Program-made: the position numbers and the translations under genes
Assembly (NCBI GenBank): GCA_028287135.1
Contig: JAQBQE010000008.1
Location: forward strand, 3,155-67,154
Reading direction: 5' to 3'
Source: Myxococcales bacterium
Lineage (GTDB): Bacteria; Myxococcota_A; Polyangia; Haliangiales; Haliangiaceae
Length of the DNA stretch: 64,000 nucleotides
In this document: piece by piece, positions 1-64,000 of the stretch
Layout of the letters: every line of letters starts with the position of its first letter
How positions within the stretch are numbered: the stretch's first letter is position 1
The notes under the pieces: generated by a model
What the model saw: the letters and a program-made list of their open reading frames with translations, nothing else
Database searches by the model: none
Told to the model about the DNA's origin: nothing

Positions 1-286
1 CCACATCAGGCGGAGCTATGCGGTCAGGCGGTCCGGCCGAGATCAAGGGTCCGAGCAGGCAGCGGACGAGCCGCTCGAGCGCGGGTCGGTCGACGGCATC
101 GAGGGAGATATCGGCATCGAGCGAGAAGCCATCGATGAAGGCGCAGCTGCGGCGCGACGGCGGAAGTTCGCGGCCCAGGCTCGGCACGCACGTCGGCAGC
201 TGCAGACTACGAGTGTCCGGGTCTCGGACATCGCAACGGAAACACCGCGGATCGCCACGCGCGACGGATGAGCACGACGGTGGCAT
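1..286 (-). CDS. hypothetical protein, N-terminal part only (gene runs off left edge)
   Basis: Absent from the ORF track because it is open at the window edge. The reverse-strand frame from ATG (complement of 284-286) reads MPPSCSSVARGDPRCF...CAFIDGFSLDADISLDAVDRPALERLVRCLLGPLISAG with no stop down to position 1 and mostly G/C third positions. No family recognised. Confidence 0.3.
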   Translation of the reverse strand, partial: MPPSCSSVARGDPRCFRCDVRDPDTRSLQLPTCVPSLGRELPPSRRSCAFIDGFSLDADISLDAVDRPALERLVRCLLGPLISAGPPDRIAPPDV

Positions 287-528
287 CGAACCCGCACCCC
301 GGCGTGCGTGCCTCGAACGCACGCGGCGTAGCACGTCTACGAACGCAGCCCGGGCGCGGCCGTCACGCCGCTGCCGGAGGGCTATCGGCCACGGCGACCG
401 CCGACGCTGCGCAGGCTGCGCCTGTCCATCCCCGACAGGACGTGCCCGGAAACGCGGCAGTGTGCAGCTGTGATTCAGGCGGCGATGCCAGCCGTCGTCG
501 TTGAACCTCGAGCACCCGTTCGTGATAC

Positions 529-837
529 GTGGTCGCCGTGATCTCTAGGCTCAGGAACTGGCAGTGCCGAACTGGCGCACGTGACGCGATCGCAGCCGCG
601 CGAGATCTCGGCATGCTCCCGCTGTTCGTCGTGGAGCGCGACGGCTGGACGACGCTGTACCCTCAACTACTCGAAGAACTTCCGGACACCGAGGTGGTGG
701 TCGCCACGAAGAAACTCTCCGCCATCACGCACGCACCTGTGTTCGCGTTCGACGTCTATGACAGCGATGGCTTTCGCTACGTCCTCGCAGACGACGGAAA
801 CGTGCAGGACGAGTACCTGTCCAACCCCGCTGCCTAG
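529..837 (+). CDS. hypothetical protein
   Basis: Track ORF with good codon-3 G/C and protein-like sequence (LPLFVVERDGWTTLYPQLLEELPDTEVVVATKK...DEYLSNP). Start uncertain (GTG 529 or ATG 613). No family recognised. Confidence 0.45.
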   Translation: MVAVISRLRNWQCRTGARDAIAAARDLGMLPLFVVERDGWTTLYPQLLEELPDTEVVVATKKLSAITHAPVFAFDVYDSDGFRYVLADDGNVQDEYLSNPAA

Positions 838-855
838 CGAGCTGCCGCACGCGGG

Positions 856-1428
856 ATGCGTCGTGGCGGTGATCGTACAGCGCTCGCGCCACACATCGGC
901 CAGCTCACGAGCTCCGACAGCGAGACGCTCGATCGGATGCTGGCGACCGGTCACCTCGAACCGCACGTTTCACTGGAGGAGGAAGAGCACCGTTCGGTGA
1001 TCGCGCGCCGGATCAGCGAGCTCACGCGGGCGAACACCGCCGATGCGAAGACCGAGCTCGAACGGCTCCGTGCCGAGCACTCGTCCTGGTATCCGCGAAA
1101 TCGTGCAGCGAACGTCAACGAAGACGATGCCGACAAGCTCGCCGTCTTCCTCGGTCGCCTGCTCGGACTCGAGCACTTGCGTGTCACCAATGGTTGGGGC
1201 CCACGGCGCGCCGCAGCCCCGCACTCTCGGTGGTCGCCTAGGCCCGGTGGACGGTCCACAGCCGGACGCGGACCGGGGCGGGCAGTGCCTTCGACGTGTA
1301 CTCGAGGTCCTCGATCTCGGCCTTCATGTCCGCGAGCAGCTCGGCAACGCCGGGCGATGCGTACGTCGCCTCGCTCATCGCGATCTGATGGCCCTCGGCG
1401 AGTGCCTGCAGCTTCGCGGCGATGTTGA
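856..1428 (+). CDS. hypothetical protein (3' end uncertain)
   Basis: Same reading frame as 529..837, separated only by an in-frame TAG (835-837) plus 18 nt. The first ~115 codons look protein-like (SETLDRMLATGHLEPHVSLEEEEHRSVIARRISELTRANTADAKTELERLRAEH). The last ~65 codons are Arg/Pro/Ser-rich, lose the codon-3 bias and overlap the cyclase gene on the other strand, so the true end is probably near 1200-1240. Confidence 0.3.
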   Translation: MRRGGDRTALAPHIGQLTSSDSETLDRMLATGHLEPHVSLEEEEHRSVIARRISELTRANTADAKTELERLRAEHSSWYPRNRAANVNEDDADKLAVFLGRLLGLEHLRVTNGWGPRRAAAPHSRWSPRPGGRSTAGRGPGRAVPSTCTRGPRSRPSCPRAARQRRAMRTSPRSSRSDGPRRVPAASRRC

Positions 1429-3118
1429 CGGTGCTGCCGAAGTAGTCGGCGTTCGCGTTGAGCCGGACGGCGATGCACGGACCGGTGTTGAGCGAGATCC
1501 GGAGGCGGATCGGCGTATCGGCACGCGTCGGGTGGAACGCGGCATGGATCTTCTGCGACGCGCGCAGCGCATCGACCGGATTGACGAACGCCGCCATTAC
1601 CGCATCACCGATGGTCTTGACCACGGCGCCGCGAAACTCCGCCACGATCGCGAAGACTTCGTCGAAGTGCTTCTTGATCTCGATGAACGCGGCCGGATCG
1701 CCGCGCGACGAGTAGAACGCCGTCGAGCCGACGACGTCGGTGAACAGCAGCGTCTGCTGTCCAACGCCGAGTCGAACATCGGCACCGATGTAGTCTTCCG
1801 AGAACAGATCGCGGAACTCCTGGAGGCTGAGGAGCTGTCCCGCACGCAACGCGTGATCACTCCAGGTCGCCTCCTGGATCGTGAACAGCGATGGTTCCTT
1901 GGTATCGTTCGTGAGCTCGATCGTCGCGGTCTGCCGCGCCGAGACCACCGTGCCCGCGGGGTGCGGTTCCCACTTCACGCTGGATGCGCCGGCCTCGTCG
2001 ACATCGAGGTACCAGCCACCGGCGAACTGGCGCGCGACGGTGTATCGGCCCGCGTCGAGGTGCGGATCGACGGTCTCCGTGCTGCCCGGCGGCAGCGTCC
2101 ACTGCACGCGGACGTGATCCTTTCGCGCGGGCTCGGCGCTGCAGTAGATGACGTCGGGGATCTCGCGGATGGACGAGTGCACGTGGAATGTGACCTCCAC
2201 GCTCTCGGGCGTCTCGGTCGCAAACTCGACCTGGCAGGCTTCGCACTTCGCGTGCGCCTTGAGGTCGCGGAGGGTCTCGTTCTCGTCGCGAACACCACGG
2301 CAATGCGGACACACGGTGTCCCACGACAGCGTCAGCAGACCAGCGCGCGTCGCGTACAGAGCGACCCGCAACAGATCATGTTCGGGCAGCTTCCACACGC
2401 GCGCACGTTCGCGGATCTGGATCCGATGGAGATCCTGATCATCGCCGGTACGAATCCAGTCGATCAGCGCATCGACCGCGGCCTTCGATAACCCTTCGTT
2501 GACGAGCGCAGCGCGCTGCGCGCGCAGGCGCGCCTCCGCGTCGTCCGACAGCGCCGGCGGGGGGAGCGTCAGCACCGCGGGCGGCAGACCATCGAGCTGC
2601 GCCCCCAGCGCGGGGATCACGCGGTCGAACGCCTTCTTCAGCGTCGGGAATCCGAGCCACATCGCCGCCTTGCCGAACGCGCCACGGGGCACCGCACCGA
2701 AGTAGAAGTAGACGCGCGTGCCCGTCGAGATCCGCTCGAGGTGATGGATCGCGTACATCACCTTCATGAAGCCGCGCTCGTAGATCCGGGTGCACGTCAG
2801 CCACTGGTTCGCGACCCAGTTCCACGGCACCTCCCACCACACGTGCTGCACGCCGCCGGGCCTGGCCGAGCCCCAGCGCTTGCCGTCGCGCTCCTCGAAC
2901 GTCATCTCTGCGGTGCCGAGCGCGCGATTCATTCGTGAGGTGTCGGCGATGTGCGGCCACAGCGCCTCGGGAGGGCACGGGAGGTCGTAGATCCACAGAC
3001 GCTCGGTGCGGTTCTCGTTCGCCCACTGCGATGGATACGGATGCAACGCGAGAAGCTGTTCGATGGTGAGCGGTTGCTCCGCACCATTCCCTGCTAAGGT
3101 CGACTGCGAGGTCGCCAT
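1238..3118 (-). CDS. adenylate/guanylate cyclase domain protein with large N-terminal sensor region
   Basis: C-terminal class III cyclase signature LLFTDVVGSTAFYSSRGD...VVKTIGDAVMAAF...RISLNTGPCIAVRLNANADYFGSTVNIAAKLQ. ATG at the complement of 3116-3118. Confidence 0.85.
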   Translation of the reverse strand: MATSQSTLAGNGAEQPLTIEQLLALHPYPSQWANENRTERLWIYDLPCPPEALWPHIADTSRMNRALGTAEMTFEERDGKRWGSARPGGVQHVWWEVPWNWVANQWLTCTRIYERGFMKVMYAIHHLERISTGTRVYFYFGAVPRGAFGKAAMWLGFPTLKKAFDRVIPALGAQLDGLPPAVLTLPPPALSDDAEARLRAQRAALVNEGLSKAAVDALIDWIRTGDDQDLHRIQIRERARVWKLPEHDLLRVALYATRAGLLTLSWDTVCPHCRGVRDENETLRDLKAHAKCEACQVEFATETPESVEVTFHVHSSIREIPDVIYCSAEPARKDHVRVQWTLPPGSTETVDPHLDAGRYTVARQFAGGWYLDVDEAGASSVKWEPHPAGTVVSARQTATIELTNDTKEPSLFTIQEATWSDHALRAGQLLSLQEFRDLFSEDYIGADVRLGVGQQTLLFTDVVGSTAFYSSRGDPAAFIEIKKHFDEVFAIVAEFRGAVVKTIGDAVMAAFVNPVDALRASQKIHAAFHPTRADTPIRLRISLNTGPCIAVRLNANADYFGSTVNIAAKLQALAEGHQIAMSEATYASPGVAELLADMKAEIEDLEYTSKALPAPVRVRLWTVHRA

Positions 3119-5256
3119 TGCCCACGACAGTGTACCGTAGCTGTCCGCTCTGCGAGGCGACGTGCGGCGTCGCGATCGAGATCGAGGGCGACCGCGTCCT
3201 GTCGGTCCGCGGTGACGAGGCCGACCCGTTCAGCAAGGGCTACATCTGCCCCAAGGGCACCGCGCTGGCGGACCTCCATCACGATCCGGACCGGCTGACC
3301 CGGCCCGTCATGCGTGACGGCGACGGATGGAAGGAGCTTGCCTGGGACGATGCGTTCGAGCTCGTCGGCCGGAGGCTCAAGGGCATCCGCGATACCTATG
3401 GCAAGGACTCGATCGCCGTCTATCAGGGCAATCCGAGCGCACATAACCTCGGCCTGCTGACGTACGGCCAGCTGTTGATGCGCACGCTCGGGACGAAGAA
3501 TGCGTACTCGGCGACGTCGCTCGATCAGCTGCCGCACATGCTCGCGGCACTGCAGATGTTCGGCAACCAGCTGCTGATGCCGGTCCCCGACATCGACCGC
3601 TCGGACTTGTTCATCTGCCTCGGCGCCAACCCGCTCGCCTCGAACGGCAGCATCATGACGGCGCCCGACGTGAAGGGGCGGCTCAAGGCGATCCGCGATC
3701 GCGGCGGCAAGGTGATCGTCCTCGATCCGCGTCGCACCGAGACGGCGGAGAAGGCGGATCAGCATCTGTTCATCCGGCCGGCCACCGATGCGGTGCTGCT
3801 GCTCGCGATGATCCACGTGCTGTTCGCCGAGAACCTCGTGAAGCTCGGCAGGATCGGGATGACGGGCGTCGAGGAGCTGCGCACGGCATCGGCGAGCTGG
3901 AGCCCCGAGCGTGCGGCACCGATCACGGGGGTCAGCGCGGACGACACCCGGGCGCTGACGCGTGCGCTCGCGACCACACCGCGCGCGGTGCTCTACGGTC
4001 GGATCGGCGTCTGCGTGCAGGAGTTCGGCGGGCTGGCGGCGTGGCTGTGCTACGCGATCAACGCGCTGACCGGGCACCTCGACGAGCCGGGCGGGCTGAT
4101 GTTCACGACCCCCGCGGTCGATCCTCTGCCGCTCGCCGCGATGCTCGGCTTCGATGGTGGCTTCGCGCGGTGGAAGAGCCGCGTCAGTGGCAAGCCCGAG
4201 TTTGGCGGCGAGTTTCCGATGACGGCGCTCGCCGAGGAGATCGAGACGCCGGGTAACGGCGAGGACAAGGTCCAGATCCGCGCGCTCATCACGAGCGCCG
4301 GCAATCCCGTGCTGTCGGCGCCCGGTGGGCCGCGGCTCGAGAAGGCGTTCGGCACGCTCGACTTCATGGTCTCGATCGATCCCTACATCAACGAGACCAC
4401 GCGGCTCGCGAACGTCATCCTCCCGCCGACCTCGGTGCTCGAGCGTTCGCACTACGACGCGGCGCTCAACGCATTCGCCGTCCGCAACGTCGCCAAGTTC
4501 TCGCCACCGACGTTCGAGCGCTCCGCCGAGACGCGCCACGACTGGGAGATCTGCATGGAGCTGTGGACGCGGATCGGGCTGCCCGCGAAGCTCGGTCCCG
4601 GCTCGCGGCTCGTGCGTGGTCTGCTCGGCAAGCTCGGTCCCGAGGCGATCGTCGATCTCGCGCTGCGCACCGGACCGCACGGCTTCGGCCGCGGCGGGAT
4701 GTCGCTCGCGAAGCTGCGCAAGACGCCGCACGGCGTCGATCTCGGCCCGCTCGAGGCGCGCCTGCCAAAGCGGCTCGCGACCCCCGACAAGAAGGTCCAC
4801 CTCGCGTCGCCGATCTACCTCGCTGATCTCCAGCGGCTCCAGGATCGCTACGAGACCGCGGTCCACCACGATCTCGTGATGATCGGGCGTCGTCACCTGC
4901 GCAGCAACAACTCGTGGATGCACAACAGCGAGCGCCTCGTGAAGGGACCGCCGCGCTGCACGCTGCTGATCCATCCCGACGATGCGGCGTCGCGCAACCT
5001 GACCGACGGTGACGTCGCGAAGGTCTCGACCCGCAAGGGCGCGATCGAGGTCCCCGTCGAGATCAGCGACTCGATGATGCGGGGCGTGGTCAGCGTTCCA
5101 CACGGCTGGGGCCACGGCCTCAAGGGCGTCAAGTTGCGGGTCGCGCAGACCGTGCCCGGCGCGAGCGCCAACGACATCATCGATCCCGACCGGATCGACG
5201 CACTGTCCGGGACCAGTGCGCTGACCGGTCAACCCGTCGAGGTCCGTCGCGCATGA
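3118..5256 (+). CDS. molybdopterin-dependent oxidoreductase (bis-MGD family, cytoplasmic type; substrate unknown)
   Basis: N-terminal 4Fe-4S motif CPLCEATCG...CPKG, then typical MopB-family blocks (IAVYQGNP, LFICLGANPLASNGS, VIVLDPRRTETA) and a C-terminal molybdopterin dinucleotide-binding beta-barrel (HPDDAASRNLTDGDVAKVSTRKGAIEV). No twin-arginine signal. Start TTG 3118 or GTG 3130. Confidence 0.9.
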   Translation: MPTTVYRSCPLCEATCGVAIEIEGDRVLSVRGDEADPFSKGYICPKGTALADLHHDPDRLTRPVMRDGDGWKELAWDDAFELVGRRLKGIRDTYGKDSIAVYQGNPSAHNLGLLTYGQLLMRTLGTKNAYSATSLDQLPHMLAALQMFGNQLLMPVPDIDRSDLFICLGANPLASNGSIMTAPDVKGRLKAIRDRGGKVIVLDPRRTETAEKADQHLFIRPATDAVLLLAMIHVLFAENLVKLGRIGMTGVEELRTASASWSPERAAPITGVSADDTRALTRALATTPRAVLYGRIGVCVQEFGGLAAWLCYAINALTGHLDEPGGLMFTTPAVDPLPLAAMLGFDGGFARWKSRVSGKPEFGGEFPMTALAEEIETPGNGEDKVQIRALITSAGNPVLSAPGGPRLEKAFGTLDFMVSIDPYINETTRLANVILPPTSVLERSHYDAALNAFAVRNVAKFSPPTFERSAETRHDWEICMELWTRIGLPAKLGPGSRLVRGLLGKLGPEAIVDLALRTGPHGFGRGGMSLAKLRKTPHGVDLGPLEARLPKRLATPDKKVHLASPIYLADLQRLQDRYETAVHHDLVMIGRRHLRSNNSWMHNSERLVKGPPRCTLLIHPDDAASRNLTDGDVAKVSTRKGAIEVPVEISDSMMRGVVSVPHGWGHGLKGVKLRVAQTVPGASANDIIDPDRIDALSGTSALTGQPVEVRRA

Positions 5257-5696
5257 AGAGCTCGGAGCTATTCGACAAGATCGGCGGCGATGCGCTGCGC
5301 GCGGTGATCACCGACTTCTACGCGCGGATCTTCAGCGACGTCATGATCGGCTTCATGTTCGAGGGCCGCGATCGCGCGCACCTGATCGAGCGTGAATGGG
5401 AGCTCGTCGCCGCGCTGCTCGGGGCCCCCGGCGTGACGTACAAGGGCCGGCCGATGCCTACCGCGCACGCGCAGCACACGATCTTCGGCGGTCACTTCGA
5501 GCGCCGCCTGCAGATCCTGCGCGAGACCCTGCGCGATCACGCCGTCGACCCCGCGGTGCAGCAGGCCTGGATCGACCACTCGCTCTCGCTACGCGCGCAG
5601 ATCACGCGCGACAAGGGCTCGGAGTGCAAGGACACCTCGATGGCCACTCCGAAGCTGTCGGACCCCGACAAGCGCATCAAGCTCGGCCGGAAATAG
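5253..5696 (+). CDS. truncated (2-on-2) haemoglobin family protein
   Basis: LFDKIGGDALRAVITDFYARIFSD...TAHAQHTIFGGHFERRLQILRETL matches the trHb helix pattern. ATG overlaps the upstream TGA (ATGA, 5253-5256). Confidence 0.8.
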   Translation: MKSSELFDKIGGDALRAVITDFYARIFSDVMIGFMFEGRDRAHLIEREWELVAALLGAPGVTYKGRPMPTAHAQHTIFGGHFERRLQILRETLRDHAVDPAVQQAWIDHSLSLRAQITRDKGSECKDTSMATPKLSDPDKRIKLGRK

Positions 5697-5819
5697 GTCA
5701 GAACCGCGCCGGACCTGGTGTCCGAACGTGTGCTTCTTGTGCCTGGCCCCTCCTCGCAAGCGGTTGAAAACTGCCGGAGGTGTTGTCCGAACGTGTGCCC
5801 GGGGAGCTAGGGTTTGCGC

Positions 5820-6230
5820 ATGCGGATGGTTCTCGTGCTCGGTCTCGTCCTTGGGTGTGGTGGCGGGAAGGCGGCGGCACCGACCGCGGCGGCTCCGGCC
5901 AACGCGAGCAGCAGCACGGCGGACCCGCGCGCCGCATGTGCGGATGCGGTCGCGAAGGCGGGGACGACGGGCCGCGGAACGGACCCGGTGAGCCCCGAGG
6001 ATGCGGCCCGGTTCGCGGCGATGGAGGCGGCGATGACCGATAGCTGCGTCGAAGCGCAGTGGTCACCGGCGGCGATCAGCTGTTTCACGAACGGGAAGAC
6101 GCAGGACGAGCTTCGCGGATGCACGCAGCTGCTGACCGAGGCGCAGAACGAGGAGGTCCAGTTCCGGCTCGGCGAGGCCGCCAAGGCCGCTGGCGAGGGG
6201 CCGACCGAGCCGCCCGCGCCGACGCCGTGA
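5820..6230 (+). CDS. lipoprotein, hypothetical
   Basis: MRMVLVLGLVLGC lipobox signal peptide, Ala/Pro-rich linker, four Cys in the mature part. Good codon bias. Confidence 0.55.
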   Translation: MRMVLVLGLVLGCGGGKAAAPTAAAPANASSSTADPRAACADAVAKAGTTGRGTDPVSPEDAARFAAMEAAMTDSCVEAQWSPAAISCFTNGKTQDELRGCTQLLTEAQNEEVQFRLGEAAKAAGEGPTEPPAPTP

Positions 6231-7109
6231 TCACTGGTACGGGTTCGGCTTCTTGTTCGTGACGCGCTCGTAGTAGGTCGCCGCACTGCCGCCGCGCGCC
6301 TTGTCGTCCTTTGCCTTCACGAGCTCCTCGTCGATCACGCGCGTGAAGCTCTCGAGCGGCTGCGCACCCGAGAGCGGGCGACCGTTGATCCAGAAGCCGG
6401 GCACACCCGACTGGCCGAGCTTCTGGAACATCGCAGCGTCGCGCTTGATGGCATCGGTGCACAGCACCAGGTCGCGGTCGTACTGCTTGAGGTCGAGGCG
6501 CAGCGCGCGCGCGATCTCGCGGAGCTCGGCCTCCGGGAGCTCGCGCATGCTGCCCTGGTCGGTCGCGGCGGCGTAGATCGCGTCCTCGATCCGGGCGAGT
6601 CGGTCCTGATAGCCCGCCGCACACGCTGCGGCCGACGACATCGTCGCGCGCGGATGGACGATGAAGCTCTTGACCACGATCCGCAGCTCCTTCTTGTACG
6701 TGGCGCGCAGCTTCACGAGCGTCGGGAACACGCGGTGGGTGAACGGTTCCGGAAACTGGAGTGCGGCGACCATCGTGACCGGTGCCACGGCGGGGCCGAT
6801 CGCAGGACTGTCATCGAGCGGCACCGGGTACGCGCGGTTCTCGTCGAGCTGGGCACGCGTCGGGCGCGGAGGCGGAGCGGCAGCGCCCTTGTCGAGCTCG
6901 GCCTGCAGCGTCTCGAGCTTGGCCTGCAGCTGCGCGATCTTGTCGTCGACGGTGGTCGGCTCTGCCGGCTTCACCACGATCGGCGTGTCGCGAGCCTCGA
7001 GCGTCGCCACCCGGGTCTCGAGCGCATCGACGCGAGCGGTCGTCGCTTGCGACCCCGCGCTCGCACCACACCCGATCGTCCACAGACACACGAAGGAAAG
7101 TCCGCGCAT
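6231..7109 (-). CDS. DsbA-like thioredoxin-fold lipoprotein lacking the CxxC active site
   Basis: Internal ATG at the complement of 7107-7109 gives MRGLSFVCLWTIGC (lipobox), followed by a coiled-coil segment. The DsbA-family C-terminal blocks are present (GVPGFWINGRPLSGAQP, FTRVIDEELVKAK), but the CPFC position reads EPFT. The track ORF extends to 7367, but that extension is Arg-rich and unlikely to be real. Confidence 0.75.
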   Translation of the reverse strand: MRGLSFVCLWTIGCGASAGSQATTARVDALETRVATLEARDTPIVVKPAEPTTVDDKIAQLQAKLETLQAELDKGAAAPPPRPTRAQLDENRAYPVPLDDSPAIGPAVAPVTMVAALQFPEPFTHRVFPTLVKLRATYKKELRIVVKSFIVHPRATMSSAAACAAGYQDRLARIEDAIYAAATDQGSMRELPEAELREIARALRLDLKQYDRDLVLCTDAIKRDAAMFQKLGQSGVPGFWINGRPLSGAQPLESFTRVIDEELVKAKDDKARGGSAATYYERVTNKKPNPYQ

Positions 7110-7141
7110 CGCGCGAGGATGCCGTGGGCCCGCGATGGCGG

Positions 7142-8872
7142 TCAATCGATGATCGAGGGCGGCCGCTCGCGCTGCCAGGCGCGCGCCGCGAACACGATGA
7201 CCTCGACGGCGAGGGTCAGAGCGAACGTCATCGCCGCACACGCGACGCCGACCTCGAGCGCGGGGATCAGCACGATCCAGAACGGTCCCGGCAACGAGAC
7301 ATACGGCGGCGGAAAGAACGCCCATGTCAGGGCCGCCGGGATCATCGCGAGCATCAGGCCGACCCACGCGATGCCGTTGGCAGCAGCGAGCCGGTCACCG
7401 AGGGTCGGTTGCTTGCGGAGCGCCCACAGGTTCGCGAACAGCTGGACGACCGTACCGACGGCGCCATACCGGAGCAGCGCGCCGGCGAGGTGACCTTGCG
7501 CCGGTACGAGCGAGGGGGAGAACCGCTGGCCGAGCGTGCCGATCAATGCGAAGTACACGACGAAGAACGCGGGCACGGTGACGAGCAGGATCTTCAGATC
7601 GAGCCGGAGCACGCGTCGCCTGATCAAGCCGACCGCGAGCACCACGGCGAACAGGGCGCCAAAGAACACGAGCGTCAACCGCGCGGCGCGATGCTCGAGC
7701 ACGGCGATCGCCGCGGTGGCCTCTGACGCGTCGACGATCGCGCGGGTCGCGGTCAGCCGGTTCTGATCGGCAGAGATCCGGCGCGCGTCATCAGCGTCGG
7801 GTAGCAGCAGCATCTCGGTCAGCGTGCGACCGAGCCCGTGCCCGGGGGACGGGATCGCGAGCAGGGCAGAGACCGTCGGCGCGATGTCGATCAACCGCGC
7901 GTCGCGAGGGACGCCACTCGCATCGATGCCCGCGCCGGCGGCGATCAGCGGCACGGTCACGACCTCGGGCTCGAGCCCACCGTGCCCTCCGTGCTGCGTG
8001 TGCCCGTGATCCGAGGTGACGAGGATCGTGTCCTGCGTCAGGTCGACGCGACCAAGGGCACGCGCGAGTGCGCGATCCGCGGTCTCGGCGGCGATCCGAT
8101 ACTCGAGGCTGTCGCCGCCGTGACCGTGGCCCGCGGCATCGACCGCACCGACGAGCAACACGACGAGATCGGCGTGACCGGCCGCGAGCGCGGCACCCGC
8201 CTCGCTGAACCCACCCGGCCACGGCGCGTAGCGCGCATCATCGAACGGCGACGCCAGGTCGGCATCGGGTGCGCGCACGGCCCCGATCGCGGCCGGGTCC
8301 TCGACGAAGTCGCGATCGCGTTCCTCGTCGATGTTGACCTCGATGCCGATCCGCGATGCACCGGCGCGCGGCCGCAGGAACAGCCGCGGCAACACGTCGT
8401 AGTCGGTGCCACTCGCGGCCGACAGCCCCGCAGCCCGAGCCCGGTCCATCAGCGTGTCGAGCTGGACCGGCGTCGAGTGATGGTTGGTCCGCACGCCGCT
8501 GGCGCTCGGCGGGACGCCGGTCAGGATCGAGACGTAGTTCGGTCGCGACCACGTGGGGTAGTGCGAGCTCGCCTCGGAGTCGACGCCGCGGCGGCGCAGC
8601 TCGTCGAGGAACGGCAGCTCGTACGAGCGGTCGAGCCGCAGGCCGTCGACGATCACCAGGAACACCCGGCGCGACAGTCGGGGCGTGCGCGCATCCTCGA
8701 CGACCGGCGGCACCTTCGCCAGCGCAGGCTGGACCTGCTCGAGATCGAGCATGAACGATCGGCCAGCCAGCCCGGCCTGCACGGCGCCAACGGTACCGAG
8801 GACGAGGATCGTGAGCGCGGCCACCACGACGTGTTTCGTCGACGCTGTGACCGCCGGCCGCCGCGCTCTCAT
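7142..8872 (-). CDS. alkaline-phosphatase-superfamily phosphodiesterase/pyrophosphatase with C-terminal polytopic membrane domain
   Basis: VFLVIVDGLRLD...YPTWSRPNYVSILTGVPPSASGV...VGAVDAAGHGHG...LVTSDHGHTQHGGHGG metal-site motifs, an N-terminal TM and about 6 C-terminal TM segments. Start MRARRPAV at the complement of 8870-8872. Confidence 0.8.
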   Translation of the reverse strand: MRARRPAVTASTKHVVVAALTILVLGTVGAVQAGLAGRSFMLDLEQVQPALAKVPPVVEDARTPRLSRRVFLVIVDGLRLDRSYELPFLDELRRRGVDSEASSHYPTWSRPNYVSILTGVPPSASGVRTNHHSTPVQLDTLMDRARAAGLSAASGTDYDVLPRLFLRPRAGASRIGIEVNIDEERDRDFVEDPAAIGAVRAPDADLASPFDDARYAPWPGGFSEAGAALAAGHADLVVLLVGAVDAAGHGHGGDSLEYRIAAETADRALARALGRVDLTQDTILVTSDHGHTQHGGHGGLEPEVVTVPLIAAGAGIDASGVPRDARLIDIAPTVSALLAIPSPGHGLGRTLTEMLLLPDADDARRISADQNRLTATRAIVDASEATAAIAVLEHRAARLTLVFFGALFAVVLAVGLIRRRVLRLDLKILLVTVPAFFVVYFALIGTLGQRFSPSLVPAQGHLAGALLRYGAVGTVVQLFANLWALRKQPTLGDRLAAANGIAWVGLMLAMIPAALTWAFFPPPYVSLPGPFWIVLIPALEVGVACAAMTFALTLAVEVIVFAARAWQRERPPSIID

Positions 8873-8917
8873 CCCAGAGTCTAGCGCGGAGCCCTCCGCT
8901 GGCCATAAGCTGCGCCG

Positions 8918-9775
8918 ATGTTGCACCGTGCCATCGTCGTCGTGCTCACCCTGGCTGCGTGCGGAGGCGACGAACCGGGGCCGCGCCCCCAGACCTTCGG
9001 AGGCGATCGGCCAGCCGATCTCAAGGCTCCGGCGACGCTGACCGACGGTATGCAGTACCCGCTCGTCGTCGTGCTCCATGGGTTTGGCGCCAACGGCTTT
9101 GCGGAGTCCGCGTACCTCGGCACCAGCAACCTACCTGCAGCGAACCAGGCGCTCGTGATCGCTCCCGATGGGACCACCGACTCGATGGGCCGTCAGTTCT
9201 GGAACGCGGATCCGGCGTGCTGCGACTTCGACGGAAAGAACCCGGATGATGTCGCCTATCTCGGCGGCATGATCGACGAGATCGTGGACAGCTGGCCCGT
9301 CGATCCCGATCAGGTCTACGTGCTCGGCCACTCGAACGGCGGGTTCATGGCGTACCGCCTGGCATGCGAGCGGGCCGACGCGATCGCTGCGATCGGCTCG
9401 CTCGCAGGACTTGCCGCGACCAGCCCCCCGACCTGTCAGCCGTCGCGCGCGGTCAACGTGCTCCAGATCCACGGCACCGCCGATGCGACCGTCCCCTATG
9501 CGGGCGGCGGCGGGTTCGGCGGGGTCGGGGCGGCGAGCAGCGCGATGCAGTGGGCGACCCACAACGGGTGCGGAACCACGCGGAGTGATGACCCGCTGCT
9601 CGATCTCGACAACGCCGTGCCGGGAACCGAGACGCATCCGCACACCACCGCGGGATGTCCTGCGAACGGCGCGGTAGATCTCTGGGAGCTCCAGGGCTCG
9701 GGCCACATTCCACTGTGGGGGCCGGCGTTCACGCCGACCGTGATGCAGTGGTTCGCCGACCACTCACGTTCGTGA
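8918..9775 (+). CDS. alpha/beta-hydrolase lipoprotein, PHB-depolymerase/esterase (LpqC-like) family
   Basis: Lipobox LTLAAC. YPLVVVLHGFGANG, nucleophile elbow VYVLGHSNGGFMAY, VLQIHGTADATVPY. Confidence 0.8.
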   Translation: MLHRAIVVVLTLAACGGDEPGPRPQTFGGDRPADLKAPATLTDGMQYPLVVVLHGFGANGFAESAYLGTSNLPAANQALVIAPDGTTDSMGRQFWNADPACCDFDGKNPDDVAYLGGMIDEIVDSWPVDPDQVYVLGHSNGGFMAYRLACERADAIAAIGSLAGLAATSPPTCQPSRAVNVLQIHGTADATVPYAGGGGFGGVGAASSAMQWATHNGCGTTRSDDPLLDLDNAVPGTETHPHTTAGCPANGAVDLWELQGSGHIPLWGPAFTPTVMQWFADHSRS

Positions 9776-9915
9776 TTGGCCTAAGGGCTGCGGCATGTTA
9801 TCGATCGATCAAGATGTGGTACCTGGGCTCCGTCCCGCACCAACCCGACGTGGATTGAAGACGCTGATCTTGTCGTTTTCGATCTGACTCTGTTCTCTTG
9901 GTTGCGAGGACTCTC

Positions 9916-11340
9916 ATGGACACCCAGCTCAAGCTGCTCGGCCGCGACGCGGCACCGATCCAGCCGATCAAGCACATCAAGCCCACGGTCGATCCGTCGA
10001 CGCTGCACCACCGCCAGCTCCTCGACGGAACGTTCTGGCAGCGGATCCCCGCCTACCGGCTCGTCGACGAGGCCACGTTCCTCGATCACACGTGGCAGGC
10101 GAAGAACACGATCACGAACCCGCAGAAGCTCCTGCAGGCCGTGCAGGATCTCGTCCCCGCGAGCTTCTACGAGGATGTGTCCAAGGGCTTCCAGGCCGCG
10201 CCGATGTCGATCCGCGTGTCGCCGTACCTCCTGTCGCTGATCGACTGGTCGAACGCGTACACCGATCCGCTGCGCCGCCAGTTCATCCCGGTCGCGTCCC
10301 GGCTGCTGCCCGATCATCCCAAGCTGACGCTCGATTCGCTCCACGAGCAGGCCGATGCGCCGGTGGCGGGGCTCACGCACCGCTATCCCGACAAGGCGCT
10401 GTTCCTCGCGCTCGACACCTGCCCGGTGTACTGCCGGTTCTGTACGCGCAGCTACGCGGTCGGCGTCGACACCGACGAGGTCGAGAAGGTCTCGCTGAAA
10501 GCGACCGAGGATCGCTGGGAGCAGGCGTTCCAGTACATCTCCGAGCGCCCCGAGCTCGAGGACATCGTCGTCTCCGGCGGTGACAGCTACCAGCTCAAGG
10601 CTCGCCAGATCACCTTGATCGGCAACAAGCTCCTCGAGCTGCCGAACATCCGCCGCATCCGGTTCGCGACCAAGGGTCCGGCCGTGATGCCGATGAAGCT
10701 GATCACGGATCACGAGTGGCTCGATGCGCTGACCGCGGTCGTCGAGCGCGGCCGCAAGCTGCACAAGGAGGTTGTCCTCCACACCCACTTCAACCATCCG
10801 AACGAGATCACCGCGATCACCAAGCGCGCCCTCGACGGTGTGTTCGAGCGCGGCATCATCACGCGCAACCAGAGCGTGCTCCAGCGCGGCGTCAACGACG
10901 GCATCGCGACGATGCAGCTGCTGACCAAGCGCCTCGGTCACTGCCAGGTCCAGCCGTACTACGTCTACGTCCACGACCTCGTGAAGGGCGTCGAGGACCT
11001 GCGCACCACGCTGCAGACCGCGCTCGACATCGAGAAGGCCGTGCGTGGCACGACCGCGGGCTTCCACACCCCGACGTTTGTCGTCGATGCACCGGGCGGT
11101 GGTGGCAAGCGCGTCGCGCATAGCTTCGAACACTACGACCGCGAGACCGGGATCTCCGTGTTCTCGGCGCCGTCGGTCAAGCCCGGCTTCTTCCTCTACT
11201 TCGATCCGGTCGACACGCTGTCGCCCGACATCCAGGCGAAGTGGAAGAACCAGGCGCAGCAGGATCAGATGATCGAGGCTGCGATCGCGCAGGCGCAGGC
11301 GAACCGCAACTCGAGCGCGCGCGCCTCCAGCGTTCGGTAG
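9916..11340 (+). CDS. kamA: lysine 2,3-aminomutase (KamA-family radical SAM enzyme)
   Basis: Radical-SAM cluster motif CPVYCRFCTRSY, plus family blocks HRYPDKALFLALDTC, SGGDSY, RFATKGP, VHDLVKGVEDLRT and TPTFVVDAPGGGGK. Confidence 0.9.
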   Translation: MDTQLKLLGRDAAPIQPIKHIKPTVDPSTLHHRQLLDGTFWQRIPAYRLVDEATFLDHTWQAKNTITNPQKLLQAVQDLVPASFYEDVSKGFQAAPMSIRVSPYLLSLIDWSNAYTDPLRRQFIPVASRLLPDHPKLTLDSLHEQADAPVAGLTHRYPDKALFLALDTCPVYCRFCTRSYAVGVDTDEVEKVSLKATEDRWEQAFQYISERPELEDIVVSGGDSYQLKARQITLIGNKLLELPNIRRIRFATKGPAVMPMKLITDHEWLDALTAVVERGRKLHKEVVLHTHFNHPNEITAITKRALDGVFERGIITRNQSVLQRGVNDGIATMQLLTKRLGHCQVQPYYVYVHDLVKGVEDLRTTLQTALDIEKAVRGTTAGFHTPTFVVDAPGGGGKRVAHSFEHYDRETGISVFSAPSVKPGFFLYFDPVDTLSPDIQAKWKNQAQQDQMIEAAIAQAQANRNSSARASSVR

Positions 11341-12183
11341 CTACTCGGGCACGCCGTGCTTCTTGCGAAGCCGGCGCTGCATCGCCTGGTAGCGCGCGAG
11401 CTGCTCGCGGTGCTTCGCGAGCGCGGGATGGCTCGAGTGCGCCCAGTTCCTGGGGTGTTCCTCGCCGACCCGCTCTGCGGTCCGCTCGGCATCACGGTTC
11501 AGCTCGAGCCAGTCAGCCGCCAGCTTCGTGACCTCCGGATCCGCGTCGTAGCGCGCGCGTGCGTCGGCCTGCTTCTTTGCCTTGGCAAACAGCTCTGGAT
11601 GCGCGCGCTCGAAGGCATCGGCGTCCTCGAGCAGCGCCCGCGCCCGCGCACTCGGCTTGCCTCCGAGGAAGCTCGCCTCGTGATCCCTGACGTACCCCGC
11701 GAGGTTCCGGCGCCCCGCGCCAGGATCGATCGACGTATCCAGGGACCCCAGCGCGAGGGCGGCGCGGCGGAGCGGCTCCGACACCAGCTCGTCCTGCGGG
11801 CCGGTGTTCGCAGGGAGCTGTGCGATCTCGTTTGCGCGCCGCCACTGGGCAACGGCCACCGTCTTGTCGGCCGGGTCGCCCTCCATGTACATCGGATTCA
11901 CGATCGCGTGGAGCTCGAGCACGATCGCGACATCCGATCGGGTTCGCTTCGCGGGCGTCGCATGGCCGGCCTCGAGCTCGGCGAGCAAGGTCTTCGCGTA
12001 CGTCGCCTGATAGCTCTGGTAGTGCGCGAGCGGGGCAACCTTCAGCGCGGCAGGAGCGTCCTCCGAGGGGCCTTCCGCGGCGGAGGGCTCGCTCGCGCCA
12101 GAGCGATGGCCGGTCAAGCGCTGCGCGAGCGCGCAACCCGCTGCCAGCGAGGCCACGAGCGCGAACGCGATCAAGCGCGTCAC
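11341..12183 (-). CDS. lipoprotein, hypothetical
   Basis: GTG start overlapping the stop of the upstream gene (GTGA at 12180-12183). VTRLIAFALVASLAAGC lipobox. Helical, charged mature part. The rest of track ORF 11341..12627 is a shadow. Confidence 0.6.
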   Translation of the reverse strand: MTRLIAFALVASLAAGCALAQRLTGHRSGASEPSAAEGPSEDAPAALKVAPLAHYQSYQATYAKTLLAELEAGHATPAKRTRSDVAIVLELHAIVNPMYMEGDPADKTVAVAQWRRANEIAQLPANTGPQDELVSEPLRRAALALGSLDTSIDPGAGRRNLAGYVRDHEASFLGGKPSARARALLEDADAFERAHPELFAKAKKQADARARYDADPEVTKLAADWLELNRDAERTAERVGEEHPRNWAHSSHPALAKHREQLARYQAMQRRLRKKHGVPE

Positions 12184-12581
12184 GATGCCACCTGCAGCGA
12201 CATGCGGTTCGGCTTGATCGTAAGGACGATCGCGCACACGACTGCGGCCGCCGAGGCGAGCGCGGAGATGTGCGCGCCGATCGCGCCGTGCTTGGCAGCG
12301 ATCGAGAGCCCCGCCGGGATCAGCAGCAGGACCGCGAGGCCCCCCGTCATCCAGCGGTGCGACTTCTTGAGCGAGCCCATGCCGACGGCGATCGCGAGAA
12401 CCAGCGGCGCGAGGATGACCAGGCCGACCTGATAGCCGCGACGCTTGGCCATGATGATGTCGAGGATGGTGATGCTGCCGAGGTCCGAAGACACCCAGGG
12501 CATCGCGAGCAGGGCGATCAGCGCGGCGGCCGCGCAACCAGCGAGAATCAGAGGGGTACGTTTCATGGCTTTGGTCTCCAT
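12180..12581 (-). CDS. small integral membrane protein (4 predicted TM)
   Basis: Track ORF with hydrophobic segments LILAGCAAAALIALLAM, VGLVILAPLVLAIAVGM, GGLAVLLLIPAGLSIAA and ALASAAAVVCAIVLTI. Translationally coupled to 11341..12183. Confidence 0.6.
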   Translation of the reverse strand: METKAMKRTPLILAGCAAAALIALLAMPWVSSDLGSITILDIIMAKRRGYQVGLVILAPLVLAIAVGMGSLKKSHRWMTGGLAVLLLIPAGLSIAAKHGAIGAHISALASAAAVVCAIVLTIKPNRMSLQVAS

Positions 12582-12646
12582 GCGCGGAGATCACGGCCAC
12601 CGCGCAAATGTCGCGCGGAATCGTCATGCCCGTGGCGAAAGCCGGT

Positions 12647-13540
12647 TCAGGGTCCGAGCAGGCGAGCGAAGCTGACCTCGATCCTGCTCTGGACGAACCG
12701 GATCAGGCTCTCGGCCTCCTCGGTGGGAAGCCCGAGCTGGGCGCGCAGCCTGCGCACCGTGTCCTCGCGAAGCTGATCGCGAATGCGATCGAGCCAGCGT
12801 GCCGCGGTCGCCCGGTGCACCGCATGGACCCGGCCGATCTCGTCGATCCCGAGGCCGTGGAGCAGGTGCATGCGCAGCACGTTGCGATCGCGAACCTCGA
12901 GCGCGGCGATCGCCTCCTCGAACGCTCGCTCGACCTGGTCGCGCTGCAGCTCCTTGACGACGTCGTCTCGCTCGGACGGGCCGAACACCACGCCACTGAC
13001 GATCGAGGGGTGGTCGACGAGGTCGAGCCGATGGGTCGATCTCCGGAGATTCAGGGCGGTTCGCACCGCGGCGACCCGGACCAGCGCACCCAGATCGCCG
13101 TTGCCGGCGAGGTCGAGCACGCGGGGGCGGTGCCCGGGGTGCGCGACGAACAGCTTCTCGCGCAGGACCTGGCGGACCTCGTCGACCATGGCCCGATCGG
13201 CGCCGATTCGCGACAGCACGGAGCCGAGCTGGCCGAAATAGCGAGCGTCGAACGCACGCAAGGCCTCGGGAGCTCCGGCCGCGCACGCGCAGGCGATGTA
13301 GAGGTCCGAGATCGCGACGGCCGCGAGTCGCTCGACGCCCGACGTCGTGGCCTCGCCGCGCGCGATGTGCTCCGCGACCAGGGCCACGACCGCTGCCTCG
13401 GGCGCGTCGACGCCCGGCCATGCGGCACGCGCCGTGGCGAGCGCCTCGGTCCACGCGAGATCGAGGGCACGCTCGTCGACGACACCGCGGTCCGGCTCGC
13501 CCAGCAGCAGCTTCGCCAACTCGCTCATCCGAAACGCCAT
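12647..13540 (-). CDS. ECF-type sigma-70 family RNA polymerase sigma factor (long, ~297 aa)
   Basis: This is the C-terminal part of the 1187-aa track ORF. Region 2-like segment DLYIACACAAG...ALRAFDARY and region 4 HTH RNVLRMHLLHGLGIDEIGRVHAVHRATAARWLDRIRDQL. Start MAFRM (13540), MLHSM (13552) or MSEL (13528). Confidence 0.8.
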   Translation of the reverse strand: MAFRMSELAKLLLGEPDRGVVDERALDLAWTEALATARAAWPGVDAPEAAVVALVAEHIARGEATTSGVERLAAVAISDLYIACACAAGAPEALRAFDARYFGQLGSVLSRIGADRAMVDEVRQVLREKLFVAHPGHRPRVLDLAGNGDLGALVRVAAVRTALNLRRSTHRLDLVDHPSIVSGVVFGPSERDDVVKELQRDQVERAFEEAIAALEVRDRNVLRMHLLHGLGIDEIGRVHAVHRATAARWLDRIRDQLREDTVRRLRAQLGLPTEEAESLIRFVQSRIEVSFARLLGP

Positions 13541-13564
13541 CGAGTGTAGCATCGTTGGCCCCCC

Positions 13565-16189
13565 GTGCTCTGTCCCGATGAAGCCTCGGTGCTCGCGTTC
13601 GCGCAGGGTGGTGGCGACGCGGCCGCGCGCGGTGCGATCGAGGCCCACGCCGATCGGTGCGCGTCCTGCCTCGAGCTGATCGTCCACGCCGCTCGCCTCG
13701 CCGCCGGATCGGTACCGTCGGAGGGAGACGACATGCACGGTTTCGCCATGCAAGCGCCGGCCTCGGAGCGGTACGAGCTCGGCCACGAGATCGCGCGTGG
13801 CGGCATGGGCCGGATCTTCGCGGCGCACGATCGCGTGCTCGGGCGTGAGGTCGCGATCAAGTGTGTGCGCGAGGACCGGGCGTCGCTCGAAGCGCGGTTC
13901 GCCCGCGAGGTCGCGCTCACCGCGCAGCTCGAGCACCCGGCGATCGTCCCGATCCACGACGCGGGTCGGTTGCCGGACGGGCGGCGGTTCTACGCGATGC
14001 GGCGGATCGGCGGACAGCCGATGGACCGCCGGATCGCCGAGGCCGCGGATCTGAAGGGCCGACTCGCGCTGCTCCCCCACGTCATCGCGCTCGCCGACGC
14101 GATGGCCTACGTCCACGCGCAGGGCGTGATGCATCGCGATCTCAAGCCGCACAACGTCCTGATCGGCGACTTCGGCGAGACCGTGCTCATCGACTGGGGC
14201 CTGGCGAAGCGGCTCGAGGATCCGGAGCTGGCCACCGTGCCGCCGCCTACCGAGGGCGACGGGGCGACGCTCGATGGCGAGATCGTCGGAACGCGCGGAT
14301 ACATGGCTCCGGAACAGGCAGGCGCGGGCGCCGTCGGGTTGCCGGCAGACGTCTACGGGCTCGGTGCGACCTTGCTCCACGTCATCACCGGTCGGCCTCC
14401 GGATCCCGCGCTCGAGCTGCACGCGATCGCCGAGCTCCGATCGGTGCCGCCAGATTTGGCCGCGATCGTCGCGCGCGCACTGGCCGCCGATCCGAGCCAG
14501 CGCTATCCATCGGCGGGCGAGCTCGCCGGCGATCTCCACCGGTTTCAGGCGGGGCGAATGGTCGAGGCGCACCCGTACACCGCCGGGCAGCTCGTGCGGC
14601 GCTGGCTCGCGCGTCATCGCACGGCGGTGCTGTTCGCGACGGCGGCGGTACTCGCGATCTCCGTGGTCGGCGTGATCGCCGTGCGCAGGGTCGTCGAGGA
14701 ACGCGAGGTCGCGCGGACCGAACGCGCCCGTGCCGAGGAGCATCGCGATGGCGCACAGGAGCTGATCTCCTTCGTGCTCGGCAACGTTCGCGACGAGCTC
14801 GAGCAGGTAGGTCGACTCGATGCCCTCGCCGGCGCGGCGCGCGAGGTGGTTCGTTACTACGATCGTGTGCACGATGGGGCGAACGATCGCTTGCATCGCG
14901 CGATGGCGCTCGGCCTGCTCGCGCAGACCCAGCGCGATCGCGGCGACTCGACCGAAGCGGTCCGGCTCCTCCGGCAGAGTGTCGAGCTGGCGCGCGCTTC
15001 CCTCGCGCAGCACGCGAGCCCGCAAGCTGCCAAGGAGCTCGGTCTTTCGCTCCACGAGCTCGGCAACGTCGGGCGGCTCGTCCGTGCACCCGATGCGACC
15101 GCCGCTCTCCGCGAGTGCACGACGATGGCGCGAGCGCGGATCCCGGGCCCCGACGCTGCGACGTGGCGTTGGATCCTCGCGAACGCGACCGTCGAGCTCG
15201 CGCTCGATGCACACGATCAGGGTGATGACGCCGCGGCGGAGCGCATGCTCCACGAGGCCATCCAGACGGCGGGGGACCTCGAGGCCGCCGGCGATGCGCG
15301 CGGCACGCACGCGCTGGCCCGAGCAGCGGCCCGGCTCGCGCAGCTCCACACGGAACAGGGCGAGTGGACCAAGGCGAGCGCAGCGACCGAGACGCTGCGC
15401 GCGGCTGCGCTGCGGGACGCGGCGCAGAGTCCCCACGATGCAGACCTCCAGCTCGCGCTCTCGATCGCGTGGGAGCGCACCGGCGATGTTCGGAATCATC
15501 ACGACCAGCTCACCGAGGCCGCGGCCGCCTACGCCGAGTCCTACCGGATCCGGACCGCGCTGGTCGCGCTCGAGCCCAAGAATGCTGGCTGGAGTCAGGC
15601 CCTCGGGGCCGCCGAGGAGCGCCTCGGTCGGCTCGCGAGCGCGCGCGGCGATCATGCGCGGGGCCTCGCGCACGCCACCGCCAGCCGCGATATCAGCGCC
15701 CGCCTGGTCGCGCAGGATCCGCACAACTGGACGCTCGTCTCCGAGCTCGCGACCAGCGAGCTGAACCTGGCGACGGCGCTCGGCGAGCAGGGAGATCACG
15801 ATCGCGCGCGGATCGCGTTCACACGCGCACTCGAGCTGTACCAGCAGGTCGATCGCGAGTCGCCGAGCGCCGAGATGAAGCAGAGCGTCGCGATGACGTG
15901 GATCCACCTCGGCAACCTCGAGGTGACCGCCCGTCGACCCGCGTTCGCACGCACCGCCCTCGACCGCGGGCTCGCGCTGTCCAGGATCGTCCTCGCGCAG
16001 GATGACACGCCTTACACGCGACAGCTGATCGCCAACGGACTGCTGGCGCTCGCCGAGGCCGCACCCGACCGAGCCACCGTCGCGTTCGCCGAAGCCTCCG
16101 AGGTCATGGCGCCGCTCCGCGCCCTGGCGGCAGCCGATCCGGAGATCCGCGATCTGCTCGCCGAGATCGATCGCGAGCGCAGCCGCTGA
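13565..16189 (+). CDS. Ser/Thr protein kinase with N-terminal zinc-anti-sigma-like motif, one TM and C-terminal TPR/helical-repeat domain
   Basis: HADRCASC (H-x3-C-x2-C) at residues ~27-34. Kinase motifs GGMGRIFAA, AIKCV, HRDLKPHNVLI, DWGLAK (DFG position) and GTRGYMAPE. TM AVLFATAAVLAISVVGVIAV, then about 480 aa of helical repeats. Confidence 0.9.
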   Translation: MLCPDEASVLAFAQGGGDAAARGAIEAHADRCASCLELIVHAARLAAGSVPSEGDDMHGFAMQAPASERYELGHEIARGGMGRIFAAHDRVLGREVAIKCVREDRASLEARFAREVALTAQLEHPAIVPIHDAGRLPDGRRFYAMRRIGGQPMDRRIAEAADLKGRLALLPHVIALADAMAYVHAQGVMHRDLKPHNVLIGDFGETVLIDWGLAKRLEDPELATVPPPTEGDGATLDGEIVGTRGYMAPEQAGAGAVGLPADVYGLGATLLHVITGRPPDPALELHAIAELRSVPPDLAAIVARALAADPSQRYPSAGELAGDLHRFQAGRMVEAHPYTAGQLVRRWLARHRTAVLFATAAVLAISVVGVIAVRRVVEEREVARTERARAEEHRDGAQELISFVLGNVRDELEQVGRLDALAGAAREVVRYYDRVHDGANDRLHRAMALGLLAQTQRDRGDSTEAVRLLRQSVELARASLAQHASPQAAKELGLSLHELGNVGRLVRAPDATAALRECTTMARARIPGPDAATWRWILANATVELALDAHDQGDDAAAERMLHEAIQTAGDLEAAGDARGTHALARAAARLAQLHTEQGEWTKASAATETLRAAALRDAAQSPHDADLQLALSIAWERTGDVRNHHDQLTEAAAAYAESYRIRTALVALEPKNAGWSQALGAAEERLGRLASARGDHARGLAHATASRDISARLVAQDPHNWTLVSELATSELNLATALGEQGDHDRARIAFTRALELYQQVDRESPSAEMKQSVAMTWIHLGNLEVTARRPAFARTALDRGLALSRIVLAQDDTPYTRQLIANGLLALAEAAPDRATVAFAEASEVMAPLRALAAADPEIRDLLAEIDRERSR

Positions 16190-16224
16190 GGTCGCGCCCG
16201 CTGGTGACACCCGTGGTAGTGCCG

Positions 16225-17166
16225 CTAGGGGTGGTGATAGATCGGCTCGGCCCGCTCGAGGTCGGGGCGATTCCAGTTGGCGAGCGTCGCTGCTGCTTCG
16301 TACGTCGACTCGGCGAAGTCGAGCAGCGTCTGATCCGGGTTGGGCGACGCGCGCACCGCATCGTGGTCGAGGTACCAGCCCTTGAGCAGCGGGTGGTAGT
16401 AGGCCTCGGCCGGCATGATCGTGGCCTTCGCGTAGCCGGCGGGCTCGGGGGCGACGTAGCTGTAGAACGAGGCCTTCTCGAGCCGGCTATCACCGGGCCA
16501 CCAGCCGAGGCTCGAGACCTCGTGCGAGTACGCCTCCTGCTCGATCCGCGAGGCGCCGTACAGCGGTGGAGCCCGGCGCCCCGAAAAGCGACTGACCGAC
16601 AGATCGAAGGTGCCCCAGAACCACATCACCGGGCTCGCCTTGCCGATGAACCTGGCGCGGAACTTCGTGAACACCTCCGTGGCGTGGGCGACGATCTGCC
16701 AGAACCGGAGCACGTACTCCTTGTCATAGGAGTGATGGACGTCGTCGAGCTCGAACCGGATCGGGTTCGCGATCTCGACCGGCATCGGCCAGATCTTGAC
16801 CTCGAGCCCCGCGTCGCGGAGCTCGGCCATCACCGCGGCGTAGAAGTCGGCGACGCTGCGTGGGCCGAGCACGACCGTTCGCTCGCGGCCGTCCTCGGGC
16901 ATGATCCGCAAGACATCGTCGAGGAAGTCGAGCTCCATCGAGAACGTCTGGTTGTTGTGGCTCATCGCCATCGTCGTGAAGCCGCGCTCGCTGACGTACA
17001 GCGGCACGTTCCACCAGTGATTGATGACCGGCGTGATCGCGAGCCGGACCTTGCCGATGATCTGCATCCACATGTGCAGCGTGTCGCGGGTATCGCGCCA
17101 CGCGGCGAGCGGCAGCTCCGGCCAGCGGTTGGTCAGGACCGGTGCATGGTGAGATCGCGTTGCCAT
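16225..17166 (-). CDS. DUF5996 family protein
   Basis: WPELPLAAWRDTRDTLHMWMQIIGKVRLAITPVINHWWNVPLYVSERG...FIGKASPVMWFWGTFDLSVSRFSGRRAP...EAYSHEVSSLGWWPG matches the family consensus as I remember it. Start MATRSHH. Confidence 0.8.
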   Translation of the reverse strand: MATRSHHAPVLTNRWPELPLAAWRDTRDTLHMWMQIIGKVRLAITPVINHWWNVPLYVSERGFTTMAMSHNNQTFSMELDFLDDVLRIMPEDGRERTVVLGPRSVADFYAAVMAELRDAGLEVKIWPMPVEIANPIRFELDDVHHSYDKEYVLRFWQIVAHATEVFTKFRARFIGKASPVMWFWGTFDLSVSRFSGRRAPPLYGASRIEQEAYSHEVSSLGWWPGDSRLEKASFYSYVAPEPAGYAKATIMPAEAYYHPLLKGWYLDHDAVRASPNPDQTLLDFAESTYEAAATLANWNRPDLERAEPIYHHP

Positions 17167-18005
17167 GATCGAAAAGCTACCGCCCTCGATCGTTCTGGCA
17201 TCTGCGCGCCCACGCACTCGGCAACTGTCGGTGACCGGCCGATCCGCGGGATCCACAGCATGCCCACGAAGCTCGCGAGGCCAGCCGGGGCGGAGGGCGG
17301 CAGCGCCGCAGCGATCCGTGCCCGCAGCGAGGGCGTCTGATCGCCGAACCGGGTCAGGAACGCGGCGGCGGCAGCGCGCGCGACGGCGTGCGCGTCGGTG
17401 TCGTCGAGTAGCTCGGTCGCGAGCTGCACGCTGATGCCCGGCGCCGTGTCGAGCTCGAGCAGGGCAAGCAGGGCGAAGGGAGACAGGTCGGTGGCCGGCG
17501 CGAGTGCCTCGACGTACGGCGCGCGCAAGGCTGCGACGTGGACCGCCAGCGCGGCGACCGCGCGGTCGTGGACGCCGATCCACTTCATGATCTCGGTTGC
17601 GTGATCCGCGACGAGCTGGACCAGGCGATCGCGCATGTGGTGGTCGAGCGTGTCGGCGGCCGCCGTGTACTCGGCGATCAGCTCGGTGATCCGTGACGAC
17701 AGCGGCGAGCTCCGGCGCACGAGGTCGAACAGGAACGGCGCCACCGTGACCGCGACCGGATAGAGCAGGCGGTCGCGCAGCGGGTGGTGCTCGAGGACCG
17801 TGAACGCCTCGTCGATCTCGTCGGGGAGCCCGGCATACAGCGGCGCGTGACGGAGCACCGCGAGAGCACTCGGAACATTCGACCGCGCACCGGCACTGCC
17901 ATCCGACGGACCGAACGCCCCGCGCAAGGTGCCCCACGGCAGGTTCGCGACGCTGTGCTCCAGACCCGGTACATCGATGCGGCCCGTCGGTTCGAATCTC
18001 CCCAT
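17133..18005 (-). CDS. hypothetical protein (all-helical)
   Basis: Track ORF with consistent codon bias. No motif recognised. Its 3' end overlaps the start of 16225..17166 by 34 nt. Confidence 0.5.
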   Translation of the reverse strand: MGRFEPTGRIDVPGLEHSVANLPWGTLRGAFGPSDGSAGARSNVPSALAVLRHAPLYAGLPDEIDEAFTVLEHHPLRDRLLYPVAVTVAPFLFDLVRRSSPLSSRITELIAEYTAAADTLDHHMRDRLVQLVADHATEIMKWIGVHDRAVAALAVHVAALRAPYVEALAPATDLSPFALLALLELDTAPGISVQLATELLDDTDAHAVARAAAAAFLTRFGDQTPSLRARIAAALPPSAPAGLASFVGMLWIPRIGRSPTVAECVGAQMPERSRAVAFRSWQRDLTMHRS

Positions 18006-18065
18006 CGGGGCGGAGAGTAGGGCAACCGATCGCGCGGGGCGAAGAAACTGGATACGCTACGGCCG

Positions 18066-19133
18066 ATGCGCTCCTCCTGGTTGGTGGTGTTCCTGATCGC
18101 GTGTGGTGGTAGCCCGGCCCCCGCACCGGTCGTTCCCGTCGCGCCGCAACCCTATGTCGCACCGGCCCCACCCCCCAAGCCGGTCCCGGCGACGCTCGAC
18201 GAGGAGACGGTCAAGACGTGGAGCCGGGCGTTCTACGAGGCGGTCGACACCGACGATATCGCCGTCTTCGAGGGGAGCGTCGGCCCGTCGTTCGTCGTGT
18301 TCGATCAGGCACGCAGCTACGACGCCGCAAACCTGATCGGACGGATGACCGCACGGCGCGAGCGCAGCGCGCCCCGCCGGTCGCGGACCTGGAAGGAAGA
18401 GCGGGTCTACCTCGGCCCGAACACCGCGGTGTTCGTCGGCGATGCCATCGAATCGTCGCCGGCCGTGGGCGAACAGGCATCCGGCGAGTGGGAGGGCTGG
18501 AACACGGTCGTCTGGGTCCACAACGGAACGGACTGGAAGGTCGCGCACGCGCAGTGGCAGGCGGGCGGCATCGAGGCCGAGCGCTCGATGTGGAACGAGG
18601 CGTTCCGCAAGTCGATCGGTTTCAAGCAGACCGCCAATCAGCACCTGATCGACTCGGTGAACAAGCGCAAGCCGGGCACCGCGCTCGACCTCGCCATGGG
18701 GCAGGGCCGCAATGCGGTGTTCCTCGCGACCAAGGGCTGGAAGGTGACCGGGGTCGACATCTCGGATGAAGGGATCCGGATCGCGAAGGCTGCTGCGGCG
18801 AAGGCCGGGACGCGGATCACCGCCGTGCAGGCGGAGAACGAGAAGTTCGATCTCGGCAAGGACCGGTGGGACCTGGTGACCCTGATCTATGCGGGCGACG
18901 ATCCCGCGATGCTCGCCAGGATCAAGCCGAGCATTCGCAAGGGCGGGCTGTTCGTCGTCGAGTTCTTCCACAAGGACACGACGTCGGGCACCGGCATCGG
19001 CGGGTTCATGGACGGTCAGCTCGCGGCCGCGTTCGCGGACTGGAAGATCGTCAAGGACGAGGTCGTCGAGGATGTCGCGGACTGGGGTCTTCGCAAGGGC
19101 AAGCTCGTCCGGTTCGTGGCGCAGCGGCCATGA
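18066..19133 (+). CDS. lipoprotein with NTF2-like (DUF4440/SnoaL-like) domain fused to class I SAM-dependent methyltransferase domain
   Basis: MRSSWLVVFLIAC lipobox and a Pro-rich linker. NTF2-like segment ending WNTVVWVHNGTDWKVAHAQW. MTase motif I ALDLAMGQGRNAVFLA, post-I VTGVDIS, and LVTLIYAG. Confidence 0.8.
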   Translation: MRSSWLVVFLIACGGSPAPAPVVPVAPQPYVAPAPPPKPVPATLDEETVKTWSRAFYEAVDTDDIAVFEGSVGPSFVVFDQARSYDAANLIGRMTARRERSAPRRSRTWKEERVYLGPNTAVFVGDAIESSPAVGEQASGEWEGWNTVVWVHNGTDWKVAHAQWQAGGIEAERSMWNEAFRKSIGFKQTANQHLIDSVNKRKPGTALDLAMGQGRNAVFLATKGWKVTGVDISDEGIRIAKAAAAKAGTRITAVQAENEKFDLGKDRWDLVTLIYAGDDPAMLARIKPSIRKGGLFVVEFFHKDTTSGTGIGGFMDGQLAAAFADWKIVKDEVVEDVADWGLRKGKLVRFVAQRP

Positions 19134-19204
19134 CCTCCAGCCTGCGGTACTAGCGACGACCGCAGCGCGCCACCTATAGAAGTAGTGACGCCTTCGTCGC
19201 GGGC

Positions 19205-19237
19205 AAAAAAAAACCGCCGGCGCTAAAACGCCGGCGG
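19205..19237 (-). terminator. strong intrinsic terminator on the reverse strand
   Basis: Perfect 9-bp GC stem (CCGCCGGCG 19214-19222 / CGCCGGCGG 19229-19237) with a 6-nt loop, followed on the reverse strand by a T9 run (A9 at 19205-19213 on the + strand). Confidence 0.7.
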
Positions 19238-19530
19238 CCGACCCGCGCCTCTCGCGGCAAGCAAACGCGAGTCGAAAGAGAAATCACGCGAGGTGCACGT
19301 TAGGAGCCATCGCTGGAACCGGCTCCGGAGATCGTGCAGGGCATTTACTGACTCGGAGGCGGTGCGAGCGCGCACTGCGATGGGGCGAGTTCGCACGGTC
19401 ACCTCTGCGTGAGGGAGCGTACGGGCGTCCAGAGCCCTCCAAGACGGTTTCTGAGCTTGGCAAGCCGCTTGCTCAAGGGGACAGCGCGGCAAGCGGTTTC
19501 CGCCTTGCGCACTTCACAGTCCGCGTACGC
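19238..19530 (-). ncRNA. candidate small RNA (identity unknown) ending at the T9 terminator
   Basis: A ~310-bp gap between two + strand genes contains a reverse-strand terminator and several hairpins (for example 19462-19472/19489-19499). The only ORF here (track 19223..19492) is Arg-rich with mediocre codon-3 G/C. The 5' end is not defined. Confidence 0.3.
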
Positions 19531-19548
19531 GGAAGAGGGATAATTCAC

Positions 19549-20289
19549 ATGCGAACGATTTCCAAGACTATCTTCTCCTCGCTCCTGCTGATGGCCGCGT
19601 CGACCATCGCCTCGGCCCAGGACCCCGTCTCGTCCCCGGAGGCTGGAACCCCGGTCGACGCCGACGCTGACGCCGGCACCGGCACGCCCGCCAAGGTGGC
19701 TGCGCCGAACGATGGCGATCTGCCGAAGCCGCAGTCGGACAACGATGTCCAGCCGGAAGTTGCGACCCCGGGCATGCCCGCGGGCGGCATCGTCAGCCAG
19801 GCAGGCGTCGGTGGCGTGGTGGGTTACGGTCGCGCGGGCGTCCTCGAGCTCGGTGGCTCGGCGGGCTTCACGTTCGCGTCGGACTACCGCAACGTCAACG
19901 TGTCGCCGACCATCGGTTGGTTCGTTGCCGACAACCTCGAGCTCTCGGCCATCCTCAGCATCTCGAACATCAAGGCCGGCGACTCGTCGTCGACCCTGTG
20001 GTCCGCGCTGCTCGAGCCGAGCTACCACATTCCGTTCAACCGCTCGGCGTTCGGCTTCCTCGGCCTCGGTGCCGGTGCGTCGCACGTCAGCGGTCTCGGA
20101 ACCGGCTTCGCGGTTGCTCCTCGCGTCGGTGCGAACTTCATGATCGGCCGCTCGGGCGTCCTGACCCCGTCGATCTCGTACCAGTACACGACGATCAACA
20201 CGGACATGGATGCCGGCGCGGGTGCTGTCACCGTCGTCGCTCTGACGAGCGCGGTGCAGTTCAACCTCGGCTACACCGCGATGTGGTGA
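19549..20289 (+). CDS. outer-membrane beta-barrel protein (small porin/OmpA-barrel-like)
   Basis: RBS GAGGG upstream. Signal peptide MRTISKTIFSSLLLMAASTIASAQ, alternating beta-strand pattern, C-terminal ...FNLGYTAMW aromatic terminus. Confidence 0.75.
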   Translation: MRTISKTIFSSLLLMAASTIASAQDPVSSPEAGTPVDADADAGTGTPAKVAAPNDGDLPKPQSDNDVQPEVATPGMPAGGIVSQAGVGGVVGYGRAGVLELGGSAGFTFASDYRNVNVSPTIGWFVADNLELSAILSISNIKAGDSSSTLWSALLEPSYHIPFNRSAFGFLGLGAGASHVSGLGTGFAVAPRVGANFMIGRSGVLTPSISYQYTTINTDMDAGAGAVTVVALTSAVQFNLGYTAMW

Positions 20290-20404
20290 ACCGACCTCTC
20301 TACACGCTCTACCGTCCTTACGCTTGAACTAGCTTGATGTGAGCCGTGGGTCCCCGAGTGGGTCCCACGGTCTTCGCATTTTCGGGGCATCTTCGGCGTT
20401 ACGA

Positions 20405-21202
20405 TCAGGCGATCACGACAAATGTCTGATGGTTGATCGCGACGAGCCGACCATCCTCGCCCCACAGCTCGCGGGTCTCGAGGCAGTAGCCGTCGGCGAG
20501 CACCGGCGCCGTGCCTCGATAGAGCAGCGGCGATTCGGGATCGAGTCCGTCGAGGCCGCCGACGATGTCGAGGGTGTAGACGATCGTCGCCATCGGCCGC
20601 ATCGCGGGGAGCTTGACCAGCGCGGCAGGCCACCACGCATCCATCACCGCGGCGATGTGCGCGGCATCGCGGAGGCCGCCCTGCAGGCGCGGACGAATCC
20701 AGCCGACCGTGCGTGGGGCGGCGCCGCTGGTCGGGATGCCCTCGACGACGCGGTACTCGAAGTGCTGCGCGAACTCGGGGAACGCTCCGGCGGCCATCGG
20801 CAACGGCTCGATCCCGCTCCACGGCGGAGCCGCTGGCGGTGCGAGCTCCTGCCACGCGAGCGGTCCGGTACCCCGGCGGGTCGCGGCGAGCACGCCGACT
20901 GCGTGCGTCTTGACCTCGCTGCCCTGGGTCAGCGCCGCCCGCACGGTCGACACCGAGCTGCCTTGCCGGAGGATCTCCACCGCGATCTCCGCCGTCCCCA
21001 CCAGCACCGGTCCCGGGATCTCCGCGGTGACCGACCGAACTGTGCGGGTCGGATCGCCCACCGCGTGCTCGATCGCCCGGATCAAGGCGCTGACGACGAA
21101 GCCGCCGAACGCGCCACGTCCCTGTCGCCAGCCCTCGGGGACTGCGAGCTGGTAGTGATCCCCGTGGCGCGCCGGCGTGGTCAGATCCGAGAGGGTGGGC
21201 AT
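20405..21202 (-). CDS. acyl-CoA thioesterase II-like (double hot-dog) protein
   Basis: RGAFGGFVVSALIRAIE...TAEIPGPVLVG...ILRQGSSVSTVRAAL and second-half TIVYTLDIV...LADGYCLETRELWGEDGRLVAINHQTFVV. Start MPTLSDL (complement of 21200-21202). Confidence 0.8.
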   Translation of the reverse strand: MPTLSDLTTPARHGDHYQLAVPEGWRQGRGAFGGFVVSALIRAIEHAVGDPTRTVRSVTAEIPGPVLVGTAEIAVEILRQGSSVSTVRAALTQGSEVKTHAVGVLAATRRGTGPLAWQELAPPAAPPWSGIEPLPMAAGAFPEFAQHFEYRVVEGIPTSGAAPRTVGWIRPRLQGGLRDAAHIAAVMDAWWPAALVKLPAMRPMATIVYTLDIVGGLDGLDPESPLLYRGTAPVLADGYCLETRELWGEDGRLVAINHQTFVVIA

Positions 21203-21213
21203 CCCCCGTCGTA

Positions 21214-21993
21214 TCAATCGATCGGTTCGATGACCAGCCGTCCGCCGTGCTGCGAGATCGTGAAGCCGCGAATCACGCCTTGCGAGCTCGCACCACGGCT
21301 CGCCCACGCATCGCGGCCGAGGATCTCGACATCAGGTCCGCCGCCGTCGGGATAGCCGCCGAAGTGATGATCGACCATCCGCGCGGTCAGCTTCTCGCGC
21401 GTACCCATCATCCACAGGAACGGCGCGAGGAGCAGGAGCTGGTACGCGCCCATGAGGCCGATGATTCCGAATCCGACCGCGACGACGCGGGCGACCTGCA
21501 CCGAGACGTCGGTCGCGCGCACGAAGCTCATCTTTCGCGCGAGCGCGGCGCGCAGGATGCGCCCGCCGTCCATCGGCAGGGCAGGGATCAGGTTGAACGC
21601 GGCGAGCACGAGGTTGATCCAGCCGACTGTGGACACCAGCGGAGCGTGGAGCACGGCGCCGAGGGCGAGGCCGGCGAGACCGAGGACGATCGAGACGGCC
21701 GGTCCGGCGGCCGCGATCGCGATCTCGTGAGTGGGCCGGCGCGGCATGTCGACCATCTTGGCCGCGCCGCCGAGGAACCCGAGCTCGATGCCGGAGACGT
21801 GAACGCCGAGCTTGCGCGCGACGACTGCGTGGCCGAGCTCGTGGAGCAGGACCGATGCGAAGGCGAGCCCGACGATCATCACGCCGAACAGCCCGCCGAA
21901 CGCGACGAACACGAGGGCGAGCAGGATCAAGAAGCTCGCCTTGATCTCGACGGGGAATCCGAGGACGGCCCCCAGACGCCATGACTTGGACAT
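21214..21993 (-). CDS. site-2 protease family (M50) membrane metalloprotease
   Basis: HELGHAVVARKLG zinc motif, FLGGAAKM, NLIPALPMDGGRILRA. Start MSKSWRLG. Confidence 0.85.
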   Translation of the reverse strand: MSKSWRLGAVLGFPVEIKASFLILLALVFVAFGGLFGVMIVGLAFASVLLHELGHAVVARKLGVHVSGIELGFLGGAAKMVDMPRRPTHEIAIAAAGPAVSIVLGLAGLALGAVLHAPLVSTVGWINLVLAAFNLIPALPMDGGRILRAALARKMSFVRATDVSVQVARVVAVGFGIIGLMGAYQLLLLAPFLWMMGTREKLTARMVDHHFGGYPDGGGPDVEILGRDAWASRGASSQGVIRGFTISQHGGRLVIEPID

Positions 21994-22108
21994 GAGGACA
22001 CCATGTGCATGGACTGGGCAGGCGTCAACCACGTACACCGACGGGGAGCTACCCGAACGGGGAGCCCGCTGCTTGTGCCGGGCGACCGCCGCGGCGACCA
22101 TCGGTCGC

Positions 22109-22957
22109 ATGAGCCGAAACCTCCTGCTTGCTCTCGTCGGCGCGACGCTCCTGGCCCCTGCGGCCGCGATGGCAGCCCCCGGGACCGACGCGTATTTCGA
22201 TCCATTGACCATGGATCGCCACACCCCCGACACGACGTTCGGAATCGACGTCGGCTACGAGGTCTGGGACGAGCCGCCGGGCTATCGCGACATCACGGTG
22301 TTCGGGTTGAACATCGGCGGTCACTACATGACGCCGGGTGGGCTCGGCGGGTACCTCAATGTTCCACTCTCGTACGTCAGTCTCGACATCCCGCCGCTCG
22401 TCAACGACTCGGAGCTCGCGCTCGGCAACGTCGAGGCGGGCATCGCGTACGCGAAGCGCTTCCGCGGCAACACCGCGCTCGTCCTGCACGCCGGTGTCGC
22501 GCTGCCGACCGCCGATGACGATGGTGCGGGTGCCTTTCAGGCCTACGCATCGGTGCCGCGGTACGGCGACCTCGTGCAGCGCTGGCCCAACTCGACCTGG
22601 CTCCGGTTCGGACTGTCGCCGATGGGACGCTCGGGGGTCCTGTTCTGGCGAGCGGACGTCGGCCTCGATCTCGCGCTCGACGATGACAACGCGAACGAGA
22701 TCTCGCCGGCGTTCCACGTCAACGTCGGTGGCGGGGTCGATCTCGGCGCCGCGCAGCTGCTCGGCGAGCTGGTGACCAACGTGATCGACACCAGCGGCGA
22801 CGACAGCGCCAGCACGTTCGCGCTCGGAGCTCGCTTCGTCTCCGGCAACCTGCGGCCCGGCCTCGCGCTGATGTTCCCGGTCGGCTTCGACGACACTAAC
22901 GATGCGCTCGAGTTTGCCCTCGTGCTCTCGCTCGCCGTTCACGCCGCCTCACGCTGA
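22109..22957 (+). CDS. secreted/outer-membrane hypothetical protein
   Basis: Internal ATG gives MSRNLLLALVGATLLAPAAAMAAP, a signal peptide. The pattern is beta-rich. The upstream part of track ORF 21812..22957 is a shadow of the M50 gene. Confidence 0.6.
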   Translation: MSRNLLLALVGATLLAPAAAMAAPGTDAYFDPLTMDRHTPDTTFGIDVGYEVWDEPPGYRDITVFGLNIGGHYMTPGGLGGYLNVPLSYVSLDIPPLVNDSELALGNVEAGIAYAKRFRGNTALVLHAGVALPTADDDGAGAFQAYASVPRYGDLVQRWPNSTWLRFGLSPMGRSGVLFWRADVGLDLALDDDNANEISPAFHVNVGGGVDLGAAQLLGELVTNVIDTSGDDSASTFALGARFVSGNLRPGLALMFPVGFDDTNDALEFALVLSLAVHAASR

Positions 22958-22997
22958 CCGTCCGGTCTAGCCGCCAATGCCACTCGGTTAAGGTCGT

Positions 22998-23228
22998 TCG
23001 TGCACGTCCACGTGCCACGTGCTCGTTCACGTCCCGACAGCTTCCGCGATGTTCAACGGCACCGACATCGCGGCTCGCCGCCACTGATCGACCAGCGCCG
23101 AGTGCCCACGCGGCAGGTATGGGATGGACCTGAACACGAACGCCAGGTGTTCGATCGCACATTGCTTCAGCCCGGTTGCTACCGAGTCCGTGGACGTGGA
23201 CGAGCACGTGACACGTGCACGTGCACGA
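22998..23228. repeat. REPIN/MITE-like element: 37-bp imperfect terminal inverted repeats around a 157-bp core
   Basis: 22998-23034 (TCGTGCACGTCCACGTGCCACGTGCTCGTTCACGTCC) matches the reverse complement of 23192-23228 at 34/37 positions. The arms are built of CACGT(G) units. There are internal hairpins at 23045-23052/23065-23072 and 23132-23137/23147-23152. It lies between convergent genes. Confidence 0.7.
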
Positions 23229-23260
23229 CGACGGAACCCGCTAACTGACCAGCATTGATG

Positions 23261-25441
23261 CTAACGCTGCGCAGTGCGAACCGCACGCCGATCGGGCTGC
23301 TCGACCATGGTCAGCACGAACGCGTAGGCACGCGCGATCTCCTTGAGCGCATCGAACCGGCCGGACGCACCGCCGTGGCCGGCGCTCATGTTGGTGTCGA
23401 GCAGCACCGGGTTCGTATCGCGCTTGGTCGCGCGGAGCTTGGCGATCCACTTCGCGGGCTCGAAGTACTGGACCTGGCTGTCCCACAGGCCGGTGCGCAC
23501 GTAGATCGACGGGTACGCGACGGGCGCGATGTTGTCGTACGGCGAGTACGACAACATGTAGTCGTAGGCGGCCTTGTCCGCGGTCGGATTGCCCCACTCG
23601 TCGTACTCGTTGGTGGTCAGCGGGATCGATTCGTCGAGCATCGTCGTCACCACGTCGACGAACGGCACGAACGAGACGATGCCGCGATACAGCTCGGGGC
23701 GCAGGTTGGCGATCGCGCCGACGAGGAGACCACCCGCGCTGCCGCCCATCGCGAACACGCTGTCGGGCGCGCCGTACTTGTTCGCGACGAGGTGCTCGGT
23801 CGACGCGATGAAGTCGGTGAACGTGTTCATCTTCTTCATCAGCTTGCCGTCCTCGTACCAGGCACGGCCCATCTCCTGCCCACCGCGGATGTGCGCGATC
23901 GCGTAGACCCAGCCGCGGTCGAGCAGGCTCACGCGGCTCGCCGCAAAGCTCGGCTCCATCGAGAGCCCGTACGAGCCGTAGCCGTAGACCAGCAGCGGCG
24001 CCGTGCCGTCGAGCTTGGTGCCCTTCTTGTAGACCACCGAGATCGGGATCGCCGTGCCGTCCGCCGCCGTGGCGTGCAGGTACTCGGTCGCATAGGCCGC
24101 GGCGTCGTAGGTCGGCACCGGCTGCTGCTTGAGCATCGCGCGCTGCCGCGTCCCGACGTCGAGCTCGTACACCGAGGTCGGCTGGGTCATCGATTCGTAC
24201 GTGTAGCGCACGCGCGTCGAGCTACCGGTCGGCGTGTCGTAGACCGACATCACGTACGCCGGATCGGGCGCGTCGATGAAGAACGGCTTGCCCTTGGCGG
24301 GCAGGACCTGGACCTTGCGCAGACCACCGGTCCGAACCGAGGCCGCGAGGAAGGTGTCATAGACCGCCACGTTCTCGACCAGCGTGTCCGTGCGGTGCGG
24401 GATCAGATCCTTCCACGCGCTGCGATCGGTCTCCTTGCCGGCGGGTACCTCGACGACCCGGAAGTTCTTCGCCTGATCGTTCGTCCGCATCACGAACCGG
24501 TCGCCGAGGTGATCGATGCTGTAGAGGTGATCCTTCTCGCGCGGCAGGAACACGCGCGGCGCGGAGGTCGGCCGGTCGGAGTCGACGAGCAAGGTCTCGG
24601 AATTCGTCGTCGAGCGCATCCCGATCTCGATGTAACGATGTGACTTCGTCGCACCGACGCCGACGTAGTACGACGCGTCGGTCTCGAGGTGCACGAGCTC
24701 GTGCGAGCCACCGAGCGCATGACGGAGGACGCGATCCGCACGCAGCGTGACCTCGTCCTTGCCGCCGTAGAACAGCGTCGTGTTGTCGTTGGCCCACGCG
24801 AGCGCACCGCTGATGTTCGACGCGGTATCCGGCAGCATCTGGCCCGTCGCGAGGTTCTTGATCCGCAGCACGAACTGGTTGCGACCGACCGTGTCCTCGG
24901 CCCACGCGATCAGCGTCCCGTCGCGGGACACGTCGTACGCGCCGACCTTGTAGTACGGGTGGCCCACCGCGAGCACGTTGCCGTCGAGCAGGATCTCCTC
25001 GGCCGCATCCAGCGCACCCTTGCGGCGCGCGTAGATCGGGTACTGCTTCCCCGTCTCGTAGCGCACGTAGTACCAGTAGCCCGCGTCGAGCACGGGGACC
25101 GACTCGTCGTCCTCCTTGACCCGCGCGCGCAGCTCGCTGAACAGCGTGGCCTCGAGCGCCTGCGCCGGCGCGAGCAGCTTGTCCGTGTAGGCATTCTCCG
25201 CGGTGATGTACGCGAGGACCTCCGGATCCTTGCGCTCGTCATCGCGCAGCCAGTAGTACGGATCGTTGCGCGTGCCGTGGGGCGACACGACATCGTGGGG
25301 CTTGCGCGCGGCGACCGGTGCCACCGGCTCGCCATGGCCTGCACCGCCGGGGTCGCTGCCTGACGAGGTGTTCGAGATCGTGGTCTTGCTGCTGCAGCTA
25401 CAGAGGACACAGACGCAGGCGAGCGCGTGGAAGCGAGGCAT
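23261..25441 (-). CDS. ptrB: oligopeptidase B (S9A prolyl-oligopeptidase family), lipoprotein form
   Basis: N-terminal hallmark KPHDVVSPHGTRNDPYYWLRDDERKDPEVLAYITAENAYT. Catalytic GGSAGGLLVGA, with downstream D and H blocks (YPSIYVRTGLWDSQVQYFEPAKW, SAGHGGASGR). Lipobox VLCSC. Confidence 0.9.
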   Translation of the reverse strand: MPRFHALACVCVLCSCSSKTTISNTSSGSDPGGAGHGEPVAPVAARKPHDVVSPHGTRNDPYYWLRDDERKDPEVLAYITAENAYTDKLLAPAQALEATLFSELRARVKEDDESVPVLDAGYWYYVRYETGKQYPIYARRKGALDAAEEILLDGNVLAVGHPYYKVGAYDVSRDGTLIAWAEDTVGRNQFVLRIKNLATGQMLPDTASNISGALAWANDNTTLFYGGKDEVTLRADRVLRHALGGSHELVHLETDASYYVGVGATKSHRYIEIGMRSTTNSETLLVDSDRPTSAPRVFLPREKDHLYSIDHLGDRFVMRTNDQAKNFRVVEVPAGKETDRSAWKDLIPHRTDTLVENVAVYDTFLAASVRTGGLRKVQVLPAKGKPFFIDAPDPAYVMSVYDTPTGSSTRVRYTYESMTQPTSVYELDVGTRQRAMLKQQPVPTYDAAAYATEYLHATAADGTAIPISVVYKKGTKLDGTAPLLVYGYGSYGLSMEPSFAASRVSLLDRGWVYAIAHIRGGQEMGRAWYEDGKLMKKMNTFTDFIASTEHLVANKYGAPDSVFAMGGSAGGLLVGAIANLRPELYRGIVSFVPFVDVVTTMLDESIPLTTNEYDEWGNPTADKAAYDYMLSYSPYDNIAPVAYPSIYVRTGLWDSQVQYFEPAKWIAKLRATKRDTNPVLLDTNMSAGHGGASGRFDALKEIARAYAFVLTMVEQPDRRAVRTAQR

Positions 25442-25578
25442 GGTGGGTGACCTTAGCAGCCCGCATGGAACTGTGAGCCGACGTACGGAAGCTCCCGGCT
25501 CCGCAGATTCCGGATGCGACGCTGTGCGAGAACTCTCACAGCGACGAGGAGGAGCGGAGCTCGTTACCGTCTTCCACG

Positions 25579-25791
25579 ATGAAGAGGAAGCGACAAAACT
25601 CCGGATCCCGTCCCCCGAAGACGAAGGCCGTCGAGCCGACCGTCTCGCACTTCACCCCGGTCGAGGAGCAGTTCTTCAGCGCGGCCGGTTCGACCGCGGA
25701 GTATGAACCGACCGATTCGTTCGCGGATCTCGACGAGGGCTATCAGCCACGCCCCGGCCTGCTGCGTCGCTTGTTCGCGCGCGCAGCCTGA
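25579..25791 (+). CDS. small hypothetical protein
   Basis: Track ORF: a basic N-terminus followed by an acidic segment (VEEQFFSAAGSTAEYEPTDSFADLDEGY). No family recognised. Confidence 0.35.
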   Translation: MKRKRQNSGSRPPKTKAVEPTVSHFTPVEEQFFSAAGSTAEYEPTDSFADLDEGYQPRPGLLRRLFARAA

Positions 25792-25797
25792 GCCGAG

Positions 25798-27954
25798 CTA
25801 CCAGATCTTCACGCGCTTGTCGGGCGCGAGATAGAGCGCATCGGTCGGCGCCGGCTTGAACGCGTCGTACCAGCCATCGAGGTTGCGCACGACCGAGGTG
25901 CGGAACTCCGAGGGGCTGTGCGAATCGGTGACCAGGCGGTTCGCGTACTCCTGATCGCGATAGAGCCGGCGCCAGACCTGCGCCCAGCCGAGGAAGAACC
26001 GCTGATCACCGGTCATCCCGTCGATCACCGGCGCCGGCTTGCCACCGAGCGACAGCTTGTAGGCGTTGTACGCGACCGTCAGGCCCGCGAGGTCGGCGAT
26101 GTTCTCGCCGAGCGTCAGCTCGCCCTTCACGCACTGCGCAGGCTTGCCGTCCGCGGCGGGCACCGGGCAGTACGCGTTGTACTGCGCGACCAGCATGTTG
26201 GTCGCGGTCTTGAACTTGTCGGTGTCCGCCTTGGTCCACCAGTTCTTGAGCGCGCCCTTGGCATCGTACTGCGCGCCCTGATCATCGAAGCCGTGGCTGA
26301 TCTCGTGACCGATCACCGCGCCGATGCCACCGTAGTTGACCGCGTCGTCTGCGTTCGCATCGAAGAACGGCGGCTGCAGGATCGCAGCGGGGAACACGAT
26401 CTCGTTGAGGCCCGGGTTGTAGTAGGCGTTGACCGTCATCGGGGTCATCCCCCACTCGTCGCGGTCGACCGGCTTGCCGAGCTTGGCGAGGCGACGGTCG
26501 TACTCGAACGCAGCTGCGCGCGCGTCGTTGCCGACGGGATCGCCGGCGATCACCTCGAGCTTCGAGTAGTCGCGCCAGACCTTCGGGTAGCCGATCTTCG
26601 GGTTGTACGTCGCGAGCTTGTCCTTGGCCTTGGCCTTGGTCTCCGGGCTCATCCACGGCAGCGCGTCGAGACGCTGGCCCATCGACACCAGCAGGTTCTT
26701 GACGAGCTCGTCGGCGCGCGCCTTGGTCGCCGGCGTGAAGTACTTGTTGACGTAGATCTTGCCGACGGCCTCGCCCATGGCGGCGGTGACTTCGTCGACG
26801 CCGCGCTTCCAGCGTTCCTTGTTCTCCGGCGTGCCCGACAGCGTCTTGCCGTACATCTCGAACCGGACGTCGACGAACTTTTTCGGCAGGTACGGCGCCG
26901 TCGCCGTCAGCAGGTGCGCGGTCAGATAGTCCTTCCACACCGCGAGCGGCTGGCTCTTCACGAGCTTCGCGATCCCGGCGATCGCGGGCGGCTGGTTGAC
27001 GTTGAACGAGGTCTCGCTCGCCAGGCCGACGCCCGAGAGCCACAGCTTCCAGTCGACGCCCGGCGCCAGCTTCTGCAGCTGCGCGGTCGTCAGCTTGTTG
27101 TAGGTCGCCTGCGGGTCGCGGTTCTTCACGCGCGTCCAGTGCACCGCCGCGATCTTCTCCTCGAGCGCATAGACCGCCGCCGCCCGCTTGTCGGCATCCG
27201 CCACGCCGGCCATGCCGAGGATCGTCGAGAGGTACTTCTTGTAGCCGTCGCGAACCGCTGCGAACTGCTTGGCCTTCGCGTCGTACATGTCGCGATCGGG
27301 GAGGCCGAGGCCGCCCTGCGCGATGGTCCCGATGTGGCTCTCGGGCTCGCGATCGTCCTGACCGACGATCGTGACGAACGGCGTCGTGCGGAACTTGCGG
27401 GCGTTGTCCGCGAACGCGGCGAGCAGGCCCTGGGTGTCCTTGATCGCGTTGATCCGATCGAGGTCGGGCTGGATCGGCGTCAGGCCCTTCGCCTCGATCG
27501 CGCCGATGTCCATGAAGCTCTGGTAGTAGTCGGCGATCTTCTTGCCCTCGGTGCCAGGTGCGCCCGAGGCGCCGAGGATGATCTCCTTGGTCCGCTCGTC
27601 GCTCTTGTCACTGAGTACGGTGAACATGCCGTAGTTCGACTTGTCGGCCGGGATCGGCGTCGCCTTCAGCCAGCCGCCGTTGGCGTACTGATAGAAGCTC
27701 GCACCGGGCGGCACCTTGGTGTCCATGCCCTCGAGGTCGAAGCCCCAGGCTCCGATCTCCGGCCGGGTCGAGGCAGGCGTCGGGATCGGGGTCGGGGTCG
27801 TCGGGTCGGGCGCACCCGCGGTCGGTTCACCGCCAGGCGGTGGCGCCGAGGTGGTGGTCGTGGGCGCGGACTTCGAGCCGCAGGCCGTCGTGAAGAGGAT
27901 CGCTGCGATCAGATGCTTGGTCACGAGTGGGCTCCGGGGCTGGTTCGAGGCCAC
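25798..27954 (-). CDS. M13 family metallopeptidase (neprilysin/PepO-like), lipoprotein
   Basis: VIGHEISHGFDDQG (HExxH), GENIADLAGL, C-terminal ...PDKRVKIW. Lipobox FTTAC. Confidence 0.9.
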   Translation of the reverse strand: MASNQPRSPLVTKHLIAAILFTTACGSKSAPTTTTSAPPPGGEPTAGAPDPTTPTPIPTPASTRPEIGAWGFDLEGMDTKVPPGASFYQYANGGWLKATPIPADKSNYGMFTVLSDKSDERTKEIILGASGAPGTEGKKIADYYQSFMDIGAIEAKGLTPIQPDLDRINAIKDTQGLLAAFADNARKFRTTPFVTIVGQDDREPESHIGTIAQGGLGLPDRDMYDAKAKQFAAVRDGYKKYLSTILGMAGVADADKRAAAVYALEEKIAAVHWTRVKNRDPQATYNKLTTAQLQKLAPGVDWKLWLSGVGLASETSFNVNQPPAIAGIAKLVKSQPLAVWKDYLTAHLLTATAPYLPKKFVDVRFEMYGKTLSGTPENKERWKRGVDEVTAAMGEAVGKIYVNKYFTPATKARADELVKNLLVSMGQRLDALPWMSPETKAKAKDKLATYNPKIGYPKVWRDYSKLEVIAGDPVGNDARAAAFEYDRRLAKLGKPVDRDEWGMTPMTVNAYYNPGLNEIVFPAAILQPPFFDANADDAVNYGGIGAVIGHEISHGFDDQGAQYDAKGALKNWWTKADTDKFKTATNMLVAQYNAYCPVPAADGKPAQCVKGELTLGENIADLAGLTVAYNAYKLSLGGKPAPVIDGMTGDQRFFLGWAQVWRRLYRDQEYANRLVTDSHSPSEFRTSVVRNLDGWYDAFKPAPTDALYLAPDKRVKIW

Positions 27955-28031
27955 GTGCGTACCAAGTCGCGCACGCGTTGCCTAGTGCGACCTCCCCGCG
28001 ACAGCCCCTGCGCCCCAGGCGCGCGCTCGGG

Positions 28032-28370
28032 CTAGCCCTCGAGCTTCTCGATGATCAGCTCGATGAACTCCTTCGAGCCGAGATCCTTGTACGAGTGCGT
28101 CTCCTCGAACCAGGCCACGACGGGGTCCGCCTGGCCTTCCTTCATCATCTTCGGGACCGAGCCCTTGTTGCTGATCTCGAGGACGCGGCCGAGCACAGCG
28201 TCGGAGTTCGCATGCTCCTTGTACCGCTTCCGCAGCCAGGTGAAGACGAGATAGACGAGGGCGGGATCCGCGTCCTCGACGAGCGCGAACGAATCCGCGG
28301 TGCTCATCGATCCTTCCTCGATGCCTTCGAGGATCCGCAGGGCAGCACGCTGTTCTTGCTCGAACGCCAT
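28032..28370 (-). CDS. hypothetical protein
   Basis: Start MAFEQEQRAALRILEGIEEG (complement of 28368-28370). Good codon bias. No family recognised. Confidence 0.5.
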   Translation of the reverse strand: MAFEQEQRAALRILEGIEEGSMSTADSFALVEDADPALVYLVFTWLRKRYKEHANSDAVLGRVLEISNKGSVPKMMKEGQADPVVAWFEETHSYKDLGSKEFIELIIEKLEG

Positions 28371-28477
28371 GCCGTGGTCTAGCACCGACCCCACGCCAGA
28401 TCCCATCTGCCGGACCACATCCCTGCGTGAAAATCGCCCTGACTGAGGGGTAAGCTACCGAGACAAGACATGCATGG

Positions 28478-28917
28478 GTGTTCCTGGGGGCCCTCGGCTG
28501 CGGGATCAGCGGAGAGCCCCTGAAGGGCGACATCACCATGACCTACGGCAGTAGTTCACCCGAGATGGCGGTCGGGGCGGCCGTCCAGACCCAGGATCAG
28601 CCCGACCAGATGCTGGTCCAGATCGGCAGCGACCACGTCGACTGCGACGAATACCTGGACGTGTTTCTCGACTTCAACGGTCCGGAAGGTCACTTCGTGT
28701 ACTTCAACGTCGACAAGGTGCCGGGCGTCCATGCCCAGACCTCGATCGACGTGAAGAAGACGAACGGTAGCAGCACGTCGATCAACGGGACCATCGGCAT
28801 GGTCACGACGACACGGTCGAGCCGCGGGTGACCGGCAGCCTCACGGTGACCACCACCGACGAGGACGTCGGCGCGATCACGGTCACCGGCACGTTCGACG
28901 TCGTCCGCTGCTTCTAA
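28478..28917 (+). pseudogene. probable decayed lipoprotein gene (frameshift near 28795-28805, truncated signal peptide)
   Basis: The frame of 28478..28831 ends ...SINGTIGMVTTTRSSRG*. The +1 frame continues plausibly as GHDDTVEPRVTGSLTVTTTDEDVGAITVTGTFDVVRCF* (TAA 28915-28917). The lipobox LGALGC sits only 8 residues from the first possible start, with stops just upstream. Confidence 0.4.
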
Positions 28918-29978
28918 CGGTACGGCCCTTCCGAGATCCCGGTGTCGGTCGCGAGCTGCGCGACGAACCGGGTCGCCAGCGCGATCACCTCGGCATCGAG
29001 GACCGCGCCGTCGAACCACACCGTCACATCCGTCTCGCCCGCGATCACCGCGCGGGCCTTGTCGGCCTTGGTCCCCGGGCGCACGAACAGCGGCTCGAGT
29101 AGCGCGAACGGTGGCGGGGACGGATCGCGACTGCGGATCTCGAGATGGCGCAGCGGGGCGGGCGGACGGACCTTCTTGCCGGATGGAATCGCAGGCAGCG
29201 GTCCGCGCACCTCGTCATCGATCGCAGACCACGTCGCCGGCGACACGGTGGCCCGGTTGGCGCGGACCCGCGTGGAGAGCCGGTCGTCTCCGTCGGTCTC
29301 CCGGCGAAGGAATCGAACATCGACGTCGACGCGCTGATGCTCGAGCACCAGCGCCGGTCCCCCGAGCGCGATCCGATCGGCGACCGTCTTGACCCGCGAG
29401 CCGGTCAGCCGCGCCATCGCGGAGCACCGCTCGCTCCAGCGCCCCGTGCCGCCCGCGATCGCACAGATGATCTGGAGGATCTCGACCACCTCGCCTGCCG
29501 TGCAGCGCGCCGGCCCGACGCCACGCGTGGATACCACCCGTCCGTCGCCGACCTCGATCGGCCACGAGCGCTTCACGTTCGGCTGGGACTGATCGAACGG
29601 ATCTCGCTCGCGCAGGGCATGGATCCGCTCGAGCTCGCGGCGGGTATCGGCCTCGATGCGCGCGCGCTGCTCCGCCAGCGAACGCCGGCCGCGCTCGTCG
29701 AGCCACATCCGCGCGACCAGCGGATCGTTGGTCTTGATGAAGTACGCATCATCGACGGCGGGATCACCGATGTCGGTATCGCCAAACGTCCGATCGCCCC
29801 ACTGGATCGAGAGCTCGAAGCCATCGAGCGACGGAACATCGACGAAGATCTCGACGATCGGATCGAGCCGGAGGCGCAGCGAGTGGAACTGGCCGTCGAG
29901 CTGGAGCGGTCCCGTGATCGAGTGGTTCTCGAGACGCAGCCTGGACCCTGGGAATGCCGTCGTGATCTGCTCGAGCAT
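28914..29978 (-). CDS. hypothetical protein
   Basis: Track ORF with good codon bias. Its ATG overlaps the stop of the upstream gene (ATGA at 29976-29980 on the reverse strand). No family recognised. Confidence 0.6.
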   Translation of the reverse strand: MLEQITTAFPGSRLRLENHSITGPLQLDGQFHSLRLRLDPIVEIFVDVPSLDGFELSIQWGDRTFGDTDIGDPAVDDAYFIKTNDPLVARMWLDERGRRSLAEQRARIEADTRRELERIHALRERDPFDQSQPNVKRSWPIEVGDGRVVSTRGVGPARCTAGEVVEILQIICAIAGGTGRWSERCSAMARLTGSRVKTVADRIALGGPALVLEHQRVDVDVRFLRRETDGDDRLSTRVRANRATVSPATWSAIDDEVRGPLPAIPSGKKVRPPAPLRHLEIRSRDPSPPPFALLEPLFVRPGTKADKARAVIAGETDVTVWFDGAVLDAEVIALATRFVAQLATDTGISEGPYR

Positions 29979-30679
29979 CAGCGTGCAGCGACGACGTTGT
30001 CACGAGGCGGCAGCACGCGCTTGATCGTACCGAACACCGCCTCGACGGCGCCCTCCAGGGCGTCGGCACGCAGCCCCGGCAGCCTGGACGCGCGGTACGA
30101 GCGGCTGTCGATCTCGACCCTGGCGCCACCGACGAACACGTGCAGCAGCGCGCCGCGGGTGCCCGACACCGCGACCCGGACCTCGGCCTTGACCACGATC
30201 CGATCGTCCCCGAGCTCGACCGCGGTGTGGACGACCGCGATGTCGAGGTGGTGCAGGTCACCGCGGCGCGGCGCCTCGCGTGCGACCAGCCGGGACAGCG
30301 CGCGCTTGACGGTCGCTGCATTCGCCCGCCGCTCGACCTGGTCGGCCGCGTTCGATTCGTCGACCGCGGATCCGATCACGACCTGTCCGCGCTCGCGATC
30401 GGCTGATCGCGCCGACTCGCGCAGGCGTGGGCACGCGGCCGGCAGACCCGGAACCTCTATGCCGAGGACGGCGTCGAGCACCTGCTGCCTCAACAGGTCG
30501 CTGCCGTCCGTGACCGGCTCGGTCTCGATGCGGCGCGGCCCGCCGTGCGCGTGCGTGACGCCGTTGGCATGGTGGCGAACGCGGTGCCGATGCTCGCCGT
30601 GCTCGCGGCGATCACGATCGCTCCGCTCGTCGGGCTCGCCGCGCTGGTTCACGCGCTCGTGTGATAGAAGGGCCGACAT
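29978..30679 (-). CDS. hypothetical protein with His/Arg/Asp-rich N-terminus
   Basis: Start MSALLSHERV at the complement of 30677-30679 (or a later GTG). Contains DERSDRDRREHGEHRHRVRHHANGVTHAHGG, then a beta-rich domain (DIAVVHTAVELGDDRIVVKAEVRVAVSG). Translationally coupled to 28914..29978. Confidence 0.5.
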   Translation of the reverse strand: MSALLSHERVNQRGEPDERSDRDRREHGEHRHRVRHHANGVTHAHGGPRRIETEPVTDGSDLLRQQVLDAVLGIEVPGLPAACPRLRESARSADRERGQVVIGSAVDESNAADQVERRANAATVKRALSRLVAREAPRRGDLHHLDIAVVHTAVELGDDRIVVKAEVRVAVSGTRGALLHVFVGGARVEIDSRSYRASRLPGLRADALEGAVEAVFGTIKRVLPPRDNVVAAR

Positions 30680-31058
30680 GAGCCAGTCGTCGCAGCGCAA
30701 CATGCTCGGGCAGCCGCTCGAGCCGTGCTCGACCGAGCCGATGACGGGGTTCTTCCGCACCGGGTGCTGCGAGACCGACGAGACCGATCGCGGACGTCAC
30801 GTCGTGTGCGCGCAGATGACCGAGGAGTTCCTTGCGTACTCAGCGGCGCGGGGCAACGACCTGTCGTCGGCGCGACCCGGCTTCGACGGGCTTCGCCCGG
30901 GAGACCGCTGGTGCCTGTGCGCGGCGCGCTGGCAGGAGGCGCTGATGGCGGACGTCGCGCCGCCGGTCTTCCTCGCTGCGACGCACGAGTCGGTGACCGA
31001 GGTCTGTGATCGCGAAGCGCTGCTCGCCCACGCGGTCGATACGCACGCGCTGAACTGA
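30678..31058 (+). CDS. DUF2237 family protein
   Basis: NMLGQPLEPCSTEPMTGFFRTGCCETDETDRGRHVVCAQMTEEFLAYSAARGNDLS...GDRWCLCAARWQEAL...PPVFLAATHE matches the family consensus as I remember it. It is the real tail of the 637-aa track ORF. Confidence 0.85.
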   Translation: MSQSSQRNMLGQPLEPCSTEPMTGFFRTGCCETDETDRGRHVVCAQMTEEFLAYSAARGNDLSSARPGFDGLRPGDRWCLCAARWQEALMADVAPPVFLAATHESVTEVCDREALLAHAVDTHALN

Positions 31059-31176
31059 AGCCGGCTGACGGAAGCGCCGCCAAGACAGGCCTGGAGCCGA
31101 ATCGTGGATCCGCCGCGGGCCGAAACGACTCGGCTTGGCGTCTTGGAGTCTTGGCGGCTCTGAGAACCGGCCTACG

Positions 31177-31356
31177 TCAGCGCGAGAACAGCGCGAACAG
31201 CGTCAGGGCGGCCGCGATCACGACGAACACGGTGAAGAACCAGCTGTTGCTCTTCGACCAGTCGGTCGGTTCGCCGAGGCGACACATCGCGAGTCGCGCG
31301 TGCTCCGCGAGATCGCGCGTCTCGGACTTGGAGAAGTGGAGCCGAGAGACTGACAT
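31177..31356 (-). CDS. small tail-anchored membrane protein (59 aa), not in ORF track
   Basis: My translation of the reverse strand is MSVSRLHFSKSETRDLAEHARLAMCRLGEPTDWSKSNSWFFTVFVVIAAALTLFALFSR*. About 88 percent G/C at third positions. One C-terminal TM. It falls below the 60-aa track cutoff. Confidence 0.45.
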   Translation of the reverse strand: MSVSRLHFSKSETRDLAEHARLAMCRLGEPTDWSKSNSWFFTVFVVIAAALTLFALFSR

Positions 31357-31432
31357 GCCGAAATCATGACGCGGCTGCGACGAGGATCACAACTTTTTCC
31401 GCGAGCGCGCTGAGCACGGTACGCTGAACGCC

Positions 31433-32134
31433 GTGCACCACGCTCTTGTCGTCGTCGTCGTCGTCGTTGCCCTCTTCGGCGGGTGTGAAGGCCCCCGTAC
31501 CCTTGCGCCCGGAGAGGGACGCATGGTCGCTGGAGCCCGCGTCATCGAGGTGCCACGAACCGCAGGGGTTCCCTCCGCACCGGTGATCATCGGGCTCCAC
31601 GGCCTCGGCGGTAGCGCCGAGAATTTTGCGCAGGTGTGGAGCGGTTTCACGCCGGCCGCCGAGATCGACGTGATCGAGGGCTTCGAGGTCGCAGGCGACG
31701 GTCATGCCTGGTTCTCGTGGCCACCGGGCACGTCGGACGAGGAGCTCGTCACTGCGATCGATGCCGCCGAGCGCAAGCTGTGGCCGGTGATCGCAGAGCT
31801 GGCACACGGTCGTCGCGCGATCATCGTCGGCTACTCGCAAGGCGCGATGCTGACGTTCGCGCTCGCCGCGCGTCATCCCGAGGCGATCGCCGGAGCGGTC
31901 GCGATCGCAGGGCGCCTGCCACCGGCGCTGTGGCCTCAGCGCGCTGGTGCACCGATCGATGCGATTCACGGTACGGCCGACCGCGTGATCGACATCGAGG
32001 CCGGCCGCGCCGTGATCGAAGCGTTCCGGGCCGTCGGTGGTCCCGCCGAGATGCACGAGTTTTCCGGGGTCGGGCACACGTTGACCGGGCCGATGCGCGA
32101 CGTGCTGTACGCGCGCGTTGCAGCCAGACTGTGA
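31433..32134 (+). CDS. phospholipase/carboxylesterase-family alpha/beta hydrolase, lipoprotein
   Basis: VIIGLHGLGGSAENF, nucleophile elbow IIVGYSQGAMLTFALA, IHGTADRVI, GVGHTL. Signal peptide with poly-Val and LFGGC. Confidence 0.8.
   Translation: MHHALVVVVVVVALFGGCEGPRTLAPGEGRMVAGARVIEVPRTAGVPSAPVIIGLHGLGGSAENFAQVWSGFTPAAEIDVIEGFEVAGDGHAWFSWPPGTSDEELVTAIDAAERKLWPVIAELAHGRRAIIVGYSQGAMLTFALAARHPEAIAGAVAIAGRLPPALWPQRAGAPIDAIHGTADRVIDIEAGRAVIEAFRAVGGPAEMHEFSGVGHTLTGPMRDVLYARVAARL
31448..31465 (+). repeat. (GTC)6 trinucleotide repeat, codon-aligned, encoding the poly-Val core of a signal peptide
   Basis: gtcgtcgtcgtcgtcgtc, then gtt, in frame with 31433..32134 (VVVVVVV). Confidence 0.9.
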
Positions 32135-32138
32135 TGCG

Positions 32139-32441
32139 ATGGAACCCACACGCGACGAGGTGGATGCGTTGCCCGGCCCGACGATCGTCGAGTTCGGCGC
32201 GTCATGGTGCGGCCATTGCCAGGCTGCGCAACCTCTGCTGGCGAGCGCGCTCGCCGACCATCCGCAGGTCCGTCACCTCAAGATCGAGGACGCGAGCGGC
32301 AAGCGGCTCGGCCGCTCCTATCGCGTGAAGCTGTGGCCGACGATCGTGTTCCTGCGCGACGGTCAGGAGGTCGCGCGGCTCGTGCGTCCCCGCGATCTGG
32401 CCGCTCTGCGAGACGCGCTCGCCCTGATCGATCCGCGCTGA
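32139..32441 (+). CDS. thioredoxin-family protein
   Basis: IVEFGASWCGHCQAAQP (WCGHC active site) and cis-Pro block LWPTIVFLRDG. Start MEPTRDEV, 4 nt after the upstream stop. Confidence 0.8.
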   Translation: MEPTRDEVDALPGPTIVEFGASWCGHCQAAQPLLASALADHPQVRHLKIEDASGKRLGRSYRVKLWPTIVFLRDGQEVARLVRPRDLAALRDALALIDPR

Positions 32442-32473
32442 CTATTTCGGCTCCGCCGTGGTAGACCGCGACG

Positions 32474-32800
32474 ATGAGCGAGCGCCTTGCTGACGACTCC
32501 TCCGTGCCGGTGACGAGGAAGCTGACGCTCAAGGAGCGGCTCTCGTCACACATGGCCGAATACGGGAAGGTCGCGCTTTACACGTATCTCGCGCTGTCGC
32601 TGGCCACGATCGCCGGGTTCTCGATCGCGATCGGGATCGGGGTGTCCCCGTCCAGCGCGAGCGGTGTGTTCGGCGTGATCGGTGCGGGCTGGCTCGCGGC
32701 CAAGGCGACGATGCCGCTGCGGATCCTCGCCACCCTCGGGCTGACCCCGATCGTCGCGAGCGTGCTGCGCCGTCGCAAGGGCACCGAGCCCGCCGAGTAG
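32474..32800 (+). CDS. DUF1279 (FAM210-like) membrane protein
   Basis: LKERLSSHMAEYGKVALYTYLALSLATIAGFSIAIGIGV followed by a second TM. The pattern resembles DUF1279 as I remember it. Confidence 0.6.
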   Translation: MSERLADDSSVPVTRKLTLKERLSSHMAEYGKVALYTYLALSLATIAGFSIAIGIGVSPSSASGVFGVIGAGWLAAKATMPLRILATLGLTPIVASVLRRRKGTEPAE

Positions 32801-32881
32801 CGCGTGCCGGGTGGCGCTCGGTTGCCACCTGATGCCCGGGATCTCCGTTCCCACGCCGGGTGGGTCACGTGTCTACAGGAC

Positions 32882-33664
32882 ATGCGTGCCCATTCCCTGA
32901 TCGCTGTGTCCCTGCTCGCGACCGCCTGCACGACGCTCGGGCCGATGCCCGCGACGACCGGCCTCTCGGCGGTCCCGACCCACCGCCCCGGCGCCGAGGT
33001 CCAGGCGTCGGTGATGCCGGTGTTCTTTCTCAGCGACGCGGCCCACGAGGGCGATGCCGATGCCGCCGCGACGCCTCAGCTGTCGGCGATCCTCGAGCCC
33101 GATCGCCTGTTCGGCAGCAAGGGCCTGATCCTCGGCGCCCGGACCTGGGGCGAGAGCGGAGACAGCCCCCTCGAGCCGATGATCGGCGTGCGCCGGCGCC
33201 TCGATGACACGTTCGCGATCGCCGGCATCGCCTACGGCACGTTCGCGCGGGGCGAGTCCGGTGGCGCGAGCTACTCCGCCACCCGGTTCGGTGGCGAGGC
33301 CGCGATCGACGCCACGATCCTGCCGCTCGGCTATCTCGAGTTTCACGCGCAGGCCACGCTCGCCGCGACCTACCTCGATGCCAGCGGACGGTACTGCGTC
33401 AGCAGCAACGGAGAAGCGACCGATTGCGACCAGTACTCTCGGCTGGTCGACGGCGAGCTCGCCGGCATCTACACCTCGGCGACGGCCGGCGTCTCGCTCG
33501 ATATCGCGCGACGCCCGCACGGCGTCCTCCACGGGATCCGGCTCGCAGCGATGGCTGCGGTCGGCGCGATGCCGCGGATCCGCAACGGGATCCAGTCCGC
33601 GAGCAACGACCACTACCGCTCGTTCGGCCTCTCGCTCACGATCGGACTTGGCAGCGACGATTGA
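32882..33664 (+). CDS. lipoprotein, probable beta-barrel/beta-rich, hypothetical
   Basis: MRAHSLIAVSLLATAC lipobox. Alternating beta pattern. Ends ...SLTIGLGSDD. Confidence 0.6.
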   Translation: MRAHSLIAVSLLATACTTLGPMPATTGLSAVPTHRPGAEVQASVMPVFFLSDAAHEGDADAAATPQLSAILEPDRLFGSKGLILGARTWGESGDSPLEPMIGVRRRLDDTFAIAGIAYGTFARGESGGASYSATRFGGEAAIDATILPLGYLEFHAQATLAATYLDASGRYCVSSNGEATDCDQYSRLVDGELAGIYTSATAGVSLDIARRPHGVLHGIRLAAMAAVGAMPRIRNGIQSASNDHYRSFGLSLTIGLGSDD

Positions 33665-33757
33665 CCGCGGCCGTGCGGGGAGGATTCTCGACGACGGCCG
33701 AGCAACCCGGACGGCCCGGAACCAGCTCTTCTGCTCCCGAGGTGGTATGAGGTCGCC

Positions 33758-34735
33758 ATGAGCAGGTATGGCGAGCTGTCCGTTCACCGCTGGATGTTGC
33801 GCGACGGTGTGCGGAACGAGGCCTACCGGCAGGCGATCAACAAGCTGGTCAAGCCTGGCAGCACGGTGCTCGACTTCGGCGCCGGCACCGGCATCCTCAG
33901 CATCTTCGCCGCCACCGCGGGCGCCGCGAAGGTCTACGCCGTCGAGCGGACCGAGGTCGCCGACGTCGCGCGCGAGATGATCAAGCGCAACGGCTTCGCC
34001 GATCGGATCGAGGTGATCAACGCCGATCTCGAGGACATCCGGTTGCCCGGCAAGGTCGACGTGCTGATGTCCGAGTGGATGGGCGGGTTCGGCGTCGACG
34101 AGAACATGCTCGCGCCGCTCGTCATGGCGCGCGATCGGTTCCTCGCACCGGGCGGCAAGATCATCCCGGGTGTGGTCGCCGCGTTCGCAGCGCCGGTCTC
34201 GCTTCCCGAGTTCGACGATGCCATCGAGTTCTGGCGCTCGCGTCCGCACGGCGTGGACTGCAGCCTGATCGCCAGCATGACCACGCAGGAGAATTTCCAC
34301 ACGCAGGCGGACCTGACGACGGAGGCGCTGGTCGCGGCCCCGAAGATGATGTGGAGCCACGATCCGTATACGTGCTCGCTTGCGGAAGCCGATCAGTCGT
34401 TCCGCACCAAGCTTCAGTTCATCGCGCGCCGGCCCGGCAGGGTCTCGGGGTTTGTCACCTGGTTCACCGCCGAGATGGGCGATGGCGGCGTGCTGACGAA
34501 TGCCGTCGGTGCACCTGACACCCACTGGGGACGCTCGCTGTTCCCGCTCGACCAGCCGATCGACGTCACCGAGGGCATGGCGATCGAGTTCGAGCTTCAC
34601 TGCGACCCGTCGCTGCCGGGCAGCTGTGAATATTACTGGTCCGCGTCGACCGAGGGACGCGACGTCGAGAAGCACGACACGCGCTATGGCCGTCACACGC
34701 GGTCTCGCTGGTCTCCGGGTAGCGCCTTACCGTGA
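33758..34735 (+). CDS. protein arginine N-methyltransferase (PRMT type I-like)
   Basis: Motif I VLDFGAGTGILSIFAA, post-I VYAVE, double-E loop SEWMGGFGVDENML and THW loop DTHWGRSLFPL, all in canonical order and spacing. Confidence 0.85.
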   Translation: MSRYGELSVHRWMLRDGVRNEAYRQAINKLVKPGSTVLDFGAGTGILSIFAATAGAAKVYAVERTEVADVAREMIKRNGFADRIEVINADLEDIRLPGKVDVLMSEWMGGFGVDENMLAPLVMARDRFLAPGGKIIPGVVAAFAAPVSLPEFDDAIEFWRSRPHGVDCSLIASMTTQENFHTQADLTTEALVAAPKMMWSHDPYTCSLAEADQSFRTKLQFIARRPGRVSGFVTWFTAEMGDGGVLTNAVGAPDTHWGRSLFPLDQPIDVTEGMAIEFELHCDPSLPGSCEYYWSASTEGRDVEKHDTRYGRHTRSRWSPGSALP

Positions 34736-34796
34736 GACCACGTGAGACCCGCTGCATGCATCGCGGGCTCGCAGCTACGTGCTGCTACTGAGAGCG

Positions 34797-35756
34797 ATGC
34801 TCAAGAATCTACGCTTGCTGGCGGTGCTCGGGGTGCTCGTGGTCGGTTGCAAGAAGAAGGAGACCCCGGCACCTGATCCGGTCCCCGTGGGATCCGGTGC
34901 GATGACCGGCTCGGGAACGATGACGGGTTCGGGCACGATGGCGGGCTCGGGCTCGGCCGGAATGGCCGCGGGCTCGGCGACCACCGGGTTCCCCCTCGCG
35001 AACGGCGAGAGCTACTACGGCGGCAAGGTCATGGCGACCAACCTCGTCGACTGGAAGATCGAGGACGGCACGATCGTCCAGCTCGGCATCGTGACCACCG
35101 GCAAGACCGGCGAGGGTCGCGAGGAGGGCGTGCTGCGCGCCTATCACGCCGGCTCGGACACCCACGACGTCGATGTGAAGTACACGCTCGATCCGACGGT
35201 CGATCACTGGGCCGAGCTGAAGGTACTGCCGAACAACCGCGTGATGTTCCGCTACGGCGAGGCCGGCAAGGGCCCGCGCGCGCGTAACGCCGTGCTGCTC
35301 CGCTGGGATAACGAGGCCAAGCGCGTTCGCGTGGCGAAGCGCTGGAACGGCGCGAGCACCGATGCCGAGCCCGAGTGGCTGCTGACCGGCGAGTACAAGC
35401 CGACGCCGGAGAGCGAGCCGTTCTGCCTCCAGGTGATCTCGAAGATCATCAAGTGCGAGAAGGACCCGACGTTCCGCGAGGCACTGCTGATGCGCAAGGA
35501 CCCGGCCGAGAAGGCCGCGGTGCAGGAGCACTTCGACTCGCACGTCACGCGCTGGAAGAAGAGCCCGAACGAGGCGAAGACGCAGTGCCAGAAGTGGGCG
35601 AGCGACGAGTACGTCGACAGCAGCTTCTCGGAGACGGTCAAGCTCAAGCGCCTCGCGAACGAGACCAAGATCGACTGCGGCTTCTTCGGCGCCGAGCTCA
35701 CCGATGAAGGTGGACTCCCCGTCGCGCTGAGCGACGCCAAGCCGCAGACCAGGTGA
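34797..35756 (+). CDS. lipoprotein, hypothetical
   Basis: MLKNLRLLAVLGVLVVGC lipobox, (MTGSG)n linker, then a Cys-containing C-terminal domain. The start may instead be 34779. Confidence 0.65.
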   Translation: MLKNLRLLAVLGVLVVGCKKKETPAPDPVPVGSGAMTGSGTMTGSGTMAGSGSAGMAAGSATTGFPLANGESYYGGKVMATNLVDWKIEDGTIVQLGIVTTGKTGEGREEGVLRAYHAGSDTHDVDVKYTLDPTVDHWAELKVLPNNRVMFRYGEAGKGPRARNAVLLRWDNEAKRVRVAKRWNGASTDAEPEWLLTGEYKPTPESEPFCLQVISKIIKCEKDPTFREALLMRKDPAEKAAVQEHFDSHVTRWKKSPNEAKTQCQKWASDEYVDSSFSETVKLKRLANETKIDCGFFGAELTDEGGLPVALSDAKPQTR

Positions 35757-35820
35757 TCCGAGCGGTCACACGATCGTAGCGAGCCCGGTCATGCAGCGTG
35801 CATGACGCGCGGCTCGCCGA

Positions 35821-36786
35821 TCACTTGCACTTCTTGACCTTCCCGGAGCCGTTCGTACAGACGATCTTCGTGACGCCGTTGGTGGTGGTCGTCGTGACCG
35901 TGCCGGTGGCCGGGTTGGTGGTGGTCGTCGTCACCGTGCCGGTGGTGGTCCCCGAGGTGCCCGTCGAGCCGGCGGCCGGCGCGGTCGTCGTCGTGCCGGT
36001 CGACCCGCCGGTGCCCGCGGTGGTCGTGGTCGTACCCGACGCGGTGCCGGTCGAGCCCGTCGAGCCGCTGGTCGCCGTGCCGCTCGATGCGGTCGAGCCC
36101 GTGCCGGTCGTGCCCGTGCCGGTCGTGCCCGTGCCGGTCGTGCCCGTCGACGCCGAACCGCTCGACGCCGTCGTGCCGGTGCCGGTCGACGCGGTCGTGC
36201 CCGATGCCGTGGAGCCCGTGCCGGTCGTGCCGGTGGCCGTCGTGCCGCTCGACGCGGTCCCGCTCGAGCCCGACGATGCGGTGCCGCTCGAGCCGCTCGT
36301 CGTGGTCGAGGTCGGATCGCCGGCCACCATGTCGGGAGCCGTCAGCACCAGCTTCTCGGTCGTGACCTTGCCCGAGCAACCGAGATCCGCGACGGCCCAG
36401 ATCGTCGCCGTTCCGGGTGACGTGCTCTCGTAGTGATACGTGTAGTAGTTCGACTCGACGACGGTGAACTCGAGCACCGACCACACGTCGTCGGCGGCCC
36501 ACAGGGCGGGGACCGCGGCGAACTTCTTGTCCGCGCTCTTGCACGCCGAGCCGTCGGGCCCCGGCAACGGCGCCGCGGTGCCCTGCGGAAACTCGCCATT
36601 GGCATCGAGGTAGATCTTCGCGTTGGTCGCGATCTTCGCGAGCTGGAGCGAGGCCTCCGAGTGCTTCGCCTTCTCCGTGTGGCCCATGAACATCGGAATC
36701 ACGATCGCTGCGAGGACGCCGATGATGGCCACGACGACCATCAGCTCGATCAGACTGAAACCGCGACGCGTACTCCGAACCTGCAT
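35821..36786 (-). CDS. type IV pilin-like protein with ~150-aa Thr/Gly/Ser-rich tract
   Basis: Prepilin leader and cleavage motif MQVRSTRRG/FSLIELMVVVAIIGVLAAIVIP (Glu at +5). Globular head. Low-complexity TTSGSSGTASSG...GTTGTGTTGTG...TTTTTNGV tract. C-terminal CTNGSGKVKKC loop. Confidence 0.8.
   Translation of the reverse strand: MQVRSTRRGFSLIELMVVVAIIGVLAAIVIPMFMGHTEKAKHSEASLQLAKIATNAKIYLDANGEFPQGTAAPLPGPDGSACKSADKKFAAVPALWAADDVWSVLEFTVVESNYYTYHYESTSPGTATIWAVADLGCSGKVTTEKLVLTAPDMVAGDPTSTTTSGSSGTASSGSSGTASSGTTATGTTGTGSTASGTTASTGTGTTASSGSASTGTTGTGTTGTGTTGTGSTASSGTATSGSTGSTGTASGTTTTTAGTGGSTGTTTTAPAAGSTGTSGTTTGTVTTTTTNPATGTVTTTTTNGVTKIVCTNGSGKVKKCK
36101..36145. repeat. perfect 15-bp x3 tandem repeat inside the pilin T/G tract
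   Basis: gtgccggtcgtgccc repeated three times (36101-36115, 36116-36130, 36131-36145). In frame, encoding (TGTGT)-type units on the reverse strand. The surrounding ~450 bp is degenerate repeats of the same type. Confidence 0.9.
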
Positions 36787-36982
36787 GCGAGGAAGTATCG
36801 ACCCCTTCACGCAGGTCTGAAGGGTCTCTGTGGGGTCGCGGTCGCTTACGTAAGACGCCCTCAGGTCCCCGAGATCATTGCGTGGGCGCGAGAGCGCTCG
36901 GGTACGGGTGGGGTCCGACCAGGGCGCACCGACATCACCTACCTCGCGGATCGCGCGCACCTCGATCAGCTAGGCTTGCCAG

Positions 36983-37834
36983 GTGAGCATGCACGCGGTC
37001 GCCTGGATCCTTCTCGCCGCGGCGTGTGGAACCCCTGCCCCGGCGCCCAGCGCTCCGCTCGCTCGGCCGGCGGCCCGACCATCCCCCGCGGCCGCCGGTG
37101 CGGTGGTCCCCCCGTCACCGCCGGCACGCCCAGCCGCGGTCACCGACTCGTCATGGATCGGAGTCAGGTTTGCCAAGGATCAGCCCAGGGTCCTCCAGGT
37201 GATCCCGGACGCGCCCGCGGCTCGTGGACACATGCAGGTCGATGACGAGGTCACGTCAGTCGATGGTCACCCCATCCGGGCCGCCAAGGAGATCGTCGAA
37301 CGCGTCAGCGCCGCGCCACCGGGCACCCGGGTGGTGATGGTCGTGGTGCGCGGCGGCGCGCAGGTCACGCTGACGCTCGAGGTCGAGGCACGACCCGACG
37401 TCACGATGCTGGCTCAGCGGATCGTCGGCAAGCCGGCACCGAGCTTCGAAGCTCCGCTGGTCAGCGGCTCGTACCCAGCCAAGCTCGCCGATCTCGCAGG
37501 ACACGTCGTGGTCGTCGATTTCTGGGCCACGTGGTGCGGCCCCTGCGCGATCACGATGCCCTACCTCGATGCGTGGCAGGCGAAGTACGGCGCTCGTGGG
37601 CTGCGCATCGTTGGCCTGTCGAGCGAGGACGAGACGACGCTGAAGGCGTTTCTGGCCGACCACAAGCTCGGCTACACGATCGCGCGCGATCTCGATGATC
37701 AGATCGGCCAGAGCTATCTGCGTAGAGCAGTGCCCACACTCGTGGTCATCGACCGCGCCGGGACAATTCGCCGCATCATGGTCGGTGTGAACGACTTCTC
37801 GACGCTCGAGACCACGATCGTGCAGCTGCTGTGA
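36983..37834 (+). CDS. PDZ-domain TlpA/ResA-like thiol-disulfide oxidoreductase, lipoprotein
   Basis: Lipobox LLAAAC. PDZ-like VIPDAPAARGHMQVDDEVTSVDGHPI. VVVDFWATWCGPC active site and AVPTLVVIDRAG. Confidence 0.85.
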   Translation: MSMHAVAWILLAAACGTPAPAPSAPLARPAARPSPAAAGAVVPPSPPARPAAVTDSSWIGVRFAKDQPRVLQVIPDAPAARGHMQVDDEVTSVDGHPIRAAKEIVERVSAAPPGTRVVMVVVRGGAQVTLTLEVEARPDVTMLAQRIVGKPAPSFEAPLVSGSYPAKLADLAGHVVVVDFWATWCGPCAITMPYLDAWQAKYGARGLRIVGLSSEDETTLKAFLADHKLGYTIARDLDDQIGQSYLRRAVPTLVVIDRAGTIRRIMVGVNDFSTLETTIVQLL

Positions 37835-37913
37835 GCCGTCGCTTACAACTTCGTCGTTGACTTGATCGCCGCCATCCGGCAAACGGGGGTTCGAGACGAT
37901 TTACTTTTCCCCC

Positions 37914-37955
37914 CGAGCTCCGTGGCGATACTCGTTGCGGGGCTCGTTCTTTTTT
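37914..37955 (+). terminator. candidate intrinsic terminator downstream of the TlpA-like gene
   Basis: 9-bp stem CGAGCTCCG (37914-37922) / CGGGGCTCG (37938-37946) with one G-U pair and a 15-nt loop, then TTCTTTTTT (37947-37955). Confidence 0.45.
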
Positions 37956-37958
37956 CGG

Positions 37959-38180
37959 TCAGCGCGTGGAGCGCATGAACAGGTAGAGCTGCTCGACCTG
38001 CGTGCGCGCCCACGGCGTCCTGCGAAGGAACGTCAGGCTCGACTTGATGCTCGGATCGTGGCTGAAGCAGCGGATCTTGATCCGCTCGGCGAGGTCCTCC
38101 CAGCCGTAATGCGCGACGAGCTCGGTGACGATCGTCTCGAGCTTCACGCCGTGGAGCTGATTACCGGTGGCCGACGACAC
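37959..38180 (-). CDS. VF530/DUF2132 family putative DNA-binding protein
   Basis: LHGVKLETIVTELVAHYGWEDLAERIKIRCFSHDPSIKSSLTFLRRTPWARTQVEQLYL matches the family consensus as I remember it. Confidence 0.8.
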   Translation of the reverse strand: MSSATGNQLHGVKLETIVTELVAHYGWEDLAERIKIRCFSHDPSIKSSLTFLRRTPWARTQVEQLYLFMRSTR

Positions 38181-38200
38181 GCCCCGATTCTTTCACACAG

Positions 38201-38758
38201 TCAGTCGGGCGCGTACTTGCGAAGGCGGCGCTTCAGCGTGCTGCGATAGATCCCCAGACGACGAGCCGCCTCGGACAGGTTGCCGTCGCAGTCACCGAGC
38301 ACCCGCATGATGTGCTCCCACTCGACCCGCGCGAGCGTCGGCGTCTCCTCGGACGTCGGCTTCTCGGCCGTTCCTTCCTCGACCCGCCGGATCACCTCCT
38401 TCAGCGTCAGCGGCTTGGTCATGATCTCGTCCGCACCTGCGCGCACGGCGTCGACGGCAGCGACCACGGACATGTACGCCGAGCACAGCACGATCGTCAT
38501 CTCGGGACGGACCCGCCGGAGCTCGCGGATCAGATCGATCCCCGACGACGTCCCGAGCCGCATGTCGACGACGGCCAGATCCGGTGCCTTCTCCCTCGCC
38601 AGGCGAAGCGCGACCTCGGTGCTACTCGCCGTCAGCACCCGGCGCGCTGGATCGAGCCCGCGCGTATAGGCGGCAAGCAAACGCTCGTCATCGTCAACCG
38701 CGAGTACAACCTCGACCGGTCGCCCGCTCTCGCTCTCCAGGCGTGTCGCGTGAACCAT
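38201..38758 (-). CDS. response regulator, receiver + Fis-type HTH (ActR/RegA-like), orphan
   Basis: VLAVDDDERLL, phospho-acceptor context DLAVVDMRLG, VLCSAY, TKPL. C-terminal HTH GNLSEAARRLGIYRSTLKRRLRKY. Start MVHATRL chosen. No histidine kinase nearby. Confidence 0.8.
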   Translation of the reverse strand: MVHATRLESESGRPVEVVLAVDDDERLLAAYTRGLDPARRVLTASSTEVALRLAREKAPDLAVVDMRLGTSSGIDLIRELRRVRPEMTIVLCSAYMSVVAAVDAVRAGADEIMTKPLTLKEVIRRVEEGTAEKPTSEETPTLARVEWEHIMRVLGDCDGNLSEAARRLGIYRSTLKRRLRKYAPD

Positions 38759-38921
38759 CCCGTCGAGGATCGCGAGAATCCGCTCACGGTTCAATGGGTG
38801 ATACGTCGAGACAGGGCTGGCGCATTCCGCGCCATTCGATCTAGGCATAAACACTGGGGTCCGGACCGCTACACAGCCACGGAAGCGCTGGACGAAGATT
38901 CCAACTCGACTAGGATGCACC

Positions 38922-39746
38922 GTGCCCTTCGATAAAGACGCCGAGCTCGATCCCCGCCTCTCTGGCATCACGCTGGCAGCGCTCCACCACAGTTACGAGC
39001 AGCAGTTCGAGGGCCGCGAGCTCACGGCTGCGATGAAGGAGAAGTCCGAGGCTCCAGACGACGCGAAGGTCGCGGTCCGGATCGACAAGGCGATCAAGGC
39101 AGCACTCGCCGATCTCGAGACGATGGTCGAGACCGTGCCGACGGAAGGCAGCGACGAGGTCCCCGGCGATGCGACCAAGGACAAGCTGCTGCTCGAGATC
39201 TACTGGCGGCTCCACGACAACTGGAAGTCCGACACCGCGCCCGCGCTCAAGATGATCGACCTCAGTGGCACCGCGCCGTCGTGGCCCGACGTGATCGCGC
39301 TGTTCAGCGAGCTCGAGGCGATCGACCACGACGGTGGCGACGGCGATTCGTTCCCCGGTGAGTGGTACGATGATCTGCTCAACCGCTACGAGACGCGCCT
39401 CGGCAAGGACAAGCCGAAGAAGGCCGCCGCGAAGAAGGCAGCGCCTGCGATCAAGGTCCCGCCGCCCGACGCGCAGATCGTGGACTACTCCACCAAGTCG
39501 ACGTTCGAGGTCGGCCAGTGGGTCCGCCATCCGAAGTTCGGCGTCGGCTACGTCGTCGAATCGGCGCAGCACGTGACGCTCGAGTTCGGTGCCGACACCA
39601 AGATCCTCGCGCACGTCGCGGTGATCGCCGCACCGATCACCCCGAAGCTGCGCCCGAACAAGCCGCTCGGCGACACCGCCGAGCTCGCGCGGGCCGCGGG
39701 CATCGAAGTGAAGAAGGTCGCGCCGCGTCTCGAAGAAGAGAAGTGA
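38922..39746 (+). CDS. hypothetical protein with C-terminal Tudor/DUF3553-like motif
   Basis: GTG start. Acidic helical N-terminal part, Lys/Ala linker, then FEVGQWVRHPKFGVGYVVES...TLEFGADTKIL. Confidence 0.6.
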   Translation: MPFDKDAELDPRLSGITLAALHHSYEQQFEGRELTAAMKEKSEAPDDAKVAVRIDKAIKAALADLETMVETVPTEGSDEVPGDATKDKLLLEIYWRLHDNWKSDTAPALKMIDLSGTAPSWPDVIALFSELEAIDHDGGDGDSFPGEWYDDLLNRYETRLGKDKPKKAAAKKAAPAIKVPPPDAQIVDYSTKSTFEVGQWVRHPKFGVGYVVESAQHVTLEFGADTKILAHVAVIAAPITPKLRPNKPLGDTAELARAAGIEVKKVAPRLEEEK

Positions 39747-39769
39747 TCGGCGCGACCTGACGCCGAGCT

Positions 39770-39913
39770 CTACAGGCGACCGGTCAGCAGCATCACGAGC
39801 AGGATGATTCCGATGATCGCCGCGGGCGACCAGCCAGCAGCGCCGAACCGGCCGTGACCCAGACCGCCGCCGAGAAGAGCAATCAGCAGAACAATGATGA
39901 GGATGGTCAGCAT
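39770..39913 (-). CDS. DUF3309-like small membrane protein (47 aa)
   Basis: MLTILIIVLLIALLGGGLGHGRFGAAGWSPAAIIGIILLVMLLTGRL. It is the tail of track ORF 39770..40780. Confidence 0.6.
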   Translation of the reverse strand: MLTILIIVLLIALLGGGLGHGRFGAAGWSPAAIIGIILLVMLLTGRL

Positions 39914-40042
39914 GTCTGACGGTTCTGCAAGCTGCCGGCCACGCTCTCCGACGCTTTCGTGGGAGTTGAGCGACTGATCGACCGTGCGTGAGCGCGCAAC
40001 CGTGGCGGTCGTGAGTGCGAGAAGGGCTGCTAGGCTCGCCGC

Positions 40043-41248
40043 ATGTGGCGCAAGCTGTTCGGGGTCGGGGCGCTGTCGGTCGAGGGGTTCGCAAAGCTCG
40101 TTGCCGAGATCGCGGTCGCCCGCGGAGAGATGCAGCTGCCGGTGATCGATCTCGACAAGATGGAGATCGTCGACGGCAAGCGCGTCATCAACCTGACCAA
40201 CCTGTACACGAGCTTCTTGGGGACGCCGCGGCGCAAGCGGATCGCGTTCATCGAGAACGTGATCCGGATGCCCGAGATCCCGGCGACCTGGGCCGAGGTC
40301 CAGCAGCACCTGATGCCGGTGCTGCGCGACGGTGCGTACCTGACGATCGCCGAGCTGTCGCTCGCGGCTCGCGGCGAGACCGGCGAGGCTCGCACGGCGA
40401 CGATCGCGCGCCAGCCCCTGGTCCCGGGCTTGTTCGTGACGCTCGTGATCGACGCGGGCGAGGTGATGTCGATCGTGCAGGACCGTCAGCTCCGCGAGTG
40501 GGGCGTCGATCTGACGACCGCTCTCGAGATCGCGATGACCAACCTGCGTGCGGTCTCGCAGGACACGTTCAGCCCGCTCGCGCCGGGTCTGTGGGTCTCG
40601 CCCTGGTCGGACTGCTACGGGGCCGCGCGTCTCGTGTTGCCGGAGATCGTGCAGCGCGTCTGCACGGACCCCCTGGTGTGCGTTCCGAATCGCGACACCC
40701 TGTTGATCGCGGATCCACGCGACCGCGAAGCGTTCTTCACGATGGTCGGTGTGATCGGCAAGCTGTCCGAGGACGAGCACTACCCGATCTCACGACGGAT
40801 CTTCCAGCTCGAGAACAAGTCGCTACGGATGTTCGAGCCGCCCGCGGATCACCCGGTGACCAAGGTCTACCAGCGCCTGCTCGTCGAGGAGCAGGCTCGC
40901 TGCTACGCGCACGAGAAAGATCTCCGCGAGCAGATCGAGGACGAGGACGACGCGTTCTACGGATCGTTGATGGTGTTCGAGACGCCCGACCGCGATCTGA
41001 TCACGCGCGCGGTGTGGACCGAGGGCATCGACGTCGGCTACCTGCCACCGGCGCAGATGGTCAGCTTCTTCAAGCCCGACGACCCCAAGCACCAGGGCGC
41101 CTGGGACGTGCCGTGGGCGATCGCCGAGGCGGAGCCAGGTCTCCTGACCAGGACCGATCGCCCGCTGCCACGGTGGCGCGTCGGCACGTTTCCGTCGATC
41201 GCGTGGCTCGACCAGCACGGGACCAAGCTCGACGGGTTCGGGAACTAG
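40043..41248 (+). CDS. hypothetical cytoplasmic protein
   Basis: 401-aa track ORF with consistent codon bias. No family recognised. Confidence 0.65.
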   Translation: MWRKLFGVGALSVEGFAKLVAEIAVARGEMQLPVIDLDKMEIVDGKRVINLTNLYTSFLGTPRRKRIAFIENVIRMPEIPATWAEVQQHLMPVLRDGAYLTIAELSLAARGETGEARTATIARQPLVPGLFVTLVIDAGEVMSIVQDRQLREWGVDLTTALEIAMTNLRAVSQDTFSPLAPGLWVSPWSDCYGAARLVLPEIVQRVCTDPLVCVPNRDTLLIADPRDREAFFTMVGVIGKLSEDEHYPISRRIFQLENKSLRMFEPPADHPVTKVYQRLLVEEQARCYAHEKDLREQIEDEDDAFYGSLMVFETPDRDLITRAVWTEGIDVGYLPPAQMVSFFKPDDPKHQGAWDVPWAIAEAEPGLLTRTDRPLPRWRVGTFPSIAWLDQHGTKLDGFGN

Positions 41249-41520
41249 CTCGGCCAGCGCTTGCTGTCGGCGAGCACCGCGGCGACGTGGTCGAGGATCG
41301 CGGTCGCCTTGGTGGCGAAGTGGCGTCCGAACTCGGTGAGCACGATGCCGCGGCCTCGCCGCTCGAACAGCGGCTGGCCGAGCTCGTCCTCGAGCGCTTG
41401 AATCTGCCGGCTCAACGGCGGCTGCGAGACCCGGAGCCGCTCGGCGGCGCGCGTGACGTGCTGCTCCTCCGCCACGGCGACGAAGTACTGCAACTGCTGC
41501 AAGCTCATGTCGTCGATCAT
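41245..41520 (-). CDS. LysR-type HTH domain protein lacking the substrate-binding domain (91 aa)
   Basis: MIDDMSLQQLQYFVAVAEEQHVTRAAERLRVSQPPLSRQIQALEDELGQPLFERRGRG... then stop. Stops of this gene and 40043..41248 overlap (CTAG, 41245-41248). Confidence 0.6.
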   Translation of the reverse strand: MIDDMSLQQLQYFVAVAEEQHVTRAAERLRVSQPPLSRQIQALEDELGQPLFERRGRGIVLTEFGRHFATKATAILDHVAAVLADSKRWPS

Positions 41521-41593
41521 GCCGCAGTTCACCGCCGTCATCGAGATCAAAAAGGTATTGGACGCGACCCGGTACCGATCGCACGGTGCGCGC

Positions 41594-42346
41594 ATGGCCA
41601 TCACGATCCTGTCGCCCGTCGAACGCGACCGCATGCGGCGCGCCGGGCGCGCGGCCGCTGCCACCCTCGCGTACGTCGGCGCGCGGCTCGCGCCCGGAAT
41701 GACCACCGCCGAGATCGATCGGATGGTTCGCGCGCATACCGACAAGCTCGGAGGCCGGCCGTCGCAGCTCGGATACCAGGGATTCCCGGCCGCGGTGTGT
41801 GTCAGTCGCAACGACATCGTGTGCCACGGCGTGCCGAGCCCGAATGTCCGGCTGGCCGACGGTGACATCGTCAACATCGATGTCACCACCGAGCTCGACG
41901 GCTACCACGGCGACACCTCGGCGACCTTCGTGATCGGCGACGCCGCGCCGCACGCGCGCAGCCTCGTCGAGCTGGCCCGCGCCGCGCGCGATGCCGGCAT
42001 CGCCGCCGCGCTGCCAGGCGCTCGGTTCGGCGATATCGGCGCGGCGATCGAGAGCTCCGTGGGCGCGGCCGGCCGCATCGTCGAGGTCTACGGCGGCCAC
42101 GGCATCGGGCGCGCCATGCACATGGATCCGCATGTCTCGCACATCGGGCGCGCGCGCACCGGGCACCGGCTGCGAGAGGGCATGGCGTTCACCGTCGAGC
42201 CGATGGTCAACGCGGGCTCCGCCGCGATCCGAACCGACGCGGACGGCTGGACCGTGCGCACGGCCGACGGTGCGCTGTCCGCGCAGTTCGAGCACACGCT
42301 GCTGATCGGCCCCCACGGCCCCGAGATCACGACCGTGCTGGAGTAG
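41594..42346 (+). CDS. map: type I methionine aminopeptidase
   Basis: CHGVPS, metal ligands in DIVNIDVT...DGYHGDTS, GHGIG, FTVEP and QFEHTLL. Start MAITIL. Confidence 0.9.
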   Translation: MAITILSPVERDRMRRAGRAAAATLAYVGARLAPGMTTAEIDRMVRAHTDKLGGRPSQLGYQGFPAAVCVSRNDIVCHGVPSPNVRLADGDIVNIDVTTELDGYHGDTSATFVIGDAAPHARSLVELARAARDAGIAAALPGARFGDIGAAIESSVGAAGRIVEVYGGHGIGRAMHMDPHVSHIGRARTGHRLREGMAFTVEPMVNAGSAAIRTDADGWTVRTADGALSAQFEHTLLIGPHGPEITTVLE

Positions 42347-42440
42347 CCAGACGATCGCGGCCACCGCCAGCGCGACCACGATCCGCGCGATAACGACGGG
42401 CTTGTGCATCCCTTGGCATCAACCGCTACAGTCGCGAGCC

Positions 42441-43226
42441 ATGACCAGGCTCGCTCTCGCCCTGCTGATCGGCTGCTCCGGCCCCGCGGCCCCGACCCCC
42501 GTCGCGCCACGCGAGCTTCCGGCCGCCAGCACCGCTTGCTATTCCGGTGTCGCGACGGGCATGGGCCAGACCGCGCGGACCCTCGCGCGCAGGACGGTCG
42601 ACCCCGCGGCCGGCACGATCACCGAGGAGGTCAGTACCGACGACGGCGGTGCCCACGGGGCGAAGACGTTTCACGTCGTGATGAAGGTCGAGGGCGATCA
42701 GTTCACGATGACCGAGCGCGACGGCGCGTTCACCGGCACCGGGACGCTCGCGGGCGAGCCATGGCGGTGGACATCGTGGACCTCGACCTCGGTGATCCCG
42801 AACACCGGGATCACGGTCGAGTCCGAGGACGAGCTGACACCGACCGGGATGACCGCGGCCAAGGAGATCCGGAAGGACGGCAAGGTCCTCGCGAAGACCT
42901 CCGAGCAGCTCAAGAGCTTTGATTGCGCGGACTGGACCACGGCCCAGGCGGCGCTCGCGGTCCCGGTCCTCGACGCCGCCGCGTGTGAACGCGCTTGCCG
43001 CAACTTCGGTACGGTGAAGTACTGGGCGCGGGCCGACGCCGAGATCGCGGCGTTGCCCCCGGGCGAGCAGGCGGCCGCACGGACCGGGAAGCAGGCGGAG
43101 CTCACGACCCAGCTCGAAGCCGGCGTGGGCGCGTGCACCACGCAGTGCATCTCAGCAAACAACGCACCGCAGACCGCCTGCATGGGGGCTGCAAAGACGA
43201 TGGACGAGCTCACGGCCTGCGAGTGA
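42441..43226 (+). CDS. lipoprotein, hypothetical
   Basis: MTRLALALLIGC lipobox. C-terminal Cys-rich helical segment. Confidence 0.65.
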   Translation: MTRLALALLIGCSGPAAPTPVAPRELPAASTACYSGVATGMGQTARTLARRTVDPAAGTITEEVSTDDGGAHGAKTFHVVMKVEGDQFTMTERDGAFTGTGTLAGEPWRWTSWTSTSVIPNTGITVESEDELTPTGMTAAKEIRKDGKVLAKTSEQLKSFDCADWTTAQAALAVPVLDAAACERACRNFGTVKYWARADAEIAALPPGEQAAARTGKQAELTTQLEAGVGACTTQCISANNAPQTACMGAAKTMDELTACE

Positions 43227-43283
43227 TGCAACTCCGCGCCTCAGCGACGACGCGCGGCGACCGCTCGCGCTAGCATCTGTCCC

Positions 43284-45614
43284 GTGGAATCGGTCCAGGT
43301 CCAGATTGCCCTGCTCGCGATCGCGAAGGACCCACCGCGCGCGGATCGGACGAACCTCGAGACCGCGGTGGCCCGCTCGACCGCCGCCGGTCACAAGATC
43401 ATGGCGCAGCAGGTCGTCACCGACTTCGCGCCCGGGATCCGCGAGCAGCTGCGCCGATGGATCGAGGATCCGCAGATCGACGTGGTGATCGTGCTCGGTG
43501 GCGCCGAGAGCGATGCGGCGTCGGTGGCCATGAAGCCATTCGTCACCGAAGTCCTGCCCGGGTTCACCGACCTGTTCCGCTGGCTGATGTTCCAGGAGAG
43601 CGGCGCGTCGGCGATGTTGAGCAGCGCCGAGGCAGCGCGGTGCGACGGCACGTTCGTGTTCATCCTGCCCGGCGCGATCGGTCCGGCGATGGACAACTTG
43701 ATCCTGCCGCAGTTCAACCCGAACACGGTTCCGCGAAATCTCGTCAGGGAACTGCCACGCCTCCAGGCGGTGCCCGAGCCCGTCACCATGGAGAAGACGC
43801 AAGGCGGCTCCGGCCTGCCCCATCGTCTGCCCGCGGTCCCCGCACCTCGCCATCGCCAGGGCACCGGCGCGAACGTGATCGTGCGATCGCGACCGACCGA
43901 CGATCCGCCGACGCGGCCGATCGATCTCGCGCGCCTCGAGGAACAGATCGCGATGAGCGGACCGGGGCCGCAGTCCGACGACGAGACGCGGCAGACCAAA
44001 CTGTCGAAGCTCGACAGGGCGGATCGGGCATCGACCGATGCGATCGCTGCGCCACCGGCGCCCGCAGGTCCGCGCCGGAACCGCGCGACCACGAACAGTC
44101 CGATCGTCCCGCCGAAGACGATCGCTCCGCGCAAGCAGGATCTGACGACGCCACCGTCGCGTGCGCGGCCACCGACCGCACCCGCCCCGATCGCTCGCGC
44201 TGCCCCGACCGAGCCGACCGACCGACCGAAGAGCGCGTCGTGGCCGCACGAGGGCACCGCGCAGGGCCACGTACCGAGCGGACCGACGGCCGCGGCCCCC
44301 GAGGCGCCGGCGGCCCGTGCGCGCAGTGGATCCTGGGGCTCCGCGGCGATCAGCCAGGCCGCGCAGCAGCCGGCTCCCGTTCCAGCGTCGCCCTCGAGCG
44401 AGACGGCCAGGCCGCGCACCACCGCGCGGACGTCGGATGCGCCTGCCACGTGGGCGCACGAGGGAACCGCGCAGGGTCACGCCCCGAGCGCGCCGCGGCC
44501 ACCGGGATCGGCATCGACGCCTCCGGCGACGGTGCCGGCAACCGCCGCGAGCTCGACGGCCGCGTCGTCGACAGAAGCCGCGACGATCACGACCGACGCC
44601 GCGAACAGCGATGCCGTCGTCTCCGGTGCCGCCTCGACGGAGGCGATCGCATCGGCGGACACGGAACCCGCTCTCGCCAGGGAGCCAGCGCGAGCGAAGG
44701 CGACGAGCGTTGCCCCCGCTGCTCCGCGCAAGCGCGAACCCACGCCGCCTCCGCCACCTCCGGCGCGTGCGCGTCCGCCGACCGCACCGCCTCCTCCGCC
44801 GCGTGCAGCGGCCTCCGTGCCGAGCGCCTCGACCTCGGGGCGCAACATGTTCGCGTACCCGGTGCAGAAGCGCCGGGTCAGCCCGCTGCTCCTGCTGATC
44901 CTCGGGCTCGCGGGCTCGGTCGGCGCGTTCTTCCTCGTCGTTCACTTCCTCGGGACCGATGCGCCGAGCTCGCCGACGCAGACCGCCCAGGTCACCGAGC
45001 CGGTTCCGCCGCCGGTGATCGAGCCGACCGGTTCGGCGACGCCGGCCGGAGCGAACGCGTTCATCCCGGTTCCCGACATCGACATGGAACCGGTCTCGAT
45101 GCGGCCGCCGCCACCGCGCCCGACTCCGACGACGACCCCGACCACATCGCCGACGACCTCGCCGACCACGTCGCCCGTCACGTCCCCGAGCGCGTCCGAT
45201 CCGACGACCACCGATGCGACCACCGCGCCTGCGACGCCCGCGGTCGACGGCGATTGCGACGAGACCGGGTGCGTGCTCTCGAAGTACGACCGACCGTGCT
45301 GCTTGAAGTACAAGCCCGCGGAGTCCGACCTCAAGCCGCGCATCGATGGCGTGCCCGTCGAGCTCGATCGACCGATGGTCCGGTCAGGCGTCGATACCAT
45401 CAAGCCGCGCGTCGTGAAGTGCGGCGAGACGGCAGGCGTCAAGGGCACGGTCAAGATCGCCGTGACCGTGGCGCCCGAAGGCGATGTCACCGAGGCCGCC
45501 GTCCGCGAGACTCCCGACGAGGGACTTGGCAGCTGCGTCGCGGGCGCGATGCGCTCTGCGAAGTTCGGTAAGAGTGTGAACGGAGGCTCGTTCACCTATC
45601 CATTCGTGTTCTAG
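43284..45614 (+). CDS. MoaB/MogA-like N-terminal domain - Pro/Ala-rich linker - TM - Pro/Thr linker - TonB-C/AgmX-PglI-like C-terminal domain protein
   Basis: N-terminus IDVVIVLGGAESD...LPGFTDLFRWLMFQESGASAMLS...FVFILPGAIGPAMDNLILPQF parallels MoaB blocks. TM LLLLILGLAGSVGAFFLVV. C-terminus CDETGCVLSKYDRPCCLKYKP...GTVKIAVTVAPEGDVTEAAV...NGGSFTYPFVF. Confidence 0.75.
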   Translation: MESVQVQIALLAIAKDPPRADRTNLETAVARSTAAGHKIMAQQVVTDFAPGIREQLRRWIEDPQIDVVIVLGGAESDAASVAMKPFVTEVLPGFTDLFRWLMFQESGASAMLSSAEAARCDGTFVFILPGAIGPAMDNLILPQFNPNTVPRNLVRELPRLQAVPEPVTMEKTQGGSGLPHRLPAVPAPRHRQGTGANVIVRSRPTDDPPTRPIDLARLEEQIAMSGPGPQSDDETRQTKLSKLDRADRASTDAIAAPPAPAGPRRNRATTNSPIVPPKTIAPRKQDLTTPPSRARPPTAPAPIARAAPTEPTDRPKSASWPHEGTAQGHVPSGPTAAAPEAPAARARSGSWGSAAISQAAQQPAPVPASPSSETARPRTTARTSDAPATWAHEGTAQGHAPSAPRPPGSASTPPATVPATAASSTAASSTEAATITTDAANSDAVVSGAASTEAIASADTEPALAREPARAKATSVAPAAPRKREPTPPPPPPARARPPTAPPPPPRAAASVPSASTSGRNMFAYPVQKRRVSPLLLLILGLAGSVGAFFLVVHFLGTDAPSSPTQTAQVTEPVPPPVIEPTGSATPAGANAFIPVPDIDMEPVSMRPPPPRPTPTTTPTTSPTTSPTTSPVTSPSASDPTTTDATTAPATPAVDGDCDETGCVLSKYDRPCCLKYKPAESDLKPRIDGVPVELDRPMVRSGVDTIKPRVVKCGETAGVKGTVKIAVTVAPEGDVTEAAVRETPDEGLGSCVAGAMRSAKFGKSVNGGSFTYPFVF

Positions 45615-46195
45615 AGCAGGACGGCGCACTGGATGCCGCGCACGGCGACCCCCGTGTAGCCGGCGAGGTCGTAGCGCTCGAGCAGCTCGGCCACCACGCG
45701 GACCGCCGGCTCGGCCTCGCTCCATGCGTGCACGCCGATCGACATGTTCCACGCCGCGTAGTCGCCCTTGATCTCTCCGCACGGCCCGAGACCCTGACCT
45801 ACGATCTCGATGTTGCGCTTGCGAAGCTCGGCCGTCGCCGCGGTGAGCAGCGTGCCCGCATCGATCACCGGGCATGAGCCGTCCTTCGGATCGGCAGGCA
45901 GCCTGGTGCAGCCCTCGCGAAAGCCACCACTACCCTCACGACCGGTACCGAGCTTGCGGGAGCCCACGGCTCGTTCGACCCGCAGGTACGCTTCACCGCG
46001 CTCGCACAGCAGCGGTGCCGCGACGGTGATCCCCACGAGATCCATCGGCGCCGCATAGTCGGCCTGGCTCCCGGTCGGTCGCTCCGATGGACATGCCGGG
46101 CCCTCCGGCGCGGATGGACGCGAGGCACCTGCGGGTGGAGCACCACCGCACGCCGCGAAGATCAGGAGCGCGCACACATGGCGTGGAGAGGTCAC
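45611..46195 (-). CDS. lipoprotein, hypothetical
   Basis: MTSPRHVCALLIFAAC lipobox. 8 Cys in the mature part. Confidence 0.6.
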   Translation of the reverse strand: MTSPRHVCALLIFAACGGAPPAGASRPSAPEGPACPSERPTGSQADYAAPMDLVGITVAAPLLCERGEAYLRVERAVGSRKLGTGREGSGGFREGCTRLPADPKDGSCPVIDAGTLLTAATAELRKRNIEIVGQGLGPCGEIKGDYAAWNMSIGVHAWSEAEPAVRVVAELLERYDLAGYTGVAVRGIQCAVLL

Positions 46196-46243
46196 ACGCC
46201 GAGACTACGCCAGGACGCGAAACGCGTGCGCTATCATCCACGC

Positions 46244-47281
46244 ATGGGTCGCGTGTGCTTTCTCCTGATCATGCTTGTCGCGGGAGCAGTGGCGGCGCAG
46301 CCCGTCAGCTACCAGCTCAAGGGACAGGTCCCGGTGGGCCAGAAGCCGATGCTCGAGGTCCGCGCCGCTCGCAAGGTCACCGACCTCCGGATCGAGCTCG
46401 ATCGCGACGATGGCAAGCACTTCTCGATCAAGCACGCCGGGCTCGCGAAGGATCAGGCCGTCAAGCTCCCGCTCGGCGACGGAGCTGCTGGCAAGGCCAC
46501 CTACAAGGGCACGCTCTCGGTCCAGATCGCCGGTGAAGGCGCGTGGAGCGGCGAGCTCGAGCTCGCGACGTTCATCAACGCGCCGATGAAGGTGACCTAC
46601 GACGCCGATCACCTCGATCTCGACAAGCGCGTGCTCCAGTTCAAGCTGTCGCGTCCTGCCGGCAGCGCGGCGCTCGTCGTGATCGGCGATGATGGCAAGG
46701 AGCTCGCGAACGCATCGGCGACCTACCACCAGGACGCCGCCGATAGCTGGCTCTCGATCTCGTGGACCCAGCCGGCGAAGACGCGCGTGATGATGCTGAA
46801 GCTCCGCGCGGTCTCCGCCGACGGCATCGCCACCAACGTCGAGCTGATTCCGTGGTCGGTCGCGATCGACCACGAGGACGTCAACTTCGGCGTCGACAGC
46901 GCGGTGATCGAGGCCGGCGAGAGCTCGAAGCTCGACGCCAGCGTCACCAGGATCGCCGAGGTCGTGAAGACCTCGGAGCGGTTCATGAAGATGAAGCTCT
47001 ACGTGGCCGGCCACACCGACACGGTCGGAACGACCGCGAAGAACCGCAAGCTCTCACTCGATCGGGCACGCGCGATCGCGAGCTACCTGCGCGAGAAGGG
47101 CGTGACGATTCCGATCGCGTTCGCCGGCTTCGGGGAAGAGGTGCTCAAGGTCAAGACGGCGGACTCGACCGACGAGCGCGCGAACCGGCGCGCGGATTAC
47201 GTGATCGGACCCGCCGCTGGCGCGCCGCCGTTCAAGGGTCCCTACACGAAGGTTCGCGCGGACTGGAAGCAGCTCAAGTAG
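46244..47281 (+). CDS. OmpA-family (peptidoglycan-binding) protein with N-terminal Ig-like repeats
   Basis: Signal peptide MGRVCFLLIMLVAGAVAAQ. C-terminal OmpA-like domain FGVDSAVIE...LYVAGHTDTVGTTAKNRKLSLDRARAIASYL...NRRADYVI. Confidence 0.8.
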   Translation: MGRVCFLLIMLVAGAVAAQPVSYQLKGQVPVGQKPMLEVRAARKVTDLRIELDRDDGKHFSIKHAGLAKDQAVKLPLGDGAAGKATYKGTLSVQIAGEGAWSGELELATFINAPMKVTYDADHLDLDKRVLQFKLSRPAGSAALVVIGDDGKELANASATYHQDAADSWLSISWTQPAKTRVMMLKLRAVSADGIATNVELIPWSVAIDHEDVNFGVDSAVIEAGESSKLDASVTRIAEVVKTSERFMKMKLYVAGHTDTVGTTAKNRKLSLDRARAIASYLREKGVTIPIAFAGFGEEVLKVKTADSTDERANRRADYVIGPAAGAPPFKGPYTKVRADWKQLK

Positions 47282-48410
47282 CGGGGTGCAGCACGCAGCC
47301 GCCGATCACCTCGCCGCTCCACTTCGTCCGCATCGCCGTCTTGAACTCCGCGAGCGGGAACACGTGCGAGACGTGCGGGCGGATCTGCCCGGCTTCGGCC
47401 CACGCGAGGATCTGAGCGAGCCGCGGCGCGCGCAGCGACGGATCGTTGACGGTCGAGATCACGGTCGGGCAGCCGAGGACGTCGAGGCCCTTCATCATGA
47501 TCAGGTTGGTCGGGAGCTGGTTCGCGTTGGGAGCACCGCGCTGACCCTTGCCCTTGGCGACGAACGGCGTCGCGGCCCAGCCGACGATCAGGTACCGCGC
47601 ACCGAACCGCACGCAGCGCAGGCTCTCGACCGAGAGCTCGCCGCCGACGCCGTCGTAGACCACGTCGACGCCGGTGCCGCCGGTGATCGCCTTCACCGCG
47701 TCGCGCATCGAGTCGCCGCCCGCGATCACGTGGTCCGCACCTTGCGCCTTGACCACCGCGAGCTTCTCCGCCGAGCGCCCCGTCGCGATCACCGTTGCAC
47801 CGACGAGCTTGGCGACGTGAACGGCGGCAAGCCCGGTCGAGCCCGACGCGCCATGGACGAGTACGGTCTCGCCGGCGCGCAGGCGACCGCGCGTGATCAG
47901 GCAGTGATACGCGGTCTCGTAGTTGCCGAGCAGGTTGCACGCCTGATCGAACGTCAGCGCTCCCGGGATCCGGTGCACCGCCTCGATCGGCGCGACGGCG
48001 TACGACGCGAAGCCGCCGTACGCCTGATAGGCGCCCAGCGATCGAGGCCCCGAGAGGAAGGCATCGACCAGCACGCGCTCGCCGATCGGGAGGTTGGCAT
48101 CGGGACCGGCCCACACGACCGTCCCCGCGTACTCGAGCCCCGGCGTGTACGGAGGCTTTGGCATGTGCTGGTACTGGCCACTCGTCATCAGCAGATCGAC
48201 CCAGCCGACCGAGGCACTCGCGATCGCGATGATCACGTCGCGCGCCGACAGCGTCTGCGAATCGGGCGCCGCCATCGTCTCGAGCGTCGCGTGTCGCTCG
48301 ATCGCCTCGAGCGGCTCCTCCCCGAGCTCCGAGACGACCACCCTGTGACCTTGCGCCAGCATCCCGCGCTGATACCACGCGTGCGTCGCTGCCTGCGGCG
48401 AGTGAGCCAT
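47274..48410 (-). CDS. NADPH:quinone oxidoreductase / zinc-type alcohol dehydrogenase-like (MDR) protein
   Basis: PYTPGLEYAGTVV, GETVLVHGASGSTGLAAV Rossmann motif, MDR C-terminal blocks. Start MAHSP (48410) or MLAQG. Confidence 0.85.
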   Translation of the reverse strand: MAHSPQAATHAWYQRGMLAQGHRVVVSELGEEPLEAIERHATLETMAAPDSQTLSARDVIIAIASASVGWVDLLMTSGQYQHMPKPPYTPGLEYAGTVVWAGPDANLPIGERVLVDAFLSGPRSLGAYQAYGGFASYAVAPIEAVHRIPGALTFDQACNLLGNYETAYHCLITRGRLRAGETVLVHGASGSTGLAAVHVAKLVGATVIATGRSAEKLAVVKAQGADHVIAGGDSMRDAVKAITGGTGVDVVYDGVGGELSVESLRCVRFGARYLIVGWAATPFVAKGKGQRGAPNANQLPTNLIMMKGLDVLGCPTVISTVNDPSLRAPRLAQILAWAEAGQIRPHVSHVFPLAEFKTAMRTKWSGEVIGGCVLHPAT

Positions 48411-48469
48411 TCGGACCCTGACCGATCGGGCGAGTCGCTGGCGGCAGGGGCCGCGCTTAGCTTGACGCA

Positions 48470-49243
48470 ATGCTCCGCTGGCTTCGCGATCGCCGTCGTT
48501 CTCGTGTCCTCGCCGAACCGTTCCCCGCGGAATGGGACGAGATCCTCGATTGCAACGTCGCGATCGTGGGGCGCCTCACACCGGCGGACCGCGCGCGTCT
48601 GCGCGAGCTCGTGCAGGTGTTCATCGCCGAGAAGCACTGGGAAGGATGCGGTGGACTCGAGCTCACCGAGGAGATCCAGGTCACGATCGCCGCGCAGGCG
48701 TGCCTCCTCCTGCTGCGGCGCGAAGAGACGCTGTACTCGGATGTCGCGTCGATCCTGGTCTACCCGTCCGTGATGATCTTGCCGCCGCGCCGGCTCGGCA
48801 CGTTCGAGCAACCGCGCTCACCGATCGCGGAGGGCCACATGATCCTCGGCGAGGCAATGCTCGGAGGTCCAGTGATCCTCGCGTGGGACAGCGTGCTCGC
48901 CGGCGGCCGCGAGGAGGTCGCCGGCAACGTCGTGTTCCACGAGCTCGCGCACAAGATCGACATGGCGAACGGCTCGATCGACGGGACTCCACCGCTATCG
49001 CGTCGCGATCGCCGCCGGTGGGGGCAGGTGCTGACGGCGGCCTACCACGAGCTCCAGGCACGGCTGCGCTACGGGATCCCGAGCGTCATCGATCCGTACG
49101 GCGCCACCAACGAAGCGGAGTTCTTCGCGGTCGCGACCGAGACGCTGTTCACGCGCCCGGCGGAGCTCGCGGCGGAGAATCCGTCGCTGTACGCCGTGCT
49201 CGCGGCGTTCTACTGGCCCGAAAAAAAAGAAAGCCAGCACTAG
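48470..49243 (+). CDS. mtfA: MtfA-like M90 zinc metallopeptidase
   Basis: FPAEWDEIL, FIAEKHWEGCGGLELTEE, zinc motif VVFHELAHKID, YGATNEAEFFAVATETLF. Confidence 0.85.
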   Translation: MLRWLRDRRRSRVLAEPFPAEWDEILDCNVAIVGRLTPADRARLRELVQVFIAEKHWEGCGGLELTEEIQVTIAAQACLLLLRREETLYSDVASILVYPSVMILPPRRLGTFEQPRSPIAEGHMILGEAMLGGPVILAWDSVLAGGREEVAGNVVFHELAHKIDMANGSIDGTPPLSRRDRRRWGQVLTAAYHELQARLRYGIPSVIDPYGATNEAEFFAVATETLFTRPAELAAENPSLYAVLAAFYWPEKKESQH

Positions 49244-49250
49244 GCTGGCT
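49221..49250 (-). terminator. intrinsic terminator of the cold-shock gene
   Basis: The reverse strand reads AGCCAGC-CTAGT-GCTGGCT followed by TTCTTTTTTTT. Stem 49232-49238/49244-49250. The mtfA stop codon lies in the loop. Confidence 0.6.
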
Positions 49251-49272
49251 CCCTTTCGATCAGAGTCGCTGC

Positions 49273-49470
49273 TTAGAGAACGCGAACGTTCTCAGCGCGC
49301 GGGCCCTTCGGGCCGCGACCCTCGTTGTACGACACCTTCTGGCCCTCACGGAGCTCCTCGAAGCGCGCGCCCTCGACGGCCGACATGTGGAAGAACATGT
49401 CCGTTCCCGAACCGTTCTCGATGAAACCAAAACCCTTGTCGGTCAGACGCTTGATAGTACCTTCAGACAT
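49273..49470 (-). CDS. cspA: cold-shock protein (CspA family)
   Basis: GTIKRLTDKGFGFIENGSGTDMFFHMSAV carries the RNP1/RNP2 motifs. 65 aa. RBS AGGAG upstream. Confidence 0.95.
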   Translation of the reverse strand: MSEGTIKRLTDKGFGFIENGSGTDMFFHMSAVEGARFEELREGQKVSYNEGRGPKGPRAENVRVL

Positions 49471-49548
49471 CGTCGCACTCCTCAGAGAAGCAATACCTCC
49501 ACACGGGTGGCCAAGACGGCCCGATCAGATCGTGTGAAGCGAGCCGTT

Positions 49549-49576
49549 ATTTGACCCGGTTTTTGGCGGGTGTCGA
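49549..49576 (-). promoter_or_regulatory. candidate sigma-70-type promoter of the cold-shock gene
   Basis: The reverse strand has TCGACA (49571-49576), a 16-nt spacer, then TCAAAT (49549-49554), about 75 nt upstream of the csp ATG. Judged by eye only. Confidence 0.3.
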
Positions 49577-49691
49577 GAGCTAAGTCACGCGGCTCGTACG
49601 ATCGATGCTCGGAAGCCCTCCACGGCCATTTGGAGGCCGATCGTCTCGAAAATTGCCGCCCGCTCCAACGTGTCCGATCATCGCTGCGGGG

Positions 49692-50447
49692 ATGAGAGAA
49701 CGTCAGTCGAACGAGCCAGCCAGCCCGGGAGTGGGTGGTGCGTACGCGTGTCTCGCGCTGGCCGCGGTGGTCGGCTGTGGCAAATCGACCTCGCCCGAGG
49801 ACCGCCCGCCTGCCGCCGTGGTCGATGCAGCGAGCTCGCCGCGATGGCTCGAATGTACGGAGTCCCTGCGCGCCCCGATGGAGGCCACGCTGCTCGAGCG
49901 CTACCGCCTGACCCGGGACGATGAGCGGATCGACGGCCTGCGTTGCGTGACGATCCAGGTCGCGCATCAGCCCGCGTTCTTTGTCGAGCTGATCGGATCG
50001 GAAGGCGAGCGCCACCGGCGGCTGCTCGGCGTGGTGGCGACGAATGGAACGACCGAGCTGGTCGGCCTGCGCGACGCGAAGCTCGAGTGGGCGCAGCTGC
50101 GGGGCGGCAAGGTCTCGTTCGAGACGGTCGATCTCGACGGCGACCGCTCGGACGAGGTCGTCGTCCACTTCGACGATCGACGGCAGGACGCGGCGTCGTG
50201 GATCGATGTGATCGTGATCCGCGGTCGCGGCCTCACCGAGATCCGCGGACCGCGGATCTCCTACGACGATCCGGATCTCGACGATGACCGGTGCGCGGGG
50301 GTACTGACCACCCGGCGGGTCGGTGCGGCCACGCACCTCGTGGTGACGACGCAGACCTCGACCGGCAAGAGCGAGCACTGCCTCGCGCAGGGCACGCACG
50401 TGTTCGCGCTCGATGCCGACCGTCTGGTCGAGAGCGCGACCGACTAG
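49692..50447 (+). CDS. lipoprotein, hypothetical (FG-GAP/VCBS-like acidic segment)
   Basis: MRERQSNEPASPGVGGAYACLALAAVVGC lipobox. VDLDGDRSDEVVVHFDD. Confidence 0.6.
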   Translation: MRERQSNEPASPGVGGAYACLALAAVVGCGKSTSPEDRPPAAVVDAASSPRWLECTESLRAPMEATLLERYRLTRDDERIDGLRCVTIQVAHQPAFFVELIGSEGERHRRLLGVVATNGTTELVGLRDAKLEWAQLRGGKVSFETVDLDGDRSDEVVVHFDDRRQDAASWIDVIVIRGRGLTEIRGPRISYDDPDLDDDRCAGVLTTRRVGAATHLVVTTQTSTGKSEHCLAQGTHVFALDADRLVESATD

Positions 50448-50957
50448 TCAGCGAGTGGACCTGGCGACCAGGGCCGGCCAGTTGCGGTTGGCGAGCGCGA
50501 GGTTACCCGCGGCATCCTGGTCGAACCGCTCGCGGAGCTCCGCGTTCGTGAACAGCAGGAGCTTGCCGTCCTGCAGCTTCCACTGATCGGGCTGGACGTC
50601 GGACAGCCGGTTCTGCGTCACCGCGTAGGCGCAGTAGCCGCCGAACCGAGGCACGAAGCGCTCGGGATCGGCATCGAACGTCGCCTTGTGCTCCGCGGTG
50701 GAAAACCAGTAGGTCGCGCCGCCGTGACGGGACGCGTGTGCGTCAGAGCCGGGCGTGACGGCGCTATCGACGACGTACGCGACGGGATCGTGACCGTGGA
50801 GCGCGACGCCGGCATCATCGACGTTGACGAGGACGCCATCGGCAGCGGGTTGCGCCGGCGTGGTCGGTGTCGATGGCGACGGTGAGGATCCGCCGCACGC
50901 GGTGACGGCGAGCGCGACGCTGGAGACCAGGGCGAGCAGGTTGAGCGAGACAGTCAT
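50448..50957 (-). CDS. YHS-domain lipoprotein
   Basis: Lipobox LAVTAC. VALHGHDPVAYV...GGATYWFSTAEHKATFDADPERFVPRFGGYCAYAV...DGKLLLF. Confidence 0.8.
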   Translation of the reverse strand: MTVSLNLLALVSSVALAVTACGGSSPSPSTPTTPAQPAADGVLVNVDDAGVALHGHDPVAYVVDSAVTPGSDAHASRHGGATYWFSTAEHKATFDADPERFVPRFGGYCAYAVTQNRLSDVQPDQWKLQDGKLLLFTNAELRERFDQDAAGNLALANRNWPALVARSTR

Positions 50958-51016
50958 CGTGAACGCGATGGTACCCACGACGGCTGCGGATCGCGAATCA
51001 CTGTAAGGTCCCGCCC

Positions 51017-51247
51017 ATGGCCAAGAAGAAAGAGTCCGCATCCGCCGTCTACCGCGTCACCGAGATCATCGGCACCAGCACGACCTCGTGGGAGGACGCT
51101 GCTCGCAATGCCGTCGAGACCGCAGCGAAGAGCCTGCGCGACCTCCGGATCGCCGAGGTCTCGAAGCTCGACATGAAGGTCGAGGACGGCAAGGTCGTCG
51201 CGTACCGCGCGCGCGTGTCGCTGTCGTTCAAGTACGACGCGGAGTAA
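51017..51247 (+). CDS. dodecin family flavin-binding protein
   Basis: VYRVTEIIGTSTTSWEDAARNAVETAAKSLRDLRIAEVSKLDMKVEDGKVVAYRARVSLSFKY. Confidence 0.85.
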   Translation: MAKKKESASAVYRVTEIIGTSTTSWEDAARNAVETAAKSLRDLRIAEVSKLDMKVEDGKVVAYRARVSLSFKYDAE

Positions 51248-51252
51248 CTGCG

Positions 51253-52326
51253 CTAGCGCGGCTCGGTCGCTGCGCGGTGAAAAAATTCGTCGACGGCCGC
51301 GAGCAGCTGGCTGTTGCCGTCCTGGCGATACGTCGCGAGCTTGCGAGCGCACTCGGGCGTTCGCTCGAGGAACCGCGGGATCACACCCGGATCATCGAGA
51401 TCCGCGGCAAACATCCCGTAGCCCTCGCGCTCGAGATACTTCGCGTTGAGGAGCTGCTCGAACTGACCCGCGAGCGGGACGGCGAGCATCGGCTTGCCGA
51501 GGAAGACCGCCTCGCCCATCAACGTGAAGCCACCGCCGGCGATCACCGCGCGACACGTCGCGAGGTCGGTGATGAAGCGATCCTCGCTGAACGGCATGAA
51601 GTGGAGGTTGCCGTCGTGGACCTCCTCGGTGAGCCCCGCGCGCATCCCGTAGATCCGGCACTCGATCCCGGTCGCGGCGAGCGCCGCCTGGAGGACCTCG
51701 TTCGCACCCGATTGGTAGACCAGCAGGTGCTCGCCCGGGCCTGGCTTCGCCGCGAGGATCTCGGGGCGAAGGATCGGCGGGAACAGATAGGTGTCTGGCT
51801 TGCGCGTCGGCGGGCGGAAGAACGAGGTGATGTAGTACGCGTCGCACGTCGGCAGCTTCGTCTTGACGAACGCCTTCGTCAGCTGGAACGCGACCTCGTT
51901 GCCGTCGACGATCTCCGCGGGCAGCTCGCAGCGATGGATCACCTGCATGTTGTCGATCGAGAGGATCGGCAGCCGGTGATTGCGCCCGTAGAAGTACGAC
52001 CACGACTCGAAGTCACTGATCACGACCTCGGGCTCGAAGTCCCCGATCAGCTCGAAGTACGCCGCGATGTTGCGCGGCACACCCAGCGCGCCGTTGAGCA
52101 CGTTCGACCACAACGTCTTGCCCTTCCGCACGCGATTCTCCTCGAGGATCATGTGCAGCCCGTGGATCGTGTTGACGCCCTCGAACCGCTTACCGAGGAA
52201 GCTCGCGGCCCGGCCTGACGCCATGATCTCGACGACGTGACCCTGGGCGATCAGGTGTTCGATCACGACGCGCGAGCGCATCGCGTGCCCCATTCCCTCG
52301 CCGGTCACACCGTAGAGAACCTTCAT
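51253..52326 (-). CDS. glycosyltransferase (GT-B, MJ1255/UDP-glycosyltransferase-like)
   Basis: MKVLYGVTGEGMGHAMRSRVVIEHL N-terminal motif. C-terminal GGFTLMGEAVFLGKPMLAVPLAGQFEQ. Confidence 0.85.
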   Translation of the reverse strand: MKVLYGVTGEGMGHAMRSRVVIEHLIAQGHVVEIMASGRAASFLGKRFEGVNTIHGLHMILEENRVRKGKTLWSNVLNGALGVPRNIAAYFELIGDFEPEVVISDFESWSYFYGRNHRLPILSIDNMQVIHRCELPAEIVDGNEVAFQLTKAFVKTKLPTCDAYYITSFFRPPTRKPDTYLFPPILRPEILAAKPGPGEHLLVYQSGANEVLQAALAATGIECRIYGMRAGLTEEVHDGNLHFMPFSEDRFITDLATCRAVIAGGGFTLMGEAVFLGKPMLAVPLAGQFEQLLNAKYLEREGYGMFAADLDDPGVIPRFLERTPECARKLATYRQDGNSQLLAAVDEFFHRAATEPR

Positions 52327-52346
52327 GTGCAGGCATACTACCGAGC

Positions 52347-53201
52347 GTGCGACATCGCGTGTGGTGCGAGACGCTGTCCTTCGACGAGCTGATGCAGCCG
52401 TCGGTGGTCGGCCTGCTCGCGCGGTTTCACGTCGATCTGCTGCTCGCGGTCAGGCCCTGGCAGCTCGCCGAGGTCGGGGACGCGGTGCGCGGCCTGCGCG
52501 ATGCGGGAGTGTTCGTCGCCGTCTGGCCGATGCTCGCCGACGTCGATGGCCGGTGGGCGAGTGCATCGTCGGCGCTCGCGTACGGTGCGTTCACCGACGA
52601 GCTGCTCGCACAGGTCGGGTTCGCCGACGAGCTCGCGATCGATCTCGAGCCGCCTCTCCACGACCTCGCACGCTGGAAGTCGGGGCGGCCGACGTGGCGG
52701 CAGACGCCCGCGCCGCACACCTATCGCACCGCCCGTGACTCGCTCGTCGGGACCGTCGAGCGGTGGCGCGCCGAGCACCGGGTGACCACCGCCGTGCTGC
52801 CGCTGCTCGCGCTCGAGTGGCGGGGGCAGTGGATGCAGCGCGCGCTCGGCACACCGGCGACCGAGCTCGCCGTCGACCGCCACAGCGTGATGGCGTACAC
52901 CTCGCTCTACGAGGGCTGGTCGCGCGGGCTCGTGAACCGCAGCCGTGCGGAGCGCTTGCTCGGGCTCACCGCTCGGCTGACCCGCTCGCGGTTCGGCGCG
53001 AAGGCCGCGATCTCGCTCGGCACGGTCGGGCCCGGCGCGTTCGGCGACGAGCCCGGGTATCGCGATCCGAGCGAGCTGCGTCGGGACGTGCAGCTCGTGC
53101 GAGCCGCCGGCATCGACGAGATCGCGCTGTTCGATCTCGGCGGCGTGATCCGCCGCGCGCCGGCGGAAGCCTGGCTCGAATCGCTGTGCGCTCCGGCCTA
53201 G
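52347..53201 (+). CDS. hypothetical protein
   Basis: GTG start 20 nt from the divergent glycosyltransferase start. Consistent codon bias. No family recognised. Confidence 0.6.
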   Translation: MRHRVWCETLSFDELMQPSVVGLLARFHVDLLLAVRPWQLAEVGDAVRGLRDAGVFVAVWPMLADVDGRWASASSALAYGAFTDELLAQVGFADELAIDLEPPLHDLARWKSGRPTWRQTPAPHTYRTARDSLVGTVERWRAEHRVTTAVLPLLALEWRGQWMQRALGTPATELAVDRHSVMAYTSLYEGWSRGLVNRSRAERLLGLTARLTRSRFGAKAAISLGTVGPGAFGDEPGYRDPSELRRDVQLVRAAGIDEIALFDLGGVIRRAPAEAWLESLCAPA

Positions 53202-53848
53202 CGCCAGGTCTGTTCGAGCCGGGGCTTCGCGACGAGGCTGCGGTCCGCGCCGCTCTCCCAGATCAGGTTTCCATCGGCGGTGCGCCGGAGAAACTTGAAC
53301 GGGACCTTGGTTTCGGGCGCGACCTTGATCGTGGCGAGCCACTCGTCGCCGGTGCGGGACATCGGCCGGGCGCGCTCGGGATCCCAGTCGCCGAGCTCGG
53401 GAAACGCGCCGCACACGAGGATCTCCTCGCCATCGGCGACCTCGACCCCGGTCAGCACGATCGTGGTCTCGACGACGTCGGCCTCGCTCGCCGGTCCCGC
53501 GACGGTCGTGGGCTCCGCGGACGAGGCCGTGGTCGGAGCAGCGGGTTCTGCAGCCGTCGGGGCGGCGGCGGTCGCGGGCTCGCTGTGCTTCGGGGTTGCT
53601 GGCTCGGCGGCCCGGTTCTTCGCCGGCGCGGCCTCGACCAGGGCGTCGAGCCGCGCGAGCACGGGGTCGAGGCGATCGCCGACCGCGACGAGCGCAGTCC
53701 GCCACGCCTTCACCTCCGACACCTCGTAGGTGGGCTTCTCGGCAAGCTCGGCGCGCTCGCATGCGAGCTCGAACATCGACTGGGCCGAGTAGTAGTCGTA
53801 TCGCAGGCGAAGCGCCGCGATCAGATCATCGGTCGAGAGCGTCATCAT
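53198..53848 (-). CDS. CBM20 (starch-binding) domain protein without catalytic domain
   Basis: C-terminus LVCGAFPELGDWDPERARPMSRTGDEWLATIKVAPETKVPFKFLRRTADGNLIWESGADR matches the CBM20 pattern. Helical N-terminal domain and Ala/Pro/Thr linker. Confidence 0.75.
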   Translation of the reverse strand: MMTLSTDDLIAALRLRYDYYSAQSMFELACERAELAEKPTYEVSEVKAWRTALVAVGDRLDPVLARLDALVEAAPAKNRAAEPATPKHSEPATAAAPTAAEPAAPTTASSAEPTTVAGPASEADVVETTIVLTGVEVADGEEILVCGAFPELGDWDPERARPMSRTGDEWLATIKVAPETKVPFKFLRRTADGNLIWESGADRSLVAKPRLEQTWR

Positions 53849-53942
53849 CCCCTCCTGGTCTCAGGCCGCAGGCTAGTCGATCCACAGGGCCCCAGGCGAT
53901 GGATCTTGGGCACTCGGCGCCGGTTCGAGATATCCTGGATGC

Positions 53943-55016
53943 GTGCGCGGCTCCGCTCGCTACCTGACTCCGGCGGGCGTGCTCGCCGCGGTCTGGCTCG
54001 CGGGAGGCTGCGGCCGGTTCGGCTTCGACCGCGAGAGTACCGATGCCCCGACCGCGGGCGCCGATGCGGGCAATGACGCTGGCGCCGATGCGTCGAGCTT
54101 TGTTCCCGATGTCGGAAACTGCCTCGTAGCGGAGCGCGGCCCGTTCGTCGACGTCGGCATGTTTCCGACGCAAGGTGGCGGCTTCGGGGTGTTCTCCGCC
54201 CCGCCCGACCTGCTCGTCGCCGACATGACCGGCGGCGTCCACAACCTCCGCTTCGACGGGAGCGCCTTCACCGAGGTGGGATCGCTGTCCAGCCTCGGCT
54301 GGGTCGAAGCGGTGTGGGGCGATGGGCAGTACGTCTACGTAGGTGCGCCCGGGACCGGCCTCGCCGTCATCGAGGTGGCGAGCGACGGGCGGTTGACGTT
54401 GCGGGCCCAGGACACGACGCAGCTCCGGGAAGCGCGGCGCGGCGCCGTCAGCAACGGTGTGATCTTCGTGCCGACTGGCCCGGCCGGGCTGTTTGCCGTG
54501 CGGTTCGATGGCACGTCGATCGCGCAGGTCGCACCCGCGCTGCCGACCGTGAGCTGGAGCTCGGGCGTGTGGGCACGCGGGTCGCGGGTCCTGTTCGGGG
54601 ACGGCGCCTCGTTTCGCGTGCTCGACTTCGATGGCACCTCGTTCACCGACGTCGTTCCTCCCGACGCACGCCACGGTGGATCGCGGGTGTGGAGCGACGG
54701 CGTGACGATCTTCGTCGCGAGCAACGCTGGGGCGACCGCCTACCGGGTCTCCGGTGCCACGCTCGTCGAGCTCGACACGTTCACGACCGCCGGGAACGCC
54801 CGCGACATCTGGAGCGACGGCACGCACGTGTTCGTCGCGGCAGAGGCCGGCGGCATCTACGCGCTCGCGTTCGAGGCCGACCAGTTCTCGCTGATTGATC
54901 AGATCAGCCCCGGCACCTCGGCCCTCGGCGTATTCGGCGATGGAACGTACATCTATGCGAATGACGCGACCGGCGGCGTCCACGCGTACGCCGGGTTCCG
55001 CTGCCAGAGCTGGTGA
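53943..55016 (+). CDS. beta-propeller repeat lipoprotein (LVIVD-like repeats)
   Basis: Lipobox WLAGGC. Six to seven repeats of the type W(S/G)DG..(V/I)(F/Y)VA...(A/G)G(L/I)...(F/D)DG. Confidence 0.65.
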   Translation: MRGSARYLTPAGVLAAVWLAGGCGRFGFDRESTDAPTAGADAGNDAGADASSFVPDVGNCLVAERGPFVDVGMFPTQGGGFGVFSAPPDLLVADMTGGVHNLRFDGSAFTEVGSLSSLGWVEAVWGDGQYVYVGAPGTGLAVIEVASDGRLTLRAQDTTQLREARRGAVSNGVIFVPTGPAGLFAVRFDGTSIAQVAPALPTVSWSSGVWARGSRVLFGDGASFRVLDFDGTSFTDVVPPDARHGGSRVWSDGVTIFVASNAGATAYRVSGATLVELDTFTTAGNARDIWSDGTHVFVAAEAGGIYALAFEADQFSLIDQISPGTSALGVFGDGTYIYANDATGGVHAYAGFRCQSW

Positions 55017-55099
55017 ATCAGCGCTCGCTTGCGGTCACGTAGATCGGACCACGTCGTCGTGCGTTGGTGATGGGTTGCCCCCCTCTTGAAGGAGCTCTC

Positions 55100-55789
55100 A
55101 TGACCTCGCTCGCTTTCTCGCGGTCCCACCGCAACCTCCGCACGATCGTGGTGTCCTTGCTGATCCTCGCCGGTCTGATCGCGCCCGCGATCGCCGACCG
55201 CGTGCAGGTCCAGGAGGTTCGCAAGCGTGCCCCGTCGGGCCCGGTGCGCCATGACACGAAGTTCCACAAGGTTCCCGGCAGCAAGCTGCAGATCCGCGCG
55301 ATCGAGTACGACGGCTCGACGAACGGCAAGCTCAAGGTCGAGATCAAGAACACCGACAAGACCGCGCACGCGTTCTCCGCAACCGGGCTCTACTTCGTGC
55401 CCGACGGAGATCCGGACTCCGCACCGCAGCGGCTCGGCGCGGTCGGCCCGATGCAGCTCGCGACCAGCGGCGCGGTCAAGGAGCTGAATCAGCTCGAGGT
55501 CGGCGCGGGCGCCACGGTCGAGGTCGCGCTGGACGTGTTCTGCATCGACTCGCATCGCGCGAGCCCGTCTCCGATCAACGTGTTCACCGTCGGTGCGAAG
55601 CGGATGCCGCGCGAGCTGGCGACCACGATCGAGAAGAGCGCGGACATCGCGGTCTCGAAGGCTCGCGAGGATGGCGAGTCAGCGCCGCGCCCCGCGGCGA
55701 AGGAGAGGATCCAGTCCGAGGTCTGGAAGTCGCGTGACGCGAAGTGGATCGAGCTCGACGGCGAAGGCACCCAGGAGGCCATGAAGTGA
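55100..55789 (+). CDS. secreted hypothetical protein
   Basis: RBS GAAGGAG, 6-7 nt upstream of ATG 55100. Signal peptide ...VVSLLILAGLIAPAIA. No family recognised. Confidence 0.65.
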   Translation: MTSLAFSRSHRNLRTIVVSLLILAGLIAPAIADRVQVQEVRKRAPSGPVRHDTKFHKVPGSKLQIRAIEYDGSTNGKLKVEIKNTDKTAHAFSATGLYFVPDGDPDSAPQRLGAVGPMQLATSGAVKELNQLEVGAGATVEVALDVFCIDSHRASPSPINVFTVGAKRMPRELATTIEKSADIAVSKAREDGESAPRPAAKERIQSEVWKSRDAKWIELDGEGTQEAMK

Positions 55790-55898
55790 CGCTCAGCGTG
55801 ATTGTCAGTCCGCGTCATCCCGTGATCCTGGGCGACGTGAGCTGATTCTCTCCACCGCATCGGATCGGGAGCACGGCGGCCGGGCCTACGCTCCGCCG

Positions 55899-56384
55899 AT
55901 GCCGAAGCCACTCCAGAAGATCACGCCCTCGCTGTGGTACGCCAAGGAGGCGGAGGAAGCCGCCCGCTTCTACGTCTCGATCTTTCCCGACTCTCGCATC
56001 GATCGCGTGACCGCGATGCCCGCCGAGTCGCCGAGCGGCCCGCCCGGATCGGTGACGGTCGTCGAGCTCACCCTGTTCGGCCAGTCCTTCATGGCGATGA
56101 GCGCCGGCCCGCTCGATCCGTTCAATCACGCGATCTCGTTCACCATCAACTGCGAGACGCAGGCCGAGATCGATCGGTACTGGAGTGCGCTCCTCGAGGG
56201 CGGCAAGCCCGAGCAGTGTGGCTGGCTGAGGGATCGTTACGGCGTGGCCTGGCAGATCGTGCCGACGGCGCTCGCCGACATGATGGCCGATCCCGACCGC
56301 AACAAGGCGCGGCGAGCCACCGAGGCGATGCTGAAGATGGTGAAGCTCGACATCGCCGCGCTGAAGGCCGCGTTCACCGGCTGA
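55899..56384 (+). CDS. VOC-superfamily protein (PhnB/3-demethylubiquinone-9 3-methyltransferase-like domain)
   Basis: ITPSLWYAKEAEEAARFYVSIFPDSRI...FMAMSAGP...FNHAISFTINCETQAEIDRYWSALLEGG...CGWLRDRYGVAWQIVP. Confidence 0.85.
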   Translation: MPKPLQKITPSLWYAKEAEEAARFYVSIFPDSRIDRVTAMPAESPSGPPGSVTVVELTLFGQSFMAMSAGPLDPFNHAISFTINCETQAEIDRYWSALLEGGKPEQCGWLRDRYGVAWQIVPTALADMMADPDRNKARRATEAMLKMVKLDIAALKAAFTG

Positions 56385-56419
56385 GCTCGAGAATCGTCGC
56401 CGTGCGGTTCCCGTGACGG

Positions 56420-56781
56420 CTAGTCCCGGATCGAATCGAACGCGCGCCCCCAGTACTCCTCGGGATCGTACGAGCGCATCTCCAGGATCCACCGGTGGAA
56501 CGCCGGGTAGTCCGCCGGCGCCGCGAGCATCGAGCGCAACATCGGATCGTCCGGTCCAGCGGCGCGGTCGGCTCGCCGATCGGCGCGGCGCTGAGATCCA
56601 CGACCGGCGCGGAGATCGCCGATCCGGATCCGGTGCGATCGAGGTGCGGCTCCTGCCGCGAGCACGACCACAGAGTCAACCCGATCAGGACGATCGTCGA
56701 TGGCTGCCCGCGCTTCGAGCTCACTGACGAAGCTTCGCAGAGATCTCGACCGCGGCGCAGCAGCACGCAGACCGGCTTCAT
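56420..56781 (-). pseudogene. small lipoprotein-like gene with a 1-nt frame switch near 56545-56560
   Basis: Upstream half: the frame of track ORF 56374..56781 (...TIVLIGLTLWSCSRQEPHLDRTGSGSAISAPVVDLSAAPIGEPTAPLDR) has about 90 percent codon-3 G/C. Downstream half: the frame of 56420..56671 (DDPMLRSMLAAPADYPAFHRWILEMRSYDPEEYWGRAFDSIRD*) has the bias. Each frame loses the bias on the other side of the switch. Confidence 0.4.
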
Positions 56782-56870
56782 GCGTGTGCGGACGAGCGCA
56801 ACGGCTCAGTCAAATCGCCCTCTCTGCACAGCACCTTGGCGGGTGCCGCACCGCGTCTCATGATGAGCCC

Positions 56871-57179
56871 ATGAACGCATCCATGAAGCAGTCCCCGGCC
56901 GCTCTCTCGACCCGCATGCTCGATGCCGTCGACCGTGCACACGCTCGCGCTGCGGCGGTGCTCCACAACGTTCGCAACTCGCTGCTGACCGCTCTCGAGC
57001 GCAAGATCGACGGCGCCGAACATCTCGCGAGCTCGGCGATCGAGCGTGCTCGCCATGGCGTGAAGCACGCCGACCACGTCAGCGCAGATGTCGTCAACCG
57101 CGCGCAAGGCGTCGTCGGTCAGGCGATCGAGAAGGCACGGCTCGCCCGCGCGTCGAAGCAGGACCACATCGTCTCGTAG
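56871..57179 (+). CDS. hypothetical helical protein (102 aa)
   Basis: Start MNASMKQSPAALS. Helical, Ala/Arg-rich. The upstream part of track ORF 56700..57179 is unlikely to be coding. Confidence 0.5.
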   Translation: MNASMKQSPAALSTRMLDAVDRAHARAAAVLHNVRNSLLTALERKIDGAEHLASSAIERARHGVKHADHVSADVVNRAQGVVGQAIEKARLARASKQDHIVS

Positions 57180-57271
57180 TCCCGGGAGCAGGTCCGCATG
57201 CGTCCTCACTCCGGCGGACCTCACGCTGCCGGCCGTGACAGGCAACGCTCGGACATGATTTGCTCCCCCTC

Positions 57272-58927
57272 ATGTCGACCTTGACGAGCTCCACTGCCTG
57301 GCTCGCGCTGCTGGCGCACCGGCCCACGATCGAGCAGGTGGCGATCCGCGACCTGATGGCCACCGACCCGCAGCGGTTTCGTTCGATGTCGCGCGAGGTC
57401 TGCGGTCTGTTCGTCGACTACTCGAAGCATCGCGCGACGCGCGAGACGCTTGGGCTGCTGATGGACCTGGCCAGGCAGCAGGATGTCGAAGGCTGGCGCG
57501 ACCGGATGTTCGCCGGCGACAAGGCGCTCAATGGCACCGAGCACCGCGCCGTCCTCCACGTCGCCCTTCGCAATCGAAGCGACCGGCCGATGTTCGTCGA
57601 CGGTGTCGACGTCATGCCTGCAGTGCGCGCGGTGTGGGCGAAGATGCGCGCGTTCACCGAGCGCGTCCGCAATCACGAGTGGCTCGGCCACACCGGCAAG
57701 ACGATCACCGACATCGTAAACATCGGGATCGGGGGCTCGGATCTCGGCCCGGTGATGGTGACCGAGGCACTGCGCCCGTACTGGAAGCACGGGATGAACG
57801 CCCACTTCGTGTCGAACGTCGACGGCACGCACGTCGCGGAGACGCTGAAGCGCGTCGACCCCGAGCGGACGCTGTTCATCGTCGCGAGCAAGACGTTCAC
57901 CACGCAGGAGACGCTGACCAACGCGACGACCGCGCGGACCTGGCTCCTCGATCGGCTGAAGGCGGGCACCGATGCGGTGGCCAAGCACTTCGTCGCCGTG
58001 TCGACCAACGCCAAGGCGGTCGCTGGGTTTGGCATCGACACCGCCAACATGTTCGAGTTCTGGGACTGGGTCGGTGGCCGGTACTCGCTGTGGAGCGCGA
58101 TCGGGCTCTCGATCGCGACGATCATCGGGATGGATAACTTCGAGGAGCTGCTCGCGGGCGCGCACGAGATGGACGAGCACTTCCGCACCGCGCCGCTCGC
58201 CGAGAACGTGCCCGTGATCCTCGCGATGCTCGGCGTCTGGTACAACAACTTCTTCGGCGCCGAGACCCACGCGATCCTGCCGTACGACCAGTACCTGCAC
58301 CGGTTCCCCGCCTACTTCCAGCAAGCCGACATGGAGTCGAACGGCAAGAGCGTGGACCGGCAGAACCAGCGGATCATCGACTACACGACCGGACCCGTGA
58401 TCTGGGGAGAGCCCGGCACCAACGGGCAGCATGCGTTCTATCAGCTGCTCCACCAGGGCACGCGCCTGGTCCCCTGTGACTTCATCGCCCCGGTCGAGAG
58501 CCACAACCCGATCGGCAAGCACCACCAGATCCTGCTCGCCAACTTCTTCGCGCAGACCGAAGCACTGATGGCCGGCAAGACCATCGAGCAGGCCCGCGCC
58601 GAGCTCGTCGCAGCGGGGACTCCGCCCGACGAGATCGACGCACTCGCCCAGCACAAGACGTTCACCGGCAACCGGCCGACGACCTCGATCATGATGCAGA
58701 AGGTCACCCCGAGGACGCTCGGCGCGCTGACCGCGATGTACGAGCACAAGATCTTCGTGCAGGGCATCGTGTGGAACATCTACAGCTTCGATCAGTGGGG
58801 CGTCGAGCTGGGCAAGCAGCTCGCGTCGAAGATCCTCCCGGAGCTCGACGGTCCGGGCGATGTGACGTCGCACGATCCGTCGACCAACGGCCTCATCAAC
58901 TTCTACAAGACGCATCGCCGAGCGTGA
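57272..58927 (+). CDS. pgi: glucose-6-phosphate isomerase
   Basis: Canonical PGI blocks: [74 protein letters not shown]. Start MSTLTSS. Confidence 0.95.
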
Positions 58928-59004
58928 GCGACCGATCGCTCGCCGGATCGAGCAACACGTTCGGCTTCGACGGAAGGCGCGCCGCTGTCGATGGCGATCT
59001 TCTG

Positions 59005-59178
59005 CTAACGGTCGAGCGTCAACCGGTGCTTGCTGGCCAGCGCGTCGACCTCGGCGAGCGTTCCGCCCGAATACTCCGTGAGTCGTCCGGTGTCGAAGAA
59101 CTTCACCGACCAGGTCCGGCCGTTGTCGCCGCTCCGCGCTTCGATGCTCTTCTTGTCTCCGCTGTATTTTCGAATCAT
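59005..59178 (-). CDS. small hypothetical protein (57 aa)
   Basis: Reverse strand has AGGAG 6 nt upstream of ATG (complement of 59176-59178). MIRKYSGDKKSIEARSGDNGRTWSVKFFDTGRLTEYSGGTLAEVDALASKHRLTLDR*. The rest of track ORF 59005..59694 is a shadow. Confidence 0.5.
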   Translation of the reverse strand: MIRKYSGDKKSIEARSGDNGRTWSVKFFDTGRLTEYSGGTLAEVDALASKHRLTLDR

Positions 59179-59210
59179 CGGTACTCCTGTCTCCGATGCT
59201 ACGCCCGATC

Positions 59211-59924
59211 CTACCTGTACGTGGCTTGCTTGGAGATGAGGTCGCGCCATGCCGCGCTGGCTAGTAGCCGGGATGGATCGATGGACTCGAGCGCCACGCG
59301 CGCTGTCATGGCGTGCTCCCCGTCGACGCGCCAGCGAGGCGATGCTCGTGTGCTGCTGCGGTCCGCAGGCGCGCATTCCATCCGCGGCACCGTTCTCCAC
59401 CAGTTGACGAGCATCGTGACACGCGGCCATCGGCCCGGTCGTGCCGGCAACACGCCGTGAAGGAGCGGGCCCGGGAACATGGCAAACCGACCAGGCCGCG
59501 GGTGCACCGCGATCCCCGCCTTGGGTGCCGCTATCCGCGACGGTGTGGCGTCCAGGATGACGGTCGGCCCCCCGGCGTTGCTCAGGTAGAGGATCGTTGC
59601 GAGATCCGGAGACACGATCGAGCTCCGGATGCCTTCGTCGCGGTCGAAGTGGAACGGAAATCCCGTGTCGGTCGTCGTCGCACGGAACCACCATTCAGCG
59701 CCGATGAATGCGTGCCCCCCAGGCACGAACCTTCGCAGGTGCTGGATCACCTGCTCGAACAACAGTCGAGGTGGCGCGTCGAGCGAGTACCAGTGGGTTC
59801 CCCCATCGCTGATCGTGGGTCGCCGCGCCTGAGATTCGATGATCTGGGCCCTGAGCTCACCGATCACGTGCGCCGGGACGGCCCGGTCGATCGCTGATAT
59901 CCGCGATAGCTCGCTCGCGCCCAC
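59211..59924 (-). CDS. 2OG-Fe(II) oxygenase superfamily protein, prolyl-4-hydroxylase-like motif layout
   Basis: HFDRD (HxD), ILYLSNAGGPTVILD, distal His in FPGPLLHGV, basic residue block RVTMLVNWW. Order and spacing as in P4H-type enzymes. Confidence 0.7.
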   Translation of the reverse strand: MGASELSRISAIDRAVPAHVIGELRAQIIESQARRPTISDGGTHWYSLDAPPRLLFEQVIQHLRRFVPGGHAFIGAEWWFRATTTDTGFPFHFDRDEGIRSSIVSPDLATILYLSNAGGPTVILDATPSRIAAPKAGIAVHPRPGRFAMFPGPLLHGVLPARPGRWPRVTMLVNWWRTVPRMECAPADRSSTRASPRWRVDGEHAMTARVALESIDPSRLLASAAWRDLISKQATYR

Positions 59925-60005
59925 AGCCCGATTCTACATGCACGGCGAGCACGCCGCCGATGCGGACACGGTCTTGGCCGCACGGCGCACGGCGCTAGAA
60001 GCTGT

Positions 60006-60389
60006 TCAGCGGATCGCGACGAGGAGGCTCGATACCAACATGGTCATGGCGACCGGAGCCCAGATCATGCGTTCGAGCTTGTTGGGCGTGATCAGATTCA
60101 GCAACGTCGCGATCGCACTGAACGCCACGACTACCCAGATCGCGATCTTCGACGCTGCATACCAGGTGGGCAACAGCATCCCCGCACGCACCAGCGTGGC
60201 GCATGCCAGGCCGAGCAGGATCAGAGCCTGCAGGAGGGCCGCGATCCGCATCGGCCGAGGGAGTGTGCCCGGGAACTTCCCGGCCATCGCCGCATTCCCC
60301 CACGGTGCGCCGAGCGCGAGCGCGATCTGAAACGCAACGACCAGCGTGGAGGCCGACGCAAAGAGAACCGCCGGAACCGAGGAGCTCAT
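60006..60389 (-). CDS. integral membrane protein (4 TM), hypothetical
   Basis: Start MSSSVPAVLFASASTLVVAFQIALALG. Four hydrophobic segments. Confidence 0.6.
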   Translation of the reverse strand: MSSSVPAVLFASASTLVVAFQIALALGAPWGNAAMAGKFPGTLPRPMRIAALLQALILLGLACATLVRAGMLLPTWYAASKIAIWVVVAFSAIATLLNLITPNKLERMIWAPVAMTMLVSSLLVAIR

Positions 60390-60676
60390 TGGCACATTCA
60401 ACCTACTTCCATCTTGCGTCAGCGGACTCGTGGTCGGCGCCGGCAACCGTGGACTTCGCCCGGCGAGAACACGTGGCTCACCCTGCAGGGCGGCTGAGCC
60501 CCTCGACGGAGGAGCCGCTTCCAGGCGCACGCGCCAACGACGCCTGATGACCGTTCTGATTCCGCGGAAACAGCGCCGAATCGAGGCGTACCGTTCACGT
60601 TCAGGGGGGCCGGAGCACGTCCGATGACCAGGTCCGCTGATTGTCCACGTCCCGATCTGGTACCTTCGCCGCCCTC

Positions 60677-60823
60677 ATGAGCACACGTAAGTCCACCAAG
60701 CGCACCGCCGCCACGCCGAACCTCGACCCCGCCGCACTCGCCCAGCAGAAGATGTTCGAGCGCCTACGCCGACGCGCCGACCGCGCACTCCTCAAGCGGC
60801 GCCGCCAGAAGTCCGGGCAGTAG
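60677..60823 (+). CDS. small basic hypothetical protein (48 aa)
   Basis: MSTRKSTKRTAATPNLDPAALAQQKMFERLRRRADRALLKRRRQKSGQ*. Weak evidence only (ORF plus codon bias). Confidence 0.3.
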   Translation: MSTRKSTKRTAATPNLDPAALAQQKMFERLRRRADRALLKRRRQKSGQ

Positions 60824-60949
60824 CGGCGAGGGCCAAGCGCATCGGGCGACAGTTCGGCGAACGCTGGGATGCCGCCCGCCTTGGTCCGCTGTACGTCATG
60901 ACGACTCGCTGAAAACGTTTCAGCATCGAGCTCGAGCTGGGAGACAGCG

Positions 60950-61327
60950 TCATCGCCGCGGCTTGGCGGGCACGGCCGGCTCGAGGGACTTGAGTCGCCA
61001 GAACCGCTGCTGCTTCGCGTAGTGCTCGGCGAGCCGGAACAGCAGATCCGGCTTGTCTGGGTCATCGTCCGGCGTCTTGTTCGCGAGCTGACGGAGGATG
61101 ACCTCCTGTTCGCGCCGGAGTGGCTCGGTCTGTGTCTCGATCGCCATCACCTCGTCGGCAGTCACCGCGCGCCCCTGGGTCGTCGTCGGCTGGATCGGCT
61201 TGACGCGGTCCGAGAACGTCACGTCGATCGCGAGCTTCGGTTTGCGGGTGTACCTGGGAGGATCCGCATACGCCGGCGTGGCGAGCAGCATGCCGAGCAG
61301 CACGAGCGATCGGTTCGCGCCGGCCAA
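60950..61327 (-). CDS. secreted protein, short (125 aa), resembles the N-terminal part of TPR-type proteins
   Basis: Signal peptide [21 protein letters not shown]. ...[41 protein letters not shown]. Contains the left copy of the 39-nt direct repeat. Confidence 0.55.
61079..61117. repeat. left copy of perfect 39-nt direct repeat
   Basis: GTTCGCGAGCTGACGGAGGATGACCTCCTGTTCGCGCCG is identical at 63923-63961. The flanks are unrelated. Confidence 0.95.
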
Positions 61328-61467
61328 GCGGTCGTCACGACCCTGTGCCCGCGCGTCACGTTGTTGTCGCGGTTACTGCTGCGAGGCGCGCGGTAGCGTC
61401 GCTTTGTCGTTGGCGGTCGTGCTGCGCGACTGTCACGCACCGCCGTACGTCCGGAGATACAGCCGCC

Positions 61468-62682
61468 ATGTGGACCCGCGCCCTTCCTGCTCTCCTGCTC
61501 GCTCTCCTCGGGTGCTCGAACCACGCCGGTGGTGATGATCAAGGCGGCCTCGAAGGCCCGCCCGGTCCCGAGGGACCGCAAGGACCGCAGGGTCCCGCCG
61601 GCCCGCAGGGTCCTCCCGGTGAGGTCACGGTCCTCGACGGTGGAACGATCCAGGGACCTCCCGGCCCGCAGGGTCCCGCCGGCCCGCAAGGTGCGGTCGG
61701 TCCGGCAGGCGCGCAGGGTCCGATCGGCCCGATGGGTATCGCGGGCGCGGCGGGCGCGACCGGTGCGGCGGGTACCGCGGGCGCCATGGGCCCGATGGGC
61801 ATGGCAGGACCGGCGGGACCGCCCGGACCCACCGGTGCCCAAGGCGTTCCGGGATCGATGGGCCCTGGTGGTGCGGTGACCGGGGAGGCCGCGGCCCAGT
61901 TCGCGGGCTTCACGTCGACGACGTACCCTGGCGTCGCAGGCGGTCGCGAGGTGATGCATGCGCGGTGCGCCGCCGCGTTCACCGGCTCGCACCTCTGTCA
62001 CGTCGCCGAGTATCACCTGGCGAACACGGCGACGATTCCGCCCGCGAGTGGCGCGTGGCTCGACATGAGCGGCGGCATCGACGGTTACAACGGGAACGTC
62101 ACGGTGTCCAACGAGCTCGGCAGTGTCGACCTCGGTCGCTGGACCTCGCAGTCGTACTCCGGCAACTGCAACAACTGGACGGCTGCCGTCGAAGGCAGCA
62201 CCAGCACGTTTGGCGAGACAATCAATCCGACGACGCACACCACGGTGCAGTGCACGATCTCGCACGCGCTCGCCTGCTGCTCGACACCGTACGTCGAGGG
62301 GTTCCGTGGCTTCACCACCGCAACCGTCTCCGGCGTTCATTCCGGAGGCCGCGCCGCGATGCACCAGCTCTGCGGCGCGCAGTTCGCGGGCAGTCACATG
62401 TGCCACATCGCCGAGTACCAGCGCGCGACCCCGACCGTCTCGCCACCGGCCTCCGGTGCGTGGCTCGACATGAGTGGCTATCTGCGATCGTCGGGCAGCG
62501 TGGCGAACGAGATCGCAACCCTGCACGCAGGCCGCTGGGCATCGAAGCTCTACTCGGGAAACTGCAACAACTGGACGGCCGCGATCGAGGGCAGCACCAG
62601 CACGTTTGGCGAGACGATCACGCCCACCGGTCACATGACGCAGCTGTGCACGGGCACCCGCCCGATCGCGTGTTGCGAATAG
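61468..62682 (+). CDS. collagen-like lipoprotein with two C-terminal Cys-rich DUF1554/endostatin-like domains (paralogue A)
   Basis: Lipobox LLALLGC. Gly-X-Y: 9 triplets, a 9-residue break (TVLDGGTIQ), then 25 triplets (nt 61546-61878). Two ~125-aa domains (nt 61900-62280 and 62302-62679), each with F.GFT...GV.GGR..MH..C...F.GSH.CH..EY...GAW.D.SG...NC..WT......C......ACC. Confidence 0.85.
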
Positions 62683-62690
62683 GAGATGCC

Positions 62691-63866
62691 ATGCTCGCCC
62701 GATCTCTGATCGCAACGCTGCTCGCTCTCGCGGCGTGCTCCAACCATGCTGGCGGTGAGGATCAAGGCAGCGTCGAAGGCCCGCCCGGTCCCGAAGGTCC
62801 ACAGGGTCCACAGGGTCCGCAGGGACCGCAAGGCCCGCAAGGCCCTCCCGGCGAGGTCACCGTCCTCGACGGTGGAACGCTCCAGGGACCTCCCGGTCCG
62901 CAAGGTCCACAAGGTCCCGCCGGTGCTGTCGGTCCGCAAGGGCCGCAAGGTCCCCAAGGCGCGACCGGTGCTGCCGGTGCTGCCGGTGTTGCCGGTGCGA
63001 TGGGAATGACGGGCGCGACCGGACCCGCGGGACCGCCCGGTTCGCTGGGTCCGCAGGGTGTGGCGGGTGCGATGGGTCCTGGAGGGATGGTCACCGGCGA
63101 GGCCGCTTCGCAGTTCGCCGGATTCACGACCACCCCGATCAGCGGCGTCGCGGGAGGTCGCGAGGCGATGCACGCGCGCTGCGCCGCGGCGTTCACCGGC
63201 GCGCACCTGTGCCACTTCTCCGAGTACTACCTCTCCAACTCAGCGACGATTCCGCCGAGCGACGGCGCGTGGATCGACTCGAGCGGCGGCATCGAGGCCT
63301 CCGCATCTGACGCATCGCCGATCGGCGGCACCGGCCACATCCGGCTCGGCCGCTATGCCGGTGCCTCGCAGGTCAACTGCGGGAGCTGGACCGGTTCCGG
63401 GACGCTCGGCTACGTCCTCACCATCAGCGGCCAGTCGCAGACGCAGTGCTCGACCACGCACAGGCTCGCGTGCTGCACCACGCCGTTCACCGAGGGCTTT
63501 CGCGGCTTCACCACCGCGACGGTCACCGGCGCTCGGCCGGGGGGTCGCGCCGAGATGAACCAGCTGTGCGGCGCGCAGTTTGCCGGCAGCCACCTCTGCC
63601 ACAAAGCCGAGTACGAGCGCGCGTCGCCGACGGTCACGCCACCCGCGGCGGGCGTGTGGATCGAATCGAGTGCGTACCTCCGCACGCAGGGCGATTCGTC
63701 GCCGGAGAACAACGTCGCCACGGCCGAGATGGGCCGGTACACCGCCGCGACCCAGCTCAACTGCTCGGCGTGGACGCAGTCGGGATCGCTCGGATACAGC
63801 CTGTCGGTGAATGGACTCTCGCAGGGCCCGTGCACGGTGAGCCACGCGCTGGCGTGCTGCGACTAG
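62691..63866 (+). CDS. collagen-like lipoprotein with two C-terminal Cys-rich DUF1554/endostatin-like domains (paralogue B)
   Basis: RBS AGGAG at 62681-62685, 8 nt after the stop of paralogue A. Lipobox LALAAC. 9 + 23 Gly-X-Y triplets with the same TVLDGGTLQ break (nt 62778-63092), then two Cys-rich domains ending ...ACCD. Confidence 0.85.
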
Positions 63867-63874
63867 CACCACCT

Positions 63875-64000
63875 TTACGCCGGCGTGATCTGCGCGCGCC
63901 AGACGTTTCCGGGCTTCGAATGGTTCGCGAGCTGACGGAGGATGACCTCCTGTTCGCGCCGCTCTGCGCGGCAGCGTCGCTTCATCGTTTGGCTGCCGAG
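63875..64000 (-). CDS. 3' end of a gene entering from the right edge; contains the right repeat copy
   Basis: My reverse-strand translation is ...[41 protein letters not shown] (TAA = complement of 63875-63877). It shares [12 protein letters not shown] with 60950..61327 through the 39-nt repeat. Confidence 0.4.
   Translation of the reverse strand, partial: LGSQTMKRRCRAERREQEVILRQLANHSKPGNVWRAQITPA
63923..63961. repeat. right copy of perfect 39-nt direct repeat
   Basis: Identical to 61079-61117. Confidence 0.95.

Follow-up and report, generated by a model that had tools for sequence, protein, structure and literature searches.

The locus raises the question of what is made by two neighbouring genes, here called A and B, that each join a lipoprotein signal and a run of collagen-like repeats to two Cys-rich domains. 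In the window (the whole 64-kb stretch of DNA that was analysed) the ORF coordinates bear out a tandem arrangement on the same strand, with 8 nt (62683-62690) between the genes and a ribosome-binding site of its own for B, as noted in a preliminary description of this DNA.

61468..62682, + strand: gene A, collagen-like lipoprotein of 404 residues (ORF and translation; Pfam Collagen, 43.2 bits; 76-77% identity to the orthologue at the related locus L001).
62681..62685, + strand: ribosome-binding site AGGAG of gene B, overlapping the TAG stop of A and 5 nt upstream of the ATG of B (read from the sequence).
62691..63866, + strand: gene B, paralogous collagen-like lipoprotein of 391 residues (ORF and translation; Pfam Collagen, 41.7 bits; 61% identity to A and 76% to the second gene of L001).

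The ATG at 61468 is favoured as the start of A over an upstream GTG; homologous N-termini read MW(T/I)R..PALLL..(A/G)CSNHAGG. Given the 8 nt spacing, A and B are probably co-transcribed. A search for a sigma-70-like promoter found none. Terminator-like sites occur upstream of A at about 61385-61402 and are consensus matches at most. In the head-coding parts the GC content of third codon positions (GC3) is 0.87-0.90 in the + frame, similar to that of the adjacent pgi (0.92), and 0.65 in the minus-strand ORF that overlaps them.

The anchor and the stalk are arranged as follows.

61468..61515, + strand: signal peptide of A with lipobox LLG-C and predicted lipidated Cys16 (sequence; the same N-terminus occurs in P0002 and P0056).
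61516..61545, + strand: tether of A, ten residues from anchor to stalk, a conserved segment that B and the near homologues also have.
61546..61626, + strand: collagen block 1 of A, nine Gly-X-Y triplets, residues 27-53 (sequence).
61627..61653, + strand: interruption TVLDGGTIQ of A, nine residues, 54-62 (sequence).
61654..61878, + strand: collagen block 2 of A, 25 Gly-X-Y triplets, residues 63-137 (sequence).
62691..62738, + strand: signal peptide of B with lipobox LAA-C and Cys16 (sequence).
62778..62858, + strand: collagen block 1 of B, nine triplets, residues 30-56 (sequence).
62859..62885, + strand: interruption TVLDGGTLQ of B, residues 57-65 (sequence).
62886..63092, + strand: collagen block 2 of B, 23 triplets, residues 66-134 (sequence).

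In each N-terminus a basic residue is followed by a hydrophobic stretch and then the lipobox, and both predicted signal peptides contain the lipoprotein pattern [LVI][ASTVI][GAS]C, with Ser at +2. Most related genes likewise have a lipobox-like motif ahead of the stalk. The spacer SNHAGG(D/E)DQG follows the lipobox in A and B; this spacer, the lipobox itself, the nine triplets, the break TVLDGGT(I/L)Q and the further 25 or 23 triplets all recur in the translations as first described. With the length of three triplets, the break leaves the Gly-X-Y register undisturbed in both proteins, and a V.VLDGG-type motif is present at the same kind of break in the nearer homologues (L001-L012, L016, L018-L019, L027 and L069).

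The scores of both proteins pass the Pfam Collagen (PF01391) cut-off of 27.2 bits. Models of known bacterial collagen-like proteins match the stalk only and do not reach their thresholds (the NCBIfam Scl models give 58 bits where 325 are required; adhesin_Lcl gives 47 where 500 are required, with E values of 1e-12 for A and 8e-11 for B). Pro occupies 35% of the X and Y positions in block 2 of A, which has three charged residues. The stalk has just two or three charged residues and is not known to be served by a prolyl hydroxylase, so that the putative triple helix would be of uncertain stability. No neck or recognisable trimerisation domain lies between stalk and heads in A or B, which counts against a trimer; about seven residues (TGEAAAQ) lead from the last triplet to the first strand of head 1, with no coiled-coil neck of the collectin type.

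The remainder of each protein is formed by two consecutive domains, the heads.

61879..62280, + strand: head 1 of A, residues 138-271, six Cys, predicted C-type-lectin-like fold related to DUF1554 (AlphaFold pLDDT 93.1; best 50 Foldseek matches; homology to P0238).
62281..62679, + strand: head 2 of A, residues 272-404, six Cys, same predicted fold (two-domain model with pLDDT 96.0 and pTM 0.93; 56.5% identity to head 1).
63093..63476, + strand: head 1 of B, residues 135-262 (sequence and alignment).
63477..63863, + strand: head 2 of B, residues 263-391 (sequence and alignment).

Two domains with six Cys each had been described, and their number and Cys content stand; their size had been put at about 125 residues and is really about 130 (128-134 in A and B). 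In A the Cys residues are 167, 177, 234, 262, 270 and 271 in head 1 and 302, 312, 366, 394, 402 and 403 in head 2. The lipobox and the 12 head Cys of each chain, which call for an oxidising compartment, point to export, and on these two features A and B are taken to be exported lipoproteins.

Of the Pfam families that had been considered for the two proteins, Collagen was found and is the sole family; DUF1554, Endostatin and Lectin_C were not, and the heads are left unnamed by Pfam and NCBIfam alike. Neither A nor B matched DUF1554 (PF07588, gathering threshold 27.5 bits), not even at E<=10. Among relatives, faint DUF1554 matches occur in five of 73 near homologues (best E 0.51), matches at E<=0.01 in 18 of 46 distant members, and a score of 31.0 bits, above the cut-off, in the family member P0238. 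BLASTP aligns A with P0238 at an E value of 7e-25 over the C-terminal half, covering both domains with their Cys in register, and hhalign joins two subfamily profiles (A2 and A4) with a probability of 99.8% and an E value of 2.3e-29. By these sequence comparisons the heads of A and B are provably homologous to DUF1554, via P0238, with DUF1554 matches that span just positions 2-34 of the 136 in the profile. The resemblance to the opening of DUF1554 that had been proposed is thus upgraded to homology, with A and B themselves below the Pfam threshold. Compared with the short DUF1554-like form, the heads of A and B have about 21 extra residues in a loop. A search with P0238 for DUF1554 proteins without collagen repeats, such as those of Leptospira, returned only the collagen-linked subfamily of P0238 itself.

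The predicted structures (pLDDT 93.1 for a single head of A; pLDDT 96.0 and pTM 0.93 for the head pair) were compared with the PDB using Foldseek. The best 50 matches of both models were all C-type-lectin-like domains, with probabilities of up to 0.93; the best matches of the head pair were the tandem C-type-lectin-like domains (CTLDs) of mannose receptors (E 5.8e-4). The similarity of the single head is weak (E 0.012 or worse, TM-score 0.35-0.45, r.m.s.d. 7-10 Å). In a viral structure library the top-ranked matches were again C-type lectins, together with DUF1566, and all were weak; no phage-fibre relative of the heads appeared there, and such a relationship was rejected. As modelled, the head fold is probably C-type-lectin-like, in the DUF1554 ('Len-motif') branch, with weak similarity to solved domains. 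The lectin fold suggested at the outset is backed by the identity of the best 50 matches of both searches and tempered by their modest TM-scores. A sugar-binding lectin proper is another matter: A and B contain none of the Ca2+ and sugar motifs EPN, QPD and WND, which counts against one, and neither Lectin_C (PF00059) nor DUF1566 (PF07603) matched A, B or 119 relatives in Pfam scans.

A specific link to endostatin, which had been drawn from the spacing of the last Cys residues, was not reproduced. Endostatin (PF06482) has no Pfam match in A, B or the same 119 relatives. Alignment of profile A2 with human endostatin by hhalign gave an E value of 0.45 over 13 columns, a weak test in that the template was a single sequence. 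Searches of PDB sequences with profiles A2 and A4 (hmmsearch) returned nothing, and a single-sequence search gave a chance match only (E 0.49). Endostatin structures (e.g. 1KOE and 1BNL) are absent from the best 50 Foldseek PDB matches of either model.

The preliminary description knew of no characterised bacterial example, and two can be named, each for one half of the architecture. In Leptospira, LenA-F are outer-membrane lipoproteins with DUF1554 'endostatin-like' domains, two motifs each in LenC-F (PMC2063517, PMC2387172); they bind laminin, fibronectin and factor H (PMC2063517), their link to Pfam DUF1554 has been described (PMC2387172) and their domains were earlier modelled on endostatin 1KOE (PMC2063517, PMC2387172). 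Like A and B, the Len proteins are lipoproteins of the same domain superfamily (through P0238), with two motif copies in LenC-F, and they constitute a diversifying multigene family, shaped by recombination and intragenic duplication (PMC2063517), which may be compared with the mosaic pattern of the A and B heads. Unlike A and B, they have no described collagen-like stalk, their two motifs being joined by Pro-rich linkers (PMC2063517), and they belong to an animal pathogen with host ligands, whereas Myxococcota of soils and sediments are the source of the A/B family, which falls below the Pfam DUF1554 threshold in A and B and has the loop insertion noted above.

The second example, Lcl of Legionella pneumophila, is a lollipop-shaped trimer with a collagen-like stalk and a C-type-lectin-like head that binds glycosaminoglycans; it leaves the cell by type II secretion, and an amphipathic helix at its N-terminus then attaches it to the cell again (PMC11162425). 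It shares with A and B a Gram-negative setting, the order of cell anchor, collagen-like stalk and C-terminal head of C-type-lectin-like fold (by prediction in A and B), and the lack of the classical Ca2+ and sugar motifs. Its head, however, is a single disulfide-free DUF1566 domain that is itself the trimerisation unit, whereas A and B end in two six-Cys heads of DUF1554 type and would be attached through a lipobox rather than an amphipathic helix. In the A/B family two modules come together that had been characterised only apart, in pathogens: the collagen-like stalk known from Lcl, and the 'endostatin-like' adhesin domain DUF1554 known from Len.

Streptococcus Scl1 and Scl2 and Bacillus BclA are bacterial surface proteins whose triple-helical Gly-X-Y stalks are made without hydroxyproline, as those of A and B would be (the Scl models being sub-threshold on A and B), but the V domain of Scl is N-terminal and the head of BclA is C1q/TNF-like, whereas the heads of A and B are C-terminal and of DUF1554 type; anchoring is by LPXTG or to the exosporium in the former and by lipobox in the latter. 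Multiplexin collagens XV and XVIII likewise place a collagen helix before compact C-terminal domains of the C-type-lectin-like superfamily, and in the single-head model four of the six Cys would fall into place as the two nested disulfides of endostatin and CTLDs (helix 1 to last strand; strand 3 to the loop that precedes the last strand). In contrast to multiplexins, A and B lack a separate trimerisation domain or hinge and have two heads rather than one and a lipid anchor; their heads have neither a sequence match to endostatin nor a structural one among the best 50 from Foldseek. If A and B trimerise, they would resemble the collectins (MBL, SP-A and SP-D) as multivalent collagen stalks with heads of C-type-lectin fold. 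In some collectins, interruptions of the collagen sequence are kinks. Collectins have an α-helical coiled-coil neck and Ca2+-dependent EPN/QPD and WND sites, and A and B have neither; nor do they match Lectin_C, and their fold similarity remains at the TM-scores given above.

The family itself is large. A head-domain profile finds 916 cluster representatives at E<=0.001, mainly confined to Myxococcota/Polyangia. A signal, a Gly-X-Y run and two heads in an intact ORF are present at all 80 related genome loci. In Myxococcota the combination of collagen repeats with DUF1554-type domains is widespread yet unstudied. A tandem pair of an A-like and a B-like gene with a near-zero gap is kept in L001-L004 (64-77% identity). 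Arrays of three copies occur in Chondromyces apiculatus (L067) and of four to five in L005, single genomes hold several unlinked paralogues, many genomes have single copies at other loci, and L011 has one hybrid gene only. Clustering of the ORFs that flank the 80 loci revealed no conserved operon partner and no secretion-system gene; only ubiquitous Ser/Thr kinases recur, and the neighbourhood offers no clue to function.

Sequence variation is concentrated in one part of the head. Column entropy reaches about 3 bits at head positions 63-85, 88-95 and 102-124, against a conserved scaffold that takes up positions 8-62. Between A and B the N-terminal halves of the heads are 71-76% identical and the C-terminal halves 30-35%; between heads 1 and 2 of one protein the C-terminal halves are 56-71% identical, the variable half co-varying within each protein, which is a small evolutionary puzzle in itself. 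Two sources for this pattern were considered and rejected. A diversity-generating retroelement was discarded, as the variable segments have no second copy in the 64-kb window that could be a template repeat and the mismatches between heads 1 and 2 are not adenine-specific. Recent gene conversion between the heads of A was discarded on the DNA copies, which are just 73-76% identical, with 22 of 48 mismatches at third codon positions; from this divergence, the likeness of the heads at the protein level is either old or maintained by selection.

Taken together, the sequences, models and precedents lead us to favour, with moderate confidence, a putative trimeric adhesin or recognition fibre anchored in the outer membrane as the product of A and B. 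Signal peptidase II would cut before Cys16, and the acylated Cys would fix the chain in the outer membrane. Three chains, with 34 triplets each in A and 32 in B, may then form a triple helix of the collagen type. With a rise of 0.286 nm for every residue this would be a rod some 29 nm long, in which the conserved nine-residue break, at a quarter of its height, is a possible hinge or knot. Each chain would end in two tightly packed, disulfide-stabilised heads, and the predicted trimer would hold six of them at a distance from the cell. The heads may serve as multivalent binding modules for an extracellular polymer or a foreign cell surface, candidate ligands being exopolysaccharide, a matrix protein or the envelope of prey. 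Specificity would reside in the hypervariable loops in the C-terminal half of each head; as A and B differ in these loops, with matching loops on both heads of any one protein, the pair could represent two specificities of one device. An adhesin is made less probable by the heads themselves, whose predicted pI is neutral to acidic (5.3-7.0) and which lack the basic patches that serve Lcl and endostatin in binding glycosaminoglycans.

An unlikely alternative, though the strongest of those weighed, is a structural fibre of the matrix or spore surface, in which the proteins would form a hairy nap, part of the matrix or the fruiting-body wall with a mechanical or protective role, and the heads would nucleate and cap the helix. 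Exosporium layers of Bacillus are built in this manner from collagen-like stalks with globular C-terminal caps. The family is largely found in fruiting, matrix-rich Myxococcota, including Chondromyces apiculatus, and the tight head pair (pTM 0.93) is a possible folding nucleus. However, a lipid anchor suits a cell-bound protein better than a self-assembling layer, hypervariability focused on loops is unexpected in a purely structural cap, and the DUF1554-type heads are unlike the C1q/TNF-like fold of BclA.

It is also conceivable, with a rather low probability, that the proteins act as periplasmic spacers or tethers, seated like Braun's lipoprotein in the outer membrane's inner leaflet, with the rod crossing the periplasm and the heads resting on peptidoglycan or an inner-membrane partner. 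The leaflet and face cannot be read from sequence, and the Ser at +2 of the lipobox, the rod-like motif of a trimer, heads of a glycan-binding type and the lack of a secretion-system gene or other conserved neighbour would all suit this arrangement. Against it, the variable loops, the loop-centred divergence of A and B, the paralogues and the arrays of up to five copies fit changing external ligands rather than an invariant polymer. A rod of some 29 nm plus heads, as estimated from the rise per residue, would moreover be long for the periplasm. Among relatives that have been characterised, the closest, Len and Lcl, act as adhesins at the cell surface (PMC2063517, PMC11162425).

We give little credence to heterotrimers of A and B, in which the conserved tandem pair would make one device rather than two. 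The near-zero-gap pair in L001-L004, the probable co-transcription across 8 nt and the identical block layout and break motif of the two proteins would agree with such mixed assemblies, for which the C1q chains and the collagen I α chains are precedents. The two stalks are of unequal length, however, and their breaks are offset: counted from Gly30, eight triplets precede the break in A and nine in B, followed by 25 and 23. Many genomes, moreover, have single copies at other loci, and L011 makes do with its one hybrid gene.

That the ORFs are non-functional, whether as chance Gly-rich frames in a 66-72% GC region where long spurious ORFs are frequent on both strands or as decaying pseudogenes, is effectively refuted by a GC3 of 0.87-0.90 in the + frame alone, the 916 cluster representatives at E<=0.001, the intact ORFs at 80 of 80 loci with invariant Cys, Trp and Gly positions, and the AlphaFold pLDDT of 93-96.

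With its 916 cluster representatives, the family amounts to a large class of envelope proteins in myxobacteria that has yet to be studied, and most of the branch to which A and B belong is missed by the Pfam DUF1554 model. The AlphaFold models provide DUF1554 with a confident predicted structure and would place it in the C-type-lectin-like fold. It is a long shot that the pairing of collagen with endostatin-type (DUF1554) domains had one origin common to Myxococcota and multiplexins XV and XVIII, by deep ancestry or because the pairing passed horizontally between early Metazoa and bacteria, with the matched hypervariable loops as a programmable surface by which social, predatory bacteria would distinguish matrix, kin or prey; if so, the myxobacterial proteins would be the prokaryotic counterparts of multiplexins. 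Returning to the favoured surface fibre, if the trimer and its surface location prove true, A and B would offer a testable bacterial analogue of collectins and multiplexins, with six variable heads on a hydroxyproline-free scaffold, and might act in cell-matrix or predator-prey recognition among Myxococcota.

Genes A and B are adjacent on the forward strand and encode predicted collagen-like lipoproteins, each with two Cys-rich head domains:

61468-62682, + strand, gene A (404 aa; from ORF listing and translation)
62691-63866, + strand, gene B (391 aa; from ORF listing and translation)

The layout given in the preliminary description is borne out in full by the open reading frames and their translations. 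The genes are separated by 8 nt, and an AGGAG at 62681-62685 overlaps the TAG stop codon of A and ends 5 nt 5' of the ATG of B. Both proteins begin with a short, basic and hydrophobic leader terminated by a lipobox (LLG|C in A and LAA|C in B, with the cysteine at position 16 in both), followed by the spacer SNHAGG(D/E)DQG, nine Gly-X-Y triplets, the nine-residue break TVLDGGT(I/L)Q, a second block of 25 (A) or 23 (B) triplets and two heads of 128-134 residues with six cysteines per domain. Proline occupies 35% of the X and Y positions of the stalks, which hold only 2-3 charged residues. The identity between A and B (61%), their Pfam Collagen scores (43.2 and 41.7 bits, respectively, against a threshold of 27.2), a GC3 of 0.87-0.90 in their frame compared with 0.65 in the overlapping antisense ORF and the use of the same start methionine by homologues indicate that these are real genes and not chance ORFs of GC-rich DNA.

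Pfam and NCBIfam scans gave no name for the heads, the matches being confined to the stalk. Over 200 proteins were retrieved with the C-terminal 267 residues of A as query; each was either nameless or annotated as 'collagen-like protein', and every one came from Myxococcota metagenome-assembled genomes or soil metagenomes. A single-domain profile of this subfamily (A2; 66 sequences), searched against 1.84 billion cluster representatives, gave 916 matches at E ≤ 0.001, of which 229 reached E ≤ 1e-10 and 118 reached E ≤ 1e-30. The proposed likeness to DUF1554 (PF07588) holds through such relatives, but A and B themselves have no DUF1554 match. Faint matches occur in five of 73 near homologues. 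Among 46 distant members, each with an A2 match at E < 1e-24, 18 reach DUF1554 at E ≤ 0.01. One distant member, P0238, scores 31.0 bits against a cut-off of 27.5 and aligns with the two domains of A with the cysteines in register (BLASTP E of 7e-25). The profile of its subfamily (A4) matches A2 with a probability of 99.8% and an E of 2.3e-29, the alignment revealing a loop insertion of ∼21 residues in the subfamily of A and B; a further relative, P0276, already carries a precomputed Pfam annotation of Collagen plus DUF1554. Sequence comparison thus shows a real homology of the A and B heads to DUF1554, by way of intermediates only and with all matches limited to positions 2-34 of the 136-position model, which correspond to the opening F.T...Y.GNLGG..GA(D/N)..C that the preliminary description had pointed out.

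AlphaFold2 models of the heads are very confident (pLDDT of 96.0 and pTM of 0.93 for the domain pair; pLDDT of 93.1 for the single domain), and the values for the pair imply that its heads pack against each other through a fixed interface. In Foldseek searches of the PDB with both models, the best 50 matches of each were all C-type-lectin-like domains, including the tandem domains of the mannose receptor and DEC-205, snake-venom lectins, NK receptors, ovocleidin and EBV gp42; the top-ranked matches in a viral structure library were likewise C-type lectins. This agreement favours the lectin fold suggested initially, yet the numbers are weak (best E of 5.8e-4 for the pair and 0.012 for the single domain, TM scores of just 0.35-0.45 and r.m.s.d. 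of 7-10 Å), so that a C-type-lectin-like fold is likely, but not proven. The heads lack EPN, QPD and WND motifs and have a neutral to acidic pI (5.3-7.0), making a charge-bound sulfated glycan or a Ca2+-bound sugar an unlikely ligand. In domain numbering, their disulfides would be expected to join Cys30 to Cys133/134, Cys40 to Cys133/134 and Cys97 to Cys125.

Endostatin has a compact C-type-lectin-like fold. A specific likeness of the heads to endostatin, also suggested at the outset, was not reproduced: Pfam Endostatin gave no match, endostatin structures were absent from the best 50 of either Foldseek PDB search, profiles A2 and A4 found no match among PDB sequences and an hhalign comparison of A2 with human endostatin (a weak test, with one sequence as template) gave an E of 0.45 over the C..W motif only. 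The endostatin link rests on this shared type of fold and on published threading. Domains of the Leptospira endostatin-like (Len) lipoproteins, which belong to DUF1554, have been threaded onto endostatin (PDB code 1KOE; PMC2063517, PMC2387172). The parallel with multiplexin collagens is for now formal; shared ancestry would be possible but lacks support.

Related genes were retrieved at 80 loci from Kofleriaceae, Haliangiales, Polyangiaceae and other Myxococcota metagenome-assembled genomes, with a single cultured species, Chondromyces apiculatus DSM 436. Every locus has a run of 8-91 Gly-X-Y triplets followed by the two-domain unit, with four domain matches in one ORF at L075; the architecture is common and is already in databases as 'collagen-like protein'. 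An A-like and B-like tandem pair is kept at four loci (identities of 73-77% at L001-L003 and 64-67% at L004), 4-5 tandem copies are found at L005 and three in Chondromyces, and several genomes have additional unlinked copies. No neighbouring gene is conserved across the 80 loci; together with the tandem and unlinked copies, this means that the collagen and two-domain unit acts alone and expands by duplication. In a close genome bin, a single gene (L011, 4143-5513; P0056) replaces the pair, with an A-like N-terminus and head domains 92% identical to those of B, which points to recombinational deletion or fusion between tandem paralogues, or to assembly collapse. Many database entries of the family (P0001, P0004-P0007, P0009 and others) are given an internal methionine as their start (MGP...), either inside the Gly-X-Y region or beyond it; truncation by gene callers is thus frequent and leaves the full architecture under-annotated. 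Loci in bins labelled 'Rickettsiales' or 'Bryobacteraceae' (L020, L026, L032, L038, L040 and L070, the last with only eight triplets) probably reflect mislabelling, or possibly transfer outside Myxococcota.

Within the heads, domain positions 8-62 form a conserved scaffold with invariant GSH(L/M)CH.AEY and GAW.D motifs, and column entropy (∼3 bits) is concentrated at positions 63-85, 88-95 and 102-124. Equivalent domains of A and B are 71-76% identical in their N-terminal halves and 30-35% in their C-terminal halves; for domains 1 and 2 of one protein, the corresponding values are 42-53% and 56-71%. The variable C-terminal halves are located as follows:

62134-62280 (domain 1) and 62530-62676 (domain 2), gene A
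63348-63476 (domain 1) and 63732-63863 (domain 2), gene B

In 33 of 73 family members, the domain 2 that best matches the C-terminal segment of domain 1 is that of the same protein; for the N-terminal segment, this holds in six of 73. A retroelement mechanism for this variation was tested and rejected, as was recent DNA conversion between the domains, the copies being 73-76% identical with many mismatches at third codon positions. The within-protein likeness may stem from older conversion or from selection that keeps the specificity of both heads alike. For Len genes, too, diversification through recombination and intragenic duplication has been reported (PMC2063517).

The break motif V.VLDGG (61627-61653 and 62859-62885) recurs in the distant members P0238, P0270 and P0276. 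Their form, (A/V)LY(L/V)DGG, lies exactly at the collagen-head junction, and P0276 has VLVIDGG at the N-terminal end of its Gly-X-Y region. In some distant members, a small insert with cysteine separates Gly-X-Y blocks (weak Pfam DUF7151 matches). The break motif could be an element that sets the register of the triple helix or acts as a knot in it. Upstream of the pair lie the following genes and ORFs:

57260-58927, + strand, ordinary glucose-6-phosphate isomerase gene (Pfam PGI, E of 5.9e-239)
59214-59924, - strand, 237-aa ORF, 1.5 kb upstream of the pair
60604-61065, - strand, second ORF in another frame, overlapping the next
60953-61327, - strand, divergent ORF for a 125-aa signal-peptide protein

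The isomerase gene indicates a chromosomal housekeeping context and not a mobile element. The 237-aa product shows weak similarity to 2OG-Fe(II) oxygenases (PF13759, E of 0.009; NF052475, E of 0.013), and has no PDB match. Its synteny extends only to the close relative L011 and not to L001-L005; a role as prolyl hydroxylase acting on the collagen stalks is possible. The 125-aa protein has no family match, and its overlap with the second ORF may reflect a frameshifted or misassembled gene.

The preliminary description knew of no characterised bacterial example. Full-text literature searches found no paper on a lipobox, an interrupted collagen stalk and two DUF1554-type heads together, but the separate parts and the general design are already known; what is uncharacterised is the combination of these three, in which the heads are disulfide-rich. 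Precedents for the mechanism are Lcl, a collagen-like protein of Legionella, in which a trimeric collagen stalk carries a lectin-like, glycosaminoglycan-binding head (PMC11162425), and the Len proteins, which are adhesins (PMC2063517). A and B are exported, Cys-rich, two-headed proteins with a collagen-type repeat, a lipobox and diversifying loops. They would be lipidated and anchored in the outer membrane, trimerise into a rod of ∼29 nm and be exposed at the cell surface, where their heads may bind an external polymer or a cell surface multivalently.
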